Assembly: GCA_035288905.1 (NCBI GenBank)
Contig: DATDYZ010000001.1
Location: 19,172 to 83,171 of the forward strand
Length of the DNA: 64,000 nt
From: Candidatus Anderseniibacteriota bacterium
Lineage (GTDB): Bacteria > Patescibacteriota > Andersenbacteria > UBA10190
Direction of reading: 5' to 3'
In this document: piece by piece, positions 1 through 64,000 of the stretch
How positions within the stretch are numbered: the first letter of the stretch is position 1
Layout of the letters: the number at the start of each line of letters is the position of its first letter
The notes under the pieces: model-generated
Database searches by the model: none
What the model was told of the DNA's origin: nothing
What the model saw: the letters and a program-made list of their open reading frames with translations, nothing else
Made by a program: the position numbers and the translations under genes

Positions 1-348
1 ATGGCTGATACTCCACAAAATGACGTAGTAGCTGAGGTAGTACCTCCTCGTATTCGCATAAAGCTGAAGGCGTACGATCATAAGCTTATTGATCAATCTG
101 CCAAGCAGATTATGGAAGCGGTAGAGCGGGACGGCGCAAAAGTCGCCGGCCCCACTCCGCTCCCGACGAGCAAGAAAAAGTACACGGTGAACCGTTCTAC
201 CTTTGTGCATAAAAATGCCAGAGATCAGTACGAGATCCGCGTACACAAGCGCTTGATCGATATTATTACATCAACTCCGCGTACGGTAGATACTCTTATG
301 AGCTTGAATCTCCCTGCAGGCGTGGACGTGTCGATGAAGACGGTGTAA
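1..348 (+). CDS. rpsJ: 30S ribosomal protein S10
   Basis: The protein carries typical S10 segments [11 protein letters not shown]...[19 protein letters not shown] and AGVDV. It sits at the head of the r-protein operon. Confidence 0.9.
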
Positions 349-351
349 GTG

Positions 352-413
352 TGTCATCCCGGGCTTGACCCGGGATCCACGCGTAGATTCCGGCTCACGG
401 GCCGGAATGACAG
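352..413. repeat. Family A palindromic repeat (GTCATCCCGGGCTTGACCCGGGATCC...CCGGAATGACA), MITE/REP-like with imperfect terminal inverted repeats
   Basis: Seen directly. It is near-identical to copies at 13558, 18531, 28450 and 47946, and has two internal GC-rich hairpins. Confidence 0.8.
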
Positions 414-428
414 GTTACTACCACTAAA

Positions 429-455
429 AACCTCGCATTATATGCGGGGTTTTTG
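429..455 (+). terminator. Rho-independent terminator-like hairpin after rpsJ and repeat A
   Basis: CCTCGCA-ttata-TGCGGGG followed by TTTTT. Confidence 0.5.
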
Positions 456-494
456 GCGTATATGACCTTCAGGAACCTACAACAATCTCGCTCT

Positions 495-523
495 TGACAG
501 AAGCGCTACTTTAGGTATATAAT
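495..523 (+). promoter_or_regulatory. Sigma70-like promoter
   Basis: TTGACA, 17-nt spacer, TATAAT. It lies upstream of the small ORFs inserted before rplC. Confidence 0.55.
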
Positions 524-589
524 AGTACGAGTGGCTGGTATAGGTTTACTAGCTTGGACGTTGAAAACCTGTCAAAGGATTAGTGTATC

Positions 590-967
590 ATGTGGGAAAT
601 TCTCCGTTATGTTGCTGTTGCGGCACTCTTGATTCCGATTGTATTTATGCTCTGTGCCATTGAGACCGGCATCAGAGAAAGGGCCTTGAAGTTCCGAGGG
701 TTGCTCGATCTCCCGACCGGGGTCGAGTTCGTCATGATCGACAGGTTCCAGGTTAGAGACACTAAATGTCTTATAACCAGGGCCAAGCGGCGATTATTAG
801 TACAAAATGACTATCTTGTTATCGACTGGGATGCTCTCCAACAAAACGAACATTTCGAGATCGTCAGAACTACAAAAGGAAGGGTGGTTAGAAAGATCGC
901 AGAGCAGCCGAAACAAGCGGTTGAATCCGATCCGTTCGGTCTGCTCGAGCAACTCGAGCGAGTCTAA
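590..967 (+). CDS. Hypothetical small membrane-anchored protein (N-terminal TM helix), inserted between rpsJ and rplC
   Basis: Long ORF with coding-like composition, an AAAGGA motif upstream and an N-terminal hydrophobic helix. I recognise no family for it. Confidence 0.45.
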   Translation: MWEILRYVAVAALLIPIVFMLCAIETGIRERALKFRGLLDLPTGVEFVMIDRFQVRDTKCLITRAKRRLLVQNDYLVIDWDALQQNEHFEIVRTTKGRVVRKIAEQPKQAVESDPFGLLEQLERV

Positions 968-1086
968 ATCCCGCGCAGGAAAAAGTATATTCAGAATTAC
1001 ACCGGCGATCTTTATTGATTGCCGGTTTTTTTATATGTAGAATATGTTGGGGCGGGTTACTGATTGTTTTTTTGAAAGGGATACGT

Positions 1087-1413
1087 ATGATAGTTGTTGG
1101 ATTCTTGTCTGGCTGTTTTATTGCTTTTCTACTCTTGCTCTTTTGGAGATGGTATTTTTACCGGGTGTGGCCTTGGGAAAAACTGCCGTTCGATGAGCGG
1201 TTTATCGTCTTGTGCCAGGAGAATATGGAGCATGTGTACTTGGTTCGACGAGTGGCAGTGAAGATGTTTCGTCGAAACAAGTTCGTAGTCAGGTTATCTG
1301 AAGCTATCCAGGTTGGGGCAGAGATATTGGTGCAGGATTTTCGAGGCATGCCCTGCCTCAAGATTTGTAAAAGGACGGTTGTCTTGGAAGGCTTCTCTGA
1401 TCCCTTTGAGTAG
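1087..1413 (+). CDS. Hypothetical small membrane protein (N-terminal TM, about 80-aa soluble tail)
   Basis: ORF with AAAGGGA 8 nt upstream of the ATG at 1087. The track ORF 1015..1413 is trimmed to the internal start. I recognise no family. Confidence 0.4.
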   Translation: MIVVGFLSGCFIAFLLLLFWRWYFYRVWPWEKLPFDERFIVLCQENMEHVYLVRRVAVKMFRRNKFVVRLSEAIQVGAEILVQDFRGMPCLKICKRTVVLEGFSDPFE

Positions 1414-1545
1414 AATACCGGCGGCGAGATTTTCACCAATCCCCGCCGTTTTATTTGCGTTTTTTGGGGAGATGTTCTATCTTAAGAAATACCCGTGCTC
1501 GGGACTTAAGTTTTTTGTTTATAGGACACATGCTAATTTCGTATT

Positions 1546-2118
1546 ATGAAAGCTCTTCTCGGTCGAAAAGTTGGTATGTCTCAGGTATTTTCTCCTAACG
1601 GAGATGTTGTTCCCGTTACCTTAATTTCTGCTTTTCCGAATACTATTACGATTCGTCGTACTATAGAAAAAGATGGATATGCAGCTGTGCAGCTTGCCCT
1701 TCCCAAAAAAGATGATTCTAAACTATTTGCTGTCCGTAAGGAATTTCATGGGGAAATGCCTGCGGACGTTTCTGTTGTAGGGGTTGATCAGTTTGCAGAA
1801 GGCGATGCAATTGAAGTTACGGGTGTTTCAAAAGGAAAAGGGTATGCCGGAGTGGTGAAGCGTCATCACTTTAAAGGAGGGCCGAAGAGTCACGGCCACA
1901 GGCACGTACTTCGCAGACCCGGTTCTATTGGATCACGATTTCCCCAGCATGTAATGAAAGGTATGCGCATGGCAGGGAGAATGGGGTCTGATCAAGTAAC
2001 GGTGAAGAATTTAGAAATTGTGAAAATAGACACCGAACATAACGTGATTGCGGTAAAAGGAGCTGTGCCTGGGCGCAAGGGCGGCGTTGTTGAGATTCTT
2101 GGCATTGGAAAGAAATAA
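1546..2118 (+). CDS. rplC: 50S ribosomal protein L3
   Basis: L3 motifs: KVGMSQVF at the N-terminus and the FKGGPKSHG loop. Operon position fits. Confidence 0.95.
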   Translation: MKALLGRKVGMSQVFSPNGDVVPVTLISAFPNTITIRRTIEKDGYAAVQLALPKKDDSKLFAVRKEFHGEMPADVSVVGVDQFAEGDAIEVTGVSKGKGYAGVVKRHHFKGGPKSHGHRHVLRRPGSIGSRFPQHVMKGMRMAGRMGSDQVTVKNLEIVKIDTEHNVIAVKGAVPGRKGGVVEILGIGKK

Positions 2119-2121
2119 GCT

Positions 2122-2802
2122 ATGAAAACAGTTTCTGATAAAAAGAACAACCCCGTAAAATCCCGTACTGATGTACGTGATCACGGGGCTACGCTCCCTG
2201 TGCGAACTCTTGATAAAGAGTCTAAAAAAGATGGAGTTGATGTCCCTGCATTTTTTACAGAAGCTCTGCCAATTCTCATTGCTCGCGCTATACACACTAC
2301 GCATAAACGAATGCGTATTCGTCGTGCACACACGAAAGATCGTTCTGAGGTACGAGGTGGCGGTCGCAAGCCATGGAAACAAAAAGGAACCGGTAGGTCT
2401 CGTCATGGTTCTAGTCGTTCACCTCTTTGGGCTGGCGGTGGCATTACGTTTGGGCCACGAAGTCGCAAAACTACTATTAAGAAAACACAGCTGAAAGAAC
2501 GAAGACGTGCTCTTGCTGGTGCATTCGCAATGCATGTAAAAAATAATTCCCTGTCTTTGTTGCAGCTTTCTGAGAAGATGCCCGTAAAGACGAAAGACAT
2601 GGCAAAGCATACAAAAGATGTACGTTCAGTCCTTATTGTCGTTGATGATTCTCATCGCGCTTTAGAAAAAGTAACTGCAAATATCCCAACTATTCGTGTT
2701 CGCTACGCATCAAGTGTTACTCCTAAGGATATTCTAGAAGCGCAGGCAGTGTGGGTCGATATCGCTTCCATGAAGATACTTGAAGTTCGTTGCTCACTCT
2801 AA
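2122..2802 (+). CDS. rplD: 50S ribosomal protein L4
   Basis: GGGRKPWKQKGTGRSRHGS and SPLWAGGGITFGPRSR motifs. Confidence 0.93.
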   Translation: MKTVSDKKNNPVKSRTDVRDHGATLPVRTLDKESKKDGVDVPAFFTEALPILIARAIHTTHKRMRIRRAHTKDRSEVRGGGRKPWKQKGTGRSRHGSSRSPLWAGGGITFGPRSRKTTIKKTQLKERRRALAGAFAMHVKNNSLSLLQLSEKMPVKTKDMAKHTKDVRSVLIVVDDSHRALEKVTANIPTIRVRYASSVTPKDILEAQAVWVDIASMKILEVRCSL

Positions 2803-2809
2803 TATTACT

Positions 2810-3211
2810 ATGTCTTTACTTACACTCTCAAAACGAATACTCGGAAAAAACACAAAATCTTCTGAAGTTAAAAAGAAGAAAATTTCTGCCGCCGCCCTTC
2901 GAAAATCTCAGGGTAAACAACAAGTAGATACACAAGCACTTACGACCGGAGCAATTGGTCTTGCGGAAGTTGTTTCTGAAAAGGGCATTAAGCAGCAATT
3001 GCACGGGACGGTTGTGTTTACGGTGTTGCCCCATGTAACAAAGACGCAGATTTCTGCTGCTATTGAGTCCAGGTTCGGCGTGAAGGTAAAAAGTGTTCGA
3101 ACTTCTCTTTCTCATCCAAAAACGAAGCGACGTGGTGTTACAGAAGGAAAAACAAATCGCTTCAAGAAAGCGTATGTGAGCGTTGATAATGTTCAGAAGC
3201 TTGTAAAGTAA
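2810..3211 (+). CDS. rplW: 50S ribosomal protein L23 (N-terminally extended)
   Basis: L23-like C-terminal region in the correct operon position. The start is trimmed to the ATG after the rplD stop. It is longer than typical bacterial L23. Confidence 0.8.
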   Translation: MSLLTLSKRILGKNTKSSEVKKKKISAAALRKSQGKQQVDTQALTTGAIGLAEVVSEKGIKQQLHGTVVFTVLPHVTKTQISAAIESRFGVKVKSVRTSLSHPKTKRRGVTEGKTNRFKKAYVSVDNVQKLVK

Positions 3212-3219
3212 ATTCTCCT

Positions 3220-4062
3220 ATGCCTATTAAAAACTACAAACCAAATCGCGCAGCACGAAAGAATATGTCTATTGTGGATCGTGCAGAACTATACAAAGGG
3301 GAACCACTCAAGTCTTCTCTTTCTTCTAAGCATGCAACCAGTGGCCGAGGATCCGCAGGAAAAATTACAACGCGTCACCGTGGAGGTGGAGTGAAGCGGC
3401 GTCTTCGTGAGATAGCGTTGGGGCAAGAAAAGATTGGAATTGCTGGTACGGTGGAACATGTTGAATTTGATCCGAATCGCAGTGCGTATTTGGCACGTAT
3501 TGTATATGTTGATGGAGATCGCAATTATGTGTTGGCGTGGCAGGGCGCAAAAGAAGGCGACCAAATCATCACAAATGAAAAGACCATTGAAAAAGAAGGG
3601 AATCGCATGAAGCTTGCAAACATCACTCCTGGAGTATTCGTATTTAACGTTGAGATTAAACCAGGACGTGGCGGGGCATTCTTTAGGTCAGCAGGCTCAT
3701 ATGGCGTTTTAATGGACGTGCAAGGGGAATATGCGCAGCTTCGCATGCCATCAAGCGAGATCCGCTTGATTTCGGGGCAATCGTATGCCACAATAGGCCA
3801 GGTCAGTAACCCCGATTGGCGTCTACAACGCATTGGGTCAGCTGGAAGGAATCGTCGCCTGGGGATGCGTCCTCAAGTTCGCGGTAAAGCAATGAACCCG
3901 GTAGATCATCCGCACGGCGGTGGTGAAGGCAATCAGAGCGTTGGAATGAAATATCCAAAGACTCCTTGGGGTAAACACGCATTGGGAGTGAAAACACGTC
4001 AGCCAGGAAAATATTCAGATATGTTTATCGTAGAGAGAAGGAAGAATAAACGTAAGAAATAA
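3220..4062 (+). CDS. rplB: 50S ribosomal protein L2
   Basis: GRNxxGxITxRHRGGG, PNRSAYLARIVY and HPHGGGEG motifs. Confidence 0.95.
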   Translation: MPIKNYKPNRAARKNMSIVDRAELYKGEPLKSSLSSKHATSGRGSAGKITTRHRGGGVKRRLREIALGQEKIGIAGTVEHVEFDPNRSAYLARIVYVDGDRNYVLAWQGAKEGDQIITNEKTIEKEGNRMKLANITPGVFVFNVEIKPGRGGAFFRSAGSYGVLMDVQGEYAQLRMPSSEIRLISGQSYATIGQVSNPDWRLQRIGSAGRNRRLGMRPQVRGKAMNPVDHPHGGGEGNQSVGMKYPKTPWGKHALGVKTRQPGKYSDMFIVERRKNKRKK

Positions 4063-4074
4063 CATTTTATTAAT

Positions 4075-4404
4075 ATGTCTCGATCACTCAAAAAAGGACC
4101 ATTTATTGACCAGCATCTTCTTGATAAAATCAAGAATCTTGCGAGTGGAAGCAAAACGATTATCAAGACATGGTCTCGTAGATCTACGATCTTTCCTGAG
4201 ATGGTCGGGTTTCGTTTTGGTGTACATAACGGCAAAGATCATATTACTGTTCTTGTAACAGAAGACATGGTTGGTCATAAGCTTGGTGAGTTTGCTTCTA
4301 CTCGAAAATTTGTTCGTCATGGTGGAAAGCTTCAAAAAGAAGTGGAAACAGCGAAGGCTGCCTCCTCCGCTACCACCGCTGATGCTTCGGCGGGTAAAAA
4401 ATAA
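4075..4404 (+). CDS. rpsS: 30S ribosomal protein S19 (with C-terminal Ala/Ser-rich extension)
   Basis: [12 protein letters not shown]..., [25 protein letters not shown]. Confidence 0.92.
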
Positions 4405-4413
4405 AGATTTTTT

Positions 4414-5031
4414 ATGCAAATATCTGCTACACAAAAACATACGCGCATGTCTCCAAGAAAACTGCGTCCGTACGCTCGCATGATTCAGGGTATGTCGGCA
4501 CAAGAGGCACAAAATCAGTTGACTCTGGCAGTAGGGAAGGCACCGGTAATAATTCTTGAAGTACTCAAGAGCGCAATTGCCAACGCTACACACAATGCAA
4601 AAATTCCTGTATCAGATTTAAAGGTTGCAAGTATTCTCGTAAATCAAGGGCTTGTTATGAAGCGTTTTATGCCCGCGGCCAAAGGAATGGCGCATCCTAT
4701 TTTAAAGCGCACGGCGCATGTTACGGTTATAGTTAGTGGCGACCCAGCCGTCGCTAAAGCTAAGGCGGGCAAGGTGCAAAATAAAGATGTAATTAAGACA
4801 GTTACTGCTGACCAGTTTGTAGCTTCGGAGCAAAAAGAAGCTAAGAAAGAAGCAACCCTTCGACAGGCTCAGGGTGAAGAGCTTTCTGAGCAGCATCTAG
4901 AAAAACATGAAACAGAGGAACGAAGTGTTGAAACGACTCTTGATAAGCAAGGTCAGGCATTTCAAAAAATAAAGATGAATCAAAAAGGTGCAGACAAGAA
5001 AAAGACGCATCGAAGAAAGAGTATCGGATAA
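4414..5031 (+). CDS. rplV: 50S ribosomal protein L22 with about 85-aa K/E-rich C-terminal extension
   Basis: L22 core (SPRKLRPYARMIQGMSAQEA...) followed by a low-complexity charged tail. Confidence 0.9.
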   Translation: MQISATQKHTRMSPRKLRPYARMIQGMSAQEAQNQLTLAVGKAPVIILEVLKSAIANATHNAKIPVSDLKVASILVNQGLVMKRFMPAAKGMAHPILKRTAHVTVIVSGDPAVAKAKAGKVQNKDVIKTVTADQFVASEQKEAKKEATLRQAQGEELSEQHLEKHETEERSVETTLDKQGQAFQKIKMNQKGADKKKTHRRKSIG

Positions 5032-5050
5032 TAACAAACACACTATTTCT

Positions 5051-5797
5051 ATGGGACGAAAAACAAATCCAATTATATTACGAGTCGGAAACATCCTCCA
5101 TAACTGGGATGCGAAGTGGTTTTCAGATAGCAAAAAAGATTTTCGTCATAACATTATACAAGATATTAAAATTCGAAATTACTTGAAGAAAAATTTGCGT
5201 GCAGCGTCTATTTCACGTGTTGAATTTGTACGCCAAGCCCGAGAGACCGTTCTTACTATTCATACCTCTCGACCAGCAGTAGTGATTGGACGTGGAGGGT
5301 CTGGGATTGAGAAAATACAGAAAGATTTTCAAAAAATGTTTGGAAAAACGACGAAGTTCCGTATTAACGTACAAGAAATACGCAACCCAGACACTGACGC
5401 CAGCGCAGTTGCAACACAGGTTGCTGACCAAATTGAGCGAAGAATGCCATATAGACGAGTACTGAAGCAATCCGTTCAACGTTCGCTCCAGGCTGGTGCA
5501 CGAGGAATTCGTATTGCAGTTGCAGGACGCCTAAATGGTGCAGATATTGCGCGTAGGGAGTGGCTTGCAGAGGGTAGTGTTCCATTACACACCTTCCGAG
5601 CGGATATTTCGTATGCAGAGCGTACAGCTCATACAACGTTTGGTGCAATTGGTGTGAAGGTATGGATTAATAGGGGGGAATATGAAATTGAAAAGGAAGA
5701 ACGTCCGGGTGAAACGATTGGCGAAACAAAGCAGGCAAAACCAGCTCCAAGACGCCGTGCTTCGCTTTCTGAAAAAGTTGCCCCAAGTGCAACATAA
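5051..5797 (+). CDS. rpsC: 30S ribosomal protein S3
   Basis: MGRKTNPIILRVG N-terminus and a KH domain. Start trimmed from track ORF 4988 to the ATG after the rplV stop. Confidence 0.92.
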   Translation: MGRKTNPIILRVGNILHNWDAKWFSDSKKDFRHNIIQDIKIRNYLKKNLRAASISRVEFVRQARETVLTIHTSRPAVVIGRGGSGIEKIQKDFQKMFGKTTKFRINVQEIRNPDTDASAVATQVADQIERRMPYRRVLKQSVQRSLQAGARGIRIAVAGRLNGADIARREWLAEGSVPLHTFRADISYAERTAHTTFGAIGVKVWINRGEYEIEKEERPGETIGETKQAKPAPRRRASLSEKVAPSAT

Positions 5798-5805
5798 ACC
5801 ATCCT

Positions 5806-6216
5806 ATGTCTTTTATTCCACGCAAAGTAAAACATCGCAAACACCAGAAGGGTTCTGTTCGTGGTGTTTCAAAAGGTGCGCTTACCATTGACTTTGGTCA
5901 GTATGGATTAAAGGCTATGGAAAGCAGATGGGTTTCTGCGCGTCAATTAGAAGCCGCGCGTCGTGCTGTTACTCGCCATGCAAAACGCAATGGAAAAATC
6001 TGGATCCGTGTATTCCCCGATAAGCCAATTACTGCAAAGGGACAGGAACTTCCTATGGGAAAAGGGAAGGGTTCTGTGGATCATTTTGTTGCAGTTGTGC
6101 ACCGTGGAAGAATTATGTTTGAGGTAGACGGTATGGATGAAAAAACTGCTCGGGAGGGGTTGCAATTAGCAGCTCAGAAGCTTCCATTGAAGACAAAATT
6201 TGTTGCTAAAATATAA
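5806..6216 (+). CDS. rplP: 50S ribosomal protein L16
   Basis: PRKVKHRKHQKG...RWVSARQLEAARRA... Confidence 0.95.
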   Translation: MSFIPRKVKHRKHQKGSVRGVSKGALTIDFGQYGLKAMESRWVSARQLEAARRAVTRHAKRNGKIWIRVFPDKPITAKGQELPMGKGKGSVDHFVAVVHRGRIMFEVDGMDEKTAREGLQLAAQKLPLKTKFVAKI

Positions 6217-6222
6217 CGGCCT

Positions 6223-6414
6223 ATGAACATACTTGAACTCAAACAATTATCGAAAGAGGAATTAGCACAGCGGCTCCTGGAGAGTCGTCAGAAACTGCAC
6301 CATGTTCACGAAGAAGTGGCATCCGGTAAAGATAAAAATCATGCGCAAATGGGGGTTCTCCGCAAGGACATTGCTCGGATTAAGACTTGCATTTCTGACA
6401 AAAATAATTCATAG
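6223..6414 (+). CDS. rpmC: 50S ribosomal protein L29
   Basis: Small helical protein (ELKQLSKEELAQRLLESRQKL) in the L29 position. Confidence 0.85.
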   Translation: MNILELKQLSKEELAQRLLESRQKLHHVHEEVASGKDKNHAQMGVLRKDIARIKTCISDKNNS

Positions 6415-6423
6415 TATATTCTT

Positions 6424-6699
6424 ATGAAATCTTCCCAGCCAAATGAGACACCAAGACGCAAGCGAGAGCTTACAGGTGTTGTTGTGCGCAAATCCGGACT
6501 CAAGACGGTTGCTGTTGAGATTGTGCGTGTACTGGCGCATCCATTATATGGAAAGCGCATTAAGCATACGAAGCGGTATTTAGCACACGATGAGAGCAAT
6601 GCGATAGCAGTTGGCGATGCGGTAACAATTCAAGAATCACGCCCTCTTTCAGCTCGGAAGCGTTGGGTTGTTATGCCACAGAAAGGAAAGGCACTATGA
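6424..6699 (+). CDS. rpsQ: 30S ribosomal protein S17
   Basis: [19 protein letters not shown]...HDE.N...GD.V.I.E.RPLS.KRW. Confidence 0.9.
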
Positions 6700-7067
6700 T
6701 TCAGGAAGAATCCAAATTAATGATTGCTGATAACTCGGGAGGCAAAATGATTAAAGTTATTCGTGTACTGGGTTCCACTCACCGCAGATATGCATACATC
6801 GGTGATACCGTTGTGGCTGCTGTAAAAGTTGCAGAGCCTCGAGCAACTGTAAAAAAAGGTGACGTTGTACGCGCCGTTATTGTTCGGGTTCGGAAGGAAC
6901 ATAAGCGTCCAGACGGCACTGCTATTCGGTTTGACGATAACGCAGCAGTGATTGTGGGCAAGGAATCCAAAGAACCCGTTGGTACACGCGTATTTGGCCC
7001 GATAGCACGAGAACTTCGAACAAAGGGATTCCAGAAAATCGTATCTTTAGCATCCGAGGTTTGGTAA
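6696..7067 (+). CDS. rplN: 50S ribosomal protein L14
   Basis: [17 protein letters not shown]... The ATGA start overlaps the rpsQ stop. Trimmed from track ORF 6663. Confidence 0.93.
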
Positions 7068-7072
7068 TTCCT

Positions 7073-7393
7073 ATGGCATCACTACAAAAAATTAAACAAG
7101 GCGATACCGTGCGGATTCTTCGCGGAAAAGATGCGGGCAAAAAGGGTAAGGTTATGGCGGTATTGCCAAAACTTGAAACTCTTGTTGTGGAAGGATTAAA
7201 CATGGTAAAGAAACATGTGAAGGCAAAAAGTGGCGGGCAAAAAGGCCAACGGGTTAGTATTGCAGCTCCGCTTCGTGTTGCGAATGTTCAACTGGTTTGT
7301 ACGCAATGCAAAAAAGGTACTCGTGTTGGTATATCTCGAGAAAACGGCGTTCGAAGCAGAATGTGCAAGCATTGTAAGGCAATAATCGAATAA
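7073..7393 (+). CDS. rplX: 50S ribosomal protein L24
   Basis: KIKQGDTVRILRGKDAGKKGKV KOW motif. Start trimmed to the ATG after the rplN stop. Confidence 0.88.
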   Translation: MASLQKIKQGDTVRILRGKDAGKKGKVMAVLPKLETLVVEGLNMVKKHVKAKSGGQKGQRVSIAAPLRVANVQLVCTQCKKGTRVGISRENGVRSRMCKHCKAIIE

Positions 7394-7403
7394 TACTTAC
7401 TCT

Positions 7404-7946
7404 ATGCCTATTATTACTCCTACAACAAAGAAATTAGCTACATCTCTTGGTATTAAAAATATCCACGCCGTTCCTCGCATTACAAAAGCAATTGTTACGG
7501 TTGGTGTTGGTAAAAATCGGGATAACAAGACGTATATTGAAGCTGTACAAAAAGATCTTGCTGTTATTACCGGACAAAAACCGAGTGAGCGAAGAGCAAA
7601 AAAATCTATTGCTGGTTTTAACGTTCGAGAGGGAAACCTGGTCGGTTATAGCGTGACGCTTCGAGGGAAGCGTATGGAAGACTTTCTCGCTCGATTTGTT
7701 GGTACGGTGCTTCCTCGTATTCGTGACTTCCGTGGTCTTTCCTTGTCTGTATTAGACGGTCAGGGAAATGTAAGTATTGGGCTTACCGAACACTTGGCAT
7801 TTCCTGAAATCCGTGCTGATAAGACAGACGTTATCTTTGGGGTAGGGGTTACATTTGTAACAACTGCTACAGAGAATGAAACAGCTGAAAAGATGTTCCG
7901 GGCGCTCGGGTTCCCGTTCCGATCAGAAGAACTTGAAGAAGAATAA
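7404..7946 (+). CDS. rplE: 50S ribosomal protein L5
   Basis: L5 signature ...[30 protein letters not shown]... Confidence 0.93.
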
Positions 7947-7972
7947 GAACTAGCGTACTCTTCATTACTTAT

Positions 7973-8158
7973 ATGGCAAAAACATCACAAATCGCAAAAA
8001 GCAAACGAGAACCCAAGTTTTCATCTCGGGCAAGGTCTCGCTGCAAGCTGTGTGGGCGCCCAAGGGGCTACATGCGCGCGTTTGATATGTGCCGGATTTG
8101 TTTTAGGGAAAGTGCCGAAAAGGCGCATATTCCAGGTATTAGAAAGTCATCTTGGTAA
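7973..8158 (+). CDS. rpsZ: 30S ribosomal protein S14 type Z (zinc ribbon)
   Basis: 61 aa with CxxC...CxxC (CKLCGRP...CRIC). Confidence 0.88.
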
Positions 8159-8162
8159 TTCT

Positions 8163-8549
8163 ATGGATACTGTAGGAAATACATTAACGATACTGCTCAA
8201 CGGCCAAAGGGTCGGGAAAAAACGGGTTGCTGTTCCTTTTTCGCGCTTCACGCAGAGCTTGCTTTCCTTTATGAAAGAACAAAAGCTTATTGGCGATATT
8301 CGAGTACAGGAAAGTCCGAAGTCTAAGCTTATTGTTTCTCTTGCGTATAACGAAGCAGGGAAGGGTGTAATTAGTGGATCAAACAGAATCAGCAAGCCTG
8401 GCAGGCGGGTGTATGTAGGTGCTGATCGTTTACCTTATTCACGCCAAGAAGCAGGTATGATTATCGTCTCTACTCCGGAAGGATTAATGGATGAGAAGCG
8501 AGCTCGTGGAAAAGGAATCGGCGGCGAACTTATTTGTGCTATTTGGTAA
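8163..8549 (+). CDS. rpsH: 30S ribosomal protein S8
   Basis: MDTVGNTLTILLNG... and a C-terminal STPEG motif. Trimmed from track ORF 8052. Confidence 0.92.
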   Translation: MDTVGNTLTILLNGQRVGKKRVAVPFSRFTQSLLSFMKEQKLIGDIRVQESPKSKLIVSLAYNEAGKGVISGSNRISKPGRRVYVGADRLPYSRQEAGMIIVSTPEGLMDEKRARGKGIGGELICAIW

Positions 8550-8556
8550 CATCTCT

Positions 8557-9099
8557 ATGTCACGTATCGGCAAACAATCTATTGCAATCCCCTCTGGCGT
8601 CACGGCAACCGTGGACGGCGAGCTTGTACACGTAAAAGGCCCAAAAGGCAGTCTTACTATTACGGTGCATCCTGACATTGCAGTTAGTGTTTCCGAAAAC
8701 ATTTTGGAATGTTCTATTGCTCATAAAACAAAAAAATCTGCAGCTCTGTGGGGTACGATGCGTGCTATTCTTGCCAATGCAGTAACAGGTGTGCATGAAG
8801 GGTTTACAAAAAAGCTTGAATTACAAGGGGTTGGGTACCGCGCATCCCTGCAAGGGAAAAACATCCAACTGCTTGTAGGATATTCGCACCCTGTTCTTAT
8901 TGAAGCGCCGGAGGGAATATCGTTTGCAGTAGAAAAAGAAATTATTACTGTTACGGGATTTGACGCGTACGCAGTTGGCCAAGTAGCTGCGAATATTCGC
9001 AAAGTTCGTCCGCCAGAACCGTATAAAGGAAAAGGTATCCGGTACCTTGGTGAGCATGTACGTCGCAAAGTTGGTAAGGTTGTTGGTTCAACGTCATAA
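8557..9099 (+). CDS. rplF: 50S ribosomal protein L6
   Basis: MSRIGKQSIAIPSGV... with two L6 repeats. Trimmed from track ORF 8491. Confidence 0.92.
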   Translation: MSRIGKQSIAIPSGVTATVDGELVHVKGPKGSLTITVHPDIAVSVSENILECSIAHKTKKSAALWGTMRAILANAVTGVHEGFTKKLELQGVGYRASLQGKNIQLLVGYSHPVLIEAPEGISFAVEKEIITVTGFDAYAVGQVAANIRKVRPPEPYKGKGIRYLGEHVRRKVGKVVGSTS

Positions 9100-9114
9100 T
9101 ACTTTTTTACTCCT

Positions 9115-9450
9115 ATGAATCCAGTAAATCGCAAAAAACGTCATAAAAAAATCCGATCCCAAATGATTGGCAGCGCATCTCGTCCACGAGCATGTGTGTT
9201 TCGTAGCGCGCGTGGAATGGAAGTGCAGATTATTGACGACGCAAAAGGAGTTACTATTCTTTCTTCTCATATGATTGCAACAAAAAAGCTGAACAAAACA
9301 CAGCTTGCGCAGGATATGGGAAAGACACTGGCGACAGAAGCAAAAAAGAAAGGCATTACGAGTATTGTCTTTGACCGTGGAGGGTATATGTATCATGGAA
9401 GAGTAAAGGCACTCGCAGAAGCGATGCGTGAGGGTGGACTTTTGTTTTAA
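9115..9450 (+). CDS. rplR: 50S ribosomal protein L18
   Basis: [10 protein letters not shown]...[20 protein letters not shown]. Confidence 0.9.
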
Positions 9451-9467
9451 TACGGAACTATTTATTT

Positions 9468-9920
9468 ATGGCATACGGACCACAATCAATTGAAGATAAC
9501 CAGTTTGCACACGAAGTGCTGGAAATTTCTCGCGTCGTGCGAGTGGTTAAAGGTGGTCGTAGGTTTCGGTTTCGGGCCAGTGTTGTAGTTGGTGATCGCG
9601 CAGGTAAAATAGGATTTGGAATTAGTAAAAGTAAAGACGTTCAACAAGCAATTGCCAAAGCACAGGCGCAAGCCATGAAGAAAATTGTTACAATTCCTAT
9701 TGTTGATGGAACAATTGGCCACGAAGTTATTGCAAAGTTTAAAGGTGCAAAAGTATTGCTGAAGCCAGCAAGACCAGGAACAGGAGTTATTGCAGGTGGA
9801 ATTATCCGTACCGTTGCAGATTTAGCAGGTATTAAGGATTTAGTATCGAAGCGATATGGTTCTGTAAACCGCATTAGCAATGCTCGTGCTACAATTAAGG
9901 CATTAGTTGCCAGCGCATAA
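9468..9920 (+). CDS. rpsE: 30S ribosomal protein S5
   Basis: RVVKGGRRFRFRA.VVVGD..G.IGFG. Confidence 0.93.
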   Translation: MAYGPQSIEDNQFAHEVLEISRVVRVVKGGRRFRFRASVVVGDRAGKIGFGISKSKDVQQAIAKAQAQAMKKIVTIPIVDGTIGHEVIAKFKGAKVLLKPARPGTGVIAGGIIRTVADLAGIKDLVSKRYGSVNRISNARATIKALVASA

Positions 9921-9931
9921 TATATTTTTCT

Positions 9932-10387
9932 ATGTCACTATTTCAATTACCAAAAGTTACCGCAAAGAAGAAAAGCCTTGGAAGAGGACATGCTCGAAAT
10001 GGTGGGAAATCTGGTCGTGGTCAAAAAGGGCAAAAGTCCCGTGCGGGGTACAGCTCAAAGGCAGGATTTGAAGGTGGACAGACTCCTATCTATATGCGGT
10101 TTCCAAAAAATCGTGGAAGCAAGCAAATTAATCCATCCCAAATCGTAAAACCTATTGCTATTACGTTAGGCGTTCTTCGTGCATTTGAAGCAGGAAGTAT
10201 TGTAGGCCCGGGGCAATTGAAAAAACGAGGATACCTTGCAAGTCATATTGATACGGTAAAGCTTATCGGAACTGGCAAGCTTGAAGGCGCATATACGGTG
10301 CGTGTACATGGCGTAACTGCTGGCGCTAGAGCCGCTGTGGAAACTGCAGGTGGTAAAATAGAGCTTATCGCTACTATAAATGGTTGA
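9932..10387 (+). CDS. rplO: 50S ribosomal protein L15 (follows S5 directly, so no L30 gene)
   Basis: GRG.ARNGGKSGRGQKGQKSR. Only 11 nt separate the rpsE stop from this start. Confidence 0.9.
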   Translation: MSLFQLPKVTAKKKSLGRGHARNGGKSGRGQKGQKSRAGYSSKAGFEGGQTPIYMRFPKNRGSKQINPSQIVKPIAITLGVLRAFEAGSIVGPGQLKKRGYLASHIDTVKLIGTGKLEGAYTVRVHGVTAGARAAVETAGGKIELIATING

Positions 10388-11672
10388 TTTTAAAAAATTC
10401 GCAGCAATTATACGCGTACCAGAACTTCGCAAGAAGCTTTTTATGGTACTTTGGCTTATTCTTGTATTCCGTATTGCGGCCATTGTTCCAGTTCCGGGAA
10501 TTCCGCGAGAAAGCTTAGCGCAGATTTTTTCTGGTAATCAGCTTTTTGGTTTACTTGATATATTTTCAGGAGGAGGCCTTTCCCGGCTTTCTGTTGTCAT
10601 GCTTGGGCTTGGTCCGTATATTACGGCCTCAATCGTTATACAACTTTCTACGATGATCTTCCCGAGGTTGGAAGAGATGCAAAAGGAAGAAGGGGAAGCA
10701 GGCAGGCGCAAACTTTCTCAGTGGACACGTCTGTTGGCTGTTCCGTTTGCTGCAATTCAAGGATTTGGATTTTTAAATATTTTACAGCGCGGTGGAGGTG
10801 CTGGTGGCCCAACGCTTACGTTTACTCCGTGGGAAATGATTATGACTCTTATTGCAATTATTGCAGGAACAATATTCCTTATGTGGCTGGGAGAACTTAT
10901 GACCAAGCAAGGATTTGGAAACGGAATATCTCTTATTATTTTTATTGGTATTATTGGACGTTTGCCAGAGGCTATCTTTCAAATTTTAGCAACATTTACA
11001 GCCGATCAGCTATTTACGTATGCTGCATTTTTGGTTGCTTCCGTAGTTGTTATTGCTGGAGTCGTAGTTGTGACGGAAGGTCAGAGGGCAATTCCTATCA
11101 GCTATGCAAAGCAGGTACGAGGCAATAGGATGCTCGGAGGTACTTCAACTCATCTTCCGCTTCGGGTAAACCAAGCAGGAGTGATGCCGATTATTTTTGC
11201 GCTTTCGGTGATGCTGTTTCCCGGAATTATCGCAAACTTTTTCGTTGCATCAAGTAATACCGTGGTTGTTTCTGTTTCGCAGTTTGTTGTTCAGTTGTTT
11301 CAGAATCAATTGTTTTACGGTGCAGTATACTTTGTGCTTGTTGTAGTGTTTACCTATTTTTATACATCTGTAACGTTTGATCCTGCTCAAATTTCAGAGA
11401 ACGTTCAAAAACAGGGCGGGTTTATTCCCGGTATTCGACCTGGTCGTCAAACTATGCTGTATCTTCAGTACGTAGTGCGAAGGATTACGCTTGCAGGTGC
11501 AATATTTTTGGGTGCTATTGCCGTACTGCCGCTTATAGTGCAGGCGTTTTCTGGATTAACTACCCTTACTATTGGTGGTACTGCTCTCTTGATTGTTGTA
11601 TCTGTTGTACTTGAAACATTAAAGCAAATTGAATCGCAGCTTACCATGCGCGAATACGAAGGATTCCTATGA
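10380..11672 (+). CDS. secY: Preprotein translocase subunit SecY
   Basis: 10 TM segments, a GISLIIF.GI motif, and the position after rplO. Confidence 0.95.
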   Translation: MVDFKKFAAIIRVPELRKKLFMVLWLILVFRIAAIVPVPGIPRESLAQIFSGNQLFGLLDIFSGGGLSRLSVVMLGLGPYITASIVIQLSTMIFPRLEEMQKEEGEAGRRKLSQWTRLLAVPFAAIQGFGFLNILQRGGGAGGPTLTFTPWEMIMTLIAIIAGTIFLMWLGELMTKQGFGNGISLIIFIGIIGRLPEAIFQILATFTADQLFTYAAFLVASVVVIAGVVVVTEGQRAIPISYAKQVRGNRMLGGTSTHLPLRVNQAGVMPIIFALSVMLFPGIIANFFVASSNTVVVSVSQFVVQLFQNQLFYGAVYFVLVVVFTYFYTSVTFDPAQISENVQKQGGFIPGIRPGRQTMLYLQYVVRRITLAGAIFLGAIAVLPLIVQAFSGLTTLTIGGTALLIVVSVVLETLKQIESQLTMREYEGFL

Positions 11673-12337
11673 AACTCCCAAAAGTTATTTATGTAATGGG
11701 AATGCCCGGCTCTGGCAAAGGAACACAAGCGGAACTGCTGTCGCATGATATCCGATATAACCAATTTAGTACGGGAAGTGCATTTCGTAGAATTGCACGC
11801 GAAGACTCTGATCTTGGGAGAAAGATGAAACACTTTGTAGATAACGGCTTTCTAACTCCTTCAGACATCGCTGCGCAGGTGGTCTTACAAGCAATCCATG
11901 AACTTATTACAGAAGGGGAAGGAATTGTATTTGATGGTACTCCGCGGACTCTGGAAGAAGCTCAAACGGTCAACTCTCGCCTTCTAGAAGAAGGGTATGG
12001 GGTTCCGCTTGTCATTTACCTTGAAGTAGATAAAGAAACAATGATCGAACGTAATAGTAAGCGCAGACTCTGTTTGGGTGTTGAAAAAGAATTTCCTGTC
12101 ACAACTCATAAAGATGAAATAGTATGCGCACGGCTCGGTGGAAATGTAGGCACTCGTCCTGATGATGAAAAAGAAAAATTTACGACTCGGTATAATCAAT
12201 TTATGGAACTTACGTATCCTGTTATTGTGGCTCATAAAGAAAAACACCCTGAACTCTTTTATCGAGTAAATGGATTACTCGAACCTCATCAAGTACATGC
12301 CTTGGTTATGGATATTACCAAGCAATTTGAAATGTAA
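11669..12337 (+). CDS. adk: Adenylate kinase
   Basis: GMPGSGKGTQAE P-loop and a DGTPRT motif. Confidence 0.93.
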   Translation: MKLPKVIYVMGMPGSGKGTQAELLSHDIRYNQFSTGSAFRRIAREDSDLGRKMKHFVDNGFLTPSDIAAQVVLQAIHELITEGEGIVFDGTPRTLEEAQTVNSRLLEEGYGVPLVIYLEVDKETMIERNSKRRLCLGVEKEFPVTTHKDEIVCARLGGNVGTRPDDEKEKFTTRYNQFMELTYPVIVAHKEKHPELFYRVNGLLEPHQVHALVMDITKQFEM

Positions 12338-12347
12338 AAAATTGAGT

Positions 12348-13106
12348 ATGGTTTCACTCAAAACTTCGCAAGAAATTGAACTCCTTGCAGAGGCGGGTGC
12401 GCTCTTAGGGGCGATACTTGATGTACTTACCAAAAAAGCAGCGGTAGGAGTGACGGGGACAGAATTAAATACCGTAGCTCACGATATGATGCAGCAAGCA
12501 GGCGCAATCCCTGTATTTTTAGGCTACGGCAAACCACCATATCCCGCAGCTATTTGTGTGTCCGTAAACGATCAAGTCGTTCATGGAATTCCAAATGATA
12601 TTCCATTTCAAGATGGGGATATAGTAAGCATAGACGCAGGACTTTCGCTGCATGGCTTAATTGTAGATAGCGCTCGAACTGTTGGCGTAGGCCATCTCAC
12701 TCCTATACAAAAAAAGCTTATGAACGTCACTAAGCAAGCGCTTGCAATTGGCATAGAACAAGCTCAAGTTGGAAACAGAACGGGAGACATTGGCTATGCC
12801 GTGCAATCATATGTCGAAAAAGAAGGATTTGAAGTTGTTCGTGCTTTAGTTGGCCATGGGGTAGGCCATGAATTGCACGAAGAACCACAAGTGCCCAACT
12901 TCGGATCAAAAGGGGCAGGTACGTTACTTACAGAGGGCATGGTACTAGCAATTGAGCCGATGGTAACGCAAGGCAGTCCCCATGTTACTACTTCTCCTGA
13001 TAAATGGAGTATTATTGCAGTCTCGGGAAAAGCATCTGCACACGAAGAACATACGATTGCAATTACAAAACAAGGGCCGAGGATCCTTACTATCGGAAAT
13101 GCATAA
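12348..13106 (+). CDS. map: Methionine aminopeptidase type I
   Basis: Pita-bread fold residues (D...D...H...E...E pattern: IDAG, HGVGHELHE, EPM). Trimmed from track ORF 12270. Confidence 0.92.
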   Translation: MVSLKTSQEIELLAEAGALLGAILDVLTKKAAVGVTGTELNTVAHDMMQQAGAIPVFLGYGKPPYPAAICVSVNDQVVHGIPNDIPFQDGDIVSIDAGLSLHGLIVDSARTVGVGHLTPIQKKLMNVTKQALAIGIEQAQVGNRTGDIGYAVQSYVEKEGFEVVRALVGHGVGHELHEEPQVPNFGSKGAGTLLTEGMVLAIEPMVTQGSPHVTTSPDKWSIIAVSGKASAHEEHTIAITKQGPRILTIGNA

Positions 13107-13632
13107 AATACCCACTAACGTCACCCCCTCCAGCTCCCCCTTGGTAAGGGGGAGAGGCGTCATTGCGTTAGACATCGGGAATCGTTATATTGGCGTTGCG
13201 GCTGCCGACCATGTGGATGCCTCGCTGGCGTATCGCTACACAACTATTGATCGTAAAACACAAGACGCACGAACAGTGCTTGCGGACATTATTACAAAAG
13301 AATCTATTGATACACTTGTGCTTGGTGTGCCGTATCATATACAAGATGGGAGTGAAACGCAGCAGACTAAAAAAACTCGTCAGTTTATAGCGTTACTAAA
13401 AAAAACATTTGACCCTGCTATTTCATACATTGAAGTTGATGAGACATTAACGTCTATGCAAGCAAAAGAAAATTTACAACACGAAGAATCGGATACGAAA
13501 GAAGAGCATGCAGAAGCCGCGCGTATTATGTTGCAAGAATTTCTTAGTTCCGCGACTGTCATGCCGGACTTGATCCGGCATCCAGGCGACGTGGATCCTT
13601 ACGTCAAGCCCGGGATGACAATGCTGTTATGA
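13099..13632 (+). CDS. ruvX: Putative pre-16S rRNA nuclease / Holliday junction resolvase-like RuvX (YqgF). Both termini are encoded by palindromic repeats.
   Basis: ALDIGNRYIGVAAAD, LVLGVP and the AEAARIMLQEFL end are YqgF-like. The first roughly 20 aa overlap repeat B and the last roughly 25 aa (MPDLIRHPGDVDPYVKPGMT) are encoded by repeat A, so the true start and stop are uncertain. Confidence 0.65.
   Translation: MHKIPTNVTPSSSPLVRGRGVIALDIGNRYIGVAAADHVDASLAYRYTTIDRKTQDARTVLADIITKESIDTLVLGVPYHIQDGSETQQTKKTRQFIALLKKTFDPAISYIEVDETLTSMQAKENLQHEESDTKEEHAEAARIMLQEFLSSATVMPDLIRHPGDVDPYVKPGMTMLL
13110..13172. repeat. Family B-variant palindromic repeat (CCCCCTCCAGCTCCCCC...GGGGGAGAGG)
   Basis: It shares its core with the insert inside hldD (59603..59688). 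Confidence 0.6.
13558..13620. repeat. Family A palindromic repeat copy
   Basis: GTCATGCCGGACTTGATCCGGCATCCAGGCGACGTGGATCC...CCCGGGATGACA. Confidence 0.8.
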
Positions 13633-14444
13633 CAAATATCAATACATATCTATCAAATATTCGAGAACGGGTTGATCAAGAACTTGATCGTTTACTTCCG
13701 CGTGCAGATGACTCTCCAAAGCGACTTCATGAGGCTATGCGATATAGCGTATTTGCGGGAGGAAGGCGTTTTCGACCAGCGCTGTGTATTGCGTCGTGTG
13801 AGGCAGTTGGTGGTACGTTTGAACAAGTGTTACTTGCCGCATGTGCAATTGAAGTATTACACACGTATACGTTAATTCATGATGACCTGCCAGCCATGGA
13901 CGATGATGATATGCGTCGTGGAAAGCCCTCAAGCCATAAAGCATTTGATGAGGGCACCGCAATACTTGCCGGCGATGCCTTACTTACGATTGCTTTTGAA
14001 TGGCTCGGGAAAACAGGCAATGCACGACTGGTACAAGAATTAGCGCAAGCAACAGGAAGTCTTGGAACAATAGGTGGACAAGCGGACGACCTTGATGCAA
14101 AAAATACGAGTATCTCTCAAGAAGCCGTACTGTCTATTCATGAAAGAAAGACAGCCGCTCTGTTTCGCGCTTCGTGTAGAATGGGCGGGATCACGGCAGA
14201 TGCATCAGGAAAACAAATAGACATGCTCGGGCAATTTGGCGAGCATCTTGGTATCGCATTCCAATTATTAGATGATATATGCGATACTGATCCAATTACT
14301 ATGAACGCGTATAGCAAAGATGAAGTTATATTGCTTGTGAAAAAATACGAGCAGTTATCGTACGATGCACTGAAAAAAATAAAAGGCGATACTTCGCAGA
14401 TGCAAGCACTTGCTCGTCATACATATGCATCTTTTAATATATGA
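13629..14444 (+). CDS. Polyprenyl diphosphate synthase (FPP/GGPP synthase family, trans-IPPS)
   Basis: Two Asp-rich motifs: LIHDDLPAMDDDDMRRGKP and FQLLDDICD. Confidence 0.85.
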   Translation: MTNINTYLSNIRERVDQELDRLLPRADDSPKRLHEAMRYSVFAGGRRFRPALCIASCEAVGGTFEQVLLAACAIEVLHTYTLIHDDLPAMDDDDMRRGKPSSHKAFDEGTAILAGDALLTIAFEWLGKTGNARLVQELAQATGSLGTIGGQADDLDAKNTSISQEAVLSIHERKTAALFRASCRMGGITADASGKQIDMLGQFGEHLGIAFQLLDDICDTDPITMNAYSKDEVILLVKKYEQLSYDALKKIKGDTSQMQALARHTYASFNI

Positions 14445-15139
14445 CCGAGAATATTCCAACGCATATTGCTATTATTCCTGATGGCAACAGGAGGTGGGCC
14501 ACGTCAAATTCAGCATCCGCTTTAGATGGACATACACAGGGAGCTGAAGTGATGCGGACTATCATGCCCCATGCAGCAGATGCGGGGGTGAAGTATGTTT
14601 CCGTATGGGGAATGTCACTCGATAACTTTACAAAACGAAGCTTGGGTGAAGTTGCTGGCCTGTTGGCACTGTTTCGATCAGAGTTTCTTGACCTCGCTAC
14701 AAGTAACGATATTCACTCACGGGAGGTCAGAATAAACGTCATTGGGCGTTGGAAAGAAAAGTTTCCACTGCCCGTGAGGAATGCAGTGCAAAAAGCAATT
14801 GATGCCACCAGCCACTACACTAATCATTATATGAATTTTTTTCTGGCATACGACGGCGTAGACGAAATGACGCAGGCAATTCAAAGCATTATTGCAAGTG
14901 GAGTGCACACCGTAACACCGGAAATTATTAAGCAGCATTTATTCACAAAAGATTTGCCACCTGTTGATTTAATCGTTCGCACAGGCGGAGAACCGCATTT
15001 ATCCGCAGGGTTTATGATGTGGGATGTAACCGATTCGCAGTTATGGTTTACCGAAAAATTGTGGCCGTCATTTACGACTACAGATTTAGACGATGCAATT
15101 ACAGAATACGCAAAAAGACAAAGAAGAAAAGGCGCATAG
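14441..15139 (+). CDS. uppS: Undecaprenyl diphosphate synthase (cis-prenyltransferase)
   Basis: HIAIIPDGNRRWA motif. The ATGA start overlaps the upstream stop. Confidence 0.9.
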   Translation: MTENIPTHIAIIPDGNRRWATSNSASALDGHTQGAEVMRTIMPHAADAGVKYVSVWGMSLDNFTKRSLGEVAGLLALFRSEFLDLATSNDIHSREVRINVIGRWKEKFPLPVRNAVQKAIDATSHYTNHYMNFFLAYDGVDEMTQAIQSIIASGVHTVTPEIIKQHLFTKDLPPVDLIVRTGGEPHLSAGFMMWDVTDSQLWFTEKLWPSFTTTDLDDAITEYAKRQRRKGA

Positions 15140-15146
15140 TAGTGTT

Positions 15147-15449
15147 CCCCTCTCCCCAATTGGGGAGAGGGTTAGGGTGAGGGCAACATCGATGCAATGC
15201 TCTGCACTACTCCATTAATATTTTTCATCACCTCATCATTCGTAAACCTCACAACTCGTATACCGCACGCATTTAGATATGTAGTACGTTCTGTATCATA
15301 TGCTTGTCCTTTCGTCGCACGGGTGTTGATCGTGCTCTGTTATGTAATACTCCCACAATCATATTCTACACCCAAGTCATATTCCTCTTGGGTTGCCCTC
15401 ACCCTCCCGCCTGTTGGCGAGGAGCCCTCTCCCCAATTGGGGAGAGGGG
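15147..15449. mobile_element. MITE-like composite element. Terminal perfect palindromes CCCTCTCCCCAATTGGGGAGAGGG with inner inverted repeats GGGTGAGGGCAAC / GTTGCCCTCACCC flank about 200 bp.
   Basis: Seen directly. Shorter versions of the same module occur at 29983, 58754, 61430 and 63736. Confidence 0.65.
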
Positions 15450-15490
15450 AACGCTACTTTGTAACTTATCCACAATATATTATTAGGGTG

Positions 15491-15499
15491 TGGTATAAT
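15491..15499 (+). promoter_or_regulatory. Extended -10 element (TGgTATAAT) ending 6 nt before the ATG at 15506, so the transcript may be leaderless
   Basis: TGGTATAAT is followed by tatttcATG. There is no Shine-Dalgarno sequence. Confidence 0.4.
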
Positions 15500-15505
15500 T
15501 ATTTC

Positions 15506-18500
15506 ATGATTAAATTCTTTACATATTTATTTGTTGTATTAAGTTTTTTTGGTGGAACTGTTGCGAATGCACAAGGGCCGTTTGGCAATCGTAGCGGTGC
15601 TGATCTTGACAACGCGTTAAACTCAGATGAAGGGTCATACTCTCCTCCTGCTATTTATATTAGAAATACGAAGGTAAATCCTGCCGATGCTTCGGGTAAG
15701 CTTACTGGTACGTTTACCATGATCAATAAAGATGATGAGACACTCGGAGATTTACGGTACCGCATTGAGCTCCTAGAAACATTGCCACCTGCCGAAAAGA
15801 ACACCTTTGTGTGGGATACTGGCCGCATGTTTGATACATACCTTTCTTCAGAAATATTTGCGCTTACTCCGGGAGAAGAGAAAAATATTTCGTTTACATA
15901 TACTCCCGCCAGTGTTCCTGCAGGAAACTATCGTTTGCAGATTCAGAGCACCACTTCACAGGGGAAGGATTTGGGTTGGGATACCGTACCTGTTACGTTG
16001 CAAGGAAGCGTTACGCAGTTTGTTGATCTTGTACCGGGGACTATTTTACTTCCGGAATTTCCGAATGAACTCATTCCACCGCTGTCTGGTCCAAACGTTT
16101 CCCCTAGTAGTCCTTTTACATTGCGCGCAACTGCAACAAACCCGGGGAATGCTTCTGTCACTGTTACTCCTACTGTTACGGTGTATGACTTTGCAACCTC
16201 AGGAGAAATTGTAAGTACACAGCCTATTGCTAACGTTGAACTTGTGCCTGGTAAAGCAACCGAACTGAGTATTCCTGTTACGGCAAGCGCTACTCCGGGT
16301 GTGTATTATGCAGTGCTTAGCTTGAATTCTGCGAACACAAGAGTTTCTGCGTTAGCAGAATATAGATGGGTAGTTCGAGGGGGTTCCGGAAAAATATTGT
16401 CAGCGAGAATTAAACAATTGCAAACAAAAGCAAACGAGAAAGTTTCTGTATCTGTAGAATATGCCGGCCCTGCAGACGCAGAGACGGAGATACAGGGCAA
16501 GATGACCATTGAAGTTGTAGATACACAAGGTGTTGCGGGAACATTTCAAGTTCCTGAAACGTTGGAACTTTCAGACGGTATTGGTGGCGGAGTTGCAGGA
16601 GTTACGCTTACGCGCGACCTTACCGGAGCTCCTGGTCTTCGCGTAACGCTTACTGATATACATGGAGCGGTACTGGATGTATATGAAGTAGCAATTCCTC
16701 TTTCCGGAGAACAATTACAGACGCTTGCGCAAGAAAATAAAGATATTGTCGCCAGTATAGCCAAGAGCAAAAGTTCTGTTTTATATATCCTTCTCGGTTC
16801 TGTTATACTCGGTGTATTTGCTCTTGTTCTCTATTTGCAGAAGAAAGGAGCCGCTGCGGCAACTGTTCTTGGGCTTTTCCTTGTCATCGCAGCTACGCTT
16901 AATGTGGCTCACGGTCAAAGCGGTGCTGGTAATGGGGTTGGTATTGAAGTTATAAGCCCAAAGATATTTTCTGGCGCTGGGGATAACGGATATGGCGGAT
17001 TGTGGGAGGCGGAGCCGAGCTTAACCGGCAAACCTCTTGTAGAAGTATTTATTAATAGTCCTGATCACGATGCTCCAGGTGGAACGTATGAAATGGATGC
17101 TGTTCTGTTTGGGTATCGGATAGAATATGGTGCTTGTGGAAATACTCCCCCAGAAGCATGGTTGAAGGTGCGCTTTGATCGCAATGGAGGAAAGCATAGT
17201 GACTTATTAGGTTCTGGTACGCCTAACTGGTTTCAGATTATTGACTTAAAATGGACGAACGGTTGTCAGTTTTCGTGGCAGTATTGTCTCCGTTCGGCTC
17301 AAGGGGAAGCGTTGCTGGATCTTTCTTCCTTGTCTCAAGCTGCGACAAGTACGACACTTCAAATAGGTTCATTCTGGGAGAACTTTGATGCAAGTGATGA
17401 AAGTTGTATTACGGGGCATTGCATTCCTGCTACTCCTTCGTTTACCCTCAGCGATTGGTTTGTAGTAAATCGCCATGCGCATATTGTGAACATGTGGATA
17501 AATCCGGTCGCAGTAGCACTACCCCCAAGTGTTGATCTTAAAATTAATGGTTCCGATAATCCTGCAGACGTGGTGGTGAATACAGGAATCACGCTTTCGT
17601 GGACTTCTTCACAAGTAAGCAGTTGTACAGCAACGATTGATTGGACTGGAGCAAAGCCAACGGCAGGTACGGGGAGCGCTACACCTACTCAGGTGAGAAC
17701 CTATACATACACCATTACATGCAGCGGTATTTCAGGCACAGCTACCGACACGGTAAGTATAAATTCTATAGCTGCTCCTCAAGTGGTAACGGTTGATCTT
17801 AAAATTAACGGTACTGATAGCCCTCCGAACGTAGCTTTGGGCAACTCAATCACCTTGTCGTGGACGGCTTCTGCAAATGCAAATACATGTGCTGCTACTG
17901 GTGATTGGGGCGGGTCAAAGAGTGTACCTACGGGGTCTCAAATAGATACTCCAGCACAGGCAAGAACATATACGTATGCAATTACGTGTACAAATACTGC
18001 CAGTGGTGCTACGGGTACAGATACGGTGAATATTGTGGTGGATGCGCCTAGCGGTGTTCCTATAGCAATCGCGAAGATGAGTATTGATGGAATAACGTAT
18101 AGTAACAGCATCACTGTTACGCAAAATGTTCCTTATACGATCTACCTTACTGCCGGAGAACATGGGAATCCTCCCGGAAGCTCTGATCCAGATGGGTGGG
18201 ATCATCCTCTGGCGGGAGTGTCTGAGGGTGGTAATATTAAATGGAATTCTGATCTTAATTTAGGTGCAGCTACGTTTGAAACAACGTATTCAAATCCTCA
18301 ATTTCCTACCGACGCTGATATGAACCTTGGGCAGAAGACATTTACACTTGCTCCAAGTGGTTCTCCGTATACATATAATTTGCTGCAGATAACGGATGCT
18401 ACTGGTAATGTGTCTCCTATCGGAACTGTCAATGTCACGGTTGTGTCTGCAACTCCATCACCAAGCCCTAGCCCGAGTCCATCATTTAATCCGGGCGGAG

Positions 18501-18520
18501 GATTTGAAGAAACAAGATAA
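15506..18520 (+). CDS. Large secreted/surface protein (1004 aa) with a signal peptide, two tandem repeats of about 80 aa (VDLKING.D.P..V......ITLSWT...C.AT.DW.G.K...G.....P.Q.RTYTY.ITC), an internal hydrophobic pair and a C-terminal PSPSPSPS linker
   Basis: Signal peptide MIKFFTYLFVVLSFFGGTVANAQG. The repeats are at about 17521-17760 and 17791-18040. Track ORF 15197 starts inside the MITE and was trimmed. Confidence 0.75.
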   Translation: MIKFFTYLFVVLSFFGGTVANAQGPFGNRSGADLDNALNSDEGSYSPPAIYIRNTKVNPADASGKLTGTFTMINKDDETLGDLRYRIELLETLPPAEKNTFVWDTGRMFDTYLSSEIFALTPGEEKNISFTYTPASVPAGNYRLQIQSTTSQGKDLGWDTVPVTLQGSVTQFVDLVPGTILLPEFPNELIPPLSGPNVSPSSPFTLRATATNPGNASVTVTPTVTVYDFATSGEIVSTQPIANVELVPGKATELSIPVTASATPGVYYAVLSLNSANTRVSALAEYRWVVRGGSGKILSARIKQLQTKANEKVSVSVEYAGPADAETEIQGKMTIEVVDTQGVAGTFQVPETLELSDGIGGGVAGVTLTRDLTGAPGLRVTLTDIHGAVLDVYEVAIPLSGEQLQTLAQENKDIVASIAKSKSSVLYILLGSVILGVFALVLYLQKKGAAAATVLGLFLVIAATLNVAHGQSGAGNGVGIEVISPKIFSGAGDNGYGGLWEAEPSLTGKPLVEVFINSPDHDAPGGTYEMDAVLFGYRIEYGACGNTPPEAWLKVRFDRNGGKHSDLLGSGTPNWFQIIDLKWTNGCQFSWQYCLRSAQGEALLDLSSLSQAATSTTLQIGSFWENFDASDESCITGHCIPATPSFTLSDWFVVNRHAHIVNMWINPVAVALPPSVDLKINGSDNPADVVVNTGITLSWTSSQVSSCTATIDWTGAKPTAGTGSATPTQVRTYTYTITCSGISGTATDTVSINSIAAPQVVTVDLKINGTDSPPNVALGNSITLSWTASANANTCAATGDWGGSKSVPTGSQIDTPAQARTYTYAITCTNTASGATGTDTVNIVVDAPSGVPIAIAKMSIDGITYSNSITVTQNVPYTIYLTAGEHGNPPGSSDPDGWDHPLAGVSEGGNIKWNSDLNLGAATFETTYSNPQFPTDADMNLGQKTFTLAPSGSPYTYNLLQITDATGNVSPIGTVNVTVVSATPSPSPSPSPSFNPGGGFEETR

Positions 18521-18530
18521 CAATTTGTAC

Positions 18531-18595
18531 TGTCATCCCGGGCTTGACCCGGGATCCAGGCGACGTGGATGCCGGCTCGGGGGCCGGCATGACAC
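18531..18595. repeat. Family A palindromic repeat between convergent genes
   Basis: TGTCATCCCGGGCTTGACCCGGGATCCAGGCGACGTGGATGCCGGCTCGGGGGCCGGCATGACAC. Confidence 0.8.
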
Positions 18596-19626
18596 TACAG
18601 AATCGTTTCGGGTAAACTTTGCTCTCGCAAGAACACCGCGGCGTCTTCTGGTAGCATGGTATTTATCTCTATTCCCGTTCCTAGTTCAAAACCTGCATAC
18701 GTAGAAAGACGAGGCATAATGGCGATGTGCCAGCGAAAATGTTGAAAGAGGCTTTTGTCGCATACAAACCCCGTTTCATCACATGGCGCAGAATGAATGT
18801 AGTAGTTATACGGCGGATCATTCAGCCCGGTATACATTTTGCCAAGTACTTGCTGGAGTGCCTGTGCAAGTGCGCTGCGCTCTGATGGGCCAATATCTTC
18901 AAAAAACGGATTAGACTGCCTTGGCATAATCCATGTTTCAAACGGTACTCGGGAAGCGTATGGGCAAAATGCTGTAAAATATTCATTTTCAAAGACTATT
19001 CTTTTTTTATGTTCACGTTCATAATCCAGGATTATAGTAAACGCTTTTTCTCCGTGCTTTTTTGCGTATCTTTCTGTTCCGTGAAGCAAATCTGCAATAT
19101 CGCTGGGGAGTACAGGGACGGAAAATATTTGGTGATGAGGATGTTCGAGCGAGGCACCCGCTTCTCTTCCGTGATTTTTAATGATTTGAATATAGTTTAC
19201 GGCAGGTAATGATTTGAGCTGGCGATACCGAAGCACAAGCGCTTCTAGTTCTAGTTCAATAATGTGCTGATCTACGGTCGCATCGTTTTGATTGTGGTAG
19301 CGGGTGGCAAGTAATTCATGGTGACCCACAGCATTGGTTGCAAGGTACGGACCTTCTTTCCATGAACGAAATTCTTCGCTTGGTATAAATGCAGGGTATT
19401 TGTTTTGGAATATATGCATCTGCCACGTAGCGTCCGCGTCGGGAAGTCGCAAAATATCTGGTTCTTGCGGAAACTTTGCCAGGTTGCAAAACGGACAATC
19501 ATTTTTGTATCGTTCTTGGGAATGGCGAAGAGATTTTTCTTTCGAAAAAGAATCAGGCCGTTTTGCACGCTCTGTAGCAATAGCGACCCATTTTTCCGTT
19601 ATAGGGTTTTGGCGAAGCTCACCCAT
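18595..19626 (-). CDS. galT: Galactose-1-phosphate uridylyltransferase (HIT family)
   Basis: CPFC zinc motif, HPHHQIF (the HxHxQ active site) and two HIT-like halves. Confidence 0.85.
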   Translation of the reverse strand: MGELRQNPITEKWVAIATERAKRPDSFSKEKSLRHSQERYKNDCPFCNLAKFPQEPDILRLPDADATWQMHIFQNKYPAFIPSEEFRSWKEGPYLATNAVGHHELLATRYHNQNDATVDQHIIELELEALVLRYRQLKSLPAVNYIQIIKNHGREAGASLEHPHHQIFSVPVLPSDIADLLHGTERYAKKHGEKAFTIILDYEREHKKRIVFENEYFTAFCPYASRVPFETWIMPRQSNPFFEDIGPSERSALAQALQQVLGKMYTGLNDPPYNYYIHSAPCDETGFVCDKSLFQHFRWHIAIMPRLSTYAGFELGTGIEINTMLPEDAAVFLREQSLPETIL

Positions 19627-20353
19627 TATATATGCCCTTTGTCATATTTAGGCGTACTTGAACCACTTCTTTGAGAACTTCCAGGTATGCGCTTCCTGAT
19701 ACTTTGCTGTTTGGGTCGTTGATCCATCGCACGGGTTGTTCTGAAATTTTATATCCTTTCATTCTGGCAACAGCTAAAGCCTCTACATCAAATCCCCAGC
19801 GGTCTATGGTGAGATACGGGAACACGGCGTCGGACGCTTTTTTTGTAAACAATTTAAAACCAGCCTGGGTGTCTTTAATGCCTGGAACTGCCCAGAACTG
19901 GATCCATATATTACCTAAATCTCCTAACAGTTCTTTCCATTTTGGTTGGTGTACAGAAATTTCCGCTCCAGCAACATCGCGAGAACCTATAACAACATCG
20001 AACCCTTGCGCAACAAGTGGAATAAACTTTTCTGCATGCTCAATGCCAGTGGAATTATCTGCATCCATAAATATACGTATTTCTCCTTGCACGTGGGTCA
20101 TGCCGTATCGTACTGCATAGCCCTTGCCTTTGTTACCCCCATAATGCAAGAGACGAACGCGCGGATCTTCTATACCCATGCTTCGTACAATATCCGCAGT
20201 CTTGTCACTTGATCCGTCATTTACTACAGCAATTTCCCATGTGTACGGCTGCTTTTTTAAATATCCGATTGTTGCTCGCAGCGTGTGAGGTAGTCGCTTC
20301 TCTTCGTTATACGCAGGGATAACAACCGAAAGATACGGTAAGGGATTGTTCAT
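19619..20353 (-). CDS. GT2 family glycosyltransferase (polyprenyl-phosphate hexosyltransferase-like, no TM tail)
   Basis: LSVVIPAYNEE and VVNDGSSDKT..., plus a DAD motif in FMDADNS. Confidence 0.8.
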   Translation of the reverse strand: MNNPLPYLSVVIPAYNEEKRLPHTLRATIGYLKKQPYTWEIAVVNDGSSDKTADIVRSMGIEDPRVRLLHYGGNKGKGYAVRYGMTHVQGEIRIFMDADNSTGIEHAEKFIPLVAQGFDVVIGSRDVAGAEISVHQPKWKELLGDLGNIWIQFWAVPGIKDTQAGFKLFTKKASDAVFPYLTIDRWGFDVEALAVARMKGYKISEQPVRWINDPNSKVSGSAYLEVLKEVVQVRLNMTKGIYNG

Positions 20354-20381
20354 ATCGATAGTATACCATACACTGAAGGAG

Positions 20382-21155
20382 ATGGATAAATTGCCGCTTG
20401 TTATTGGAAATTGGAAGATGGAGCTTTCTCATAAATCTGCTGGTGAGGTTTCAAGTGCGCTAAAAAAGATGATGCTTGCGGTAACATACCGAGCAGACGT
20501 TGTAGTGTGCCCATCGTTTCCGTCCCTTGTGGCCGTATGTGATATGTTACAGGGTTCTCCTGTTGCTGTGGGTGCACAAAACGTGCATCACGAAGAAAAG
20601 GGAGCATTTACTGGAAGTGTTTCGGTAGGTCAGCTGCGTGAATTTATTACGTGGTGTATTGTTGGGCATTCTGAAGTGCGAGCGTCTCAGGGTGATACAG
20701 ATACTCTTGTTGCTCAAAAGGCAAACTTGCTGCTATCGCACGGAATTCGCCCTATTGTATGTATTGGGGAAACACAAGAACAGCACGAGAACGAAAAGAC
20801 GATTTCTACTATTTCTGCTCAGATAGACGTATTACTTGCCAGTCTTGACCGTGTTGCATTACTTAAGACTGCAATTACATATGAACCAATATGGGCAATC
20901 GGGACAGGTAAAATGCCTGAACCAAACGAGGTATACGAAGTCTTACTCTTGATACGCAAGCGTATCGCAGAGCATTTTGATATAGACTTGGCAGATAGAG
21001 TACATTTGCTGTATGGCGGAAGTGTGCAACCCAGTACGGTAAGCCCTTATATTGGGGGGCCAGGGGCAGATGGAGTTCTGGTGGGCGGAGCGTCACTGCA
21101 TCCAAGAGATTTTATCGATATTATTTCTCAAGTTTCTGTTGCATATGCTCGCTAA
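20382..21155 (+). CDS. tpiA: Triosephosphate isomerase
   Basis: IGNWKM, GHSEVR, AYEPIWAIGTG and YGGSV. Confidence 0.9.
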   Translation: MDKLPLVIGNWKMELSHKSAGEVSSALKKMMLAVTYRADVVVCPSFPSLVAVCDMLQGSPVAVGAQNVHHEEKGAFTGSVSVGQLREFITWCIVGHSEVRASQGDTDTLVAQKANLLLSHGIRPIVCIGETQEQHENEKTISTISAQIDVLLASLDRVALLKTAITYEPIWAIGTGKMPEPNEVYEVLLLIRKRIAEHFDIDLADRVHLLYGGSVQPSTVSPYIGGPGADGVLVGGASLHPRDFIDIISQVSVAYAR

Positions 21156-22017
21156 ACCAGACAACATTCTTTTACATGCAATGCAGGCAGAGTATGCTGT
21201 AGGTGCCTTTAATGTTTCTACTATGGAAATTGCACAGGCAGTTGTGCGTGCTGCTGTTGCAAAACAGTCTCCGGTCATTATACAAACATCAGAGGGTGCA
21301 ATAGAATACGCTGGATTGTCTATGATTTCAGGAATCATGCGCATCCTTGCAGAAGAAGCTGCGGTACCAGTTATTATGCATTTAGATCATGGAAAAAAGT
21401 TTGAAACCGTGAAGCGTTGTATTGCATCTGGGTATACGTCAGTAATGATCGATAATTCTAAGCTACCATTTGCGGAAAATATTGCGAAAACGGCGGAAGT
21501 TGTAGCATATGCGCATGAGCACGGAGTATGGGTTGAGGCAGAACTGGGTGCGATAGTTGGAAAAGAAGGTATTAAAGATTTGCACGGTGGCGCAACTCCG
21601 GATGCTTTTTTAACAAATCCGGAACAAGCAGCAGAATTTGTTGAACGTACGAAGATAGATAGTCTTGCAGTTTCTGTTGGAACTATTCATGGAGAGTTTT
21701 CAGGGCAAGAATATATCCGATTTGCATTGCTTGCAGAAGTACAAAAGGCCATACCTCGTACTCCGCTGGTTTTACACGGTGCATCTGGTATTGGCAACGA
21801 GGACTTACGGAAAGCATGTGCGTATCATGTAAGTAAAGTAAATGTAGATACCGAGCTTCGCGTGGCGTTTGAAAAAGCTGTCGGTGAATACTTTACCATT
21901 GCACACGATTCATATGACCCAAGGAGTATTGTGGGCCCGGCACGAGACGCAATGCAAAAGGTAGTAGAAGACAAAATAGATACACTTGGCTCATCTGGCA
22001 CATCTGCGATATACTAA
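21145..22017 (+). CDS. fba: Class II fructose/tagatose-bisphosphate aldolase
   Basis: GAFNV, HLDHG and a LHGASG motif. Trimmed from track ORF 21052. Confidence 0.87.
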   Translation: MLAKPDNILLHAMQAEYAVGAFNVSTMEIAQAVVRAAVAKQSPVIIQTSEGAIEYAGLSMISGIMRILAEEAAVPVIMHLDHGKKFETVKRCIASGYTSVMIDNSKLPFAENIAKTAEVVAYAHEHGVWVEAELGAIVGKEGIKDLHGGATPDAFLTNPEQAAEFVERTKIDSLAVSVGTIHGEFSGQEYIRFALLAEVQKAIPRTPLVLHGASGIGNEDLRKACAYHVSKVNVDTELRVAFEKAVGEYFTIAHDSYDPRSIVGPARDAMQKVVEDKIDTLGSSGTSAIY

Positions 22018-22022
22018 GCAGC

Positions 22023-23003
22023 ATGGACGTACTTGCTATTGGAGATACTACGGAAGATATTTTTCTTCAAATGCATGATGCAAGTTTGCAGTGCAATGTG
22101 GATGGGAAGAAATGTATGATTTGTTTCGATTTCGGTGAAAAAATAGCAGTCGAAGGTAAGATTGTTATTTCTGGGGTTGGAAATGCGGCGAACCATGCAA
22201 TCGGTATTGCTCGTCTTGGACATAGCTCGGGAATATACACCGTTGTCGGAGACGACACAGAGGGGCACGAAGCAAAAAAGATATTAGAAAAAAATGGTGT
22301 AGACGTGTCGAACGTAGTATTTGATACCGAACATGGAACGAATTTATCTGTTGTTATTAATTTTAAGTCTGAGCGTACTATATTGGTGTATCATGAACCC
22401 CGTACGTATGAATTACCGAGCAACGTTTCGCCGAAGTGGCTATATCTTACATCTGCATCTGGAGATGGCGTAAAAAATCTGCATGACCAGGTATTGCAGC
22501 TTTTGGAAAAAAACAAAGAGACAAAACTGGCGTTCAATCCTGGTACTCATCAAATAAATCTTGGAAAAGAAGAGTTATTGCCGCTTCTGAAAAAGACAGA
22601 ACTATTATTTTTAAACCGTGAAGAAGCCGCGCGGGTTTTAGAAATTGAGACAACTGATGTGCATACTCTTATTTATGGTTTTCATGCAATTGGCGTACCG
22701 ACGGTAGTACTCACTGATGGCCCCAAAGGTGCATATGCATCTAATGGAAAAAACATATATTACCTTCCTATTTACCCAGGAAAAGAAGTGGAACGCACGG
22801 GCGCTGGGGACGCATATGGGTCAGGATTTTTAGCAGGAATACTGCACGGCAAGGGAATTTCAGAGGCGATGCAATGGGGTAACGCGAATGCTACGTCTGT
22901 TGTAATGTATGTAGGTGCGCGGGAAGGGTTGCTTGAACAAGAGGCTCTTCTTCATATGATTCAAGAATTTTCAACTATTAAACCAACACATTATGTCAAT
23001 TAA
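22023..23003 (+). CDS. PfkB-family carbohydrate kinase (candidate phosphofructokinase/ribokinase-like), lying within the glycolytic cluster
   Basis: GG..N.A and the C-terminal GAGDAYGSGFLAG anion-hole motif. Confidence 0.75.
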   Translation: MDVLAIGDTTEDIFLQMHDASLQCNVDGKKCMICFDFGEKIAVEGKIVISGVGNAANHAIGIARLGHSSGIYTVVGDDTEGHEAKKILEKNGVDVSNVVFDTEHGTNLSVVINFKSERTILVYHEPRTYELPSNVSPKWLYLTSASGDGVKNLHDQVLQLLEKNKETKLAFNPGTHQINLGKEELLPLLKKTELLFLNREEAARVLEIETTDVHTLIYGFHAIGVPTVVLTDGPKGAYASNGKNIYYLPIYPGKEVERTGAGDAYGSGFLAGILHGKGISEAMQWGNANATSVVMYVGAREGLLEQEALLHMIQEFSTIKPTHYVN

Positions 23004-24000
23004 GATTGCAATTAATGGATTTGGAAGAATCGGGCGCGCAGCGTGTAAGATAGCGCTTGCTCATGACGATGCTCATATTGTGGCTATTAACGACTTAGGC
23101 GATATCGATAACCTTGCGTATCTGCTCAAGTATGATTCTGTATATGGCAGGTATGGAAGCACCGTAACAGTAGAGGGTCGTGAACTGGTGATTGGGAAAA
23201 AACGCATTACGGTATTGCAAGAAAAAGACCCCCTCAATTTGCCATGGAAAGATATGGGAATTGATGTTGTTATTGAATCTACTGGATTTTTTACTGATAA
23301 AGAAGGGGCGGAAAAACATATTACTGCAGGCGCAAAGCACGTTGTTATATCTGCTCCTACAAAAAGTGATGATGTGCCAACCGTTGTAATGGGGGTAAAC
23401 GACCATAAACTCAAAGGCGCAGGGATTGTATCGAATGCATCGTGTACTACAAATTCCGCTGCTCCGGTAATGGCAGTTCTCCACAGCGTATTTGGAGTTG
23501 AAAAGGCTTTACTTACAACTGCACATGCATATACTGCAACTCAAAGTATTGTGGACGGCCCTGGTGGAAAAGGAGATTTTCGAAGAGGCAGAGCTGCAGC
23601 TCAGAATATCGTACCTGCTTCGACTGGCGCGGCTATAGCAGCAACGCTCGCAATTCCGGAACTACAAGGAAAATTTGATGGCATATCGCTTCGCGTTCCA
23701 GTTCCGGTGGTTTCCATATCTGACATAACGTGTGTGCTTTCTAGGAATGTAACAGTTGAAGAAGTGAATCAGGCATTTACAGATGCGGTGGATAATCCAG
23801 CGTACCAGGGTATTATTGCGGTTACGGAAGACCCGGTAGTCTCAAGCGATTTTATCGGTGATCCGCATTCTGCAATTATCGATTTGCCACTCACGCGCGT
23901 AGTGGGGGGCAATTTGATAAAAGTCTTGGCATGGTACGATAACGAGTGGGGATATTCTAATCGACTTGTTGAGCAGGTGCTTGGAATAGGCAACATGTAA
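22993..24000 (+). CDS. gap: Glyceraldehyde-3-phosphate dehydrogenase
   Basis: INGFGRIGR, SNASCTTN and WYDNEWGYS. Confidence 0.95.
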   Translation: MSIKIAINGFGRIGRAACKIALAHDDAHIVAINDLGDIDNLAYLLKYDSVYGRYGSTVTVEGRELVIGKKRITVLQEKDPLNLPWKDMGIDVVIESTGFFTDKEGAEKHITAGAKHVVISAPTKSDDVPTVVMGVNDHKLKGAGIVSNASCTTNSAAPVMAVLHSVFGVEKALLTTAHAYTATQSIVDGPGGKGDFRRGRAAAQNIVPASTGAAIAATLAIPELQGKFDGISLRVPVPVVSISDITCVLSRNVTVEEVNQAFTDAVDNPAYQGIIAVTEDPVVSSDFIGDPHSAIIDLPLTRVVGGNLIKVLAWYDNEWGYSNRLVEQVLGIGNM

Positions 24001-24003
24001 TAT

Positions 24004-25179
24004 ATGAGTCCTCTTCGAACCATGGACGACGTATTACTTGACGGCAAGCGCGTGATTGTGCGTGTGGATTTTAATGTCACGGCAGGTGAAGACGGCAAAG
24101 TTGATGATTCGGAAGATTATCGGATACAAGCCGCACTTCCTACTATCCAGGAACTGAGACAAAAGCGATGCAAGGTGCTCTTACTCGCACACTTGGGTCG
24201 CCCCGGAGAAGAGGAGAGTATCCTTTCTATGGATGAGGTTCATAGACGTTTACAAGATCTTCTTCATGACGATGTTCGCATGCTTCCAAAGCTCTACGGA
24301 TCGCAAGTGGAATCTATTGTGCAAGGAATGGAACAAGGAGATATTGCCTTGTTCCCTAATGTTCGTCTTGATGATCGAGAGGTTACGTTAAATCAAAAAT
24401 TTGCAGAAGAACTCGCTGCTATGGGCGATGCGTATGTAAATGAAGCATTTAGCGCCAGCCACCGTGCACACACTTCTATTGTATTGCTTCCTCAACTCCT
24501 CACCAGCGCTGCAGGTCGACGGACAGTTCAAGAGGTAGATGTATTAACTTCGCTTCGTGTAACAGCAGAACGGCCCTATGTTGCCATCGTTAGCGGTGGG
24601 AAAATTACTACAAAAATTGGTATTTTAGAATATTTACTTTCAACGGTTGACAAGATGTGCTTGGGTGGAAAAATTGGAAACGTATTTTTGGCATCTCAAG
24701 GCAAATGGCCCGACACGATGTTTACTCCAGATGAACTAGCCGTTGCGAAACACATTGTAGAAAAATATGGAGAAAAAATAGTGTTGCCAATCGACGTGGT
24801 TGTCGGAAATGATGATGGAACATATACCCAAATCATAGACGTTTCATATGTTCCCGAACATGTTGGTGGGGTGTGGGATATTGGTCCGAAATCTGTGGCT
24901 GCTTTTTTAAAAACATGTGAAGGTGCCAAGACAATTGTTTGGAATGGGCCTGTGGGGCGTGTGGAAACACGTGCATACGCCGTTGGGAGCGCAGCTCTTG
25001 TAGAAGGACTTGCAACACATTCAGGCAATCGTATTGTTGGTGGAGGAGATACGGTTAATATGCTAGAAAAAATGAAAAAAGTTGATTCATTCAACCATGT
25101 TTCCATCGGAGGCGGAGCGATGCTGGAATTTTTGGAAGGAAAGCGACTGCCTGGGCTTGTTGCACTTGCTGCGCCGTAA
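24004..25179 (+). CDS. pgk: Phosphoglycerate kinase
   Basis: RVDFNVP-like N-terminus, and GGGDT and NGPVG motifs. Confidence 0.95.
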   Translation: MSPLRTMDDVLLDGKRVIVRVDFNVTAGEDGKVDDSEDYRIQAALPTIQELRQKRCKVLLLAHLGRPGEEESILSMDEVHRRLQDLLHDDVRMLPKLYGSQVESIVQGMEQGDIALFPNVRLDDREVTLNQKFAEELAAMGDAYVNEAFSASHRAHTSIVLLPQLLTSAAGRRTVQEVDVLTSLRVTAERPYVAIVSGGKITTKIGILEYLLSTVDKMCLGGKIGNVFLASQGKWPDTMFTPDELAVAKHIVEKYGEKIVLPIDVVVGNDDGTYTQIIDVSYVPEHVGGVWDIGPKSVAAFLKTCEGAKTIVWNGPVGRVETRAYAVGSAALVEGLATHSGNRIVGGGDTVNMLEKMKKVDSFNHVSIGGGAMLEFLEGKRLPGLVALAAP

Positions 25180-25192
25180 TAGGTTTTTTCGC

Positions 25193-26545
25193 ATGGCAAA
25201 AATACAAAAAGTTATTGGCAGGGAGGTTATAGATTCTCGCGGGATGCCTACGGTGCAGGCTACGGTGCTATGTGAAGGGGGAATACAAGGGTCGGCAATG
25301 GTTCCTTCCGGCGCTTCTACAGGAACGCATGAGGCAGTTGAACTGCGGGATGGTGATGAAAAACGATACAACGGCAAAGGAGTATTAACTGCAGTGTCTC
25401 ATGTAAATACGGAAATTAATGCGGCACTATTTGGGCAAGATACAGCGAACCAATCCAAAATAGATAGGCGTATGATGGAGCTCGATGGAACACCAAGTAA
25501 GGGAAAACTGGGTGCAAACGCAATTCTTGCAGTGTCGCTCGCATGTGCTCGGGCTGAAGCGCGCTCTCAAGGGTTACCACTCTATCTATACCTTACCCAG
25601 CTGTTTCCAAAACGAAAACCTTTGATGCCAGTACCGCAAATGAATCTCATTAATGGTGGAAGGCATGCAAGTAACGGACTTTCTGTTCAAGAATTTCATA
25701 TCTTGCCGGTTGGAGCGCAAAGTTTTGCTATTGCTCTTCGGATGGGAGTTGAAATACATCACGCACTCAAGGCGTTACTAGTTTCAGAAGGGTTCCAAAC
25801 AGAAGTTGGAGATGAGGGAGGTTTTGCACCAAAACTTTCAAAGAGCGAGGATGTATTTATGTTTATGATCCGTGCCATTGAGGATGCGGGGTATATTCCG
25901 GGGGTAGATGTATATCTTGGTCTCGATGTTGCTGCCTCAGAATTTTATGATTCGGAACGGGAAGGGTACATGATCGACAAAGCATTTCTTCAAGTTAATG
26001 ATTTAGCTTTTCAATATAAGACGTGGAGAGAGCGCTACCCTATTATTTCTATTGAAGATCCATTTGAGCAAGACGCTTTTTCTGATTGGAAGGAGTTTTT
26101 AGCAGGAAGTAAAAATGCATTGCAAGTAGTTGGCGATGATCTCTACGCTACAAATACCACGAGAATTAAGCAAGGTATCGTAAACGAGGCTGCAAATTCC
26201 GTGCTTATAAAGCCAAATCAAATTGGGACACTTACGGAAACATTGCAAGCTATATTGATTACACAAGAAGCAGGACACAACGTCGTTATCTCACATCGTT
26301 CAGGAGAAACGGAAGATACTTTTATAGCTGATTTGGCAGTTGCTGTTGGTGCTGGACAAATAAAAACAGGTGCGCCTTCTAGGTCAGATAGGACAAGCAA
26401 ATATAATAGGCTTCTGCAAATAGAGGATGAAATCCATCCGCAAATGGGACACATGTTACAACGGTTTTTAGAAAATCAAACGTATCACTACAAACGCGCC
26501 GCAGAAGCTGTAACATTTACGCCGAGCAGAAATGTAGTCTTGTAG
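25193..26545 (+). CDS. eno: Enolase
   Basis: SGASTG.HEA.ELRDGD and IKPNQIGT, SHRSGETED. Trimmed from track ORF 25082. Confidence 0.95.
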   Translation: MAKIQKVIGREVIDSRGMPTVQATVLCEGGIQGSAMVPSGASTGTHEAVELRDGDEKRYNGKGVLTAVSHVNTEINAALFGQDTANQSKIDRRMMELDGTPSKGKLGANAILAVSLACARAEARSQGLPLYLYLTQLFPKRKPLMPVPQMNLINGGRHASNGLSVQEFHILPVGAQSFAIALRMGVEIHHALKALLVSEGFQTEVGDEGGFAPKLSKSEDVFMFMIRAIEDAGYIPGVDVYLGLDVAASEFYDSEREGYMIDKAFLQVNDLAFQYKTWRERYPIISIEDPFEQDAFSDWKEFLAGSKNALQVVGDDLYATNTTRIKQGIVNEAANSVLIKPNQIGTLTETLQAILITQEAGHNVVISHRSGETEDTFIADLAVAVGAGQIKTGAPSRSDRTSKYNRLLQIEDEIHPQMGHMLQRFLENQTYHYKRAAEAVTFTPSRNVVL

Positions 26546-26552
26546 GTACAAT

Positions 26553-28220
26553 ATGAAAAATGGGATTTGGAATATAGTTGCAGGGGATACTGTTATTGAG
26601 GATCAGGATGAATTGATTCGTGTGCTACTTCATAATCGCAACATCACCTCTGAGGGCAGCGAAGCTTTTTTTTCTTCTTCGTATATTCGTGATATTCATG
26701 ATCCATATGATTTGTATGATATGGAAAAAGCAGTGGAGCGCGTATATCGCGCAATAAAAAAGCAAGAAAGAATAGTTGTATATGGCGATTATGATGCAGA
26801 TGGTGTTACATCTACGGCAATTATGGTAGAAACACTTACTGCACTTGGTGCTCATGTATTTCCGTATTTGCCGCACAGGTACGATGATGGATACGGTTTA
26901 CATGGGAAAGTGTTGGAACAAATGCTCTCTGAATTTGAATTAGTAATCACTGTTGATTGTGGAGTGAGCAACCGGGAAGAAATAGCTATGCTACAAGCAG
27001 CTAAAAAAGACGTTATTATTGTTGACCATCACGAAATTCCTGAACAGCTTCCAGTTGCCTATGCAATTTTGCACCCACGGCATCCGAAAGGATTATATAG
27101 TTTTGGGCATCTGTGTGGGGCTGGTATGGCGTGGAAGTTTGCACAGGCATTGTTTCGCCATGCAGATTCTCTGTTTGCATCAGATCCTGATCGAGAAAAG
27201 TGGTTGCTTGATATTGTAATGATTGGGACTATTGCGGATGTAATGCCACTTGTTGGAGAAAATCGTGCCATTGTTCGATTTGGTAAAGATGTGTTACTAC
27301 GTACAAAGCATCCAGGAATTGCAGCACTACTGAAAGAATCTCGCATTAACGTATCAACGATAACTGCGGAAGATATTGCGTTTCGAATAGTGCCTTTGTT
27401 AAATGCCGCTGGGAGAATTGGCCACCCACAATCGGCTCTCAATGCGCTTATTGCGAAAACAAGCGATCAAGCAGATGCTGCAGTAAAAAAGCTAGTGCAG
27501 ATGAATAATGAGAGGCGGACACTGACAAAGAAAATGATGGATGAGGCGAATATCGAAATAGATCATAGTCTGCCGTTTGTGTTTATAGCTAATAGTAATT
27601 GGCCAGCAGGCATTGTTGGGCTTGTGGCTGGCCGCTTGGCTTCGCAGTTTGGAAAACCTGCATTTGTGGTAGGGGGGCATAGCTCACTATCACACTCTGT
27701 AGGGTCTGCACGGGGAGGCGGCAAAATAAACATTATGTCTGCGTTAGAAACAGTTCGCCACCATACTCTTAAGTTGGGCGGGCATAAGGCAGCAGCAGGG
27801 TTTTCTGTATTGCCCGAATATATAGATCGTATGAAACATGGGTTACGAGAGTATTTTGAATCTCAAGTATTAGAGCAGTCTCCGGTAGTTCATGAAGCCG
27901 ATGCTGTTATTTCTTCGCAACTTGTGTCGTGGGATACGGCGCGGGCACTTACAAAGTTTGAGCCGTTTGGTGAAGCGAACACAAGGCCATCTTTTGTTTT
28001 AAAGGGTTTGCGGCTTTTAGAGCGCAGAACGGTTGGGAAATCAAACGATCATATAAAGGCAAAACTTCTGGTAGGCGACCGTGAAATAGATGCAATAGGG
28101 TTTGGGCTCGGGGGGCAGGTACGTGTTCTTAAAAACACTGTAGACGTCTTGGCAAGTATAGGCGTAAATGAATTTCGTGGGCGAGAAAGCCTAGAGCTTC
28201 GTCTTACGGATATACGCTAA
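26553..28220 (+). CDS. recJ: Single-stranded-DNA-specific exonuclease RecJ (DHH/DHHA1)
   Basis: VYGDYDADGVTS, VDCG and DHH motifs. Confidence 0.87.
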   Translation: MKNGIWNIVAGDTVIEDQDELIRVLLHNRNITSEGSEAFFSSSYIRDIHDPYDLYDMEKAVERVYRAIKKQERIVVYGDYDADGVTSTAIMVETLTALGAHVFPYLPHRYDDGYGLHGKVLEQMLSEFELVITVDCGVSNREEIAMLQAAKKDVIIVDHHEIPEQLPVAYAILHPRHPKGLYSFGHLCGAGMAWKFAQALFRHADSLFASDPDREKWLLDIVMIGTIADVMPLVGENRAIVRFGKDVLLRTKHPGIAALLKESRINVSTITAEDIAFRIVPLLNAAGRIGHPQSALNALIAKTSDQADAAVKKLVQMNNERRTLTKKMMDEANIEIDHSLPFVFIANSNWPAGIVGLVAGRLASQFGKPAFVVGGHSSLSHSVGSARGGGKINIMSALETVRHHTLKLGGHKAAAGFSVLPEYIDRMKHGLREYFESQVLEQSPVVHEADAVISSQLVSWDTARALTKFEPFGEANTRPSFVLKGLRLLERRTVGKSNDHIKAKLLVGDREIDAIGFGLGGQVRVLKNTVDVLASIGVNEFRGRESLELRLTDIR

Positions 28221-28830
28221 TCATCATCAGGCCTGTCCCAATTGCAAGTCGTATTGCATGAGCGCGTGGTTCTTTTTGCACTACTGTAAAAAATTCAGTG
28301 AGTTTTTTGGCATGTGATAGGGTATTGTCCGCGATGATAATTCCATGCGGTGTAATTATTTGCATGGCATACTGAAAGTAGAGGGCATATTCTTCTTTGT
28401 TTGCATCGAGAAAAATGAAGTCGAAAGACGGAGGCTGTTTGTTTAGGTTGTCATTCCGGGCTTGCTTGCCGGCCATAGCCTTGGCGTCGGCTGGACCCGG
28501 AATCCACGCGCCTGGATCCCGGCTCGGGGGCCGGGATGACACTGCTAATTGCGACATGATTTCCACCGCATCTCCTTGTATCACCTCGATAGTTTCTGAT
28601 AATCCTTCTGTTGCAATATTTTCTTTTGCTAATTTCACTCGTTCGTCAAAAAATTCTATTGTCGTTATGTTTCCACCATAGAGAGATGCAACGTTTCCCA
28701 TAAGAATTGCTGAATATCCATTTGATGTACCAACCTCTAAAATATTCTTCGGTTTTTGTGCATGAATGAGAGCCTGGAGCACAGCGCCAGAATTTGGGTC
28801 AATATTCCAGTACTCATCTTGTGGTTTCAT
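28204..28830 (-). CDS. Class I SAM-dependent O-methyltransferase (CCoAOMT/YrrM-like) carrying an in-frame Family A repeat insertion
   Basis: ILEVGTSNGYS motif I and FDFIFLDANKEEY. Between them is VSSRPPSRDPGAWIPGPADAKAMAGKQARNDN, encoded by repeat A at 28450..28552. Confidence 0.8.
   Translation of the reverse strand: MKPQDEYWNIDPNSGAVLQALIHAQKPKNILEVGTSNGYSAILMGNVASLYGGNITTIEFFDERVKLAKENIATEGLSETIEVIQGDAVEIMSQLAVSSRPPSRDPGAWIPGPADAKAMAGKQARNDNLNKQPPSFDFIFLDANKEEYALYFQYAMQIITPHGIIIADNTLSHAKKLTEFFTVVQKEPRAHAIRLAIGTGLMMISVYP
28450..28552. repeat. Family A palindromic repeat (long form) inside the O-methyltransferase CDS
   Basis: GTCATTCCGGGC...CCGGCTCGGGGGCCGGGATGACAC. Confidence 0.8.
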
Positions 28831-28849
28831 TTGGTATACTACAAAGAAT

Positions 28850-29680
28850 ATGAATATTATTATTCGACTTTTTCTTTCTCTTATAAGTATATTGGCATTG
28901 TTTTATGTGGTTTTGCAATACCTGTTTCCTATACCTTGTAGCCAAATAATTTCGTATTCCATTGGAAATGTGGACAAGAAGTTCGGTCTTTCTCGGGATG
29001 ATTTTTTACGATCGATTCAGGGTGCAGAAAACGCATGGGAAAAGCCATTTGGTGCTCAGCTTTTCGCATATGATCCAAATGCTGCGTTTACCATAAACCT
29101 CTTATATGATAGTCGACAAAAAAGAACAGACCTAGTAAGGGTAGCTAAAAGTACTCTCAATGAAACATCAAAAACTCGCGAGGGCATCAAGCAGCAATAT
29201 GACAGTGCATACGAAAAATATTCACGAGCACTGAAGGTATATAATACACACGTTCAAGAGTATAAAAATGGTGCTTTTGTATGGGAAACACTCAAACAAG
29301 AAGAAGCAAATCTTAATACTCTTGGCGATCAGGTAAATAAGCTCGTAGATGACGAAAATAAAATTGTAAGAACATACAATACAAAGGTGGAGAAATTTCA
29401 AGATGAATTTTCTGAAGACAGTGAGTTTGCACAGGGCGAATATAACGGCAAGGCGGTTACTATTTATGAATTTACTAATTCGAAGGATTTACTGCTCGTA
29501 CTGGAACATGAACTTGGTCATGTGCTAGGGTTAGATCACGTACAAGATCCTTTCTCTATCATGTATTATCTTGGTCATAGCAACAATACGACACAGAGTG
29601 GCCCGACGGTCGATGATATTTCTATGCTTGCAGCGCAATGTAAGAAGACGTCATTTGGTGTCTTCCTTGATTGGCTATAA
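28850..29680 (+). CDS. Membrane-anchored matrixin/metzincin-like zinc metalloprotease (M10-like)
   Basis: N-terminal TM helix, the HELGHVLGLDHV zinc site (HExxHxxGxxH) and a Met-turn SIMYY. Trimmed from track ORF 28766. Confidence 0.75.
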   Translation: MNIIIRLFLSLISILALFYVVLQYLFPIPCSQIISYSIGNVDKKFGLSRDDFLRSIQGAENAWEKPFGAQLFAYDPNAAFTINLLYDSRQKRTDLVRVAKSTLNETSKTREGIKQQYDSAYEKYSRALKVYNTHVQEYKNGAFVWETLKQEEANLNTLGDQVNKLVDDENKIVRTYNTKVEKFQDEFSEDSEFAQGEYNGKAVTIYEFTNSKDLLLVLEHELGHVLGLDHVQDPFSIMYYLGHSNNTTQSGPTVDDISMLAAQCKKTSFGVFLDWL

Positions 29681-29726
29681 AAAAGGAGTACAATAAACGT
29701 ATTATTACTTTTTAATACATATCTCT

Positions 29727-29972
29727 ATGGAAAACAGTCCAATGGAAAAGAATTGCGAGTCATGCGGATCCGGAACATGTTCTGGAAATTGCGCTGCATG
29801 TAATTGCCCTCACCACAAGGCGATTCCAGTATTTATTATCTTAATTGCTGCAACATTCTTACTCGGAGAATGGGGAATGCTCGCACCATCTTCGGTAGGG
29901 GTTATCTGGCCTATTTTGCTCGGAGCAATTGGAGTTACAAAGCTTATGAAGAGCAAGTGTACCTGCTGCTAA
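29727..29972 (+). CDS. Small Cys-rich membrane protein: N-terminal CxxCxxxxCxxxCxxCxCxHH, two TM helices, C-terminal CTCC
   Basis: ORF of 81 aa. I recognise no family for it. Confidence 0.5.
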   Translation: MENSPMEKNCESCGSGTCSGNCAACNCPHHKAIPVFIILIAATFLLGEWGMLAPSSVGVIWPILLGAIGVTKLMKSKCTCC

Positions 29973-29982
29973 ATCCTTCTAC

Positions 29983-30022
29983 CGCCCTCTCCCTCGACGG
30001 GGAGAGGGATGGGGTGAGGGGT
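29983..30022. repeat. Family B palindromic repeat variant (CCCTCTCCCTCGACGGGGAGAGGG + GGGGTGAGGGG)
   Basis: Seen directly. Confidence 0.7.
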
Positions 30023-30030
30023 ATCGCGTT

Positions 30031-30444
30031 ATGAAACGAGCGACGTTATTCACAGACGGCGGGGCGAGGGGTAACCCGGGTCCCGCCGCAATCGGTTTTG
30101 TGCTTACTGGTATTGGAAGCGCGCCTATTTTATATAAAGAATATATTGGGAAAGGCACGAACAACCAGGCAGAGTATCGTGCGTTATTAGCGGGTATTAC
30201 TCGTGCAAAAAAAGAGGGAGTAAAAGATTTGTTGTGCTATTTAGATAGCGAATTAGTGGTAAAGCAGGTGCGAGGAGAATACAGAGTTAAAAATGAAGAG
30301 CTAAAACTTTTGCTTACAGAAATAAAAAAACTACTACCCGTTTTTGATTCTATAACATTCCAACACGTTCCGCGCGCTAAAAACGCTATTGCGGATAAGC
30401 TGGTGAATGAGGCGTTGGACTCCAATTTTGCAGATGGACTATAA
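30031..30444 (+). CDS. rnhA: Ribonuclease HI
   Basis: FTDGGARGNPGPAA, NNQAEYRAL and the DSELVVKQ catalytic DEDD pattern. Confidence 0.9.
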   Translation: MKRATLFTDGGARGNPGPAAIGFVLTGIGSAPILYKEYIGKGTNNQAEYRALLAGITRAKKEGVKDLLCYLDSELVVKQVRGEYRVKNEELKLLLTEIKKLLPVFDSITFQHVPRAKNAIADKLVNEALDSNFADGL

Positions 30445-30782
30445 GCCGGATTCTGTTAAAGGCAATCATCTGTCTTGTTCTGCTATCGCTAGCAGAATCT
30501 TTGCCCTCTACCTGCCCCGTTATTCACGAAGCGACTTGAGGTTGCACTCGGTGGGGTTTGCACCCTCGCCGTATTACTACGGCGCGGCGTGGGCTCTTAC
30601 CCCACGATTTCACCATTGCTAATAAAAGCTGTTTGTTTCTGTTGCGCTCTTCGCCCTGCAAGCAGGGTCCCTAGGCTTGCGCCTGGCAGACGTTATCTGC
30701 CACTGTTTTCTTGAGTGTCCGGACTTTCCTCTCAGGCCCTTCGATTTCTCTCAGGGTAAAGCGATTGCCCATCCATCTGCGT
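30425..30782 (-). ncRNA. rnpB: RNase P RNA (bacterial type), antisense to the last about 20 nt of rnhA
   Basis: The minus strand reads GAGGAAAGUCCGGAC (P4 5' strand), GGUAAGAGCCCAC, and ACAGAAUCCGGCUUAUAG near the 3' end. The P1 helix GCAGAUGGA / UCCAUCUGC defines the ends. Confidence 0.75.
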
Positions 30783-30844
30783 ACTCTATGCTACGGTAAA
30801 ATTTCTATTTGTCAATTATACAAGAAAAGCGTACGCTATAAGGC

Positions 30845-32266
30845 ATGAAACGTTCTGAGTTGTTTTTTGGTGCGCTCCTTGTGCCTATCGACTTTATCGC
30901 TCTTTTATCTGCTGCTGCATCGGCATATTTCTTGCGTTTGAGTAACGTTGCACAAGGACTACGGCCCGCAGTGTTTGCCTTCGATTTGCCATTTGCAGAA
31001 TATATGCAACTTGCAAGCATTGTATCGTTTGTGATTATTTTTGTATTTTCTTTACACGGGTTATATGCCATGCGAGTAACCCGCAGGGCACTCGATGAAG
31101 TAACGCAAATATTTTCTGGAATTTCTATCGGAATCATGATTATTATTTTATATATCTTTTTACGCGCTGAACTATTTCAATCTCGTTTTATTATTATCAC
31201 CGCGTACGTATTAGCATTTCTCTTTGTTTCGTTTGGACGTATGCTTGTGCGCCAAATGCAGCATGCCCTGCTGCGTCGCGGAATGGGAGTACATCGGGTG
31301 GTGCTTGCAGGTAATGGGCCATTCGCTCTAGAGCTTGATTCTATTTTTAAGCGGCGTCTCGATCTTGGATACGAAGTAGTAGGAAAAGCAGATGCTATAT
31401 CTTGGGATGCACTGCAAAATATATATAATCAATACGGGATAGATGAAATTATTCAAACAAATCCATCTCTTTCTGATGCGGATAATTTAATTCTTCTTGA
31501 TTTTTCTGAGCAGTATAAAATCGATTATCGATATGTTCCAAATATTTTTGAAACACACGCAATCAACGTTCGATATCGTCAGATAGGTATTGTCCCACTA
31601 CTAGAACTTTCTCGAACACCGCTTGATGGATGGGGAAGGATTGTAAAGCGGGTGATTGATATTGGTGGAGCGCTGTTTGGTGTTGTTCTGTTATCTCCGC
31701 TTTTGTTGATAACGGTATATAGTATTAAACGTAATTCTACCGGGTTAGTGATTTATCGACAAATACGGGCAGGGAGAAACATGATTCCCTTTGAAATCAT
31801 GAAATTCAGAAGTATGTATAGCGAGTTTTGTGTTGGTCCGCGGTATGGAGGGAAGCAAGCAGAAGAGAAGTATAAAGAATTGAAGCAAAATGGAAATGAA
31901 CGAACAGGGCCTCTCTTTAAAATGAAAAAAGATCCGAGGGTAACAAGTGTCGGTCGTGTTATACGTCGCTTGCGTATAGACGAATTGCCGCAGCTTTTTA
32001 ATGTTCTGCGGGGGGAGATGAGTTTGGTTGGCCCACGACCTCACTTATTAGAAGAAATAGCTCAATACGATAAATACCATCGCAAGCTTTTTGCTATTAA
32101 ACCAGGAATGTCGGGCATGGCCCAAGTTGCCGGTAATGCAGGACTTTCGTTTGAAGAAGAGGCAAAATTAGATATTGCGTACATAGAGAACTGGTCACTG
32201 TGGCTTGATATTGTCATTATATTAAAAACCATTGGTATTTTATTTCGAGACAAAAATGCTGTGTAG
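30845..32266 (+). CDS. Polyprenyl-phosphate glycosyl-1-phosphate transferase (WbaP/CpsE-type 'bacterial sugar transferase')
   Basis: Multi-TM N-terminus. The C-terminal domain carries [43 protein letters not shown]. Confidence 0.87.
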
Positions 32267-32272
32267 GGTAGT

Positions 32273-33367
32273 ATGCGTATTTGTATCATCCATGATTACT
32301 TAACGCACATGGGAGGAGGGGAGCATGTATTAGAAGCGCTTGCAGAGGCGTTTCCTTCTGCTCCTGTGTATACGCTTGTGTATGACCAAAATCAAGTTCA
32401 TGTTTCATTTGATAATAGTAGGATTCGGACTTCTTTTCTACAAAAATTCCCGGGTGCAGCGCGTGCGCATCGATATTTTCCGCTTGCGCTTATGCCACTT
32501 GCTATCGAGCAGTTTAATTTGTCGCAGTTCGATGTAATTATCTCTAATGCGCATAGTTTTGGTAAGGGAGTTCTTGTTTCTCCTGGTACGCTTCATATTT
32601 CCTATTGCATGACGCCTACCAGGTATGCGTGGGATGACAGTCATCGATATGTTCGTGAATTTTCTGGAAGTCGTTGGTTTCAGAAATTCGCACCATTTGC
32701 AATTTCCTATATTCGCATGTGGGATTTTTTAGCATCGCAGCGGGTAGATGCATATGTCACGCTGTCAAGGTATGTTTCGAGAAGAATTCAGAAATACTAT
32801 AATCGCTCGTCACATGTTATTTATCCGCCAGTTGATATCGGAAAGTTTTCTTCTACTGCAAATGAAGGACAATACTATCTTGTAGTTTCAAGGCTTGTTC
32901 CGTATAAACGGATAGAGATTGCAATTGCTGCAGCAGAAAACTTAGGGAAAAGACTCAAGATTGCAGGCACCGGGCCAGAGTTGGCAGCGTTACAGCGTAT
33001 CGCTGGGCCTATGACGGAATTTTTAGGGTTTGTTCCTGATGCGTTGTTGCCAGAACTCTATCGCAATGCAAAAGCGCTTCTCTTCCCACAGGAAGAAGAT
33101 TTTGGGTTGACTCCCATTGAAGCTGCTGCAAGTGGAGTGCCCACCATTGCATATGGGGCTGGCGGAGCACTTGAGACAATTATAGATGGCACAACAGGGC
33201 TGTTTTTCCCCGAGCAAGCGACGTGGAGTTTAATGCAGGCGATGCAAGTGTTTGAAGGCAAGACATGGAATAAACAGGTACTCGTTGCGCATGCAGCGCA
33301 GTTTTCCAAACAGCGCTTTATGGCTGAAATACAACAATTTGTACAAAAGGCATACGCGCGTGCATAA
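32273..33367 (+). CDS. GT4 family glycosyltransferase
   Basis: EDFGLTPIEAAASGVPTIA motif. Confidence 0.85.
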   Translation: MRICIIHDYLTHMGGGEHVLEALAEAFPSAPVYTLVYDQNQVHVSFDNSRIRTSFLQKFPGAARAHRYFPLALMPLAIEQFNLSQFDVIISNAHSFGKGVLVSPGTLHISYCMTPTRYAWDDSHRYVREFSGSRWFQKFAPFAISYIRMWDFLASQRVDAYVTLSRYVSRRIQKYYNRSSHVIYPPVDIGKFSSTANEGQYYLVVSRLVPYKRIEIAIAAAENLGKRLKIAGTGPELAALQRIAGPMTEFLGFVPDALLPELYRNAKALLFPQEEDFGLTPIEAAASGVPTIAYGAGGALETIIDGTTGLFFPEQATWSLMQAMQVFEGKTWNKQVLVAHAAQFSKQRFMAEIQQFVQKAYARA

Positions 33368-33376
33368 TCATATGAT

Positions 33377-34012
33377 ATGCAAGAAGATCCAAGAGACGCT
33401 ATTCTTTCTTCACTGAGTGCACTTTCCCGTGCTTTTTTTCTTATTTTGAGCCTAAGTTTAATTGTTGCTTTTATTGCCTATGGGGTTGTAAAAAAAATTC
33501 CTGGCACCTATGAAGTGCATTTTTCATATATGGTTTCCATAGAGCAACACGATGTCGCACTCGGGTTTCGGTACGACGGGTATTATGCCCTTTCTTCCAC
33601 GGATTTATTTTCTGCAACGCTTGCAAGTATTGCATCTGCTCCTGAAACAATTATCGCTGCCTACATTGCATCTGGTATACAACCTCCAACGCAAGATGCA
33701 ATTCGTCTTGTTCGTGTAGTTACTGCAAAAAAGACAGCACCCGCGTTAGTTCAAATTACTGTTACGGACGCATCTCAAAAGAATGCAGAACAGCTGACGA
33801 GTGGGCTCATGACAGTTCTCGCAAAAACAATCGATGAATATAATACAAAAGGTCCCGCTTCTCTTATTTTTCATGGAGTTTCTACTACACCATGGACATC
33901 CGTTCATGCTCCTCTGCCACTACCAATTGCGGCATCTATGTTTATGCTTGTTTTTTTGGGTGGAAATATGATTGTCTTGGTTCGGCAGGCGCTTAAGCGA
34001 GGGCATCACTAG
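33377..34012 (+). CDS. Hypothetical two-TM membrane protein (possible Wzz-like chain-length regulator)
   Basis: N- and C-terminal TM helices around a soluble domain, lying within the polysaccharide cluster. I recognise no motif. Confidence 0.4.
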   Translation: MQEDPRDAILSSLSALSRAFFLILSLSLIVAFIAYGVVKKIPGTYEVHFSYMVSIEQHDVALGFRYDGYYALSSTDLFSATLASIASAPETIIAAYIASGIQPPTQDAIRLVRVVTAKKTAPALVQITVTDASQKNAEQLTSGLMTVLAKTIDEYNTKGPASLIFHGVSTTPWTSVHAPLPLPIAASMFMLVFLGGNMIVLVRQALKRGHH

Positions 34013-34019
34013 CAGTTGT

Positions 34020-35141
34020 ATGCATATAGCTATTGATGTCCGCTCGCTTATAGGGCTTCGGCATAGTGGGGTAGAGGAATATACAATCCAAATTATCCGC
34101 GCCATGTCGGTAGTTGCGCCGCAGCACACGTATCATTTGTTTTACAGCTCATTTAAAAAAGTAGAGATGCCGTCATTTCGAGAAAATGTGGTTGTGCACC
34201 CATTTCATTATCCCAATAAGCTCATTCATACTTCCCAGTGGTTGTTTTCTCGGCCGCGGTGGGACGTAATGCTTCCGGTTGCTCCTGATGTAGTGTTTGT
34301 TCCAAATCCACACCGAATTCCACTTTCGTATACTGTGCCCCTTGTCTCCGTTGTTCATGATTTGGCTTTTGAGCGGTTTCCAGAGTTTTTAACATTTCGG
34401 AAAAAAGTATCTCATCGGTTTATGCGTAATCCGAAATTTCTTCTGAAAAACTCTAGTCAGGTAATAGCAGTATCTGATTATACAAAAGAAGATGTAGTAG
34501 AACTCTATGAGGTAGATCCTTCTCATATTAGTGTGGTGTATTCAGGAATTAGTGCGAGTAGAACGAGCGCAACTCCATTCCAGGTACAAAACGTGAAACG
34601 AAAGTATACGTTGCCAGAAAAGTTTTTGCTGTTTGTAGGAACAATGGAACCAAGAAAAAATATTTCAGGAGTTGTTTCTGCATTTTCTGCAATAGCAAAT
34701 AGAGTATCACAAGATTTGGTAATTGCGGGGGAGCAAGGGTGGAAAATACGCGAGTTGATGTCTCATATTGCATCTTCGCCGTATTCTGACCGTATTCATC
34801 TTGTAGGGTTTGTTGCAGAAGAAGATAAGAATGCTCTATACGCAGCAGCGGACGTGTTTTTGTACCCGAGTTTTTATGAGGGTTTTGGCTTTCCGCCACT
34901 TGAAGCAATGGTTAATGGTACTCCAGCTGTTGTGTCGTTTAATTCTTCGCTTCCCGAAGTAGTTGGAGAGTGGGCGACATTAGTAGACCCGTATAACACT
35001 TCGCAAATTGCTGCTGTGTTAGAAGAATTATTAGTATCGCCAACAAGGGTGCCAGCAAGTGTCCAAAAAGAAATTAGGGAGAAGTACTCGTGGGAACGCG
35101 CCGCAAAAGAGACGGTGAAAATACTGGAGAGCGTTGTATAG
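34020..35141 (+). CDS. GT4 family glycosyltransferase
   Basis: EGFGFPPLEAMVNGTPAV. Trimmed from track ORF 33972. Confidence 0.85.
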   Translation: MHIAIDVRSLIGLRHSGVEEYTIQIIRAMSVVAPQHTYHLFYSSFKKVEMPSFRENVVVHPFHYPNKLIHTSQWLFSRPRWDVMLPVAPDVVFVPNPHRIPLSYTVPLVSVVHDLAFERFPEFLTFRKKVSHRFMRNPKFLLKNSSQVIAVSDYTKEDVVELYEVDPSHISVVYSGISASRTSATPFQVQNVKRKYTLPEKFLLFVGTMEPRKNISGVVSAFSAIANRVSQDLVIAGEQGWKIRELMSHIASSPYSDRIHLVGFVAEEDKNALYAAADVFLYPSFYEGFGFPPLEAMVNGTPAVVSFNSSLPEVVGEWATLVDPYNTSQIAAVLEELLVSPTRVPASVQKEIREKYSWERAAKETVKILESVV

Positions 35142-35149
35142 TTTACTGT

Positions 35150-36268
35150 ATGCGCATAGCAATCGATGCACGAGCGTTTTATTGGACTGGGATTGGCCGG
35201 TATATTCGCAATATTGCGTCAGAGTTTTTGCGTAATTCTTACGGGCACACGTTTACACTTTTAGTTCCTGAGGGTAAAGAAGATGACGTTAAAAAAGAAC
35301 TCCGGGATGACGGGCACTTTCGATATGTCGGCGTTGAGCCGTCCTATTATTCATTAAAAGAACAAACACGCTTTTTGTTTCAATTAAACAAACTAGACGT
35401 TGATCTCGTGCATTTTGCACATTTTAATGTCCCGTATTTCTATCGAAGACCATATGTGGTAACAATTCACGACATAACCCGGTTTATTTTTCCCGGGCAA
35501 AAGCGGCAGTCGTTCATTCAGCAAATTGCGTATGAAACGGTTTTTAGTAATGCAATAGCAAACGCATGGCAAGTCATTGCTGTTTCAAATACAACCAAGC
35601 ACGATATGCAGATGTTGCCGTTTAGGCACATGGCGCCAATTACGTCTATTTACGAAGGGGTAGATCCTGAATTCTCTCAGCCAGTATCACTTATATCTCG
35701 CCAAAAAACGAGGCTTCTTCTTGGTACTGATCGGCCTTTTTTCTTATTTGTTGGTGTTTGGATGAGTCATAAAAACTTGGTACGTCTTCTCGCTGCATAT
35801 CAAATGGTTCAGAAAAAATTTCCTGAAGTAGCGTTAGTGATAACAGGGAAGCCAGTGCCCGGGTATAGCAATCTCATTGCCTATGTACAAAAAAATAACC
35901 TAGAAAAAGACGTTATATTCCCTGGTTTTGTTCCCCACGCCCTCTTGCCTGCACTATATAGTGAAGCACAAGCGTTTGTATTTCCGAGTCTTTACGAGGG
36001 GTTTGGGCTACCTCCACTTGAAGCCATGACGTGCGGAGCACCAGTTATTGCGTCAAATAGTTCCAGTATTCCTGAGCTGTTGGGGAACGCCGCAGAATAC
36101 ATCAATCCAGAATCGGTGGATGATATTGCACATGGCATGACGAAGATTTTACAAAACCCTACATATGTCAATCAATTAGCCAAAAAAGGCAGAGAATATG
36201 CGAAACAATACCGCTGGGACGTTTGTGCAAAGCAGCATATACAAGTATACGAAAAAGCGCTTGAATAA
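35150..36268 (+). CDS. GT4 family glycosyltransferase
   Basis: [20 protein letters not shown]. Trimmed from track ORF 35090. Confidence 0.85.
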
Positions 36269-36269
36269 C

Positions 36270-36295
36270 TTATTCCAAGGCAAAGCCTTGGAATT
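36270..36295. repeat. REP-C palindrome TTCCAAGGCAAAGCCTTGGAA (inverted orientation relative to the two other copies)
   Basis: Perfect hairpin. Confidence 0.8.
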
Positions 36296-36322
36296 GCTTA
36301 TGAATTTGCTAGATATGCTAGA

Positions 36323-36961
36323 ATGATTGGGATTATATCTATGAACTGTAACGAATATCACATAATCGGAATGAGTCCTGGTAATAGCTATTTTAAGGAT
36401 GAAGAAATTCTTTACCTGCTCAAAACTACAATTGATCGTTTTGGTAAGGTAGCTATTTTAATTGCGGATATTCCTGCAATATCTACATACATAGCTTTGG
36501 GGTATCCAGAAAATCGAGCACGGCGTGATAAGGCCATACCAAAAGGCAATGCGTTAAAAAATCGCGTACGAAAAATAATGGCCAAGCTTGGTTATTCTGA
36601 GGATATTGTCAGAATTATTGATTGGGAACATGAAGTAGAAAATAATTCCGAGTATCAGAAAAGCTATCAAAATGTACTTGAATTATACAAGCAGAATCGA
36701 GCGTTTCATAGCGCTGCAGATACTACTACCTACTTAGTGCTTGAAAGCTCAAAAAAGGATTTTGATGACATTGAACTCGCCACTGGTATTGCGGTTCATT
36801 ATCTTTTATCAGAGTTTGCTTTTTTGGAGTTTGCGCCGAGCTTTTTGGAAGCAACAAAAGTTATTTATGTTTATCATAAAAACTGGCAAGTATACGAAGA
36901 TTATATCGCAGGTAAATTTGATCATGTCGTACGTCCAAATTTAGGTTTTCTATTACTATAG
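36323..36961 (+). CDS. Cyclodipeptide synthase (CDPS, AlbC/YvmC family)-like protein
   Basis: HIIGMSPGNSYF aligns with the AlbC HALIGISAGNSYF region (catalytic Ser). TYLVLE gives a Y..x3..E pair, and a later VYHKN gives a YH. Length (212 aa) is in the CDPS range. Confidence 0.55.
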   Translation: MIGIISMNCNEYHIIGMSPGNSYFKDEEILYLLKTTIDRFGKVAILIADIPAISTYIALGYPENRARRDKAIPKGNALKNRVRKIMAKLGYSEDIVRIIDWEHEVENNSEYQKSYQNVLELYKQNRAFHSAADTTTYLVLESSKKDFDDIELATGIAVHYLLSEFAFLEFAPSFLEATKVIYVYHKNWQVYEDYIAGKFDHVVRPNLGFLLL

Positions 36962-36980
36962 AATCCCTATGAAACGTAAG

Positions 36981-37010
36981 CTTATTCCAAGGCTTTGCCT
37001 TGGAATATAG
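36981..37010. repeat. REP-C palindrome TTCCAAGGCTTTGCCTTGGAA
   Basis: Perfect hairpin. Confidence 0.8.
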
Positions 37011-37035
37011 TCTATTTTGCGTATAATTACATTAT

Positions 37036-37701
37036 ATGAGTTATCGGCATGTGGGCTTTGCACCAGGTGAGATATATCACATATTCACTCGTGGCGTTGA
37101 GAAAAGAAAGATCTTTCTCTATGATGCTGATCGAATCCGTTTTCTTTCGCTCCTTGTGCATTGTTTACCACAAGGTCCAATCCAAAGTTTTTCTGTCGCG
37201 CAAAAACTCAAGCGAAAAACTGAGATTACCGCTTCTGGCGAAGGGCTAGTAGATATTCTCTGTTACTGCCTTATGAATAATCATATTCACCTGCTCCTGA
37301 AAGAAAATGTCGAAAAAGGTATTTCTATATACATGCAACGACTGCTCACTAGCTACGCTATGTATTTTAACAGAAGATCTGAGCGTTCAGGATCCTTATT
37401 TGTAAATCCGTTTAAGGCGGTTGTAGTTGATGCTGACGATCAATTCCTGCACGTCACTCGATATATTCATCTAAATCCGTTTGTTGCGCATCTGGTTGAA
37501 GACCCCTTTGGATATATTTGGTCTTCTTTACATGAATACACAGCTGCTTCACAAGAAAGTAAAATTTGTCACCCTGAATTACTCCGAGGAATAATGGGAC
37601 AACAGGAGTATCACCGTTTTGTGCTAGATCATGCCGACTATTCGCAGTCGCTTGTAGATAATTATCACCTTCTTATCGACATTGATGAAGAAGTGTCATA
37701 A
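37036..37701 (+). CDS. IS200/IS605-like HuH Y1 transposase (REP-associated tyrosine transposase, RAYT-like)
   Basis: HuH motif NNHIHLLL and the conserved tyrosine region TRYIHLNP. Flanked by REP-C copies. Confidence 0.8.
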   Translation: MSYRHVGFAPGEIYHIFTRGVEKRKIFLYDADRIRFLSLLVHCLPQGPIQSFSVAQKLKRKTEITASGEGLVDILCYCLMNNHIHLLLKENVEKGISIYMQRLLTSYAMYFNRRSERSGSLFVNPFKAVVVDADDQFLHVTRYIHLNPFVAHLVEDPFGYIWSSLHEYTAASQESKICHPELLRGIMGQQEYHRFVLDHADYSQSLVDNYHLLIDIDEEVS

Positions 37702-37705
37702 AGGC

Positions 37706-37735
37706 GTTATTCCAAGGCTTTGCCTTGGAATGCGT
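37706..37735. repeat. REP-C palindrome copy
   Basis: TTCCAAGGCTTTGCCTTGGAA. Confidence 0.8.
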
Positions 37736-37770
37736 TTGCTCACAACTTTTTCTGGGCGTATCATTTTTGT

Positions 37771-38364
37771 ATGAACGCATACAAAAGAATTGCTAACTTT
37801 TTATTCGAAATAGGGACGATGCGGAAGTTGCCTCGTATGCATCGGCAGATGCTGCTAACGGATGATGATTCTGATACTATTGCTTCTCATTCATACAGAG
37901 TTGCCATTATCGCGTGGATACTTGCTAAACAAGAGGGTGCAGATCCGTACAGATCCGTAATGATGGCGTTGCTTCACGATATTGCGGAAGCTCGAACAGG
38001 AGATCATAATTGGGTTCACAAAAAGTATGTAAAAATATTTGAAGATGAAGTGCACAAAGAACAGTTGAACGGCTTGCCTTTTCCGGAGCTGAAAGAATTT
38101 ATTGACGAGTATGTGAAGAGGGAAAGTAAAGAAGCCGTGGTTGCAAAGCATGCTGATCTTCTGGATCAAGTTTTGTTGCTTCGAGAATACGAATGGCAGG
38201 GAAATAAAGAGGCAACGGTGTGGCTACATGGCAAAGGAAAGACGAAAGGAAATGCACAGCTCAAGAAGCTAACTTTGAAACGGGCAAAGGAACTAGGAAA
38301 GGCAATATACAAAACATCTCCGTCTGCTTGGTGGGACGATTTGTGGACGAGCAAAAATCGGTAA
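37771..38364 (+). CDS. HD-domain phosphohydrolase (YfbR-like 5'-deoxynucleotidase family)
   Basis: H..R......LLHDIAE....D metal-binding pattern. Trimmed from track ORF 37720, which starts in the REP. Confidence 0.72.
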   Translation: MNAYKRIANFLFEIGTMRKLPRMHRQMLLTDDDSDTIASHSYRVAIIAWILAKQEGADPYRSVMMALLHDIAEARTGDHNWVHKKYVKIFEDEVHKEQLNGLPFPELKEFIDEYVKRESKEAVVAKHADLLDQVLLLREYEWQGNKEATVWLHGKGKTKGNAQLKKLTLKRAKELGKAIYKTSPSAWWDDLWTSKNR

Positions 38365-38382
38365 ATAGGATACAATGAATAC

Positions 38383-40758
38383 GTGAAAGATGTTATTCCT
38401 TCAGGAAAAGACCATACGATTCGTATTGACTGGAAATTGCCGGCTAGGCTTCGTAAACGAACGAGTAGGCCGCACTCAAAGCAGCAAAGTAAAAAACACG
38501 CTGAAAAATCGACACCTCATTTTGCCGCGAAAAAAATCATAACAGAAGCTCCTGGTCAACACATTTCACTTCCGGCACATCATTTTTTTGACCATGCAGC
38601 TCATCCTACAACTGCGGACATTACAATACCAGCTGCAACATTTTCAAAGCCAGTGTTACGGGCAAAGCCGCCGAAAAAGCGTGTAGACCCAGTTCTTATT
38701 ATACAAGAGCGTGATGTAGCGTATCATTTTCCCGAAGTGCGGGTTATACAACCGCAGGCAAAGCCGGCGATGAGCGCATTGTTTTTACTCATTGGACTCG
38801 GAATTGTTTCATTTTTTGTTTGGAATTTGCAGGGGGCGGGGAGGGGAACGGCTGTACTTTCAACGATACAAACAAAGGCTGCAAATGCATTTAGTCATGT
38901 AATACAAGCTCAGGCTGCTCTTGCTATCACGAACACTGTGGAAAGCGAGCGTCAGTTTTCAGCAGCTTCACAAGAATTACTATCTGCAAAAGCAGATATG
39001 GATGAAGCACTCGCTGCATCCAAAAATATTCTTCAAATCCTTGATGTAACAGGCACGGTAAAATCAGGGAGGGACATGCTTGATGTGGGTACTGCGCTTG
39101 CGGATGCAGGGGTTCATATGTCTCGTGCAGTTACACCGTTTCTTTCTGTAACGCTCGATACTTCTTTGGTTGATGCAATTATTGCATCTCGTCCTCATTT
39201 GGAAAATGCACAGCAGGCTATGGATGTTGCAGAAGAAAAGATTCGTGGCGTTGAGACTGCGCTCATGCCAGAAGATATTGCGAGCGATATCGAGAAACTG
39301 CAAGACATTATTCCTCAGGCAAAAAATACTCTTCATCACTTACTTCAAGAAAGCGATACATTGCTTGCTCTTCTAGGCGCGTCGCGAGATCGGCAGTATC
39401 TTATATTGTTTGCAAATAGCGATGAAATGCGTCCCGTAGGAGGGTTTATTGGTACTGTAGGGTTGGTGAATATTTCTCGAGGTAAAGTGGAAAATATTGA
39501 TGTACGGAGTGTATATGACGGTGATGGGCAGCTTAAAAAGTTTCTTGCGCCTCCCAATCCTCTCCTTCCAATCGTAAACAGGTGGTTTTTACGGGATTCA
39601 AATTGGTTTGTTGATTATGAGGTAAGTGCGCGCAAAGCTGCGGAATTATTTGAAAAAGAGGGCGGCCCAACGGTGGATGGGGTTATTACGCTTACTCCAA
39701 AAGTGATACAAAACCTATTAGCGGTTACAGGCCCCATACAAGTTCCTGGGTATGACAGGGTGGTAACCGCTGAAAACTTTATTCAGGTAACTCAGGCGGA
39801 GGTTACATACGAATACGATCGAGAGATTAATAAGCCCAAGCAGTTTTTATCAGACTTAACTCCTCTTTTGCTTACCAAACTTTTTTCATCTACCGGTGAC
39901 ACTACCGCAGGAAGCGGGAAGTTAAAAACACTCCAAGCGCTTACGCAATCGTTAACGCAGAAGGATCTTCTACTATATTTTGTGGATGATGATGCACAAG
40001 AAGAAGCGATGCGGCTGGGCTGGGCTGGTACATTACCTCAAGGTGCGGATGGTTTTTTAATGGTGAATAATGCGAACATTGGTGGGCATAAAAGTGACCA
40101 ATTTATTGAACAGGAGATTGATTATCGGGCAACTATTTTAGAAAATGGAGATGCGGACGTGGTGCTTACGGTGAGGCGTGAACATCATGGACCAGAAGAG
40201 AAAATCGATTATGAGTATCGGGAAGAAGGAGACCCGGCACTCAAGGATAATATTATATACCAACGTACTCTTGTGCCGCTTGGAGCAACGTTTATTGAAG
40301 CAAAAGGATTCACTGCAGAATCAGACGTGCCTCGCCCTTTACTTACAACCAGTACATTGCAGCTAGAGGCAGATCCTGATGTAGCTGCTTGGCAACAAGG
40401 GCAGCATCGTTTACCTGATGGGACAGTTATGGGGACTGAATCGGGGTACACGTTTTTTGCAAATTGGGTTGTTACCAAGCCGGGGCAAACATCGATGACG
40501 CTCTATCATTATCTCATTCCAAACGCAGTTTCAATGCCGAACATATTGCATAATGCATCTTCGTTTGCGCTTTCCCTTTCAAAGCAGCCAGGGCAGCGTC
40601 GCAGTAGTATACGCGCTTCTATTCAATTGCCTTCTGGAATGAGGATTCTTCGTAGCGTTCCAAGCTCTGGAGTAACAATTGAGTCAGATACTACGTTTGT
40701 ATACCGTGGGCAATTGACTTCTGATACCGTGCCAGGCATTGTGTTTGAAAAGCGATAA
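38383..40758 (+). CDS. Large N-terminally membrane-anchored protein, DUF4012-like
   Basis: NSDEMRPVGGFIGTVG matches the DUF4012 N.ELR.TGG.IGS motif. There is one TM helix near residue 130. Confidence 0.55.
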   Translation: MKDVIPSGKDHTIRIDWKLPARLRKRTSRPHSKQQSKKHAEKSTPHFAAKKIITEAPGQHISLPAHHFFDHAAHPTTADITIPAATFSKPVLRAKPPKKRVDPVLIIQERDVAYHFPEVRVIQPQAKPAMSALFLLIGLGIVSFFVWNLQGAGRGTAVLSTIQTKAANAFSHVIQAQAALAITNTVESERQFSAASQELLSAKADMDEALAASKNILQILDVTGTVKSGRDMLDVGTALADAGVHMSRAVTPFLSVTLDTSLVDAIIASRPHLENAQQAMDVAEEKIRGVETALMPEDIASDIEKLQDIIPQAKNTLHHLLQESDTLLALLGASRDRQYLILFANSDEMRPVGGFIGTVGLVNISRGKVENIDVRSVYDGDGQLKKFLAPPNPLLPIVNRWFLRDSNWFVDYEVSARKAAELFEKEGGPTVDGVITLTPKVIQNLLAVTGPIQVPGYDRVVTAENFIQVTQAEVTYEYDREINKPKQFLSDLTPLLLTKLFSSTGDTTAGSGKLKTLQALTQSLTQKDLLLYFVDDDAQEEAMRLGWAGTLPQGADGFLMVNNANIGGHKSDQFIEQEIDYRATILENGDADVVLTVRREHHGPEEKIDYEYREEGDPALKDNIIYQRTLVPLGATFIEAKGFTAESDVPRPLLTTSTLQLEADPDVAAWQQGQHRLPDGTVMGTESGYTFFANWVVTKPGQTSMTLYHYLIPNAVSMPNILHNASSFALSLSKQPGQRRSSIRASIQLPSGMRILRSVPSSGVTIESDTTFVYRGQLTSDTVPGIVFEKR

Positions 40759-42371
40759 TGTTGAAATACCCTGCAAACGGATCCATTATATCGGCGGCGC
40801 TCATTCTAGGCGCCTCTTCTCTTGTGAGTAGAATAATTGGGCTCCTGCGAGATAGAACATTTACTACGTTATTTGGAGCGGGAGATACGTTTGATGCGTT
40901 TATTGCCGCCTTTAGAATTCCCGATTTGATTTTTAATCTTATTGTTATAGGCGCTCTTTCTGCAGCGTTTATCCCGATGTTTACGGAAAAGATGGTGGCA
41001 GGAAAAGACGGAAAAAAAGAAGCGTATCGATTTGCGCTTTCTGTTTTAAATGTCATGTGTTTTGGAGTGAGTGTGTTAAGCTTGATATATATTACGTTTG
41101 CACCAGCTATTGTTTCTTTAATTACCCCAGGGTTTTCAGGGGAAAAACTTTCGTTAACAATTGAACTTTCGCGTATTATGGCGCTTCAGCCATTACTTCT
41201 TTCTGTGAGTTTTGTTTTTTCTGGAATTTTGAATTCGTACAAGCGCTTTGTGGCGTATGCGTTTGCTCCTATTGTATATAATCTTGGTATTATTGCAGGG
41301 GCAATATATTTTGTGCCGTACATCGGCATACGGGGACTGGCATGGGGAGTTGTATTTGGCGCACTATTGCATGTGCTCATACAAGTACCGAGCGTACTTC
41401 GCGTGGGATTTCGCTGGGATATTATTTTGTTTTCGTCTTTTGCTGATTGGAAAAAGCTATGGAGTATGATGCTCCCGCGCGTATTTGGTCTTGCCGCTCA
41501 GCAGACTAATTTGCTTATTGTAACTATTTTGGGTTCGGGGTTTTTATCTGGCAGTATTTCTGCATTTCACCTTGCAAACAATGCACAATATATTCCCGTT
41601 GGAATTTTTGGGATTGCGTTTGCGCAAGCTGCGTTCCCTACACTTTCTGAGCAGATTGCTCGCAAACAGAAGAGAGCGTTTCGCCATACGCTCACCAAAT
41701 CATTTCGATATATTATGTTTCTTGTTGTGCCAATATCTGTTCTGTTTTATCTCCTTCGTGCGCAAATTATTCGTGTGCTTTTTGGAGACGGGGCATTTAG
41801 TTGGGACGATACAACAATTACATACGATACATTTGGTTTTTTAGTTGTGAGTATTTTTGCTCAGGCAACTATTCCATTACTTACCCGTGCATTTTATGCA
41901 AAACAAAATACAAAAACACCCGTTATTGTTTCTCTTATTAGTATTGTGTTAAACATAGCTCTTGCACTCGCACTCTCGGAGCGCTTCGGGGTGCAAGGAC
42001 TCGCAATTGCGTTTTCTGTTTCCGCAATTGTTCAACTCGCGCTCTTGCTCGGAGTGCTCCACTGGCAGCTGGATGGATTTGATGACAAGGTTGTTTTAAA
42101 AAGTACATGCAAAGTAGTTATAGCAACTCTCGCAGCTGCAATTGTGGCACAGGCGTTGAAAACACCAATCGCATATATGGTCGATATGCAGCGGTTTTGG
42201 GGTATTGCCACACAATTAATTGGAGTGTTTACTGGTGGAATGATAATGTATATCTTTGTTTGTATGATACTTAAGAGTGAGGAGCTAGAAATCATCAAGA
42301 AATATATTCCTCGCAAATTGAAATTCACCGCAGGCTCAGACACCCCGCGCTTTTCAGGGTTTATGGAATGA
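40758..42371 (+). CDS. murJ: Lipid II flippase MurJ (MviN)
   Basis: N-terminal LLRDR..T..FGAG...DAF..AFRIPD signature and 14 TM helices. Confidence 0.87.
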   Translation: MLKYPANGSIISAALILGASSLVSRIIGLLRDRTFTTLFGAGDTFDAFIAAFRIPDLIFNLIVIGALSAAFIPMFTEKMVAGKDGKKEAYRFALSVLNVMCFGVSVLSLIYITFAPAIVSLITPGFSGEKLSLTIELSRIMALQPLLLSVSFVFSGILNSYKRFVAYAFAPIVYNLGIIAGAIYFVPYIGIRGLAWGVVFGALLHVLIQVPSVLRVGFRWDIILFSSFADWKKLWSMMLPRVFGLAAQQTNLLIVTILGSGFLSGSISAFHLANNAQYIPVGIFGIAFAQAAFPTLSEQIARKQKRAFRHTLTKSFRYIMFLVVPISVLFYLLRAQIIRVLFGDGAFSWDDTTITYDTFGFLVVSIFAQATIPLLTRAFYAKQNTKTPVIVSLISIVLNIALALALSERFGVQGLAIAFSVSAIVQLALLLGVLHWQLDGFDDKVVLKSTCKVVIATLAAAIVAQALKTPIAYMVDMQRFWGIATQLIGVFTGGMIMYIFVCMILKSEELEIIKKYIPRKLKFTAGSDTPRFSGFME

Positions 42372-43804
42372 AGTACGCGTTCAAGAAAAGTGGTTCGATA
42401 TTCTTACTTGGAGTTTGCCTCTTTCTTTTTACTATTCTACTTTGGCCGCTTCGGTATTCTACATCAGACACCGAGCAGCTGTCTGACCCGGTTGGCTCAA
42501 TTTCTGTTACTCCGGACAAGCCAGTCGTGAATGTACAAATTTACCCTTCTCGTTCATTGGTTGGGGTTTCTTTCTGGACCGCAGAAAAGCAAAAAGTTCA
42601 AGGTGATACTCTCTTGGAACTGGTAATAACTAATTCAAACACAGGAGAGGTAGCTATATCTCGCGAGATGCAGTTTTCTCACGTGTTCCAAAAGAAAAAA
42701 AACATGATCATGTTTACATTTCCATCGATACGTAGTTCTCCATATCTCGTCTCGCTACGAATACCAGATGCGTCCGCAGGGCAATCTCTTACGCTTCGGG
42801 GGCCACTCAAGATTATTGATGATAAAACGAGCGCGCAGACTGTTGTTCAAGTGCTTGAAAAGCGTTCGCTCTATTCTATATTTTATACACATTTATTCAG
42901 CGCTACCGCCGAGGGGGAAGATATTTACTATTATTGGTTGAGAGGAGGGGAAATTGTAAAAGGGGAAAACCCATATGTATGCTCTTTGGACGATACGTGT
43001 ATAAATCATAAGAACCCAGGGCACTTCCCAGTATTTTACTGGTTGTCAGCCTTATCGCAACAGGCAGGATTCCATGACTTTCATGATTGGATTGTGTTTT
43101 GGCGAACGATATTTTTATTGTGCTATTTAGCAACTGGTGCTGTGCTATTTTGGACGCTTTATAAGCGCAAACAATATGAGCTGGCTGTTTTTGCGTTATT
43201 CTTTTGGTTATTTAATAGATGGTCACTATATGTAATTCGTGTTGCGCATGTAGATTTTGTGGCTATATTTTTCTTGACTGCTTCGTTGGTGCTATTTGAG
43301 AAGAAGCGCTTTTTATCTTTATTGGCATTTGGAGTTTCTTTGGGAATTAAACAGGTTGCCATCTTTTTAGTACCTTTGTATATTATTTTTATTTGGGTGC
43401 AAGCGGAAAAAGGCAAACGAGTTACAGCAACTCTCAAGGGTATTCTAGTCATGGCAATTGTTCCGCTTATTTCCTTAATCCCGTTTGTAATTGATAGCCC
43501 CAAAAGTGTGGCAACGGGACTTTTGTTTTCTGCTACTCGAAATTCGCAGGCCAATATTGGGGCAGCACCTCTGGTGTCGCTTCTGAAGATTGATGGTGCT
43601 ATAGGGGTCGCTCCGATGGTATTCCTAATGCTACTTGTATTCATGGCTGCATACAGAAAAAAGCTTTCTCTCGCTATGAGTGGGCTTGCTATTATGCTGA
43701 CATTTATTGCGTTTAATACGGTTTTGTTTAACCAATATTTCCTATGGTTTGTACCGTTTCTGCCACTCGCCGCGTCGGAAATAAAAAAAGTACGGTTGCA
43801 GTAA
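42368..43804 (+). CDS. Polytopic membrane protein with a large extracytoplasmic N-terminal domain (possible GT-C-like glycosyltransferase)
   Basis: N-terminal TM, a soluble domain of about 200 aa, then a C-terminal region of about 8 TM. I have no firm family assignment. Confidence 0.45.
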   Translation: MKYAFKKSGSIFLLGVCLFLFTILLWPLRYSTSDTEQLSDPVGSISVTPDKPVVNVQIYPSRSLVGVSFWTAEKQKVQGDTLLELVITNSNTGEVAISREMQFSHVFQKKKNMIMFTFPSIRSSPYLVSLRIPDASAGQSLTLRGPLKIIDDKTSAQTVVQVLEKRSLYSIFYTHLFSATAEGEDIYYYWLRGGEIVKGENPYVCSLDDTCINHKNPGHFPVFYWLSALSQQAGFHDFHDWIVFWRTIFLLCYLATGAVLFWTLYKRKQYELAVFALFFWLFNRWSLYVIRVAHVDFVAIFFLTASLVLFEKKRFLSLLAFGVSLGIKQVAIFLVPLYIIFIWVQAEKGKRVTATLKGILVMAIVPLISLIPFVIDSPKSVATGLLFSATRNSQANIGAAPLVSLLKIDGAIGVAPMVFLMLLVFMAAYRKKLSLAMSGLAIMLTFIAFNTVLFNQYFLWFVPFLPLAASEIKKVRLQ

Positions 43805-43814
43805 GCTAAAAACA

Positions 43815-43847
43815 GGAATCATTCCGACACCTGGTGTCGGAATCTTG
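43815..43847. repeat. REP-D palindrome TTCCGACACCTGGTGTCGGAA
   Basis: Perfect hairpin. Confidence 0.8.
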
Positions 43848-43863
43848 TGATAGAATATTTACT

Positions 43864-44523
43864 ATGGGGTATCGAATAAATGGGTTTGAGCGGGGCGGTG
43901 TATACCACATATTTACGCGCGGTGTGGAGAAGAGGGAAATTTTTATGGATCATTCCGATCGTGTACGGTTTATCTCGCAAATGATTCATTGCTTGCCCGA
44001 TGAGCCTATTCTGAATTTTTCGCATGCACAAAAACTAAAACGAAAGTTGATAATAACCAGCGAAGGGGAGGGGTTAGCGGATATTCTTTGTTATTGCTTA
44101 ATGAATAATCATGTTCATTTTTTGCTCCGAGAAAATGTTGATGGTGGTATTTCGCGCTATATGCAACGGCTGCTCAATAGCTTCGCTCGGTATTTTAATG
44201 TTAAATACGAGCGCACTGGGGCGTTATTTGCGGGTCCGTTTCGGTCTGTTCCTGTGGTAAGTGATGATCAGCTTTTGCACGTAAGTAGGTATATTCATCT
44301 TAATCCTCATGCTGCGCATATAGTAAAGGATGTCTTCGCATATCCCTGGTCCTCGTTACGTGCATACTTAAACGACGAAGATTCGAAACTTTATTGCCAC
44401 GCTGACTTTCTTGCGTCATTAATGGATAAAAAAGAATATAAAAAATTCGTTTTCGATCAAGTGAGTTACGAACAATCCTTAGCTGCTTTTCCTGAACTTC
44501 TTTTAGATGATGACTATACTTAA
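43864..44523 (+). CDS. HuH Y1 transposase (RAYT-like), second paralog
   Basis: VYHIFTRGVEKREIF, NNHVHFLL and SRYIHLNPH. Trimmed from track ORF 43834, which starts in the REP. Confidence 0.8.
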   Translation: MGYRINGFERGGVYHIFTRGVEKREIFMDHSDRVRFISQMIHCLPDEPILNFSHAQKLKRKLIITSEGEGLADILCYCLMNNHVHFLLRENVDGGISRYMQRLLNSFARYFNVKYERTGALFAGPFRSVPVVSDDQLLHVSRYIHLNPHAAHIVKDVFAYPWSSLRAYLNDEDSKLYCHADFLASLMDKKEYKKFVFDQVSYEQSLAAFPELLLDDDYT

Positions 44524-44570
44524 TTCCGACACCTGGTGTCGGAATAAGTTCCCTGGTGTCGGAATAAGTT
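44521..44570. repeat. REP-D palindrome plus tandem half-copy
   Basis: TTCCGACACCTGGTGTCGGAATAAGTTCCCTGGTGTCGGAATAAGTT. Confidence 0.75.
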
Positions 44571-44572
44571 CT

Positions 44573-44865
44573 TTTCTGGCCCGTTTCGTGCTGTAGCTGT
44601 TGTACGTGATGAGCAATTTCTTCACGTAAGTAGGTATATTCACTTGAATCCATATGCGGCCCATATGACAAAGGATCCGCTTACATATAAATGGTCTTCT
44701 CTTGGCGAGTACTTTTTAGATGAAAGCAATAAAACAGCTTCTTGCCACACGAACTTTCTATTATCGTTAATAAGCTCTAAAGAATACAGAAGTTTTGTTG
44801 CAGACTACGCAGAGTATGCTCAGTCTCTCGCAAGCTACCCAGAATTGCTTATAGACGATGAATAA
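44573..44865 (+). pseudogene. C-terminal fragment of a third RAYT paralog (lacks the HuH N-terminal half)
   Basis: It translates to FSGPFRAVAVVRDEQFLHVSRYIHLNPYAAHM..., which parallels residues about 125-229 of the upstream transposase. There is no N-terminal domain. Confidence 0.65.
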
Positions 44866-44870
44866 TTTGT

Positions 44871-44893
44871 ATTCCAACACCTGGTGTTGGAAT
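44871..44893. repeat. REP-D variant TTCCAACACCTGGTGTTGGAA
   Basis: Hairpin. Confidence 0.75.
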
Positions 44894-44935
44894 GAGGATT
44901 TGTTTCGTTTGAATAAAATCTGATACTATTTACTT

Positions 44936-45685
44936 GTGAATGAATTATTAGGAAAGTTGGAAATTGATGATGCCTTCGGTCAAGAAGTTTGGGATCATTT
45001 TAAGGGTGAGCGACACTTTGAGATTGTTGAGCGAGATGATGGATTTATTGATGCTGGTAGTTTTGGTGGGCTAGTTTATTTTGCGAAATTCGATGATTGG
45101 GAAAATATAGATAAAGAAGCAATAAAATATGCGAAGGGCAAAACCTTAGATATAGGATGTGGTGCTGGTCGTCATGCTCTATATCTTCAAAATAAAAAAT
45201 TTGACGTAACAGGTATTGATAACTCGCCATTGGCAATTAAAGTTTGTAAAGAGCGTGGACTAGAAAAAGCATTTGTATTGCCCATAGTCGAAGTTGAGAC
45301 ACTTCTGCCAGAAAAATTTGATAGTATATTACTGCTCGGTCATAACTTCGGTTTATTTGGAAGTTTTCAAGAGGCTCGATCATTGCTCGCTAAAATAGGG
45401 AATGTAACAAATCCTGGTGCAATTATTATTTCTACTACTCGGGATCCATATCAAAGCACTGAGGCAGTTCATGAAGAATATCAACAAAAGAATCTAGCAG
45501 AAGGGCGCATGGGCGGACAACTTAGACTTCGTATTCGCCACAAAAAATTAATAGGTTCTTGGTTTAATTATCTTTTTGTGTCCAAAGAAGAGCTTAAACA
45601 TATTGTGGAAGGTTCTGGTTGGAAAGTTAAAGAATTTATTGGTAATGAAGAGCCAGAATACGGTGTTATTTTGGAAAAGGAGTGA
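44936..45685 (+). CDS. Class I SAM-dependent methyltransferase
   Basis: Motif I LDIGCGAGRHALYL and motif post-I DVTGIDNS. Confidence 0.75.
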   Translation: MNELLGKLEIDDAFGQEVWDHFKGERHFEIVERDDGFIDAGSFGGLVYFAKFDDWENIDKEAIKYAKGKTLDIGCGAGRHALYLQNKKFDVTGIDNSPLAIKVCKERGLEKAFVLPIVEVETLLPEKFDSILLLGHNFGLFGSFQEARSLLAKIGNVTNPGAIIISTTRDPYQSTEAVHEEYQQKNLAEGRMGGQLRLRIRHKKLIGSWFNYLFVSKEELKHIVEGSGWKVKEFIGNEEPEYGVILEKE

Positions 45686-45727
45686 TTTATTGAATGAAAA
45701 CTGTAGGGTGTACAGGTTTTTGTGCCG

Positions 45728-45750
45728 ATTCTAACACCAGGTGTTAGAAT
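45728..45750. repeat. REP-D variant TTCTAACACCAGGTGTTAGAA
   Basis: Hairpin. Confidence 0.7.
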
Positions 45751-46079
45751 GGATAGTGGTTTGTACCGTTTCTCCCGCTTGCGCTATCGGAATTTTCCAA
45801 AAAACGTGGTATGCTCAATGTATGAAAAAGAAACATCAAAATGGTGACACTCCAGCTACACAGCACGATCTTGAGATACTTGGTGGACATTTGTCTTCAA
45901 GAATTGATGACGTAGAGGCAAGTATTTCTAGTCTTAGGTATGTAGTAGAATCTATTTTAAGCGTTGTACAATCAATTGAAGGAAGGTTTCAAGAAACTAA
46001 GGGAGATCATGAACGAGTTGAAAGGCACGAAGAACGCATCACGGCGGTTGAGGTTCAAGTGAGAATGCTCCAGAAATAA
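45741..46079 (+). CDS. Hypothetical small coiled-coil protein
   Basis: The ORF's listed start lies inside the REP, so the real start may be the later MKKKHQ (about 45819). I recognise no family. Confidence 0.35.
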   Translation: MLEWIVVCTVSPACAIGIFQKTWYAQCMKKKHQNGDTPATQHDLEILGGHLSSRIDDVEASISSLRYVVESILSVVQSIEGRFQETKGDHERVERHEERITAVEVQVRMLQK

Positions 46080-46123
46080 AAGATTGAAATAATTAGAAAA
46101 CCGTGGTATTTTCATGGAATTGT

Positions 46124-47938
46124 ATGGAAATACGCAATTTTTGTATTATCGCGCATATTGATCATGGAAAGAGCACACTGGCAGACCGGATGCTCGAGTT
46201 AACGCATACCGTCGAAATGAGAGATATGCAGGCGCAGCTACTAGACTCTATGGAGCTGGAGCGAGAAAAAGGAATAACCATTAAGCTTCAACCAGTACGC
46301 ATGGAGCATAAAGGCTTTGTATTAAATTTAATAGATACTCCCGGGCATGTAGATTTCCAGTACGAAGTATCAAGAAGTCTGAAAGCAGTTGAAGGGGCTA
46401 TTTTACTTGTAGATGCTACGCAAGGTGTGCAAGCACAGACGGTTTCTAATTTATATTTTGCACTCGAAAAAAATCTGGAAATAATTCCTGTTATTAATAA
46501 AATAGACTTACCAGCTGCAGACGTTGAGGGCGTATCTCAAGAAATTATTAATCTTTTGGGTGCAAAAAAAGAAGATATACTTCATATATCTGCGAAGACG
46601 GGACAGGGGGTTCCGGAATTATTGGATGCAGTGATTGCGCGGGTGCCGGCGGCCACGCGCCCCTCACCCCCTGCCACGGCAGGGCCCTCTCCCAGAACGG
46701 GAGAGGGGAGCGAAAACCTGCGGGCGCTTATATTTGATTCGGTGTACGACGACTACAAGGGTGTGGTTGCATATGTGCGGGTTATGGAAGGAAGCGTTTC
46801 GCAAGGCGATGCGATTACGTTTTTAGGGACAGATGTTGATGATAGGGTAGTTGAAGTGGGCGTATTTAAACCACAATTTACTTCGCGTGAAAAAATTGGA
46901 GCGGGAGAAATTGGATATATTGCAACTGGCTTAAAAAATATTCGACAGGCTCGCGTGGGCGATACAATTACAAAAACAGTAGAAAAACATGAAGTGGAGC
47001 AACTCCCCGGCTTTGCAATTCCTCAACCGAAAGTCTTTGCTGGATTATACCCTGTAGATGGAAGCGACTTCCCTGTATTGCGCGAAGCAATGAGCCGACT
47101 GCAACTCAATGATTCTAGTTTAACTGCTCATATGGAGCGAAGCCATGCACTCGGGCAAGGTTTTCGATGTGGGTTTTTAGGAATGCTCCATTTAGAAATT
47201 GTGCAAGAGAGGCTGCGAAGAGAATTCGACGTAGAGTTGGTAGTCACGACTCCGAGCGTGCTCTACCACGTGGTGTTAACCTCCGGCGAGAAAAAAGATA
47301 TTCATACACCAGATGCGTTTCCGGATCCGAGTTTTGTCACATCTATGGAAGAGCAATGGTGTAAGGCAGATATATTACTTCCTCAGAAGTATCTCGGAGC
47401 CGTATTTGAAGTTATGGCACAACATGAAGGGAATTTAATTTCGCAAGAAGTATTGGGAACAGACCGCATGCTATTGCATTATGAATTGCCACTTCGAGAA
47501 CTTGTTGTCGATTTGTATGATCAACTAAAATCTATAACAAGTGGATATGGTTCGTTAAGTTATGATGTGATTGGTTGGAGGTCGGCAGACGTGGTGAAGC
47601 TGACAATCTTAATGAATCATGAAGTTGCTGAAGCGTTGTCATTAATTATTCCACGTACCAAAGCAGAAGCAATCGGGCGCCGAGTAGTCGATAAGCTAAA
47701 GGATCTTGTGCCGCGACAACAATTCGCAGTGCCTATTCAAGCAGCAATCGGTGGCAAAGTTGTAGCTCGCGAGACGGTACCCGCGCTTCGAAAAGACGTG
47801 ACGGCAAAGCTGTATGGAGGAGACGTAACTCGAAAACGAAAACTCTTAGATAAGCAGAAAAAAGGAAAAAAACGCCTTTCCACGAAAGGGTCTATCAATT
47901 TACCCCCAGAAGCATATATTCAGTTGCTCAAAAGGTGA
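46124..47938 (+). CDS. lepA: Translation elongation factor 4 (LepA), carrying an in-frame Family B repeat insertion
   Basis: IIAHIDHGKSTLADR and DTPGHVDF G-motifs, and the C-terminal LepA domain. The extra segment ATRPSPPATAGPSPRTGEGSE lies before the conserved LRALIFDS. Confidence 0.92.
   Translation: MEIRNFCIIAHIDHGKSTLADRMLELTHTVEMRDMQAQLLDSMELEREKGITIKLQPVRMEHKGFVLNLIDTPGHVDFQYEVSRSLKAVEGAILLVDATQGVQAQTVSNLYFALEKNLEIIPVINKIDLPAADVEGVSQEIINLLGAKKEDILHISAKTGQGVPELLDAVIARVPAATRPSPPATAGPSPRTGEGSENLRALIFDSVYDDYKGVVAYVRVMEGSVSQGDAITFLGTDVDDRVVEVGVFKPQFTSREKIGAGEIGYIATGLKNIRQARVGDTITKTVEKHEVEQLPGFAIPQPKVFAGLYPVDGSDFPVLREAMSRLQLNDSSLTAHMERSHALGQGFRCGFLGMLHLEIVQERLRREFDVELVVTTPSVLYHVVLTSGEKKDIHTPDAFPDPSFVTSMEEQWCKADILLPQKYLGAVFEVMAQHEGNLISQEVLGTDRMLLHYELPLRELVVDLYDQLKSITSGYGSLSYDVIGWRSADVVKLTILMNHEVAEALSLIIPRTKAEAIGRRVVDKLKDLVPRQQFAVPIQAAIGGKVVARETVPALRKDVTAKLYGGDVTRKRKLLDKQKKGKKRLSTKGSINLPPEAYIQLLKR
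46659..46712. repeat. Family B-type palindrome (CCCTCTCCCAGAACGGGAGAGGGG with GC-rich flanks) inside the lepA CDS
   Basis: Seen directly. It sits in-frame. Confidence 0.7.
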
Positions 47939-47945
47939 CACCACG

Positions 47946-47977
47946 CTGTCATCCCGGGCTTGACCCGGGATCCAGGT
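47946..47977. repeat. Family A repeat, half copy
   Basis: TGTCATCCCGGGCTTGACCCGGGATCCAGG. Confidence 0.7.
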
Positions 47978-48086
47978 TGTATTAATATACTGAGCAACTT
48001 TCTTGAGATGCCATGAACAATCTCAAGAGGCCAGGTGCATAACCGTAGAGGAAGAATAAGGCAGCCTACACCCTGTCACTGACCTC

Positions 48087-48130
48087 CTTTTATGTGTCGC
48101 CCGGCTTAGCTCAACGATTGAGTGATGCCG
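48087..48130 (+). terminator. Terminator-like stem-loop GCCCGGC...GCCGGG followed by TTTTTTCTTTTTTT
   Basis: Seen directly. Confidence 0.45.
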
Positions 48131-48266
48131 GGTTTTTTCTTTTTTTATTCTCCTATATACTTTCATATATGCAACAAGACCAAGAAATTCTACCTCCAGA
48201 ACAGGCCAGAGAGTGGCTGAATGAATTTCTGGTAGAGCAGCAAGAAGAAAGTAAGTAGTTTTTCCT

Positions 48267-48809
48267 ATGCCATTTGATTTTCAAAAAACAAAACTAGTAG
48301 GGGTAGTTCATATAACCCCCAAAATATTCCCAGATGAACGAGGTGAGTTTACGGAGCTCTATAAAGATTCTGCGTTTACTGAGGCGGGAATTGATGCCCA
48401 CTTCGTGCAAGTAAATCATTCTAAAAGTAAAAAGCATGTAATACGAGCGTTACACTACCAACTCCCGCCAAAAGCTCAAGGAAAATTAGTACAAGTAAGC
48501 CATGGAAGTGTATTTGATGTCGCAGTTGATATTCGAAAAGACTCAGTAACATATGGCAAATGGGTAGGAGTAACACTTACTGCGAGAGAAAAAAATATGC
48601 TGTATATTCCGCCCGGCTTTGCGCATGGATTTTGCACGCTAGAAGATGACACCGAGCTTGTGTATTTCTGCACGGACGAATATTCGAAAGAGCACGAGAG
48701 GGGAATTGTATGGAACGACCCTGCAATTGGAATTGAGTGGCCCGTACAAGATCCCATAATTTCCGACCGAGATGCCAATTTCCCGGTATTGGCGGACGCG
48801 GAACACTAG
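48267..48809 (+). CDS. rfbC: dTDP-4-dehydrorhamnose 3,5-epimerase
   Basis: RmlC cupin motifs: LHYQ, FDVAVDIRK.S.TYGKW, YIPPGFAHGF. Confidence 0.87.
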   Translation: MPFDFQKTKLVGVVHITPKIFPDERGEFTELYKDSAFTEAGIDAHFVQVNHSKSKKHVIRALHYQLPPKAQGKLVQVSHGSVFDVAVDIRKDSVTYGKWVGVTLTAREKNMLYIPPGFAHGFCTLEDDTELVYFCTDEYSKEHERGIVWNDPAIGIEWPVQDPIISDRDANFPVLADAEH

Positions 48810-48817
48810 GATTCTAC

Positions 48818-48846
48818 TTGACAAAGTAACACTATGACAGTAATAT
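48818..48846 (+). promoter_or_regulatory. Sigma70-like promoter TTGACA-17-TAATAT
   Basis: Seen directly. Confidence 0.5.
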
Positions 48847-48965
48847 GTCCGTAGTGTTCTTTACAATTTAGTGTTGTGAAGACCCATGGCACCGGGAAGG
48901 GCCAATTTCGAATGAAGGTCCCCGCAATTTTCATCCATTGAATTTACGATGAAAGGTATTGAACG

Positions 48966-49253
48966 ATGAACAAGAAACAAACTGAAAAAGGAGAGTTTGT
49001 TCAGGATCAGTCAGGTCTTTGGCACTACACTCCCACGGATCATGTATCGGCATACATCACACGTTGGATTGTAGACGCCCTCGCTAATATGCCCGATGGA
49101 CCAGCATGGTTTTGGTTTAATAATCTGCCAGCTCCAATTGTTCCAAACGATACCCCAGAAACACTGGAGAGGCGTTGGTATAAGGTCAATAATCCGTATA
49201 AAGATCAAGTACCATTTTTGAAAAGCCTCTTGGAGTTTATAAGTGAGGCATGA
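48966..49253 (+). CDS. Hypothetical small protein
   Basis: ORF of 95 aa with its own promoter and a leader of about 110 nt. I recognise no family. Confidence 0.4.
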   Translation: MNKKQTEKGEFVQDQSGLWHYTPTDHVSAYITRWIVDALANMPDGPAWFWFNNLPAPIVPNDTPETLERRWYKVNNPYKDQVPFLKSLLEFISEA

Positions 49254-49283
49254 CAATATGTATGCTACGGTCAGAAACACGCA

Positions 49284-49320
49284 GCCCCTCGACGCAATCG
49301 CGACGAGGGGTTTTTATTTT
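49284..49320 (+). terminator. Rho-independent terminator (CCCCTCG...CGAGGGG followed by a T-run)
   Basis: Seen directly. Confidence 0.55.
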
Positions 49321-49335
49321 TCTGACCCGACGCTC

Positions 49336-49365
49336 TTGACAGATAGTATTCTTACACTGTATATT
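49336..49365 (+). promoter_or_regulatory. Sigma70-like promoter TTGACA-18-TATATT
   Basis: Seen directly. Confidence 0.5.
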
Positions 49366-49437
49366 GCGCATCAGGAAAAGGACAGCATCGTAGCTATTCT
49401 TTTTTGTTTCGTTGACAACTTGTGCGAGGTCTCAAAG

Positions 49438-50253
49438 ATGTCAAATATTCAATATGATTTTACTGGCAAGGTAGCAATCGTAACCGGCGGAGCGTCTGGT
49501 ATTGGCAAGGCTACAGTGAAGATGTTTGCCGAAGCCGGCGCGAATGTTGTGCTGGTGGATGTTAATAAGGGTCGTGGTGAAACAGTAGCGGAGGAGCTCG
49601 GTGAGAGAGTTTGTTTTGTCTTTGCAGACGTAGCAAGAACCCGGCATGCCGAAGAGGTGGCGCAAAGGGCGATGCTTGCCTTCGGGAAGATTGATATTCT
49701 CGTGAACAATGCGGGTATCGAGTACAACGACCGAGGAAATCTTGTCACGATGCCACACGATGACATGATGCGCATTATCCAAGTGAACCTCTTCGGATAT
49801 ATCCATATGGTTCGCGCGTGCCTGCCTCATATGAATTTCGGCGGGCGTGTGGTGAACGTGAGTTCCCTGCAAGGTCTTGCAGCGGCTCTTCCAGGTACAA
49901 GTTATCAGTCTACCAAGGCAGCTATTCTTGGGATGACGAGGGCTCTGGCTATCGAATATGCGCTTGAGGGGATAACCTTCAACAGTGTTTGTCCTGGTGC
50001 TATATGTACTGAAGGAATGGGTGCGGCGCGGGCAGGAGGATCGGCATCGCTTGACCCAACTCGCAGGCGTATTCCTATGGGGCGCAGAGGGTGGCCACAT
50101 GAGGTTGCTGCGTTGATCGCCTTCTTGGCTTCAGATGCAGCTAGTTATATGACCGGTGGCGATTATGTCGTGGACGGTGGGTTGCTTATAAGCCTCAGTG
50201 CAGACGACCCGTCCAAGCCAACGCCAAATGTTTCAAACGATCCGGATCGGTAA
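49438..50253 (+). CDS. Short-chain dehydrogenase/reductase (SDR)
   Basis: TGGASGIGKA, NNAGI and S...Y...K catalytic residues. Trimmed from track ORF 49243. GC is visibly higher than in neighbouring genes. Confidence 0.85.
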   Translation: MSNIQYDFTGKVAIVTGGASGIGKATVKMFAEAGANVVLVDVNKGRGETVAEELGERVCFVFADVARTRHAEEVAQRAMLAFGKIDILVNNAGIEYNDRGNLVTMPHDDMMRIIQVNLFGYIHMVRACLPHMNFGGRVVNVSSLQGLAAALPGTSYQSTKAAILGMTRALAIEYALEGITFNSVCPGAICTEGMGAARAGGSASLDPTRRRIPMGRRGWPHEVAALIAFLASDAASYMTGGDYVVDGGLLISLSADDPSKPTPNVSNDPDR

Positions 50254-50321
50254 GCACAGTAACAAGGTGCTCTCAAAGGGCTCATTGCGGAATTCAATTC
50301 TGCGTGGGCCCTCTTTTTTAT

Positions 50322-50351
50322 TTGACAAAGTTGGCTGTATATGTATATAAT
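50322..50351 (+). promoter_or_regulatory. Sigma70 consensus promoter TTGACA-18-TATAAT, followed by a structured leader of about 128 nt
   Basis: Seen directly. Confidence 0.55.
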
Positions 50352-50479
50352 GCGAAATCGTTTGAGACCAGTGTTTTGCCTTATATATGGTGTTTTATAG
50401 GCAAAACAGTGTTCTCAAGGTGAGACCACTATGTCCCGAAACGGACATGAACGGATCTTTGACAAACAGGATAACGTAC

Positions 50480-51385
50480 ATGAAGCTCAGAAATACGGAA
50501 TTTGCGGATGTGATAGCCAGGTTTATATCAGTCCGAACAGGACTATTGGAGGACTGGGAAAAGTTCGCTGGAATCCAGGGATCAAAACAGCAGCGCGAAG
50601 GCGCAAGCACTGTATTGAAAGCAGACCTGTGGGCCGAGCAGCGGTTGGTTCCCGTTCTTCGTTACTTGTGGCCAGGTGTGCCTTTTCTCTGCGAAGAGGC
50701 AGGAAATTCCGGTCTCGCAACGCTCGTCCCAGGCATTGAACTGCTTTCGTGGGATGATGATGTCACCAACCTGCCCGACAATTTCGTCAGTGTTGATGGA
50801 GTTGACGGATCGGCACTCTATGCCAATCAGTGCTTTGAGCTCGTTGCGATGATGGCCGGTCTTGTTAAGGACGGTCGTCCAAGCGCTGGTATTGTCACGA
50901 TGCTTGATGATGGAGCAATGTATCACACTGGTGTCAACGGGCAGCCAGGTGTATTTAAGGGAGATAAGCCCCATGAAGAATGGCTTGTCCCGGTACGTCC
51001 GCTCAACAAGTGCTTGATCTGCGTCGATGACTGTGGAAGTGTGGATGAGGACTTCCGCAAACTCGTGACAAACATGTTGACGGGAACGAAAGATTTTGCG
51101 TATCCGATGAATACCCCGTCGGGCGCCGGCCCAATCAATGTGCTCAGAGGAAGAGCAGCTGCCTATGTCTCGAGTAACGCTCGAAACTGGGACCAGGTTG
51201 CAACTGCAGCTCTTTTGGGGGCGGCTGGCATGATTGTTCGGTGTTTGGACGGATCTGAAGTACCCTGGAAGCAGACTCGAATGCCGGCAGTGGTATTCGC
51301 TCGGGACGAGGAAACTTTCTGCTATATTCAGAAGCAGGCCAAGGAGTACCTCGAACTGCAGAAAAAGAAGCAGTCTGCCGCGTAA
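50480..51385 (+). CDS. Inositol monophosphatase-family phosphatase (IMPase/CysQ/FBPase superfamily), higher-GC paralog
   Basis: LCEEAG, SVDGVDGS (DPIDGT-like) and NWDQVATAALLGAAG (the WD.AAG motif). Start chosen by alignment with the paralog at 53159. Confidence 0.72.
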   Translation: MKLRNTEFADVIARFISVRTGLLEDWEKFAGIQGSKQQREGASTVLKADLWAEQRLVPVLRYLWPGVPFLCEEAGNSGLATLVPGIELLSWDDDVTNLPDNFVSVDGVDGSALYANQCFELVAMMAGLVKDGRPSAGIVTMLDDGAMYHTGVNGQPGVFKGDKPHEEWLVPVRPLNKCLICVDDCGSVDEDFRKLVTNMLTGTKDFAYPMNTPSGAGPINVLRGRAAAYVSSNARNWDQVATAALLGAAGMIVRCLDGSEVPWKQTRMPAVVFARDEETFCYIQKQAKEYLELQKKKQSAA

Positions 51386-51412
51386 GTAAAAGCGCTTTAT
51401 GCGCCAACAACA

Positions 51413-51447
51413 AGCCGATTAGATTCACCTCTAATCGGCTTTTTTCT
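51413..51447 (+). terminator. Rho-independent terminator AGCCGATTAG...CTAATCGGCT followed by TTTTTT
   Basis: Seen directly. Confidence 0.6.
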
Positions 51448-51453
51448 TGCCCT

Positions 51454-51483
51454 TGACAAGTATAGTGTTTTAGATATACAATG
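51454..51483 (+). promoter_or_regulatory. Sigma70-like promoter TTGACA-16/18-TATACAAT, followed by a structured leader of about 125 nt
   Basis: Seen directly. Confidence 0.5.
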
Positions 51484-51610
51484 CATAGTTCTTTTAAGGG
51501 TCATGAGGGTGGCGTTTTGTCTCGTATTTCGGGCTAAAACGGTGCTCTCACGGTGAGAATACCAGATTTCAGAAATATGATCGTTCGTTACAAATTGATG
51601 GAGTACAGTT

Positions 51611-52309
51611 ATGCGCAAGGTGATTTCTTTGAGTGACATGAATGTTTTGGGAAAAGGCGGTTGGCTCAGCCTTTACAAGCTGAGTCCAGAACAGACGGGA
51701 TTGAAGTTCAATTCTGAAATCGCCGCGAGAAATAACCAGAAGTATGGCGCAGCAAAATGTCTGCGCCTGGTTACAAACCAGTCGCTAGAGAGGCGGGAAG
51801 ATACGGATATTCAGAGCCTCTGTGCAACGCTTCGGGAAATTGGATTGGCAAACATCGCGGTTCAATTCTTGGCTGCGATCCGACCATTCACATTTTTTGA
51901 CGGACCGGGGTTGGAGCGGCTGGAGGTGAACTACCAAATCGAGTTGCCCGGTGGAATCATTGAACCCGATGAAGACGCTCGGCTGGGTGCTTTGCGGGAA
52001 GCCATGGAAGAAGGCGGAAAAGCGAAGACCATTCAGTGTGCGTCTCTTATGGTGTATAGCTCTCCGTTTGATGCGGGAAGCCATGTTGAGATGTACTCCA
52101 TTGAAACAGCGCTTGTGTATGCGGAAACACTTGCGCCACCGGCTCGAGAAGGTGTCATTCCCGAAAAGTGCGCGCTCGTTCCTTTGCTTGAAGTGCAGCA
52201 ATGGCTTCTTGGAAAAGAATGTCAGGGTATCCCGATTGAGGGATACGCCAAGACTGCGCTTGCTTTGCTCGGACTGGAACTCCACGGAGGATGGAGAGCT
52301 TTGAGCTAA
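51611..52309 (+). CDS. Nudix hydrolase
   Basis: The Nudix box GIIEPDEDARLGALREAMEEGG matches Gx5Ex7REUxEExGU. Confidence 0.78.
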   Translation: MRKVISLSDMNVLGKGGWLSLYKLSPEQTGLKFNSEIAARNNQKYGAAKCLRLVTNQSLERREDTDIQSLCATLREIGLANIAVQFLAAIRPFTFFDGPGLERLEVNYQIELPGGIIEPDEDARLGALREAMEEGGKAKTIQCASLMVYSSPFDAGSHVEMYSIETALVYAETLAPPAREGVIPEKCALVPLLEVQQWLLGKECQGIPIEGYAKTALALLGLELHGGWRALS

Positions 52310-52343
52310 CGAGACATTCTCGTTCGTTCACATCTTTCACAAT

Positions 52344-52377
52344 AGGCGACAGATTCAAACCCTGTCGCCTTTTTTTA
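52344..52377 (+). terminator. Rho-independent terminator AGGCGACAG...CTGTCGCCT followed by TTTTTTT
   Basis: Seen directly. Confidence 0.6.
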
Positions 52378-52407
52378 TTGACAAAATAGATGACATCTTG
52401 TTAATAT
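52378..52407 (+). promoter_or_regulatory. Sigma70-like promoter TTGACA-17-TTAATA, abutting the terminator
   Basis: Seen directly. Confidence 0.5.
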
Positions 52408-52454
52408 GCTAAGTTGGTCTTTGCCAATTTACGTTACTTGATTTAGGGCTCTTT

Positions 52455-53063
52455 TTGAGAGAAAATGAAAGCATGATTACAAAACTCATGGTGTTAGACC
52501 GCGACGGATTGCTCAACGTAGACGTTGGGTATACCTACAAAGTGGAAGATTTGAAACTTGCCCCAGGCGTTATTGAAGGCCTTACGCTTCTCAAGAGTCT
52601 TGGGTTTCGGTTTGCCATTGCAACCGGCCAGTCTGGAATTGGGAAGGGTAAGTACACCGAAGCAGACATGGACGCGTTCAATATCGCATTGCTTGCCGAG
52701 CTTGCAAAAAGCGACATTCAGGTCGACGCCGTTGCATTTTGCCCACACGACAAGGGCGAAGGGTGCAAGTGCAGGAAGCCGGGAGTTGGTATGCTTGAGC
52801 AAATTGAAGCAAAGCTTGGTCCGATCGACTGGTCAAAAGCATGGGGAAGTGGCGACAAGCCTGCAGACTCAAAGATGATTCTCGCGATGGGAGGTTCTGC
52901 GGTTCTGGTAGAAAGCGGACCACACAATAACTCGGCTGGGAAAGCGTACTGGGATGAAGAACCAGAACTTCTGAAAGAAGTCATGGGAAACCCAAGAAAC
53001 TTCGTGGCGCACGATCTTGGCGCAGCTGCGTTGGTTATTCAACAGCAGTTGGCAGCATCGTAA
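52455..53063 (+). CDS. HAD-IIIA phosphatase, GmhB-like (D,D-heptose 1,7-bisphosphate phosphatase family), second copy
   Basis: VLDRDGLLN and the zinc motif CPHDKGEGCKCRKP. Confidence 0.78.
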   Translation: MRENESMITKLMVLDRDGLLNVDVGYTYKVEDLKLAPGVIEGLTLLKSLGFRFAIATGQSGIGKGKYTEADMDAFNIALLAELAKSDIQVDAVAFCPHDKGEGCKCRKPGVGMLEQIEAKLGPIDWSKAWGSGDKPADSKMILAMGGSAVLVESGPHNNSAGKAYWDEEPELLKEVMGNPRNFVAHDLGAAALVIQQQLAAS

Positions 53064-53086
53064 TTCCAACACCAGTTGTTGGAAAA
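53061..53086. repeat. Degenerate REP-D-like palindrome TTCCAACACCAGTTGTTGGAA
   Basis: Hairpin. Confidence 0.55.
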
Positions 53087-53158
53087 TGAAGAACAGTACG
53101 ACCGTTTGGGATTTCCCAGGCGGTCGATTTTATATTTAAATGACTATATACTAAACGT

Positions 53159-54028
53159 ATGGAATTACAGAAAATAACAACATTATTTCAGACAACGGGA
53201 CAATTATTAATTGACGATTGGGGAAGACTTACAGGTATAGTTAGTGAAAAAGAAATACTTGAAGGATCAAGTTCCGTTTTACATGCAGATTGGATTGCAG
53301 AAAAGGCATATGTGCCTCTTGCAACAAAGTTGTGGCCTAACGTGCCAGTTTTGTGCGAAGAAGCTGGAACATCCGGAGTCGCAGATTTAATTTCAGGAGT
53401 TTCTTTGCTTCCACATGAAGATAATGTTATTGATTTGCCGTCAGACTTCATTAGTGCAGATGGAGTGGACGGTTCGGCGCTGTATGCAAATGGTATGTTT
53501 ACGTTAGTTTCTATGATGGCAGGGCTTATAAAAGACGGAAAACCTCACGCTGGGGTACTGATGGTGCTTGGTGAGAAGAAGCTGTATCACACAGGGATTG
53601 ATGGAAAGCCAGGTGTGTTTTATGGAGATCTCTCATATAATGAGTGGCGTTTGCCTGCTCGTCCTCTGAAACAGTCTTTGATAGGAACGGACGACAATAA
53701 GTCTGTTGATGCCAATTTTCGCAATCTTGTGATTAATAAATTAATGGGCAGTTCTGGTTTTAGATATCCTCTCAATATGCCCTCAGGCGCAGGGGCTCTC
53801 GCAGTTTTAAAGGGTAATCTTGCGGTATACGTAACGAGTAATGCGCGAAACTGGGACTTGGCTACCACGTCAGCACTTTGCATGGCTGCTGGTCAGGTTG
53901 TTCGTTGTTTGGACGGTTCCGAAGTGCCCTGGAATGTAGTGCGAATGCCGCCTGTCGTATTTGCTCGCGACGAAGAAACATTTTTATACGTGCACACATT
54001 AGCAAAAAACTGGCTTAACACTGTATAA
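53159..54028 (+). CDS. Inositol monophosphatase-family phosphatase, native-GC paralog of 50480..51385
   Basis: About half the residues are identical to the upstream paralog, with the same motifs (LCEEAG, SADGVDGS, NWDLATTSALCMAAG). Confidence 0.72.
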   Translation: MELQKITTLFQTTGQLLIDDWGRLTGIVSEKEILEGSSSVLHADWIAEKAYVPLATKLWPNVPVLCEEAGTSGVADLISGVSLLPHEDNVIDLPSDFISADGVDGSALYANGMFTLVSMMAGLIKDGKPHAGVLMVLGEKKLYHTGIDGKPGVFYGDLSYNEWRLPARPLKQSLIGTDDNKSVDANFRNLVINKLMGSSGFRYPLNMPSGAGALAVLKGNLAVYVTSNARNWDLATTSALCMAAGQVVRCLDGSEVPWNVVRMPPVVFARDEETFLYVHTLAKNWLNTV

Positions 54029-54048
54029 GGTCCTAGAATAGATGGTAC

Positions 54049-54077
54049 TTGACAATAGTACAATATAGGTATATAAT
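54049..54077 (+). promoter_or_regulatory. Sigma70 consensus promoter TTGACA-17-TATAAT
   Basis: Seen directly. Confidence 0.55.
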
Positions 54078-54137
54078 GAACCAAGTGCTGATTTTTGGCT
54101 GTTTTTTGGCAATTTCCCTCTGAAGGAGGAAAGAGTA

Positions 54138-54770
54138 ATGACAAATCGAATTACCGATCATGTGTTTGACGCTCGAAGGGTGATGAAGTGCGTACCTGGA
54201 CTTGTCCGAACGCAATACACCGAAGCTGATGTTTGTAAGCTGCTTTCAGACGAAACGCTTGCGAGGTTGCTTCCGTCGGTTCGACAGCAGCCGGAAGTGT
54301 TGCCGCCTATTCATGTGATTCGATGCGGTAAGGAGCCAGCGATGCCTGGGGGCATCATAATTGGGGCTTCGTGGAAGATTGAACAACACCTACATTGTGA
54401 GGATTTGACATGGAGCGCTGACTCTGTGCGATTGGAAGAATTTCCTGAAAAAAAGATGATCAGGGATGATCGTCCTTGGGTTTTTCTACCATTGCCTAAA
54501 AAACCATTTGCGAACGCCAATGTTGCAAATTACCTTTTACGGCACACTCACCTGATTCCGGATTCATGGAAGATGAAAAATGACGGTGAACCTGTGGAGA
54601 TTCTGTTTCTCGGAACTCTTTTTGGGAAACATTCGGCAGCTCAACATGATGAGATGTCTACTACCTTCCACGTTCAGACGTTGTACTTTTCGCGTCGAAA
54701 GTGGAGAAGGGGGTTGATGAATTTGACTTCCTGGCGATGCGGGGCAAGTCGCGTTGCCGTCCTCACATAA
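54138..54770 (+). CDS. Hypothetical protein (210 aa) preceded by a strong GGAGGA ribosome-binding site
   Basis: ORF with a Shine-Dalgarno sequence. I recognise no family. Confidence 0.5.
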   Translation: MTNRITDHVFDARRVMKCVPGLVRTQYTEADVCKLLSDETLARLLPSVRQQPEVLPPIHVIRCGKEPAMPGGIIIGASWKIEQHLHCEDLTWSADSVRLEEFPEKKMIRDDRPWVFLPLPKKPFANANVANYLLRHTHLIPDSWKMKNDGEPVEILFLGTLFGKHSAAQHDEMSTTFHVQTLYFSRRKWRRGLMNLTSWRCGASRVAVLT

Positions 54771-54799
54771 CGTCTTCGTGCAAACAAACGCCGATCGTG

Positions 54800-54846
54800 A
54801 TTGAATTATTCAATCAGGGTCGGCTTTTTTCTTTTTGTTTTGCTTT
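54800..54846 (+). terminator. Rho-independent terminator (GCCGATCGTGATTGAAT...ATTCAATCAGGGTCGGC followed by TTTTTT)
   Basis: Seen directly. Confidence 0.55.
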
Positions 54847-54932
54847 TGCAAAATAACCCCGCACTGCGCCCCGCGAAGCTTTAGCGTAGTGGGGTGTTCC
54901 CTTTTGAGTCCGAACACCTATATAATCAATAT

Positions 54933-55757
54933 ATGAACCTCGTAATTGTCGGCGCGAAGGGAATGTTGGGAAGTATGCTTTCTACCGTATTTTCGGAATA
55001 TAAGCCGTTGCTTGTTGATAGGGATGAAATAGATATTACTAATATAGATAGTGTGCGCAGTGTGCTTCGAGAAGCAAATGCTACGCTTATTATAAACGCA
55101 GCAGCATATACAAATGTTGACGATGCAGAAACTCATACAGAAGATGCTTTTTTGGTAAATGAAACCGGGGTAAAAAATCTTGCGGAAGTTGCAAAAGAAC
55201 TTTCTGCAACGCTCGTTCACTTTAGTACGGATTACGTGTTCCCTGGTACAAATTCGGATGGCTACTTGGAAACAGATTCTCCAGGCCCTGCAGTAAATCA
55301 ATATGGCAATTCTAAACTTGCGGGCGAACGTGCACTGAAAGAAAGTGGATGTAATTTTTATTTAATTCGTACGGCGTGGTTGTACGGGTCAAATGGCAAA
55401 AACTTTGTTGATACTATGTTGAAACTAGCCGAAACAAAGAAAAACTTACAAGTGGTTGAAGATCAAGTTGGATGCCCGACGTATACGAAAGACGTTGCAA
55501 TGTATGTGAAAGTGTTACTTGATGAAAAATATCCGTTTGGAATTTACCATGCCGTAAATAGCGGGAAGGCGTCGTGGTTTGCATTTGCACAAAAGATTTT
55601 TGAATACAAAGATAACTTGCCCGTGGTAGTGAAGCCAGTTTCTTCGTCGCAGTTTCCTCGCCCTGCAAAACGCCCGGCGTATAGTATTTTGAAAAACACC
55701 AAAGGGCCAGGTATAAGAGCGTGGCAAGAAGCACTACGAGAATACTTGACGAAATAA
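54933..55757 (+). CDS. rfbD: dTDP-4-dehydrorhamnose reductase
   Basis: RmlD-like: N-terminal GAKGMLG Rossmann motif and Y...K. Trimmed from track ORF 54894. Confidence 0.85.
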   Translation: MNLVIVGAKGMLGSMLSTVFSEYKPLLVDRDEIDITNIDSVRSVLREANATLIINAAAYTNVDDAETHTEDAFLVNETGVKNLAEVAKELSATLVHFSTDYVFPGTNSDGYLETDSPGPAVNQYGNSKLAGERALKESGCNFYLIRTAWLYGSNGKNFVDTMLKLAETKKNLQVVEDQVGCPTYTKDVAMYVKVLLDEKYPFGIYHAVNSGKASWFAFAQKIFEYKDNLPVVVKPVSSSQFPRPAKRPAYSILKNTKGPGIRAWQEALREYLTK

Positions 55758-55840
55758 CGTAGTTATACTAGTGTAGCAACTAGAAATTTGTTCGTTGTCA
55801 TTTTGAAGTTTCCGTAAAAAAATAGAGAGGGAAAAAAGTC

Positions 55841-56542
55841 ATGAGCCGAAAAATTAGGGGCATCGTGTTTGATTTGGAAGGAACAATCGTTTCAGTGGAA
55901 GAGTGCCATACGGGCGGGTTCTCAGCTGCTGCGCTTTCGTATGGCATTGAGATTACTCCCCAGGAACTTCTCGAAATACCAGGGTACGTCGGCGCGGGCG
56001 ACAAGAGGGCCATTGATATGATCCTCGAGAAATTCCGCCGAGCAGACGTTGACGCTGAGGAGTTTCGCATTCGAAAGATGGAGCGCTACAACGAGCTGCT
56101 GAACGTGGCAGACATTGCATTGCGACCAGGGTTCGCCGACTTCTGTTGCCAAGCGAGCAGGCATTGGCTTCAAATTGCTATTGCGTCATTGACCCCAAGA
56201 GTTCAGGCTAACCCTTTGATTAAGAGGATTGGGCTTGAGCAACTTGTTCCAATCGAAAGGATTGTCCTTCGTGAGGACGTCACAAATGTGAAGCCAAATC
56301 CGGAAGTATTTTTGGAGGCAGCAGCACGGATCAACGTTCATCCGCGGAGCGTACTTGTGTTCGGGGATTCGGTGCATGACATGACGGCAGCAGTTGCGGC
56401 CGGTTCCGTTCCTATCGGAATGCCGTGCAATTTCAGAGATCCATTCATCGGAGACTTACTGAAAGCCGGCGCCGTAGATGTTTTTAAAGATTGGCGAAGC
56501 ATCAGATTAGAGGGATTGCTCAAAATTGTTCAGGGTTTGTAA
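55841..56542 (+). CDS. HAD-IA family hydrolase (beta-phosphoglucomutase/phosphatase-like)
   Basis: Motif I VFDLEGTIV and motif IV FGDSVHDMTAA. Higher GC. Confidence 0.75.
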   Translation: MSRKIRGIVFDLEGTIVSVEECHTGGFSAAALSYGIEITPQELLEIPGYVGAGDKRAIDMILEKFRRADVDAEEFRIRKMERYNELLNVADIALRPGFADFCCQASRHWLQIAIASLTPRVQANPLIKRIGLEQLVPIERIVLREDVTNVKPNPEVFLEAAARINVHPRSVLVFGDSVHDMTAAVAAGSVPIGMPCNFRDPFIGDLLKAGAVDVFKDWRSIRLEGLLKIVQGL

Positions 56543-56568
56543 CAGCATTGCTGCAACTAACTCTCCTA

Positions 56569-56602
56569 AAGCCCCAACGTACATACGTTGTGGGCTTTTT
56601 TA
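56569..56602 (+). terminator. Rho-independent terminator AAGCCCCAACGT...ACGTTGTGGGCTT followed by TTTTT
   Basis: Seen directly. Confidence 0.55.
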
Positions 56603-56644
56603 TTGATCTTGCGAGGTATGAAAAAAGGCGGTACCGTTATTGAC

Positions 56645-57214
56645 ATGAAATATGAAAAATTATTTAAAGATCATACTCAAGAATTGCGAGAAACCATTGA
56701 TCGGTTGGATCAATACTACGAACAAGTTATAGAGGTTGCGAAGCAATTTAAAAAGGCATTTGATAGCGGAAATAAAATCTTAATTGCCGGTAATGGCGGA
56801 TCTGGCGCACAGGCGCTGCATTTATCAGATGAAATGGTGGGGCGGTATAGAAATGATAGGCAGGCGTATCCTGCAATATCGCTTACCGCAGATGGAGCGG
56901 TAATTACTTGTATTGGGAACGATTTTGGATACGACAATGTGTTCGGGAGGCAAGTCGCTGCCTTTGGACAACCAGGCGATATTTTTGTTGGCCTCACGAC
57001 TTCCGGAGCATCGGAAAATATTTTAAAAGCAGCAGCAGTCGCACGAGAGAGAGGAATGCTGATTATCGGATTTATGGGTGAAGGTGGAGTGTTTCAGGAG
57101 TTGTGTGATTTTGTGTTACAGGCGCCATCAAAGAAAAGCGCTGTTGTACAGGAAATGCATTTACACGCGATTCACTTGCTGTGTGAATTATTTGAAGAGC
57201 CAATATCAATTTAA
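56645..57214 (+). CDS. gmhA: Phosphoheptose isomerase (SIS domain)
   Basis: GNGGSGAQALHLSDE and TTSG. Trimmed from track ORF 56588. Confidence 0.85.
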   Translation: MKYEKLFKDHTQELRETIDRLDQYYEQVIEVAKQFKKAFDSGNKILIAGNGGSGAQALHLSDEMVGRYRNDRQAYPAISLTADGAVITCIGNDFGYDNVFGRQVAAFGQPGDIFVGLTTSGASENILKAAAVARERGMLIIGFMGEGGVFQELCDFVLQAPSKKSAVVQEMHLHAIHLLCELFEEPISI

Positions 57215-57224
57215 CAACTATTCT

Positions 57225-58217
57225 ATGAAACATATTTCACTAAAACGAGCGAAAGAAATTACCTCAAAGTTTAGCAGTCAAAAAGTTTTGGTCATTGGAG
57301 ATGCAATGATTGATCACTATGTGCTAGGGGTGGTACAGCGGGTGAACCCCGAAGCCCCTGTATCTCTGTTGAATGTGAAAGAAAAACGTGACATGAGCGG
57401 AGGTGCGGGTAATGCAGCGAAAAACGTTGCAACACTTGGTGCTGCCACTACCCTCCTTACGATTACCGGAGATGACCCGGCAGCATTTCGACTGAAGGAA
57501 ATTGCAGAAGCGGAACTGTATAAAGTGTACCCAATTCGAGATGGTTCTCGTCCAACTATTCAAAAGAGTAGGTATATGGCAAATCACCAACAACTGTTGC
57601 GGGTAGACGAAGAGGAAAAGCACCCGGTATCTCCTGAAATTGAAAAGCAAATAATAGCAGATATGGAGAAGTTGCAAGAAGGAATAACTGCGATTGTTGT
57701 TTCTGATTACGACAAGGGATTTATTACGCCCAATGTTGCTTCTGCTATTATTGCTATTGCTCATGATCGTTCTCTGCCGATTATTGCTGACTTGAAGGCG
57801 AATCACGTTCCGTTGTTTAAAGGAGTTACGGCTATTACTCCAAATCGAAAAGAAGCACATGAATTTCTTTCGCTTAATTGGCCAGATGAAAAAAAGCCAC
57901 CTGAATATTTAGCACAAGAACTTTCAAAGATGATGAAAAGCGATGTATTTGTAACGCTCGGAGATGAAGGTATTTACCTGCGGGATCGTGAAGGAGAAGA
58001 GTTCCATATTAATCCCGCGCGAAAAATTGAAGTGTTTGATGTGTCTGGGGCTGGCGATACGGTAGTTGCAACGTTAGCGTTATCGTATGCTTCGGGCGCT
58101 ACTGCATTTGAGGCTGGGGAATTAGCAAATGCAGCAGGTGCTGTTGTGGTAGGCAAGGTTGGAAGCGTTGCTCCTACTGTGGAAGAGATTTTAGAAATGG
58201 TTGAGTCTGAGGAATAG
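57225..58217 (+). CDS. hldA: D-glycero-beta-D-manno-heptose-7-phosphate kinase (stand-alone HldE kinase domain, PfkB family)
   Basis: VLVIGDAMIDHY, GGAGN and the C-terminal GAGDTVVA. Trimmed from track ORF 57078. Confidence 0.83.
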   Translation: MKHISLKRAKEITSKFSSQKVLVIGDAMIDHYVLGVVQRVNPEAPVSLLNVKEKRDMSGGAGNAAKNVATLGAATTLLTITGDDPAAFRLKEIAEAELYKVYPIRDGSRPTIQKSRYMANHQQLLRVDEEEKHPVSPEIEKQIIADMEKLQEGITAIVVSDYDKGFITPNVASAIIAIAHDRSLPIIADLKANHVPLFKGVTAITPNRKEAHEFLSLNWPDEKKPPEYLAQELSKMMKSDVFVTLGDEGIYLRDREGEEFHINPARKIEVFDVSGAGDTVVATLALSYASGATAFEAGELANAAGAVVVGKVGSVAPTVEEILEMVESEE

Positions 58218-58788
58218 TCCTTCTCGTATGCTTAAGCGCGTCATCTTTTTAGATCGCGATGGAACGCTGAACGTTGACCATGGATATGTGCACTCACGCG
58301 AACAGTGGGAGTGGGTGCCTGGTGCACTGGATGCATGTAAACAACTCCAAGATGCAGGGTATACGCTTGCAGTGATAACGAATCAATCCGGCATTGCCCA
58401 TGGCTTATATACAGAAGAAGCGATGCATGAGTTGCATCGATATATGAGATTGGAATTGGATCAGTATGGCGTGCATCTTGCGATGATTGCATTTTGTCCG
58501 CATGCTAGAAGCCAGACAGATTGCGATTGCAGAAAACCTCATATAGGGATGGCAAAACAAATTGAGGCAAAAATTGGTGAAATTGACTATGCAAATAGTT
58601 GGACAGTAGGTGATAAAGAAGCTGATTTGTTATTTGGCAAAACTGCAGGAACAAAAACGGCATTGATACGAAGTAAGTATTGGGAAGAAGGCAAACTAAC
58701 GGTACAACCTGATATGGTTGTTGATTCTCTGGAACAGGCGGCAGTTAGTATCACCTCTTCCCAATTGGGGAGAGGTCGCTCTGTATGA
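58201..58788 (+). CDS. gmhB: D,D-heptose 1,7-bisphosphate phosphatase
   Basis: IFLDRDGTLN and CPHARSQTDCDCRKP. The start could instead be the internal ATG at 58228. The C-terminal roughly 10 aa run into repeat B. Confidence 0.83.
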   Translation: MSLRNSPSRMLKRVIFLDRDGTLNVDHGYVHSREQWEWVPGALDACKQLQDAGYTLAVITNQSGIAHGLYTEEAMHELHRYMRLELDQYGVHLAMIAFCPHARSQTDCDCRKPHIGMAKQIEAKIGEIDYANSWTVGDKEADLLFGKTAGTKTALIRSKYWEEGKLTVQPDMVVDSLEQAAVSITSSQLGRGRSV

Positions 58789-58850
58789 GCGAAGCGAATT
58801 AAAGAGCGGGAGAGGGCAACCCAAAGCGCAACGACAGCCCTCCAGCCTTC
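58754..58850. repeat. Family B composite repeat (CCTCTTCCCAATTGGGGAGAGG ... GGGAGAGGGCAAC..CAACGACAGCCCTCC)
   Basis: Seen directly. Confidence 0.7.
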
Positions 58851-58980
58851 GCTGAAGCTATGGCCGGCAAAGCACCCTTTTACCCCACTGCGTCCCGCGT
58901 AGCTCGCAAGCGAAGTGGGATATGGGTAGAGGGGAACTATGCACTTCCCTATATTTTATTTTTTATATACTATTATATCT

Positions 58981-59493
58981 ATGGAACTTCCACATCATTG
59001 GAGAAAAGAGAAAATTTTAACCCTGGAAGAAGCAGCAAAAAAGTCTGCGGAACTTCGAGCACAAGGAAAGACAATCGTAAGCCATAACGGGTCTTATGAC
59101 CTACTTCACGGCGGGCATTTAGACATGCTTGAAGAAGCAAAGCAACAGGGCGATATTCTTATTGTTGGAATAAACACGGACGTTTCTATCCGTGATGCAA
59201 AGGGCCCTACTCGTCCTATTATTGGTGTAGAAAATCGTGCGGCTATGCTTGCTGCACTTATTTGCGTCGATTATGTAACAGTGATGGATGGGGCGTACAA
59301 CGAGGAGCCACAAGGTTCGTTTATACCTGCTATTAAGCCGCACATTCATGTGAATGGTGAAGAATACGGGCCAGAAGAAAAGTGGATTGAATACGGTGCA
59401 ATGCAAGCATGTGGAGCGAAGGGATACTCGGTAGGACGCAGACCAAACCTTTCAACCTCAGACATCATCAAGAAGATTCAATCGGAAGTATGA
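58981..59493 (+). CDS. hldC: D-beta-D-heptose-1-phosphate adenylyltransferase (stand-alone HldE C-terminal domain)
   Basis: Cytidylyltransferase motif SHNGSYDLLHGGH. Trimmed from track ORF 58939. Confidence 0.83.
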   Translation: MELPHHWRKEKILTLEEAAKKSAELRAQGKTIVSHNGSYDLLHGGHLDMLEEAKQQGDILIVGINTDVSIRDAKGPTRPIIGVENRAAMLAALICVDYVTVMDGAYNEEPQGSFIPAIKPHIHVNGEEYGPEEKWIEYGAMQACGAKGYSVGRRPNLSTSDIIKKIQSEV

Positions 59494-60551
59494 TTGTCGT
59501 AACTGGCGCAGCAGGGTTCATTGGAAGTGCTACGGTGTGGGCACTTAATCAAAAAGGCCGAGAAGATATTATTATTGTGGATGAGATAATTGATAACCCG
59601 ATTCTCCCACCCCCTCCAGCTCCCCCTCGGGCAGGGGGAGAGAACGCGGCGGACGCTTCGCCGAGTAGCGACTCGGCTCGCGAAAAGGAACACAATATCG
59701 GGCATTTGAAGTATGATCAAATGATGGGTATTGCCGATTTTCGAAAGCAATTACTATCAGGAGAACTGGATAGCTTAGGTATAGAAGCAATTATTCATTT
59801 GGGTGCATGCAGCGCAACTACAGAAACAAATTGGGACTATTTGCTGGATAACAACGTGGAGTATACCAAAGATATGATCCGCTGGTGCCAAACGAATAAC
59901 GCTCGGTGCGTGTATGCATCCAGTGCGGCAACATATGGTGATGGAGAGGTAGGGTATGACGATAATCACGACCTATTTGACTCGCTGGTACCGATGAACC
60001 TCTACGGCAAATCAAAGCTGTTAGTTGATATATGGGCGCGAGATGGCGGCTATTTAGATGGGGCAGTTGGTCTTCGATACTTTAACGTATTTGGTCCGAA
60101 TGAATGGCATAAAGGCTCTATGATGAGCGTAGTTGCAAAAAAGTACCCTGAAATTGCCTCTGGCAAACCCATTACGTTGTTTAAGTCGTATGAAAAGGAC
60201 TATGGTGATGGTGAACAAAAACGAGACTTCGTGTATGTAAAAGATGCAGTGAGAGCCACTCTCTTTTTTATGGATAACATGCAACATAATGGAGTGTATA
60301 ACGTGGGTATGGGAATTGCCCGTTCCTGGCTTGATGTTGCCCGCGCCATGTTTGCAGCATCTAGTATTCCAGAAAAGGTAGAGTTTATCGAGATGCCAGA
60401 TAATCTCAAAAACCAATATCAATACTTTACGCAGGCAAATATTAAAAAGTTAGAAGCAACAGGATTTGATATGAGTCAAAATTATTCTTTAGAGAAAGCA
60501 GTGACAGAATATATCCAAGAACATTTAGCTCCTCATAAACACTTAGTATGA
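59490..60551 (+). CDS. hldD: ADP-L-glycero-D-manno-heptose 6-epimerase, carrying an in-frame Family B repeat insertion
   Basis: [22 protein letters not shown] and the YxxxK catalytic pattern. The ATGA start overlaps the hldC stop. Trimmed from track ORF 59409. The extra segment [29 protein letters not shown] lies in the first variable loop. Confidence 0.88.
59603..59688. repeat. Family B-variant repeat inside the hldD CDS
   Basis: CCCCCTCCAGCTCCCCCTCGGGCAGGGGGAGAG plus the CGAGTAGCGACTCG palindrome. Confidence 0.7.
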
Positions 60552-61423
60552 AAGGTATTATTTTAGCTGGTGGATCAGGGACAAGATTGTATCCATTAAC
60601 ACGAGCGGTGAGTAAACAATTGCTTCCAGTATACGATAAGCCAATGGTGTATTATCCGCTTTCTACACTGATGCTTTCAGGCATTACGGAGATTTTATTT
60701 ATTTCAACCCCGAAAGATTTGCCTATTTTTGAATCGTTGTTTGGTGATGGATCTAATTTGGGGATGAAATTTAGCTACAAAGTGCAAGAAAAACCAAATG
60801 GTTTACCAGAAGCATTTATATTGGGCGAGGATTTTATCGGGGACGATAGTGTTGCGATGATGCTTGGCGATAATATTTTATATGGAAGTGGGCTCTCGGG
60901 TATTTTAAAGGATGCAAAAGAAAAAGTTGAAACAGACGGCGGGCACATGCTGTTTGGGTATCATGTACCTGATCCAGAGCGTTCTGGAGTGATAGAGTTT
61001 GATGCTGCTGAAACCGTTGTTTCTATTGAAGAAAAACCAAAGAATCCGAAATCGCCTTATGCAATTTTAGGGTTATACTTTTTCGATAACAAGGTTGTTG
61101 AAGTAGCAAAGGGGCTTACGCCGTCTGCCCGTGGAGAACTAGAAATGGTCGATTTGCATAATCACTATTTAGCTGCAGGCAATTTATACGCTACAAAATT
61201 ACCTCGAGGGGTAGCCTGGCTAGATGCGGGGTTGCACTCTTCACTATTGCAGGCGGGTAATTTTGTTCAGATTGTTGAACAGCGCCAAGGATTAAAAATA
61301 GGGTGCATTGAAGAAGTCGCATACCGAATGGGGTATATTACGGCGCAGCAGCTTACTGAAATAGCGCAGGGGTTACTAAAAAGTGGATATGGACAGTATT
61401 TGTTGGATGTCGCTAATGAATAG
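60548..61423 (+). CDS. rfbA: Glucose-1-phosphate thymidylyltransferase
   Basis: [17 protein letters not shown]. Confidence 0.92.
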
Positions 61424-61429
61424 CAGCGA

Positions 61430-61541
61430 TCCCCTCTCCCCAATTGGGGAGAGGGTTAGGGAGAGGGCAACCCACGACGCAACGACAGCCCTCACCCCTG
61501 CCTGCGGGCTAGGCCCTCTCCCCCATATGGGTAGAGGGGAA
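61430..61541. repeat. Family B composite repeat (two palindromes flanking GGGCAAC..ACGACAGCCCTCACCCC)
   Basis: Seen directly. Confidence 0.75.
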
Positions 61542-61588
61542 CTAACCATTATTGACAATAACAATATAATAGAACATAATATAGCCAT

Positions 61589-62554
61589 ATGGATTACTCA
61601 ATAGTAGTACCCGCTCGTAACGAAGAAGGATCTATTAACGCGTTGTATGAGGCTACAAAGCGTATTTTTGATGCAATGGGAGGTACTTGGGAATTGATTG
61701 TTGTAGATGATGGTAGTACTGATTCTACGTATCAAATTCTTTCCGATATTTGTGACAAGGATGCAAATGTAAAAATAGTTCGGCTTCGCAGAAGTTTTGG
61801 CCAAACCGCAGGATGGTCTGCTGGGTTTTCTGCTGCATCAGGAGATATTGTGATTGTGATGGATGCTGATTTACAAAACGACCCGGAAGACATTCCCGCA
61901 ATGATTAAAAAACTCAAGGATGAAAATTACGATGTTATTTCCGGCTGGAGAAAAGATAGAAAAGATGCCAGTATGTTAAAGGTTGGAAGCAAAATTGGAA
62001 ACTGGGTACGGAGAAAAGTTACGGGAGAAAAAATTCATGATCAAGGGTGCAGCTTAAAAGTATATCGTAAGGAAGCGCTGGAGGATTTAGAACTCTACGG
62101 AGAAATGCATCGCTATATTACCGCGTTGTTAACGTGGAAAGGCTTTAGGGTTGGAGAAATGGTTGTGCGCCATCATGCACGTGCACACGGAAAAACAAAC
62201 TATACTATCCGAAAAAAGTTGAAAGGCTTTTTAGATCTGCTTATTGTAAAGTTTTGGATTCAGTACTCTGCACGGCCGATGCATCTCTTTGGTGCAATTG
62301 GAGTAATTTTTATTGGTGCAGGTTTTTTGCTTGGGAGCACGTTGGGCACTCTGTGGCTGTTTCGCCTTATTTCACTTGCGGGTAGATCAACACCGTTGCT
62401 CGCAGTACTGCTCGTACTCTTAGGGTTTCAGTTTTTACTAGCTGGAGTGCTCGCAGATATAGTTGCGCATACGTATTACGCACAAAAAAAGCCCTACTCT
62501 ATTAAAGAAACAAAAGGGTTTCAGTCTTCGACGGGTTCGACAAGCTCACCGTAA
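61589..62554 (+). CDS. GT2 polyprenyl-phosphate glycosyltransferase (ArnC/GtrB/DPM1-like) with C-terminal TM helices
   Basis: SIVVPARNEE, VVDDGSTDST and a DAD motif. Two C-terminal TM segments. Confidence 0.85.
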   Translation: MDYSIVVPARNEEGSINALYEATKRIFDAMGGTWELIVVDDGSTDSTYQILSDICDKDANVKIVRLRRSFGQTAGWSAGFSAASGDIVIVMDADLQNDPEDIPAMIKKLKDENYDVISGWRKDRKDASMLKVGSKIGNWVRRKVTGEKIHDQGCSLKVYRKEALEDLELYGEMHRYITALLTWKGFRVGEMVVRHHARAHGKTNYTIRKKLKGFLDLLIVKFWIQYSARPMHLFGAIGVIFIGAGFLLGSTLGTLWLFRLISLAGRSTPLLAVLLVLLGFQFLLAGVLADIVAHTYYAQKKPYSIKETKGFQSSTGSTSSP

Positions 62555-62574
62555 ACAGCTCAGGATAAATAATT

Positions 62575-63723
62575 ATGAATTTATTGCTGATAAATAACGA
62601 ATTTCCTCCTATTGGCGGAGGCGGCTCTACGGTTACAAAATATGCAATCCGCTATCTTGTTCAAATGGGACATACCGTAACCCTTATTACGTCTAGGTAC
62701 GGTAATTTGCCTCATCGAGAAGTTATTGATGGTGCTGCGGTAATTCGTATCCCTGCACTTCGAAGATATAAAGATTATAGTTCTGTGTTTGAGCTTGTGA
62801 TTTTTGGTATATCTGCACTTCTGTATTCTTTTTTCTTTACCCTCAAGTATAAAACTGATTTTACATTTGCTTTTTTTGCCGTGCCCGCAGGTTGGGTAGC
62901 GTGGATACTTTCGTATGTACGAGGTATTCCGTATGGAGTGTATTTTGGAGGGTCGGATATTCCAGGCGCAAACCCGTCTCGTTTTCGTCAGATATATCCG
63001 TTTATTACACCTCTTTTAAAAACGATTTGGAAGCGTGCGTCGTTTCGGTCAGTATGTTCAAAAGATTTACAAGATATTGCACGCCGTCTTGATCCGGCAT
63101 CCGAGTTTCACTATATTCCTAATGGCGTAGAGACAGATAGATTTATGCCAATAGACCGACCAGAAAACCCTAAAGTAAAAATAGTTTTTATTGGTAGGCT
63201 TATTCCACGCAAGGGATTTCATCGAGTGGTACGCGCGCTTCCTAAAGTTCTTACGCTAACACATGTCCCTTTTGAAATTGAAGTGGTGGGTACGGGTGCT
63301 CATCGTGCAGAGTTGGACGACCTTGCAGAGCAATTAGGCGTAAGCCAATTTATTTCCTATATTGGCATGGTGCCATATGACCAATTAGAAAAGTCATACC
63401 AGTATGCAGATATATTTGTGCTGACGTCACTTTCTGAGGGTATGCCTTCTGTAATACTAGAGGCAATGGGTGCTGGGCTTCCTATTATTGCCAGCAATGT
63501 AGGGGGTAATAACGAAATTGTGAAAGAAGGCGAAAATGGATTCCTCATTATGGGTGACGATATTGATTTATTAGCAGATAAAATGGCAGTATTAATTAAC
63601 GACAGTGCTCTGCGCAAACAGATGGGAGCTAAAAGTCGGGAATATGCGATGCAGTACGATTGGAAACATATTATGAACAGGTATAATGAACTGATAATGC
63701 AATATGGCAAAAAACAGCAATAA
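62575..63723 (+). CDS. GT4 family glycosyltransferase
   Basis: EGMPSVILEAMGAGLPIIASNVGG. Confidence 0.85.
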   Translation: MNLLLINNEFPPIGGGGSTVTKYAIRYLVQMGHTVTLITSRYGNLPHREVIDGAAVIRIPALRRYKDYSSVFELVIFGISALLYSFFFTLKYKTDFTFAFFAVPAGWVAWILSYVRGIPYGVYFGGSDIPGANPSRFRQIYPFITPLLKTIWKRASFRSVCSKDLQDIARRLDPASEFHYIPNGVETDRFMPIDRPENPKVKIVFIGRLIPRKGFHRVVRALPKVLTLTHVPFEIEVVGTGAHRAELDDLAEQLGVSQFISYIGMVPYDQLEKSYQYADIFVLTSLSEGMPSVILEAMGAGLPIIASNVGGNNEIVKEGENGFLIMGDDIDLLADKMAVLINDSALRKQMGAKSREYAMQYDWKHIMNRYNELIMQYGKKQQ

Positions 63724-63735
63724 AAGCGTAGACGT

Positions 63736-63848
63736 TCCCTTCTCCCCAATTGGGGAGAAGGTGCCTCGCCAGAGCGGGCGGATGAGGGCAGGACACAACG
63801 CTACAACAGCCCTCACCCCAACCCTCTCCCCCCATGGGGAGAGGGGGT
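63736..63848. repeat. Family B composite repeat
   Basis: CCCTTCTCCCCAATTGGGGAGAAGG ... ACAACAGCCCTCACCCC ... CCCTCTCCCCCCATGGGGAGAGGGGG. Confidence 0.75.
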
Positions 63849-63862
63849 CTCGTGATTACTTT

Positions 63863-64000
63863 ACCGGCAAAAAAGTATTAATCACCGGCGGTGCTGGATT
63901 TTTGGGTAGTTCTCTTGCGCAAGTTCTTGTTCTGCTGGGCGCAGAAATTACGATACTAGATGCCATGTTGCCATTGTACGGCGGAAATTTGTTCAACCTA
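63863..64000 (+). CDS. N-terminus of an NAD-dependent epimerase/dehydratase (possibly dTDP-glucose 4,6-dehydratase or UDP-sugar epimerase), partial
   Basis: TGKKVLITGGAGFLGS Rossmann motif. The start codon is unclear because the ORF emerges from the repeat, and the gene runs off the window. Confidence 0.45.

What the first reader, a model, noticed from the sequence alone, without database searches (positions are those of the whole stretch)
28850..29972. Membrane-anchored matrixin-like metalloprotease followed by a small Cys-rich two-TM peptide
The 276-aa protein has an N-terminal TM anchor and a clean metzincin site, HELGHVLGLDH plus Met-turn. That is rare outside eukaryote-associated or secreted bacterial proteases. 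Sixty bp downstream is an 81-aa ORF with an N-terminal cluster CESCGSGTCSGNCAACNCPHH, two TM helices and a C-terminal CTCC. The pair could be a protease with a metal-binding or redox partner, or a processed signalling or bacteriocin-like peptide.
Basis: partly seen in the sequence, partly recalled or inferred. Interest (0 to 1): 0.5.

Follow-up and report, generated by a model that had tools for sequence, protein, structure and literature searches.

The report
Surface metalloprotease beside unrelated Cys-rich membrane protein
Both genes are real: an ordinary (already annotated) membrane-anchored matrixin-like zinc protease of a Patescibacteria genome, and next to it a conserved, uncharacterised 81-residue membrane protein with cytoplasm-facing Cys/His tails that probably bind metal. 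They are neighbours through local gene order and do not look like a working pair.

Summary
A 276-aa ORF (28850-29680) has an N-terminal TM helix, HELGHVLGLDH and a Met-turn. An 81-aa Cys-rich two-TM ORF (29727-29972) follows after 46 bp, not 60. The window is Candidatus Andersenbacteria (Patescibacteria).

The protease passes Pfam Peptidase_M10, and NCBI already names it "matrixin family metalloprotease". Its model (pLDDT 95) is an MMP/snapalysin-like core with a 100-aa helical hairpin where MMPs carry the S-loop. It has no pro-domain and one covarying Cys pair. TM-anchored relatives occur across Patescibacteria, so it is not rare.

The small ORF is a real gene (dN/dS about 0.1). It belongs to an uncurated family of 54-120-aa proteins (161 clusters at E<=1e-10). 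Each has a LiaI/LiaF-like TM hairpin flanked by a near-invariant CxCxHH and CxCC. The tails are rich in Cys, His, Met and Lys and are predicted to be cytoplasmic.

The pairing does not hold. The matrixin is a neighbour in only 10 of 78 distinct loci, all in one fully syntenic clade. Three contigs from close relatives keep the small gene without the protease. Three distant protease homologues that I checked lack the peptide. The two active parts also face opposite sides of the membrane.

Most likely these are two independent genes, and the small one is a membrane-tethered soft-metal (Zn/Cu) binding protein. That function is inferred, not shown.

The parts
28850..29680 (+). CDS of a 276-aa type-II membrane-anchored matrixin-like (M10-type) zinc metalloprotease; coordinates include the stop codon
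28853..28924 (+). N-terminal transmembrane anchor (residues 2-25), only about 8 residues before the first strand of the catalytic domain, so there is no pro-domain
   Evidence: Helix 2-25 in the AF2 model. A hydrophobic N-terminal segment is present in all 37 homologues.
29111..29410 (+). Antiparallel helical hairpin (residues 88-187) inserted between strands 3 and 4 of the metzincin core, where MMPs carry the S-loop with its structural Zn/Ca sites
29507..29563 (+). Zinc-binding consensus HELGHVLGLDH (residues 220-230) and Met-turn (SIMYY, Met238)
   Evidence: H220, E221, H224, H230 and M238 are invariant; G227 is present in 36 of 37.
29667..29694 (+). Sigma-70-like promoter match (TTGATT-16-TACAAT) at the end of the protease ORF, 33 nt upstream of the small ORF. 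It is a possible own promoter and is a consensus match only.
   Evidence: The region holds 7 such matches against 5.6 expected, so on its own this is weak.
29727..29972 (+). CDS of an 81-aa integral membrane protein: Cys/His-rich N-tail, LiaI/LiaF-like TM hairpin, C-terminal CxCC
   Evidence: Homologues and invariant columns. dN/dS about 0.1. Pfam LiaF-TM 25.1 bits, just under the cut-off of 27, and all 21 diverse family members hit PF18917/PF22570.
29754..29816 (+). N-terminal tail residues 10-30. It holds a clade-specific metallothionein-like extension (CESCGSGTCSGNCAA) followed by the family-wide CNCPHH motif (C25, C27, H29, H30).
   Evidence: C25, C27 and H30 are invariant and H29 nearly so across 21 diverse members. 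The extension is variable and absent in the roughly 60-aa short forms.
29820..29951 (+). Two transmembrane helices (about residues 32-48 and 54-75) with an invariant W61-P62
   Evidence: AF2 helices 28-48 and 54-75 with pLDDT above 90. Conservation.
29958..29969 (+). C-terminal CTCC (C78, C80, C81), preceded by a Lys-rich juxtamembrane stretch
   Evidence: Invariant in alignments A1 and A3. A CxCC match is present in 125 of 150 family representatives, and several of the others show a CxCY variant.
29985..30021 (.). GC-rich palindromic repeat element (CCCTCTCCC-loop-GGGAGAGGG plus GGGGTGAGGGG) between the small ORF and RNase H. It is context, not part of either gene.
   Evidence: Sequence. Further copies elsewhere in the window, with none expected by chance.

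Best explanation
These are two independent, genuine genes of a Candidatus Andersenbacteria (Patescibacteria) genome. They sit side by side because of lineage-specific gene order, not because they form a system.

Gene 1 is a type-II membrane-anchored, cell-surface zinc endopeptidase. Its core is a minimal MMP/snapalysin-like metzincin, with HExxHxxGxxH, a Met-turn and one ectodomain disulfide (C30-C264). There is no cysteine-switch pro-domain. A 100-aa antiparallel helical hairpin replaces the S-loop. It most likely cleaves extracellular or surface proteins, for nutrient scavenging or envelope and host-contact remodelling. The substrate is inferred, not shown.

Gene 2 is a small integral membrane protein. 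A LiaI/LiaF-like TM hairpin holds two Lys-rich, Cys/His(/Met)-rich tails together on the cytoplasmic face. There CxCxHH from the N-tail and CxCC from the C-tail most likely form a thiolate/imidazole site for a soft metal (Zn2+ or Cu+). In this clade a metallothionein-like N-extension adds more ligands. Its role would be metal buffering or sensing, or metal-dependent stapling of the hairpin.

Shown: gene reality, fold, motifs, conservation, and lack of conserved linkage. Inferred: topology, metal binding and physiological roles.
For: Protease:
- Pfam M10 above threshold.
- Catalytic residues invariant in 37 of 37 homologues.
- AF2 pLDDT 94.9.
- Foldseek top 50 hits are all MMP catalytic domains.
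- C30 and C264 are both present in 36 of 37 sequences and both absent in the remaining one, which fits an extracytoplasmic disulfide.

Small protein:
- dN/dS 0.09-0.11.
- 161 clusters at 50% identity with E<=1e-10, all 54-120 aa.
- Invariant C25, C27, H30, W61, P62, C78, C80 and C81.
- The tails hold 16-27% Cys, 8% His (N-tail) and 6-7% Met, against 0.7, 2.2 and 2.2% in the window's long ORFs.
- Mean K+R is 1.9 in the N-tail, 0.14 in the loop and 2.4 in the C-tail, which gives N-in/C-in by the positive-inside rule.
- The hairpin is modelled with confidence and the tails are not, as expected for sites that need a metal.

Independence of the two genes:
- The matrixin lies within two genes of the small gene in 10 of 78 distinct loci, all in one syntenic clade. 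RNase H is a commoner neighbour, at 23 of 78.
- L015, L042 and L043 lack the protease.
- The protease homologues P0032, P0054 and P0029 lack the peptide.
Against: - No metal-binding experiment or metal-aware model was possible.
- No metal transporter or regulator is a recurrent neighbour.
- The two genes are on the same strand, 46 nt apart, with no convincing terminator between them, so co-transcription in this lineage is possible.
- In Staskawiczbacteria a different membrane-anchored Zn peptidase (M23) occupies the equivalent position upstream. That could hint at a peptidase link.
- Two lineages place the small gene beside thiol-disulfide genes: CcdA plus a TlpA-like protein in L027, and a DsbA-like protein in L032. 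That would fit extracytoplasmic cysteines better.
Confidence: 0.6

Rival explanations
1. The small protein is a dedicated partner of membrane-anchored zinc peptidases. It could act as a zinc chaperone or gate, a membrane co-anchor, or a regulator. It would serve the M10 enzyme here and the M23 enzyme in Staskawiczbacteria.
For: - Same strand with a 46-nt gap.
- A metzincin ORF lies directly upstream in 11 of the 12 long-form (Andersenbacteria-like) genome loci.
- In Staskawiczbacteria-like loci a TM-anchored M23 peptidase sits in the same block. It is directly adjacent in L029 and one gene away in L026 and L028.
- Cys/His tails could hold Zn.
Against: - All supporting loci belong to two syntenic blocks (RecJ-peptidase-RNaseH/small-RNase P RNA), so they are not independent events.
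- Three contigs from close relatives lost the protease but kept the small gene.
- 68 of 78 distinct loci have no matrixin within two genes, and only 3 have M23.
- The distant matrixin homologues checked lack the peptide.
- The tails are predicted cytoplasmic and the catalytic domain external.
Confidence: 0.1
2. The cysteines are redox-active rather than metal ligands. The protein would be a small thiol-disulfide relay or a substrate, possibly with its tails outside the cell.
For: - The small gene follows CcdA (DsbD_TM) and a TlpA-like thioredoxin in L027.
- It lies two genes upstream of a DsbA-like protein (and a possible VKOR-like ORF) in L032.
- CxC and CC motifs can be redox-active.
Against: - Only 2 of 78 lineages show this context.
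- The invariant cysteines number five, an odd count, and come with invariant His and enriched Met. That pattern fits metal ligation.
- The positive-inside rule places the tails in the reducing cytoplasm.
Confidence: 0.1
3. The Cys/His motifs are purely structural, for example a Zn or Fe-S staple or an oligomerisation site. The protein's real job would then be that of other LiaI/LiaF-type hairpins: a membrane anchor or envelope-stress component.
For: All 21 diverse members match PF18917/PF22570, with a best E-value of 2e-9. W61-P62 and the hairpin are the best conserved parts.
Against: - No LiaH/PspA, LiaS/R or PspC genes recur nearby.
- The tails expand with extra Cys, His and Met in many lineages, which suggests ligand capacity is under selection.
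Confidence: 0.15
4. The small ORF is a ribosomal peptide precursor (bacteriocin or signal) processed by the protease, or a potempin-like cognate inhibitor of it.
For: It is short, Cys-rich and adjacent to a protease. Small ORFs beside T. forsythia KLIKK peptidases encode their inhibitors (PMC9890683).
Against: - It has two conserved TM helices and the tails are the variable parts.
- No leader or cleavage motif, maturase or ABC exporter appears among the ORFs of the 26-33 kb region.
- Potempins are upstream beta-barrel lipoproteins. This is a downstream helical hairpin without a lipobox.
- The family mostly occurs without any protease neighbour.
Confidence: 0.03

Closest known systems
Matrixin (MEROPS M10A) catalytic domains, e.g. 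MMP-9, MMP-2, MMP-7, MMP-12, and the bacterial MMP-like karilysin
   Different: - There is no PRCGxPD pro-domain, because a TM helix directly precedes strand 1.
- The S-loop with its structural Zn/Ca sites is replaced by a 100-139-aa helical hairpin.
- The residue after the third His is Val/Asn/Leu, whereas MMPs have Ser there (own knowledge).
- One N-to-C disulfide is present.
- The protein is anchored by an N-terminal TM helix rather than secreted.
Snapalysin (Streptomyces small neutral protease, M7), a minimal metzincin
   Different: Snapalysin is soluble and secreted, has no helical insertion, and scores only E 0.1 on the NCBIfam model.
LiaI/LiaF-like transmembrane hairpin (Pfam PF18917, PF22570)
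   Same: The two-helix hairpin with the WPxxLI(x)xG signature. All 21 diverse family members match.
   Different: LiaF and LiaI are larger envelope-stress proteins without Cys/His tails. Here the hairpin is the whole protein apart from the two Cys/His tails. The window's copy scores 25.1 bits, under the cut-off of 27.
MerE / MerF small two-TM mercury transporters
   Same: About 80 aa with two TM helices. MerE has a CxC pair followed by His (C28, C30, H31) that is essential for Hg transport (PMC5715351). This is an architectural analogy for thiol-mediated handling of a soft metal at the membrane.
   Different: No detectable homology: hhalign probability is 0.6%, there is no Pfam MerE/MerF hit at E<=1, and there is no PDB sequence hit. 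No mer operon is present. The motif here lies outside the helix, and there is an additional C-terminal CxCC.
Bacterial metallothioneins (SmtA/BmtA, MymT)
   Same: Short, dense CxC/CxxC/CC clusters with His. The tail composition is 16-27% Cys.
   Different: There is no sequence match to any curated family. This protein is membrane-embedded, whereas known bacterial metallothioneins are soluble (own knowledge).
Potempin-KLIKK peptidase gene pairs of Tannerella forsythia
   Same: A small ORF adjacent to a metzincin gene (karilysin is MMP-like) (PMC9890683).
   Different: Potempins lie upstream and are beta-barrel outer-membrane lipoproteins and inhibitors. Here the small ORF is downstream, is a helical TM hairpin, and is not co-conserved with the protease.

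Membership tests
Matrixin / Peptidase_M10 (PF00413) | Profile match above the curated threshold | tested here: met
   41.9 bits against a cut-off of 24, E 1.2e-10. All 45 homologues carry a precomputed PF00413 hit.
Matrixin / Peptidase_M10 (PF00413) | HExxHxxGxxH zinc site and Met-turn | tested here: met
   H220, E221, H224, H230 and M238 in 37 of 37 sequences; G227 in 36 of 37.
Matrixin / Peptidase_M10 (PF00413) | Metzincin/MMP catalytic fold | tested here: met
Matrixin / Peptidase_M10 (PF00413) | Cysteine-switch pro-domain (PRCGxPD) conferring latency | tested here: not met
   The TM helix (residues 2-25) is followed after about 8 residues by strand 1, with no pro-domain. The only N-terminal Cys (C30) covaries with C264 as a disulfide pair.
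Matrixin / Peptidase_M10 (PF00413) | S-loop with structural zinc (3 His + Asp) and calcium sites between strands 3 and 4/5 | tested here: not met
   That segment is two long helices (88-139 and 145-187) in the model. No His cluster is present in it.
Matrixin / Peptidase_M10 (PF00413) | Ser immediately after the third zinc-binding His (family-specific residue; own knowledge of metzincin classification) | tested here: not met
   Position 231 is V (17), N (9), L (4), A/I/T (2 each) or M (1) in the 37 sequences, and never S.
LiaI-LiaF-like TM hairpin (PF18917 / PF22570) | Profile match above the curated threshold | tested here: inconclusive
   The window's protein scores 25.1 and 19.5 bits against a cut-off of 27. 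All 21 diverse relatives match, with a best E-value of 2e-9, and several homologues carry precomputed PF22570 hits.
MerE / MerF mercury transporters | Sequence or profile homology | tested here: not met
   hhalign of A3 against MerE gives probability 0.6%. The MerE query was validated at 98.7% identity against plasmid records. No Pfam hit and no PDB hit.
MerE / MerF mercury transporters | Location in a mer operon (merR, merA, merP) | tested here: not met
   The neighbours here are an O-methyltransferase, RecJ, RNase H and RNase P RNA. No mer-like gene was recognised among the neighbour clusters, though most of those clusters were not annotated.
Metallothionein | Match to a curated metallothionein family | tested here: not met
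   No Pfam or NCBIfam metallothionein hit at E<=1. The resemblance is compositional only.
Metallothionein | Stoichiometric thiolate-cluster metal binding | not testable with these tools
   Needs ICP-MS or ESI-MS on purified protein or peptides.
Potempin-type peptidase inhibitor | Lipoprotein signal peptide, beta-barrel fold, ORF immediately upstream of and co-conserved with the peptidase | tested here: not met
   The N-terminus is hydrophilic, the protein is a helical hairpin, it lies downstream, and it is not co-conserved. Definition taken from PMC9890683.
RiPP / bacteriocin precursor | Leader-core organisation with adjacent maturase or exporter | tested here: not met
   No such genes appear in the 26-33 kb region. 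The conserved part is the TM hairpin.

The most novel reading that the evidence does not exclude
The 81-aa protein may be the founding member of a new, mostly Patescibacteria-wide class of membrane-embedded soft-metal handlers. In this reading a TM hairpin presents the CxCxHH and CxCC tails, with metallothionein-like extensions. It passes or gates Zn/Cu at the membrane, convergently with MerE/MerF. In some lineages it services the surface zinc peptidase encoded next to it (M10 here, M23 in Staskawiczbacteria).
Probability: 0.1. Interest if true: 0.65.

Novelty: new variant of a known kind. Interest (0 to 1): 0.3.

Why it matters
The protease is routine annotation. Its one notable feature is a large coiled-coil hairpin grafted into a pro-domain-less MMP core. 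That could interest metzincin structural biologists, and people studying how episymbiotic Patescibacteria act on host surfaces.

The small protein matters more. It is a conserved, strongly selected family of 54-120-residue proteins with no curated model of its own. It has seven near-invariant metal-type ligands, and it occurs in organisms with minimal genomes, where retained genes tend to be important. If it binds metal, it would be a rare example of a membrane-tethered metallothionein or chaperone-like protein in bacteria. It would also give a handle on metal homeostasis in an uncultured radiation.

Showing that the pair is only synteny avoids a misleading "protease plus partner" annotation.

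Tried and rejected
- PDB sequence search with the peptide profile gave only noise at E above 7 and no MerF.
- NCBIfam gave no family for the peptide.
- The Foldseek afdb50 library was unavailable, so structural relatives of the hairpin-bearing protease outside the PDB were not surveyed.
- The first MerE plasmid record fetched was frameshifted. I used the typed MerE sequence instead, which tblastn validated at 98.7% identity.
- Literature searches found nothing specific. The terms were Patescibacteria plus matrixin; DUF5668/PF18917; and CPR plus cysteine-rich small membrane protein.
- I looked for metal transporters beside the small gene. The large neighbours, judged by eye from their N-termini, look like housekeeping genes: BipA-like GTPase, RecQ-like, Fmt-like, IF3-like, histidine kinase. 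They were not scanned against Pfam.
- The terminator scan found no convincing terminator between the two genes.
- Rejected readings: bacteriocin/RiPP precursor, potempin-like inhibitor, MerE/MerF homologue, cysteine-switch role for C30.

Full report
**1. What is there**

ORF 28850-29680 (+) encodes 276 aa. ORF 29727-29972 (+) encodes 81 aa. The intergenic gap is 46 nt, not 60.

The locus reads enolase, RecJ, O-methyltransferase (minus strand), protease, small ORF, RNase H, RNase P RNA (minus strand, 30426-30780, 211 bits), sugar transferase, glycosyltransferase.

The protease is 100% identical to a protein that NCBI names [quoted passage not shown]. The window is therefore from a Patescibacteria (CPR) genome.

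**2. The protease**

It passes Pfam Peptidase_M10 at 41.9 bits against a cut-off of 24. In an alignment of 37 homologues at 25-57% identity, H220, E221, H224, H230 and Met238 of the Met-turn are invariant. G227 is present in 36 of 37.

The AlphaFold model built on that alignment is very confident, with pLDDT 94.9.
- A TM helix spans residues 2-25.
- About 8 residues later the metzincin core begins: strand 34-41, helix 49-67, then strands 72-74 and 81-84.
- An antiparallel helical hairpin follows (88-139 and 145-187).
- The core resumes with strands 196-198 and 202-205.
- The active-site helix is 211-225, followed by the C-terminal helices.

Three classical matrixin features are absent.
- There is no cysteine-switch pro-domain.
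- There is no S-loop with structural Zn/Ca sites. The hairpin takes its place and is 100-139 aa across the family.
- There is no Ser after the third His.

Most family members have exactly two cysteines, C30 and C264. They are present together in 36 of 37 sequences and lost together in the other one. This fits a disulfide tying the N- and C-ends of an extracytoplasmic domain.

The protein is thus a type-II anchored, surface-exposed, minimal MMP-like enzyme. Named relatives come from Andersen-, Moran- and Falkowbacteria MAGs, so "rare" is not justified. Its substrate is unknown. Extracellular protein degradation or surface remodelling is an inference.

**3. The small ORF is a real gene and belongs to a sizeable family**

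The word-indexed search found 17 homologues. Codon-level comparison with four orthologues gives dN/dS of 0.09-0.11 for the three where it could be computed, and synonymous sites are at or near saturation in all four. Assemblies carrying the identical protease call the same 81-aa gene.

An exhaustive profile search of 1.84 billion representatives found 398 clusters at E<=1e-3 and 161 at E<=1e-10. All 150 listed are 54-120 aa. Genome and metagenome scans retrieved 28 and 80 loci. Most named ones are Patescibacteria: Andersen-, Staskawicz- and Paceibacterota. A few sit in MAGs labelled otherwise.

Across 21 diverse members the invariant positions are C25, C27, H30, L39, I40, L45, W61, P62, L64, C78, C80 and C81. 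H29, P34 and K72 are nearly invariant. The core is therefore CxCxHH-[K], a TM hairpin, then [K-rich]-CxCC.

All 21 members match the Pfam LiaI/LiaF-like TM hairpin models. The window's copy is just under threshold. No other Pfam or NCBIfam family matches.

AlphaFold models the two helices (28-48 and 54-75) at pLDDT above 90 and leaves the tails at low confidence.

**4. Topology and chemistry of the tails (inference from computed statistics)**

These figures come from 99 family representatives that carry all three motifs. Mean K+R is 1.9 in the last 12 residues of the N-tail, 0.14 in the inter-helix loop and 2.4 in the C-tail. By the positive-inside rule both tails are cytoplasmic and the short loop is outside.

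Across 138 representatives, the tails contain 16% (N) and 27% (C) Cys, 8% His (N) and 6-7% Met. The long ORFs of the window contain 0.7, 2.2 and 2.2%. Many members add Cys-, His- or Met-rich extensions such as MGGM, CxxC and HxH runs.

The invariant cysteines number five, an odd count. They come with two histidines and are held together by a hairpin on the reducing side of the membrane. I read this as a soft-metal (Zn2+/Cu+) site, not as disulfides. This is the step I could not test.

**5. Is it a pair?**

The evidence says no.

- Within the Andersenbacteria-like clade the entire block enolase-RecJ-(OMT)-protease-small-RNaseH-sugar transferase is syntenic. Adjacency there carries no independent information.
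- L015 and L043 carry a peptide 80% identical to the window's, and L042 carries one 83% identical. All three read OMT(-), small gene, RNase H, with no protease between.
- More distant small-protein homologues sit in other contexts. One is after RNase H and before RNase P RNA, with an M23 peptidase upstream (Staskawiczbacteria). Others are convergent with a bPH_2 gene, after CcdA plus a TlpA-like gene, upstream of a DsbA-like gene, or among apparently housekeeping genes.
- After collapsing to 78 distinct loci, the neighbours within two genes are RNase H in 23, bPH_2 in 12, matrixin in 10 (one clade) and OMT in 8.
- Protease homologues at 31-38% identity (P0032, P0054, P0029) have no such small gene beside them.
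- The protease's active domain is outside the cell and the peptide's Cys tails are predicted inside.

A weak counter-signal exists. In Staskawiczbacteria another TM-anchored Zn peptidase (M23) occupies the position of the matrixin, and it is directly adjacent to the small gene in L029. This lies within one conserved block, so I treat it as a low-probability lead.

**6. Comparison with known systems**

- The protease works like, and is a divergent member of, the matrixin/M10 group. It fails three classical sub-features (see the membership table).
- The small protein resembles MerE/MerF in architecture. MerE has two TM helices and an essential C28-x-C30-H31 (PMC5715351). It is not homologous: hhalign probability is 0.6%.
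- It resembles metallothioneins only in composition.
- It is not potempin-like. Potempins are upstream beta-barrel lipoprotein inhibitors of KLIKK peptidases (PMC9890683).
- It lacks every hallmark of a RiPP precursor.

**7. Verdict**

The protease is an already-annotated member of a known kind with an unusual helical insertion. The small protein belongs to an uncharacterised but widespread family, and cytoplasm-facing metal binding is the best hypothesis for it. The "pair" is a product of local synteny. Interest is modest (0.3) and comes almost entirely from the small-protein family.

Noticed in passing
window 29985-30021; also 15163-15184, 46660-46710, 61447-61468, 61516-61538, 63809-63830 (-): A GC-rich palindromic repeat (CCCTCTCCC-loop-GGGAGAGGG, often followed by GGGGTGAGGGG) recurs at least five times in this otherwise AT-rich Patescibacteria window. 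Shuffles give zero expected matches. One copy sits exactly between the small ORF's stop codon and the RNase H start codon.
   Followed up: partly
window 28437-28545 (-), inside the O-methyltransferase CDS 28204-28830: The O-methyltransferase carries an in-frame GC-rich insertion of about 36 aa (SRPPSRDPGAWIPGPADAKAMAGKQARNDNLNKQP) with internal inverted repeats. It is absent from the 171-173-aa orthologues in L015 and L001. L006 has a different insert of about 30 aa at the same site. It looks like a palindromic element inserted in frame.
   Followed up: partly
window 30426-30780 (-): A bacterial class A RNase P RNA gene (211.5 bits). It overlaps the last 19 nt of the RNase H CDS (30031-30444) on the opposite strand. 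The same RNase H, small gene and RNase P-like arrangement appears to recur in Staskawiczbacteria loci, where I judged it only from a conserved spurious ORF in that region.
   Followed up: partly
L026, L028, L031, L034, L049, L050, L070, L072, L074, L094, L098 and the Andersenbacteria loci: An RVT_3-type RNase H is the most frequent neighbour of the small Cys/His protein, in 23 of 78 distinct loci. It is always on the same strand but in either order: small then RNase H in Andersenbacteria, RNase H then small in Staskawiczbacteria. Whether this is old synteny or a functional link is unexplained.
   Followed up: partly
L027 2029-3920; L032 4167-5948: In two lineages the small gene lies beside extracytoplasmic thiol-disulfide genes. 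In L027 these are a CcdA/DsbD_TM protein plus an AhpC/TSA-Thioredoxin_10 protein. In L032 they are bPH_2, a DsbA-like protein and a possible VKOR-like ORF.
   Followed up: partly
L035, L037, L039, L040: In Dehalococcoidia and Coprothermobacterota MAGs the WPILLIAIG-type hairpin appears inside much larger proteins without Cys tails, and in L035/L037 it is repeated several times. This shows the hairpin is a reusable membrane module.
   Followed up: no
window 1-64000: ARAGORN found no tRNA gene, and RNase P RNA is the only Rfam family above its gathering score in the whole 64-kb window.
   Followed up: no

Follow-up and report, generated by a model that had tools for sequence, protein, structure and literature searches.

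A predicted cyclodipeptide synthase, truncated from a two-domain fusion, in a REP-bounded insertion of a Candidatus Andersenbacteria genome

Described CDPSs and RAYT/REP systems

The Parcubacteria enzyme ParcuCDPS (from RAAC4_OD1_1) has been biochemically characterised and crystallised (PMC5816076, PMC7613923); tRNA-hijacking cyclodipeptide synthases (CDPSs) are therefore established in the reduced genomes of the candidate phyla radiation (CPR). The NYH subfamily is defined by N40, Y202 and H203 in AlbC numbering (PMC7613923). Some NYH enzymes are fused to "ABC-transporter domains" (PMC5816076), which is the sole mention of such fusions that we found; a literature search that paired CDPSs either with "candidate phyla radiation" or with solute-binding domains found no paper in the library searched. 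A CDPS domain taken out of a fusion with a P450 is active on its own (PMC5816076). In RAYT/REP systems, a REPIN is an inverted REP doublet with a 34–110 bp spacer that pairs into a hairpin (PMC3337134). Our search of that library for RAYTs in Patescibacteria found no description.

The DNA analyzed here (the window) is a 64 kb stretch from Candidatus Andersenbacteria, a host that bears out the CPR-like genome recognized by the first-pass annotation. A CDPS had been considered unexpected in such a genome, which is contradicted by ParcuCDPS and by the NYH clade of the window CDPS, with its more than 200 clusters at 90% identity, mostly from Patescibacteria. Close relatives were found in CPR bacteria, Melainabacteria and DPANN archaea, and NCBI already holds an identical protein, named CDPS, from a Candidatus Andersenbacteria MAG. 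The window gene represents a previously known type of CDPS that is common among reduced bacteria such as the CPR.

The CDPS domain and its lost C-terminal partner

The CDPS gene (36323..36961, forward strand) encodes an NYH subfamily protein of 212 amino acids and carries HIIGMSPGNSYF; NCBI and most gene callers choose M7 (36341), the probable start, giving 206 amino acids. The ORF matches Pfam PF16715 with 101.1 bits (E 1e-28; cut-off 27) and TIGR04539 with 123.6 bits (cut-off 45), and its sequence matches in the PDB include YvmC (6e-14), BtCDPS (3e-13) and AlbC (5e-6). The AlphaFold (AF2) model has a pLDDT of 94.9. When the model was compared with the PDB by Foldseek, the best 47 matches were all CDPSs, followed by TyrRS, and TM scores ranged from 0.76–0.82 for the best CDPSs down to 0.60 for ParcuCDPS. 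The model has the Rossmann-like fold that is related to class Ic aminoacyl-tRNA synthetases. The alignment with BtCDPS extends to residue 228 of 232, so that the fold is complete.

In our alignment, S18, N21, Y160, E164, Y184 and H185 correspond to AlbC S37, N40, Y178, E182, Y202 and H203, respectively, and all are invariant across 33 relatives. N21, Y184 and H185 occupy the positions that define the NYH subfamily, so the protein is assigned to the NYH type. The serine and the YH pair proposed by the first-pass annotation do align with AlbC, but its choice of TYLVLE as the catalytic Y/E pair was rejected: Y137 and E141 of that motif fall at AlbC positions 154 and 158, on the P2-pocket helix and 47 residues ahead of Y184, whereas Y160 and E164 sit in HYLLSEF, 24 residues ahead of Y184, which equals the AlbC Y178–Y202 spacing. 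The pocket motifs (P1, IGLAWFLY; P2, TLVSKWQ) fit no predictable specificity group in Table 2 of Gondry 2018. As judged from profile matches, the modeled fold and the catalytic residues, all of which agree with the identification first proposed, ORF 36323..36961 encodes a genuine tRNA-dependent CDPS of the NYH type, with cyclodipeptide synthesis as its predicted activity. By analogy with the family, a first aminoacyl-tRNA would acylate Ser18 in pocket P1, a second in pocket P2 would yield the dipeptidyl-enzyme, and Y160, E164 and Y184 would help cyclization to a 2,5-diketopiperazine.

The usual form among close relatives is an ~470-amino-acid protein in which a C-terminal amino-acid-binding domain (SBP_bac_3) is fused to the CDPS, and CDPS+SBP_bac_3 proteins of 450–508 amino acids are encoded at ~45 of 68 genome loci. 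These proteins read LLL-ENPYET-(F/Y)NPIW and continue into the SBP_bac_3 domain (~260 amino acids), which retains the carboxylate-binding Arg of a WPTPER motif. The ENPYET linker is invariant in 36 fusion proteins, a hint that the two domains are tightly coupled. Visible breakage also affects other members of the fused clade, namely a frameshift in L074, disruption of L064 and splitting of P0011/P0265.

The window CDPS nests within the fused clade in a neighbour-joining tree. It reads ...GFLLL-TAG-NPYET-TAA, with the protein ending at residue 212 and a scar (36959..36979, forward strand) made up of TAG, the in-frame codons AAT CCC TAT GAA ACG (NPYET) and TAA. Only the NPYET codons are left past the TAG, and a search across the 64 kb window found no SBP remnant at E≤0.5. 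The position in the tree and the TAG-NPYET remnant followed by a REP palindrome therefore identify the gene as a truncated CDPS-SBP_bac_3 fusion that lost its C-terminal domain exactly where the palindrome sits. The first-pass annotation had missed this truncation. We found no intermediate genome in which this slot carries the full-length fusion, so that the order of insertion, RAYT arrival and deletion is a proposed one.

A private insertion bounded by REP palindromes

The palindrome next to the scar belongs to a family that we call REP-A, a 21 bp perfect palindrome with the form TTCCAAGGC-AAA/TTT-GCCTTGGAA. Three copies occur in the 64 kb and nowhere else in it, and dinucleotide shuffles gave none, even with two mismatches allowed; these palindromes are short, extragenic and dispersed, as REPs are, with three copies in the window versus zero expected. 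Copy 1 (36273..36293; TTCCAAGGC-AAA-GCCTTGGAA) lies 4 nt past the stop of a GT4 gene and forms a hairpin of −15.2 kcal/mol (z −4.5). Copy 2 (36985..37005; TTT loop) has an 11 bp stem (36983–37007) and begins 8 nt beyond the point where the CDPS-SBP frame breaks off. This copy scores as terminator-like, and its right arm contains TTGGAA, a −35-like hexamer, which is part of a candidate promoter (37000..37027, forward strand; TTGGAA-16 nt-TATAAT, with 10 of 12 consensus matches) that ends 9 nt upstream of the start codon of the next gene, RAYT1. Copy 3 (37710..37730) also has a TTT loop. Because the loop is AAA in copy 1 and TTT in copies 2 and 3, the pair around the CDPS is inverted; the opposite orientation noted at first thus holds, but the center is AAA/TTT and not "(A/T)TT". 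A REPIN-like arrangement had also been proposed and was rejected, since a 691 bp interval that includes a protein-coding gene separates the inverted copies 1 and 2, against spacers of 34–110 bp in REPINs (PMC3337134). On metagenome contig L099, REP-A, a RAYT homologue and REP-A follow one another in the same order as in the window. REP-A, REP-B and a REP-C-like palindrome also follow an unrelated gene at another locus (L075/L105), from a sample in which this species is present.

The segment REP-CDPS-REP-RAYT-REP (36269–37731) is a single lineage-specific, low-GC insertion in a variable slot, with copies 1 and 3 of REP-A at its left and right edges; the association of CDPS and RAYT-like gene in one REP-bounded unit, already noticed in the first pass, therefore stands. 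The slot lies in a conserved cell-envelope gene cluster. In the syntenic relatives L108/L109, a DUF4012 gene follows 35 bp after the GT4 gene, and in L106 and L107 the slot is occupied by other genes; in L106–L109 the slot contained no CDPS, no RAYT and no palindromes of at least 10 bp. Homology to relatives ends at REP-A copies 1 and 3, and upstream of the HD gene homology to L107 restarts just past copy 3. The GC content is 37% in the insertion versus 42–45% in the backbone.

RAYT1 (37036..37701, forward strand) encodes an intact IS200-like HUH/Y1 protein of 221 amino acids. Its HUH motif (H83-I-H85) and its tyrosine (Y143, in YIHLNP) are invariant in four homologues, and no sequence relative was found in the PDB at E≤1. 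The protein scores 31.9 bits against Pfam Y1_Tnp (cut-off 23) and 43.2 bits against the NCBIfam equivalog NF047646, below the cut-off of 80; by these scores RAYT1 is classed as a divergent RAYT relative and not as an equivalog. RAYT genes have their own REPs as flanks, and RAYT1 lies between the REP-A copies at 36985 and 37710. It is followed by an HD_3/YfbR-like phosphohydrolase gene (37771..38364, forward strand; 197 amino acids, true ATG at 37771), so that the order of an IS200-like Y1 gene with a REP on each side and then an HD phosphohydrolase gene was read correctly in the first pass. The HD gene is present in the same variable slot of L107, where it is 90.9% identical.

A second slot lies 6 kb away. 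RAYT2 (43864..44523, forward strand; 219 amino acids from the gene callers' ATG at 43864) is 58% identical to RAYT1 and has the motifs H93-V-H95 and Y153, as numbered on the 229-amino-acid ORF from GTG 43834. It has its own palindrome family, REP-B (ATTCCGACACC-W-GGTGTCGGAAT and variants), with copies at 43821 and 44523 as flanks. The first (43821..43843; ATTCCGACACC-T-GGTGTCGGAAT) bounds the second insertion slot on its left, and the other is part of a full plus half copy (44523..44562; full 44523–44545, half ~44548–44562). A 3′ fragment of a third RAYT copy (44569..44865, forward strand) matches residues ~121–227 and is 50–59% identical to RAYT1 and RAYT2. Two RAYT paralogues and one fragment, none identical, are thus present within 8 kb; RAYTs are typically single per genome and without identical duplicates. 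An IS200/IS605 insertion sequence was rejected, as there are no identical copies in the window and the identical protein is at one location on every contig that has it.

Beyond the fragment, a class I SAM methyltransferase gene (44936..45685, forward strand) has REP-B variants on both sides, at 44871..44893 (ATTCCAACACC-T-GGTGTTGGAAT) and 45728..45750 (ATTCTAACACC-A-GGTGTTAGAAT, with an inverted center). The REP-flanked class I methyltransferase of the first-pass annotation is therefore present, but its palindromes belong to another family, that of RAYT2, and not to REP-A. The gene is missing from the syntenic relatives L108/L109. In both slots, which share one envelope-gene cluster, a RAYT paralogue is accompanied by its own REPs and a REP-bracketed low-GC gene that syntenic relatives are without.

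The CDPS neighborhood was also compared across homologues. REP, RAYT, the HD gene and the methyltransferase are absent from all 72 CDPS homologue loci. When 814 neighboring ORFs from 71 CDPS loci were clustered, nothing was recurrent except an Lrp/AsnC regulator (seven DPANN loci), and no oxidase, P450, methyltransferase or HD partner was among them. The HD phosphohydrolase is not a conserved CDPS partner, and the methyltransferase, once suggested as a tailoring enzyme, was rejected because it does not co-occur with CDPSs in other genomes. No cyclodipeptide oxidase or P450 gene was found near the window CDPS, consistent with the first reading.

Competing readings and comparison with known systems

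The reading that we prefer, with a probability of roughly three in four, is that the gene is a genuine CDPS whose fusion was cut at a REP, that it lies in a private insertion and that it is likely still active. In this Candidatus Andersenbacteria species, the fusion was cut just past the conserved ENPYET linker, at a break that abuts the REP palindrome of the adjacent RAYT-like HUH/Y1 gene. The REPs, probably RAYT substrates, mark the edges of the insertion and of the deletion and double as 3′-end hairpins; we infer that REP/RAYT had a role in the deletion. The truncated CDPS most likely still makes a cyclodipeptide, because nothing is missing from its catalytic domain and no decay is seen there, and would do so without any control or coupling that came from the lost domain.

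The counterpoint is that the cut may have happened recently and that the intact-looking gene may be dead. The ORF would then be a non-functional relic of SBP_bac_3 loss and of a nonsense codon five codons ahead of the junction, with the frame open only since the event is recent. Such a history fits the extra TAG within the remnant and a cut that falls precisely on the linker between the domains, and it fits the broken state of L074, L064 and P0011/P0265. A promoter scan also found no strong promoter-like site from REP-A copy 1 to the CDPS start codon. Strong conservation of the linker and the SBP domain across the fused clade implies that they are functionally coupled to the CDPS, and the remnant would be inactive if folding, delivery of substrate or activation requires the SBP domain. 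However, 66 of the 66 invariant or near-invariant CDPS-domain positions (reference, 36 fusion proteins) are kept in the window gene, the frame has no internal stop or frameshift and the fold is complete. Stand-alone CDPSs of the same family occur in CPR and DPANN lineages, and the activity of a CDPS domain excised from another fusion (PMC5816076) likewise speaks against a relic. The same sequence is also fixed in several samples; the strains compared are 99.98% identical, with 3–4 SNPs in 20 kb and none within the CDPS. We consider the relic unlikely.

We give little credence to the CDPS as cargo of a REP/RAYT mobile unit, either a REPIN-like doublet or a REPtron with a passenger, in which the RAYT would excise and reinsert the REP and gene together as single-stranded DNA. 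Compared with syntenic genomes, the inserted DNA is indeed bounded in full by inverted REP-A copies and includes an intact RAYT that has both the HUH and the Y motif, and the second slot repeats the theme with RAYT2, REP-B and a REP-bracketed methyltransferase absent from relatives, with low GC in both cargo regions. Movement of REP and gene as a unit, as suggested in the first pass, is nevertheless contradicted by the homologue survey, in which REP-A, RAYT or a shared neighbor was found at 0 of 72 loci and a perfect palindrome of at least 9 bp within 200 bp of the CDPS gene ends at only 8 of 68. Exact look-ups of the RAYT1 and HD proteins revealed no second genomic site for the cassette, and all 15 contigs with an identical protein represent the same location. 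REPIN spacers form hairpins and do not enclose a 691 bp gene (PMC3337134), published descriptions have RAYTs mobilising REPINs, but neither genes nor themselves (PMC5581495), and the gene is broken, which a deletion at the REP fits better than capture.

It is similarly improbable that the palindromes are just hairpins of the ordinary type at gene ends, acting as terminators or stabilising mRNA, unlinked to the Y1 proteins and incidental near the CDPS. All three palindrome families do lie 0 to ~43 nt past stops, mostly within ~25 nt, they form stable hairpins of −13 to −20 kcal/mol and REP-A copy 2 resembles a terminator. Against this, the two RAYT paralogues each have a separate palindrome family at their flanks, the same REP-A core flanks a distant homologue of the RAYT (31% identity) in another metagenome, syntenic relatives that lack a RAYT lack such palindromes at the same gene ends, and a T-tract is absent from most copies.

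The weight of these findings is limited, since a CDPS annotation for the protein already exists, CDPSs from CPR bacteria are known and only one species shows this REP/RAYT context. The locus does offer a dated, base-resolved case of a REP/RAYT element at the break of a two-domain gene. The empty-site comparison in sister genomes, together with the parallel slot nearby, gives rare natural evidence on RAYT/REP effects on neighboring genes, from a phylum for which we found no description of such systems. RAYT/REP may here bracket, trim and possibly move protein-coding accessory genes, beyond scattering palindromes, although this is a long shot; if the RAYT mobilizes or deletes DNA between REPs, the result would be a REPtron with passenger genes, which would be a route for reduced episymbiont genomes to gain and remodel accessory functions. 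The locus also points to a sizeable, uncharacterised clade of CDPS fusions to amino-acid-binding domains in Patescibacteria, Melainabacteria and DPANN archaea, which may link amino-acid sensing to diketopiperazine signaling in host-dependent organisms. The natural "domain deletion" in the window would make a ready control for the role of the fused domain.

The known RAYT/REP systems are E. coli TnpA-REP, the Pseudomonas RAYTs with REPINs and the "REPtron". Like them, the window combines a small HUH/Y1 protein with short palindromes as flanks, a separate REP family for each paralogue, and REPs that are extragenic and located at gene 3′ ends (PMC3337134, PMC5581495). It differs in that its REPs are perfect palindromes and single, not REPIN doublets, that protein-coding genes lie between REP copies and that the host is a CPR bacterium.

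Among CDPSs, the window protein shares with ParcuCDPS its origin in a CPR genome, but ParcuCDPS belongs to the XYP subfamily, has no SBP fusion and gives no sequence match at E≤1 (TM 0.60). YvmC from Bacillus licheniformis (PDB: 3OQH) and BtCDPS (PDB: 7AZU) are closer, with the same fold (TM 0.79–0.82), the catalytic Ser/Tyr/Glu/Tyr, the N/Y/H signature and a catalytic domain of similar length. Identity to these two is only 22%–23%, and pocket residues W101 and Y182 (AlbC positions 119 and 200, respectively) differ. The window CDPS, unlike YvmC and BtCDPS, has a CPR host and a two-domain ancestor and lacks a cytochrome P450 partner of the CypX kind; in Bacillus, CypX acts as the cyclodipeptide oxidase in the pulcherriminic-acid pathway. 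The CDPS-SBP_bac_3 fusions of Patescibacteria, Melainabacteria and some DPANN archaea (e.g., P0253, L003 and L004), annotated merely as "tRNA-dependent cyclodipeptide synthase", are 55%–73% identical to the window protein in the CDPS domain; relative to them, the window gene is without the ~260-amino-acid SBP domain and keeps NPYET as the remnant of the linker.

The CDPS gene and its relatives

The ORF at 36323..36961 (plus strand) encodes a 212-amino-acid product that starts MIGIISMNCNEYHIIGMSPGNSYF, with the probable start at M7 (36341). The first-pass annotation had called it a cyclodipeptide synthase (CDPS), and family HMMs bear this out, with Pfam CDPS (PF16715) matching at 101 bits (E = 1e-28; cut-off 27) and NCBIfam TIGR04539 at 123.6 bits (cut-off 45). 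Sequence matches in the PDB were YvmC (6e-14), BtCDPS (3e-13), AlbC (5e-6), and Rv2275 (6e-5). The fold agreed with the same assignment: for an AlphaFold2 model that drew on 33 relatives (mean pLDDT 94.9), the top 47 Foldseek matches in the PDB were all CDPSs (TM 0.76–0.82 for the best ones), followed by tyrosyl-tRNA synthetases.

HMMER alignment to AlbC pairs S37, N40, Y178, E182, Y202, and H203 of that enzyme with S18, N21, Y160, E164, Y184, and H185 of the window CDPS, and all six are invariant among its relatives. By the definition in PMC7613923, these residues, N21, Y184, and H185 among them, place the protein in the NYH subfamily. The Ser/Tyr/Glu/Tyr set anticipated by the annotation aligns with AlbC, but the Y-x3-E pair had been misplaced. 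The TYLVLE motif (Y137/E141) aligns with AlbC 154/158 on the P2-pocket helix, and the true pair lies within HYLLSEF, 24 residues ahead of Y184, the same spacing as in AlbC. Pocket positions were taken from PMC5816076; P1 comprises I14, G16, L46, A48, W101, F167, L168, and Y182, and P2 comprises T135, L138, V139, S142, K186, W188, and Q189. These residues matched none of the specificity groups tabulated in that paper, so the product is not predictable; a hydrophobic or aromatic first substrate would only be a guess from the hydrophobic P1 pocket.

A CDPS had been considered surprising in a reduced, CPR-like genome, a view that the databases do not sustain. NCBI holds a protein from a Candidatus Andersenbacteria MAG that is identical from M7 onward and annotated as a CDPS. 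A protein search returned 214 clusters at 50–73% identity, and 226 of 1.84 billion 50%-identity representatives matched at E ≤ 1e-10 (37 at E ≤ 1e-30). Scanning one genome per species gave 71 homologue loci, with bacterial CPR hosts (Moranii-, Uhr-, Nomura-, Kerfeld-, Falkow-, Berkel-, Taylor-, Peri-, and Andersenbacteria, Paceibacterota, and Absconditabacterales), Melainabacteria/Obscuribacterales, and Woese-, Micr-, and Nanoarchaeota. The CDPS of Parcubacteria bacterium RAAC4_OD1_1 makes cyclo(His-Pro) and cyclo(His-Glu) (PMC5816076) and has a crystal structure (PMC7613923; PDB: 7QB8), although it is of the XYP type, whereas the window CDPS is NYH, and the two are only distant kin (TM 0.60).

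At seven loci, apparently of DPANN archaea (L060–L068; e.g., L063:4770-5804, minus strand, on a Nanoarchaeota contig), a stand-alone CDPS gene lies no more than 300 bp from a gene for a tandem-HTH Lrp/AsnC-type regulator. Regulators of this type are amino-acid-responsive, and this one could be the separate-gene counterpart of the amino-acid-binding domain that is fused to the CDPS elsewhere.

Truncation of a CDPS-SBP_bac_3 fusion

Among 68 genome loci where a gene could be called, approximately 45 encode proteins of 450–508 amino acids in which Pfam finds CDPS followed by the amino-acid-binding domain SBP_bac_3 (PF00497). Examples of about 470 amino acids are L003–L055 (e.g., L004:6001-7440) and P0241–P0295; the fusion occurs across both Patescibacteria and Melainabacteria, and at least one of its contigs carries the label Woesearchaeota. 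Public names, where there are any, mention CDPS alone. The C-terminal half is similar to proteins that bind polar amino acids (AncCDT-1, 2e-12; Foldseek TM 0.87), its carboxylate-binding Arg in the WPTPER motif is invariant, and as a query it matches almost only CDPS-SBP fusions. The AlphaFold2 model of one fusion, P0253, has a pLDDT of 89.6 and a pTM of 0.82. Gondry et al. (PMC5816076) remark in passing that some NYH CDPSs bear C-terminal "ABC-transporter domains," which are probably this fusion, and we found no paper on the fusion clade beyond that remark. Two fusions are split: the closest relative of the window CDPS (L074:3127-11426; 73% identical) is frameshifted into 303 and 184 amino acids and directly adjoins ArgRS, IleRS, and class Ic (tRNA-synt_1b) synthetase genes, and P0011/P0265 lies on a 142-kb contig.

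Between the two halves of the fusion runs a linker, ENPYET(Y/F)NPxW, that varies little or not at all across 36 fusion proteins. The corresponding frame of the window is ...RPNLGFLLL-TAG-AAT CCC TAT GAA ACG-TAA, that is, LLL*NPYET* (asterisks, stops). A neighbor-joining tree of CDPS domains places the window protein within the fused clade, beside L003 (fused) and L064 (disrupted), with stand-alone CDPSs from DPANN archaea and one CPR group in basal positions. No trace of an SBP domain was found in a search across the 64-kb window. TAG is an ordinary stop here because six long ORFs end in it (TAA, 21; TGA, 8). Given the linker remnant, the nesting in the fused clade, the lack of an SBP trace, and the normal TAG stop, the window gene descends from a CDPS-SBP fusion and has secondarily been truncated at its C-terminal end.

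The catalytic domain itself reads as a complete CDPS without decay. Of the positions at which the fusion proteins show invariance or 90% conservation, it keeps all 66; by the same measure, genuine members keep a median of 97% in a leave-one-out comparison. The alignment also extends to the last residues of BtCDPS. A CDPS domain isolated from a CDPS-P450 fusion is active (Gondry et al., PMC5816076).

REP palindromes, RAYT genes, and variable slots

Only three families of perfect palindromes of at least 10 bp with short loops were found in a scan of the whole window. REP-A is a 21-bp perfect palindrome, TTCCAAGGC-NNN-GCCTTGGAA, with exactly three copies in 64 kb: at 36273 (loop AAA), 4 nt past the stop of a conserved GT4 glycosyltransferase gene; at 36985 (loop TTT), 23 nt past the stop of the CDPS ORF and beginning eight bases past the end of the LLL*NPYET* frame; and at 37710 (loop TTT), 8 nt past the stop of the transposase-like gene at 37036..37701. 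Dinucleotide shuffles gave zero REP-A matches, even with two mismatches allowed. REP-B (ATTCCGACACC-W-GGTGTCGGAAT and variants) occurs at 43821, 44523, 44871, and 45728, with a half copy near 44548. REP-C (CCCTCTCCCCAATTGGGGAGAGGG, 12-bp arms) occupies six sites (15148, 15425, 58753, 61432, 63738, and 63822), mostly a few nucleotides past stop codons, and has no cognate RAYT within the window. Hairpin stabilities range from -13 to -20 kcal/mol. REP-A copy 2 is terminator-like, and TTGGAA in its right arm resembles a -35 hexamer, with TATAAT 16 nt downstream, ahead of the RAYT gene (37000-37027). The pair ranks first among promoter-like sites in the region, as a consensus match only, and the copy may supply the -35 element of a RAYT1 promoter.

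RAYT1 (37036..37701, plus strand; 221 amino acids) and RAYT2 (43864..44523, plus strand; 58% identical to RAYT1) both exceed the Pfam Y1_Tnp threshold, and each is bracketed by its own palindrome family. Both carry the HUH motif (H83-x-H85) and the tyrosine motif YIHLNP (Y143), neither of which varies among four homologues. Against the NCBIfam RAYT equivalog model, the Y1 proteins scored 43 bits (E = 3e-11), under its cut-off of 80, and no sequence relatives of either were found in the PDB.

Genome relatives, found via the neighboring DUF4012 protein (68–72% identical), have contigs syntenic with the window over more than 20 kb, in the order Bac_transf, GT4, 211-aa ORF, GT4, GT4, then DUF4012, MurJ, ALG3-like GT, and LepA. 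Between the last GT4 and DUF4012, L108 and L109 have 35 bp, L106 a 162-aa ORF, and L107 a 157-aa ORF plus an HD gene; the window has REP-A, CDPS, REP-A, RAYT1, REP-A, and HD. Nucleotide homology 5' of HD restarts immediately right of REP-A copy 3. Because the homology edges fall at copies 1 and 3, the segment 36269-37731 is a lineage-specific insertion with inverted REP-A copies at its ends; it is 37% GC, compared with 42%–45% for the backbone. CDPS and RAYT1 thus reside together in a single REP-bounded segment, and a REP lies where the CDPS gene breaks off. The second slot (43805-46100; GC 36%–38%), between the ALG3-like GT gene and LepA, runs REP-B, RAYT2, REP-B, half REP-B, a RAYT 3' fragment from a third copy, REP-B variant, a REP-bracketed class I methyltransferase, REP-B variant, and finally a small ORF. 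L108 and L109 lack it, and in them LepA follows the ALG3-like GT gene after 32 bp with no gene between. L106 and L107 have no ALG3-like GT gene, and LepA follows MurJ, with an NYN-domain gene between them in L106. Neither a RAYT nor a palindrome of at least 10 bp was found in these slots of the four relatives.

In the sister genomes, the same variable slots are filled by unrelated ORFs without Pfam matches (L106:9429-9917, 162 aa; L107:8800-9273, 157 aa; L107:6801-7466, 221 aa), which makes the GT4|DUF4012 junction a gene-turnover hot spot in this Andersenbacteria lineage. The HD_3 phosphohydrolase gene (37771-38364; true ATG at 37771) is 90.9% identical to L107:9389-9979, compared with 75%–86% for flanking backbone proteins, and is absent from two other relatives, a pattern that points either to a recent exchange or to unusually tight constraint. 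Elsewhere in the window, the sole Rfam family found was a bacterial class A RNase P RNA (30426-30780, minus strand; 211.5 bits), and no tRNA genes were found in the 64 kb.

The proposal that REP plus gene moves as a unit found no support, since the homologue loci lack RAYT and REP-A and all copies of the arrangement that were found are alike. RAYT1 and RAYT2 had no tblastn match at the 71 CDPS loci; among the neighbors, GT4 and the methyltransferase matched only weakly, and HD had no match there, its one match being in the syntenic relative L107. REP-A is absent from all of these CDPS homologue loci, palindromes near CDPS gene ends are uncommon (8 of 68), and the closest relative adjoins synthetase genes instead. 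Exact-protein look-ups of RAYT1 and HD led to 15 contigs, drawn from several samples; every one of them keeps the window's gene order and is 99.5%–100% identical to it.

REP-A itself was found on 31 contigs in a scan of public metagenomes. L099 has a 31%-identical RAYT homologue between two REP-A cores, and L088 a single REP-A 2 kb from another RAYT homologue. L075 and L105 are one locus from two samples, and the JGI sample of L075 also holds the window species; there, REP-A (7 nt past the stop of an Mfd/RecG-like helicase gene), half and full REP-B, and a REP-C-like palindrome stand in a row in one intergenic region (L105:2030-2275 = L075:3289-3475). Mosaic clusters of REP copies, known as BIMEs, are described in enterobacteria, and on the evidence of this locus, the palindromes are dispersed and clustered in a BIME manner.

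Proposed history and relation to known systems

The most likely starting point is a CDPS-SBP fusion gene, probably gained horizontally given its low GC and scattered phylogeny, that lay in one variable slot within the envelope-gene cluster. A RAYT and its REPs would then have come to adjoin it, and a deletion that ended on one side at a REP would have removed the SBP-coding half and everything after it, up to the HD gene, through either RAYT-mediated single-strand cleavage and joining or recombination between REP copies. The remaining domain most likely still joins two aminoacyl-tRNA-borne residues as a cyclodipeptide, following the Ser-acyl ping-pong mechanism known from AlbC (PMC5816076). 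We put the probability that the window CDPS retains activity at roughly 55%–60%. The main alternative is that a recent event left the gene as an inactive relic.

The CDPS/REP/RAYT region described in the first-pass annotation is real, with small corrections. What deserves attention is the truncation, at a point marked by a REP, that a fusion gene has undergone, seen against empty sites in sister genomes; the second slot, which parallels the first with RAYT2, REP-B, and a methyltransferase; and the uncharacterized clade of CDPS-amino-acid-binding fusions in CPR, Melainabacteria, and DPANN to which the window gene points. The Y1 proteins and palindromes fit the RAYT/REP concept (PMC3337134; PMC5581495). 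The CDPS gene had been taken to sit in a REPIN-like arrangement, but a REPIN is an inverted doublet with a 34–110 bp hairpin spacer (PMC3337134), whereas the inverted REP-A copies stand 691 bp apart with a gene between them; the REP-C pair at 63738 and 63822, with starts 84 bp apart, could be a true REPIN-like doublet. The CDPS and the RAYT/REP genes belong to kinds that are already known.

Follow-up and report, generated by a model that had tools for sequence, protein, structure and literature searches.

A RAYT/REP-like locus with two enzyme–palindrome pairs in a Candidatus Andersenbacteria genome

Two transposase genes and their palindromes

The 64-kb stretch of DNA analyzed here (herein the window) carries a gene for a 219-aa HUH-Y1 enzyme, RAYT-2, with an exact copy of a 23-nt palindrome, REP-D (ATTCCGACACCTGGTGTCGGAAT), on either side. 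Downstream lie a remnant of a third paralog, a methyltransferase gene, and compensated REP-D variants in each intergenic gap (Table 1). A second such system, RAYT-1 with its palindrome REP-C, is found 7 kb away, so that each enzyme gene lies between members of a palindrome family of its own. An earlier note, made from the sequence alone, had proposed both systems, the pairing of each RAYT with a distinct palindrome, and a similarity of about 55% between the two enzymes judged by eye; all of this is borne out, and the computed identity of RAYT-2 to RAYT-1 is 58%.

Table 1. Features of the two RAYT blocks and their surroundings (positions in the window)
Feature	Position	Strand	Description
First block	36272..37731	+	REP-C, cyclodipeptide synthase gene, REP-C, RAYT-1, REP-C
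REP-C ATTCCAAGGCTTTGCCTTGGAAT	36272-36294, 36983-37007, 37709-37731		Around RAYT-1
Cyclodipeptide synthase gene	36323..36961	+	Between two REP-C copies
RAYT-1	37036..37701	+	Between the REP-C copies at 36983 and 37709
ALG3-like glycosyltransferase gene, 3' end	43745..43804	+	Gene 42368..43804; direct-repeat copy 1; encodes WFVPFLPLAASE...
REP-D, upstream copy	43821..43843	.	23-nt perfect palindrome, 20 nt before the RAYT-2 start codon
RAYT-2	43864..44523	+	219-aa HUH-Y1 enzyme; ATG 43864, TAA 44521-44523
REP-D, second exact copy	44523..44545	.	Overlaps the RAYT-2 stop codon by its first base
Exact 20-bp tandem duplication, 2 x CCTGGTGTCGGAATAAGTTC	44532..44571	+	REP positions 10-23 with 6 flanking nt
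Remnant of third paralog	44569..44865	+	C-terminal 98 codons and stop codon
REP-D' ATTCCAACACCTGGTGTTGGAAT	44871..44893	.	Compensated G:C to A:T variant, 5 nt past the fragment stop
SAM-dependent methyltransferase gene, class I	44936..45685	+	Pfam Methyltransf_31/25/11; between REP-D' and REP-D''
REP-D'' ATTCTAACACCAGGTGTTAGAAT	45728..45750	.	Two compensated pairs, central base flipped; right edge of block
Orphan glycosyltransferase 3'-end remnant	45757..45825	+	Direct-repeat copy 2; would encode WFVPFLPLALSEFSKK...
Degenerate solo REP-D' ATTCCAACACCAGTTGTTGGAAA	53063..53085	.	One stem mismatch

Both proteins match the Y1_Tnp Pfam profile (PF01797; RAYT-2, 32.0 bits; RAYT-1, 31.9 bits; cutoff 23), and RAYT-2 is annotated by NCBI as "transposase" (HLC48820.1). 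The HUH motif of RAYT-2 is NNHVH (H83/H85) and its Tyr motif is RYIHLNP (Y143); H83, H85, R142, and Y143 are all invariant in a family alignment of 29 homologs. F122 is likewise invariant in the family, with Q next to it in several homologs, and a WSS motif occupies residues 162 through 164. Across RAYT-1 and RAYT-2 the HUH motif takes the forms NNHVH and NNHIH, with lengths of 219 to 221 aa, and the YIHLNP Tyr motif is shared by RAYT-1, RAYT-2, and the C-terminal fragment. Pfam returned no HTH or DnaA_C match in the C-terminal tail, and no TnpB-sized gene adjoins RAYT-1 or RAYT-2 in tblastn searches or the list of open reading frames (ORFs).

Sequence searches of the PDB yielded nothing meaningful with the single sequence (phmmer) and only marginal matches with the family profile (ISDra2, E = 0.09; 4ER8, E = 0.9); structure prediction was therefore needed. 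The AlphaFold model of RAYT-2 (pLDDT 87.4) has as its top PDB match in Foldseek the complex of TnpA_REP with a REP hairpin (4ER8_A; E = 5e-7; TM-score 0.67, normalised by target length), and IS608/ISDra2 structures (2A6M, 2VJV, and 2XM3) match more weakly (E about 1e-3).

REP-D is a perfect palindrome composed of ATTCC, GACACC, a central T, GGTGTC, and GGAAT. Exact matches to its core TTCCGACACCTGGTGTCGGAA are at 43822-43842 and 44524-44544; none of 100 dinucleotide shuffles gave a match. In DNA folding, the upstream copy reaches an energy of -10.2 kcal/mol (z = -3.7) and the solo copy with -7.0 kcal/mol (z = -3.6); z-scores for the palindromes overall range from -3.6 to -5.7. The variants retain pairing through compensated arms, CCAACACC/GGTGTTGG in REP-D' at 44871 and CTAACACC/GGTGTTAG in REP-D'' at 45728. 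Two stem pairs vary in both arms; pairing holds in 94.5% of cells, compared with 28 to 44% when the partner is slid, on the basis of 10 distinct sequences and these two variable pairs. In the window, the two REPs flanking a RAYT agree in their central base when read on the + strand; this orientation departs from the classical case, and at two homologous loci elsewhere (L085 and L093) the loops of the flanking REPs are inverted.

The window holds five full REP-D copies and one half copy, as well as three of REP-C, with no REP doublets (REPINs) within its 64 kb. The earlier count of three more REP-D variants within the next 900 bp was slightly generous; the copy at 44523, the half copy, and the two variants spread over about 1.2 kb. 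The degenerate copy reported 8 kb away is there, at 53064-53084 with its one stem mismatch; this solo REP-D' abuts the stop codon of the ORF 52455..53063 and has no adjacent RAYT. The claimed half-REP duplicate also proved real, as part of an exact tandem duplication whose CCTGGTGTCGGAATAAGTTC units occupy 44532-44551 and 44552-44571, the second unit being the half-REP. A 20-bp duplication is seen in mirror image at L085 and an 18-bp one at L087; three loci have extra half-REP arms at REP-D, and L031, L052, and L083 have them at other palindromes.

A Patescibacterial family and its closest class

REP-C and REP-D are both perfect palindromes with a common ATTCC...GGAAT foot. An ortholog of RAYT-2 with 70% aa identity (L085) is accompanied by a REP-D stem that is identical at all 22 stem positions, and an ortholog of RAYT-1 with 78% aa identity (L093) has a REP-C-like palindrome. 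Over 45 loci, protein and palindrome similarity are correlated (Mantel test, rho 0.13, a value reached in 5 of 2000 permutations). The co-evolution pattern expected by the earlier note is supported in that the similarities of enzyme and palindrome track one another, and hairpins have been kept unchanged over substantial divergence. A REP cluster free of any RAYT, with both REP-C and REP-D, is present on another contig of the same sample (L087/L092). A metagenome scan for REP-D matched six contigs and missed a JGI contig with four copies; it is incomplete and gives no census.

Both proteins are members of a large family, mainly Patescibacterial, in which short perfect palindromes very often stand on either side of the gene. 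Clustered at 90% identity, the Patescibacterial clade yields at least 797 clusters, and species-representative genomes contain at least 555 of its loci. A word of at least 12 nt, often a visible palindrome, is common to the two 120-nt gene flanks in roughly 50 of 80 GTDB loci; a perfect hairpin of at least seven pairs is found on both sides in 23 of the 77 loci with long enough flanks, mostly around Patescibacterial members of ~200 to 230 aa.

One of the closest known systems is the E. coli TnpA_REP (RayT/YafM) REPtron (PDB 4ER8; Ton-Hoang 2012, PMC3333891; Messing 2012, PMC3479197), the top structural match, with which the present proteins share the HUH-Y1 fold, the Y...NP Tyr motif and, as in RAYT-2, cognate palindromes that bracket the gene. 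That enzyme binds single-stranded hairpins and cuts and rejoins beside them (PMC3333891, PMC3479197). Sequence identity to it is only about 14%, and, unlike it, the present proteins have a helical C-terminal extension of roughly 70 aa. The E. coli enzyme needs a GTAG tag and a stem mismatch (PMC3333891), whereas REP-C and REP-D are short perfect palindromes that lack both the GT[AG]G tag and the imperfect stem of a canonical REP; hairpin recognition must therefore differ from that of TnpA_REP. Copy numbers also diverge, with about 580 REPs in E. coli K-12 and a handful in the window. Both proteins score below the cutoff of the NCBIfam REP_Tyr_transpos equivalog (NF047646; 48.1 and 43.2 bits; cutoff 80). 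The label RAYT/REP given to the locus earlier is supported as regards the HUH-Y1 enzymes and their bracketing palindromes and overstated in its strict sense, given the lack of GTAG, the perfect stems, the few copies, and the score of 48 against 80 bits. The locus is a real example of a known, RAYT/REP-like kind.

Within that kind the proteins look closest, by inspection of motifs, to subclass 2.1 of Quentin 2018 (PMC6006769), which corresponds to RAYT Group 1 of Bertels 2017 (PMC5581495) and to the TIRYT/TIRtron of Di Nocera 2013 (PMC3733652). Class 2 TnpA_Y1 proteins carry the Tyr signature Y---NP and IS200 proteins Y---Q (PMC6006769). The subclass 2.1 motif table (NH[VYF]H; Y[IV]HLNP or YIELNP; W[EQ]/FQ; a serine tail; about 238 aa; PMC6006769) fits RAYT-1 and RAYT-2 on inspection, through NH[V/I]H, Y[IV]HLNP, F(Q) replacing W, and an "SS" tail motif that is WSS here. 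Further likenesses are the length of about 220 to 240 aa, the low copy number, the diverged copies per genome, and flanking repeats that are infrequent in the genome and in some cases self-complementary. RAYT-1 and RAYT-2 have no GGGGWSAS-type terminal inverted repeats beside them; inverted flanking words with GTCCCC/GACCCC, which appear to resemble that type, occur beside Firmicutes relatives (L055, L057, L060, and L082). Near subclass 2.1 genes, Quentin et al. saw no hairpins of the REP kind, whereas tight perfect hairpins on both sides are common in the Patescibacterial clade; their survey covered complete genomes only and does not mention CPR (PMC6006769).

Pseudomonas and Stenotrophomonas provide earlier cases of two RAYT/REP pairs in one genome (PMC6006769, PMC5581495). 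P. fluorescens SBW25 and Stenotrophomonas maltophilia likewise have several diverged RAYTs, each with its own palindrome family, in genomes of 5 to 7 Mb where each family counts tens to hundreds of REPINs (PMC6006769, PMC5581495); the host here is by contrast a small-genome Andersenbacteria MAG, its two loci lie 7 kb apart, and REPIN doublets are absent from the window. The surveys consulted, of complete genomes, make no mention of the candidate phyla radiation, and we found no literature linking it with RAYT/REP systems. To our knowledge, such systems have been studied almost entirely in large-genome Proteobacteria. The present data show a large Patescibacterial clade that often carries short perfect hairpins, although it resembles a subclass reported to be without REPs. 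RAYT-1/REP-C and RAYT-2/REP-D would also offer biochemistry a compact predicted pair of enzyme/hairpin specificities.

Genomic setting and proposed mode of action

The RAYT-2 block is bracketed by an imperfect direct repeat (43745-43780 and 45757-45792; 81% identity with an exact 17-mer), formed by the 3' end of the glycosyltransferase gene and the orphan remnant 45757..45825, after which the lepA promoter-like motif AAAACGTGGTAT recurs. In the closest relatives (L094 and L095; LepA 92%) the gene order is GT4-(HD)-DUF4012-MurJ-GT-lepA without either RAYT block: the segment 43821-45750 (RAYT-2, remnant, and methyltransferase) is absent and the glycosyltransferase gene abuts lepA, the first block is wholly missing between the GT4 and HD genes, and the methyltransferase has no counterpart. 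The RAYT-2 ortholog of L085, a more distant relative (LepA 80%), adjoins lepA as well. Absence from the closest and presence in a more distant relative is a pattern that fits loss as well as gain. In this streamlined genome the loci behave like accessory insertions, with passenger genes next to them. The host, Candidatus Andersenbacteria, is a small groundwater bacterium. Rfam and tRNA scans of the window returned RNase P only (30426-30780), with no tRNA and nothing at the RAYT-2 locus.

We consider it likely that the locus is REPtron-like and that its enzymes represent a Patescibacterial clade of putative class-2 HUH-Y1 (RAYT/TIRYT-like) single-strand DNA endonucleases. When single-stranded, the palindromes would fold into hairpins and be bound by the cognate enzyme, which would cut a few nucleotides outside the hairpin foot and rejoin the ends, as do E. 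coli TnpA_REP and IS608 TnpA. Such activity could spread and homogenise the palindromes and occasionally cause adjacent deletions or duplications.

An unlikely alternative is that REP-gene-REP forms an autonomous, self-copying insertion sequence of the IS200 kind, the truncated and diverged copies being debris of repeated transposition. The absence of both blocks from the closest relatives would agree with this, as would the unrelated gene contexts of the RAYT-1 ortholog (L093) and of a 66% relative of RAYT-2 (L086), the presence of a partial copy, and the fact that no RAYT group is more IS-like than Group 1/subclass 2.1 (PMC5581495). The TnpA proteins of IS200/IS605 elements (IS608 and ISDra2) also share the HUH-Y1 core and the hairpins at both gene ends, in a unit of about 725 bp. 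They differ in having the Tyr motif Y...Q rather than Y...NP and a core-only protein of about 150 aa rather than 219 aa. Moreover, the two ends of the RAYT-2 unit are identical perfect palindromes, not distinct LE and RE hairpins, and it has no near-identical copies, those in the window being 46 to 59% identical. The same lepA-proximal site is occupied by the RAYT-2 ortholog in a genome whose LepA is only 80% identical, solo REPs occur apart from any RAYT, and the family is rare on viral contigs (9 weak matches in 2.9 million), all of which argues against an autonomous insertion sequence.

A more far-reaching proposal, which we regard as doubtful, is that the Patescibacterial Y1 enzymes and their palindromes make up a cassette system in which palindromes with the ATTCC...GGAAT foot delimit movable segments with passenger genes. 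The passengers may be the cyclodipeptide synthase beside RAYT-1 and the methyltransferase beside RAYT-2, cutting may take place about 6 nt outside the foot, and the recurrent 18- to 20-bp duplications of half-palindrome plus 6 nt may be its footprints. If true, this would amount to HUH-driven, integron-like shuffling of accessory genes into conserved operons in very small genomes.

That the palindromes are just terminators of transcription or hairpins that stabilise mRNA, next to a transposase by chance, is very unlikely. They are intergenic and often abut stop codons (44523 and 53064), and two of them fit a loose terminator pattern; yet most lack a T-tract, a copy stands upstream of the gene as well as downstream, and the count of terminator-like sequences in the region is not above that in shuffles (3 against 1.7 ± 1.5 expected). 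The identical stem beside the ortholog at 80% LepA identity and the family-wide recurrence of the hairpin-gene-hairpin layout with different hairpin sequences likewise speak against such a role. A role of the REPs as promoters was rejected, a generic promoter scan being not enriched (5 against 7.2 ± 2.6 expected).

The remnant of a third paralog

In tblastn, 44569..44862 aligns with residues 121 through 217 of RAYT-2 at 59% identity; aa identity to RAYT-1 is 46%. The remnant has no internal stops and keeps SRYIHLNP along with all family-invariant residues of its span (F, F, RYI, N, S, and F); the HUH region is missing, and it has no Pfam match. The earlier note had described just such a C-terminal-half copy without HUH and with an open frame, from a start (44573) that is, trivially, one base out of frame. 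Before the Tyr motif the remnant has no start codon, and the only callable ORFs, of 66 to 73 aa, start after it. With neither a HUH motif nor such a start codon, the remnant is probably non-functional. The saturated dS makes dN/dS uninformative on its present-day selection. Annotation stands to gain here, since the genes are now labelled just "transposase" and the remnant is called as an ORF of 66 to 73 aa. A search for a full-length relative of the remnant returned its own ORF and one weak 130-aa match only, the word-indexed search being probably insensitive with a 98-aa query.

The same note took the fragment for a tandem partial duplication and a sign of recent recombination between elements. 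That it is a recent partial duplicate of RAYT-2 or a product of RAYT-RAYT homologous recombination now appears highly improbable. The fragment does lie directly 3' of RAYT-2 in the same orientation and reading frame (44569 - 43864 = 705 = 3 x 235) and is nearer to RAYT-2 than to RAYT-1. Nucleotide identity to RAYT-2, measured on a repeat pair of 147 nt, is nonetheless about 71%, and divergence at synonymous sites has reached saturation (pS 0.73; dS about 2.9), a divergence that equals that of RAYT-1 from RAYT-2; because of this saturation and the 59% identity, the remnant is old and distinct from RAYT-2. In addition, RAYT-2 is intact and has a 3' REP of its own, so that no chimeric gene arose, and the junction falls at the REP foot, outside all homologous coding sequence; together with the divergence, this speaks against both a recent duplicate and a homologous crossover. 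Judged from its sequence, the remnant is what is left of an old, separate paralog that was cut short at a breakpoint next to a REP.

Under the REPtron-like reading, this older paralog would have lost its 5' half when DNA was broken and rejoined at the foot of the downstream REP of RAYT-2 or no more than 6 nt from it, as the position of the junction suggests, and the 20-bp half-REP duplication would mark that junction. Insertion of the RAYT-2 cassette within the third paralog was rejected, tblastn having found no N-terminal half of a third RAYT anywhere in the window. Read-through from RAYT-2 into the remnant was also discarded; the frames agree, but two TAA stops in that frame separate the two.

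In CPR MAGs, repeats are known to break contigs. The earlier note had thought to check for an assembly artefact; that a repeat collapsed or joined as a chimera produced the tandem structure is scarcely credible. Repeats of 23 nt can confuse assemblers, and one Logan contig (L004) breaks off within the fragment (window position 44727), yet that contig spans the REP/half-REP junction, the copies, only about 70% identical in nucleotides, are far too diverged to collapse, and three independent metagenome assemblies (ENA ERZ27254767, ENA ERZ4903072, and JGI 3300002502) each reproduce 43700-46100 without gaps at 99.9% identity.

RAYT-2, its paralogs and the assembly

The locus of RAYT-2, one of two HUH-Y1 transposase genes in the window, is a Patescibacterial member of the RAYT/TIRYT-REPtron kind that lies in an accessory insertion beside lepA and includes what is left of a third, old paralog, cut short at a breakpoint next to a REP. 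Searching the window with the RAYT-2 protein (tblastn) gives three matching places only, namely RAYT-2 itself, RAYT-1 (221 residues; 37036..37686 aligned, 58% identity) and a C-terminal piece (herein the fragment), so the open reading frame, paralog and partial copy first described are all present. The earlier note had named an assembly error, a collapsed repeat, as the finding that would undo the tandem structure. The structure is real: contigs of four independent assemblies encode an identical RAYT-2 protein, and all four cross the REP/half-REP junction. Three (two ENA MEGAHIT, one JGI) cover 43700-46100 gap-free with one to two mismatches and the fourth stops inside the fragment, yet crosses the junction; the RAYT copies, ~70% identical in nucleotides, are too diverged for collapse. 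Among the assemblies the fragment varies at a single position, 44800, where L002 and L003 have A in place of G, a change that would turn Val into Ile.

Features of the RAYT loci and comparable half-palindromes in related loci
Feature	Position	Strand	Details
Block 1	REP-C at 36272 to REP-C 37709-37731		starts 4 nt past GT4 stop codon
Cyclodipeptide synthase gene, tRNA-dependent	36323..36961		Pfam CDPS, 101 bits; REP-C on both sides (36272-37007); adjoins RAYT-1
Third REP-C copy			beyond far side of cyclodipeptide synthase gene
Block 2	REP-D 43821 to REP-D'' 45750
RAYT-2	ATG 43864 - TAA 44523	+	219 aa
Fragment	44569..44862	+	tblastn 59% identity over RAYT-2 residues 121-217
REP-D variants	44871, 45728, 53064
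Orphan copy of last ~20 GT codons	45757-45825		directly after block 2; WFVPFLPLALSE...
Palindrome CCCTCTCCCAGAACGGGAGAGGG, another family	46685-46707		in frame inside lepA (46127..47938)
Half-REP, L085 downstream			6 nt flank + REP positions 1-14; period 20; mirror image of window event
Half-REP, L085 upstream			period 14-15
Half-REP, L087 (RAYT-free REP cluster, same sample)			REP positions 12-23 + 6 nt; period 18
Half arms at other palindromes	L031, L052, L083		periods 12-17

Both RAYT proteins, identical to GenBank entries HLC48815.1 and HLC48820.1 (Candidatus Andersenbacteria MAG), score above threshold for Pfam Y1_Tnp; H83, H85, R142 and Y143 are invariant in a 29-member alignment. The AlphaFold model of RAYT-2 is confident (pLDDT 87), and its top PDB match is E. 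coli TnpA_REP with bound REP hairpin (4ER8_A, E = 5e-7), behind which the IS608 and ISDra2 transposases rank. Judged by inspection, protein length and four motifs (NNH[VI]H, YIHLNP, F(Q), WSS) appear to agree with subclass 2.1 as defined by Quentin et al. 2018 (PMC6006769), which is Bertels' Group 1 (PMC5581495) and largely Di Nocera's TIRYTs (PMC3733652). Extended -10-like boxes lie between upstream REP and ATG of both RAYT genes, TGATAGAAT (43844-43866) and TGCGTATAAT (37008-37038), only 7-8 nt before the ATG, a spacing that may point to leaderless transcripts; on its own, the variant REP GGTGTTAGAAT conforms to TGnTAGAAT. A generic promoter scan showed no enrichment.

Palindromes paired with the transposase genes

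The complete REP-D unit is a perfect 23-nt palindrome, and TTCCGACACCTGGTGTCGGAA is found exactly at 43822 and 44524, with no matches in shuffled sequence; RAYT-1 is likewise flanked on both sides by ATTCCAAGGCTTTGCCTTGGAAT (REP-C). Variation among the REP-D copies falls at two stem pairs, 5:19 and 6:18, mostly with both sides changed; C:G, T:A, A:T and G:C are among the pairs seen, and related contigs show G:T or A:C intermediates. Among 10 distinct sequences, a small sample, the stem is paired in 94.5% of cells vs 28-44% with the partner slid, and the covariation score of this same small set is reached in only 1 of 500 shuffles. Folding of the palindromes as single-stranded DNA gives z-scores of -3.6 to -5.7.

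A protein search returned at least 797 clusters of relatives of ~215-220 aa, most of them unnamed or "transposase" and the named ones Candidatus Andersenbacteria or Patescibacteria; in viral contigs the family is rare (9 weak matches in 2.9 million). A scan of species-representative genomes found 555 or more loci, and 80 of these were retained. Both 120-nt gene flanks share a word of at least 12 nt, often a visible palindrome, in ~50 of the 80, and perfect hairpins of at least 7 pairs stand on both sides in 23 of the 77 loci whose flanks are long enough, the upstream one ~10-60 nt ahead of the start and the downstream one at or just past the stop. REP-C-like CAAGG...CCTTG stems occur in many of these two-sided loci; longer Firmicutes and other relatives have shared inverted words with GTCCCC/GACCCC instead, which seem to resemble the TIRYT-type repeat.

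The proposed pairing of each RAYT with its own REP is supported by the genes' own palindromes and shows most clearly in close pairs. A 70% RAYT-2 ortholog (L085) has the REP-D stem unchanged at 22 of 22 positions, a 66% relative (L086) the variant CCAACACC, a 52% relative (L005) ATTCAAACACCTGGTGTTTGAAT, and a 78% RAYT-1 ortholog (L093) ATTCCAAGG-CGTTT-CCTTGGAAT. Family-wide, the correlation of protein identity with hairpin-arm identity is weak (Mantel rho 0.13, reached by 5 of 2000 permutations), and some such correlation is expected of any linked sequence. Four relatives (34-42% identical) carry their flanking palindrome a third time, within the coding sequence and in frame, at codons ~51-58 (L024 3740, L025 4135, L039 1122, L083 4141), where it encodes LKLQG[RS]TLEE, and RAYT-1 has a faint remnant there (CCACAAGGTCC, "PQG"); intragenic REPs were reported earlier for subclass 2.4 only (PMC6006769).

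Functionally, the locus looks like a REPtron/TIRtron. It differs from strict RAYT/REP systems in that its REPs lack the GT[AG]G tag, few copies are seen in the window, and both proteins reach only 43-48 bits against the NCBIfam RAYT equivalog (cutoff 80); E. coli TnpA_REP needs the tag and a stem mismatch (PMC3333891), whereas the window's stems are perfect. No REPIN doublets occur in the window. Quentin et al., whose dataset is complete genomes with CPR taxa not mentioned, reported that subclass 2.1 genes lack adjacent REP-like structures (PMC6006769); Di Nocera et al. described some TIRYTs with self-complementary, moderately repeated flanking repeats (PMC3733652). Two palindrome-flanked RAYTs are present here, as the earlier note stressed, but at least two RAYT/REP pairs per genome are already established (PMC6006769, PMC5581495). 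In the literature searched, whose coverage was incomplete, no paper connected RAYT or REP terms to CPR/Patescibacteria.

The fragment and the half-REP

The fragment reads in frame without a stop codon and is C-terminal only: it keeps SRYIHLNP and all family-invariant residues in its range and lacks the N-terminal two-thirds, HUH motif included, bearing out the claimed half-paralog without that motif. There is no start codon upstream of its Tyr motif, and gene callers give only a 66-73-aa ORF. Because its divergence from RAYT-2 (pN 0.27, pS 0.73) equals that of RAYT-1, the fragment is a separate, old lineage; the observation first made stands, and its reading as a recent duplicate does not. Nor does recent recombination between elements: RAYT-2 is intact and retains its own 3' REP, and the junction lies within 6 nt of the REP foot, outside any RAYT-RAYT homology, so homologous recombination between RAYT copies is not the cause.

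The half-REP is likewise genuine, being the second unit of an exact 20-bp tandem duplication (CCTGGTGTCGGAATAAGTTC x 2) directly 3' of the 44523 REP-D. Several loci have additional half arms next to complete palindromes; the outer breakpoint is 6 nt past the foot in three of the four REP-D cases, and the window's junction has no microhomology. These breakpoints are suggestive of hairpin-directed cut-and-join, four cases being too few to claim it; such a reaction at hairpins is known for TnpA_REP and IS608 TnpA (PMC3333891).

Insertions beside lepA and further palindromes

The closest relatives, L094 and L095 (LepA 92% identical), share the window's cell-envelope gene order: GT4, GT4, (HD), DUF4012, MurJ, ALG3-like GT, lepA, rfbC. 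RAYT, cyclodipeptide synthase, methyltransferase and the small coiled-coil ORF are all absent from them, and relative to these two contigs both RAYT loci are insertions. Sequence upstream of HD in common with L095 picks up again 24 nt beyond block 1. The cyclodipeptide synthase may be a passenger gene; that the RAYT enzymes move palindrome-delimited passenger cassettes is a weakly supported possibility.

Downstream of block 2, the orphan GT end is 81% identical to 43745-43780, including an exact 17-mer expected by chance ~6e-4 times in 4.7 kb (uniform-model estimate). The lepA promoter-like AAAMCGTGGTAT motif is duplicated (45800-45817, 46097-46114), and the ancestral GT end AAGATTGAAATAA persists at 46078-46090. 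The AAAMCGTGGTAT copies bracket the coiled-coil ORF (45825..46079), and diverged GT 3' ends bracket the 2-kb block. Nested insertions appear to have duplicated the GT-lepA junction. As the simplest reading, we infer that block 2 was joined to a diverged GT 3' terminus when it arrived, e.g., by homology-anchored illegitimate recombination from a relative, which would have left the recipient's own GT end behind as a remnant. In the more distant L085 (LepA 80%) the RAYT-2 ortholog is directly upstream of lepA; the site next to lepA may thus be old, the block having been lost from L094 and L095, or it may be a preferred target.

The palindrome within lepA has the look of a REP inserted in frame into a housekeeping gene. 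It sits in a hypervariable linker (..PSPPATAGPSPRTGEGSEN..), where L094 shows another palindrome and from which most of the segment is missing in L095. Roughly two dozen loci in the window have palindromes with stems of at least 8 pairs (e.g., 356, 387, 13134, 15148, 15425, 18535, 28516, 29985, 47951, 61432, 63738, 63822). The window's palindromes form at least four families, those of CCCTCTCCCCAATTGGGGAGAGGG and ATCCCGGGCTTGACCCGGGAT without a RAYT in the window, and several share the foot form AT[TCG]CC...GG[AGC]AT. The exact REP-D 23-mer also occurs in high-GC (0.66-0.69), evidently unrelated metagenome contigs (L088 7528-7550, L089 1999-2021) at the tip of perfect palindromes that are far longer and whose arms in L088 contain GGGGTCAG, fitting the TIRtron consensus GGGGWSAS; chance or distant relationship may account for this. 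On another contig of the same sample, a RAYT-free cluster (L087 3184-3476, L092 2029-2321) packs REP-C, a family-B palindrome, TTCCAACGCTAAGCGTTGGAA and a REP-D whose half-REP duplication spans 18 bp into 300 bp, and is a BIME-like mosaic.
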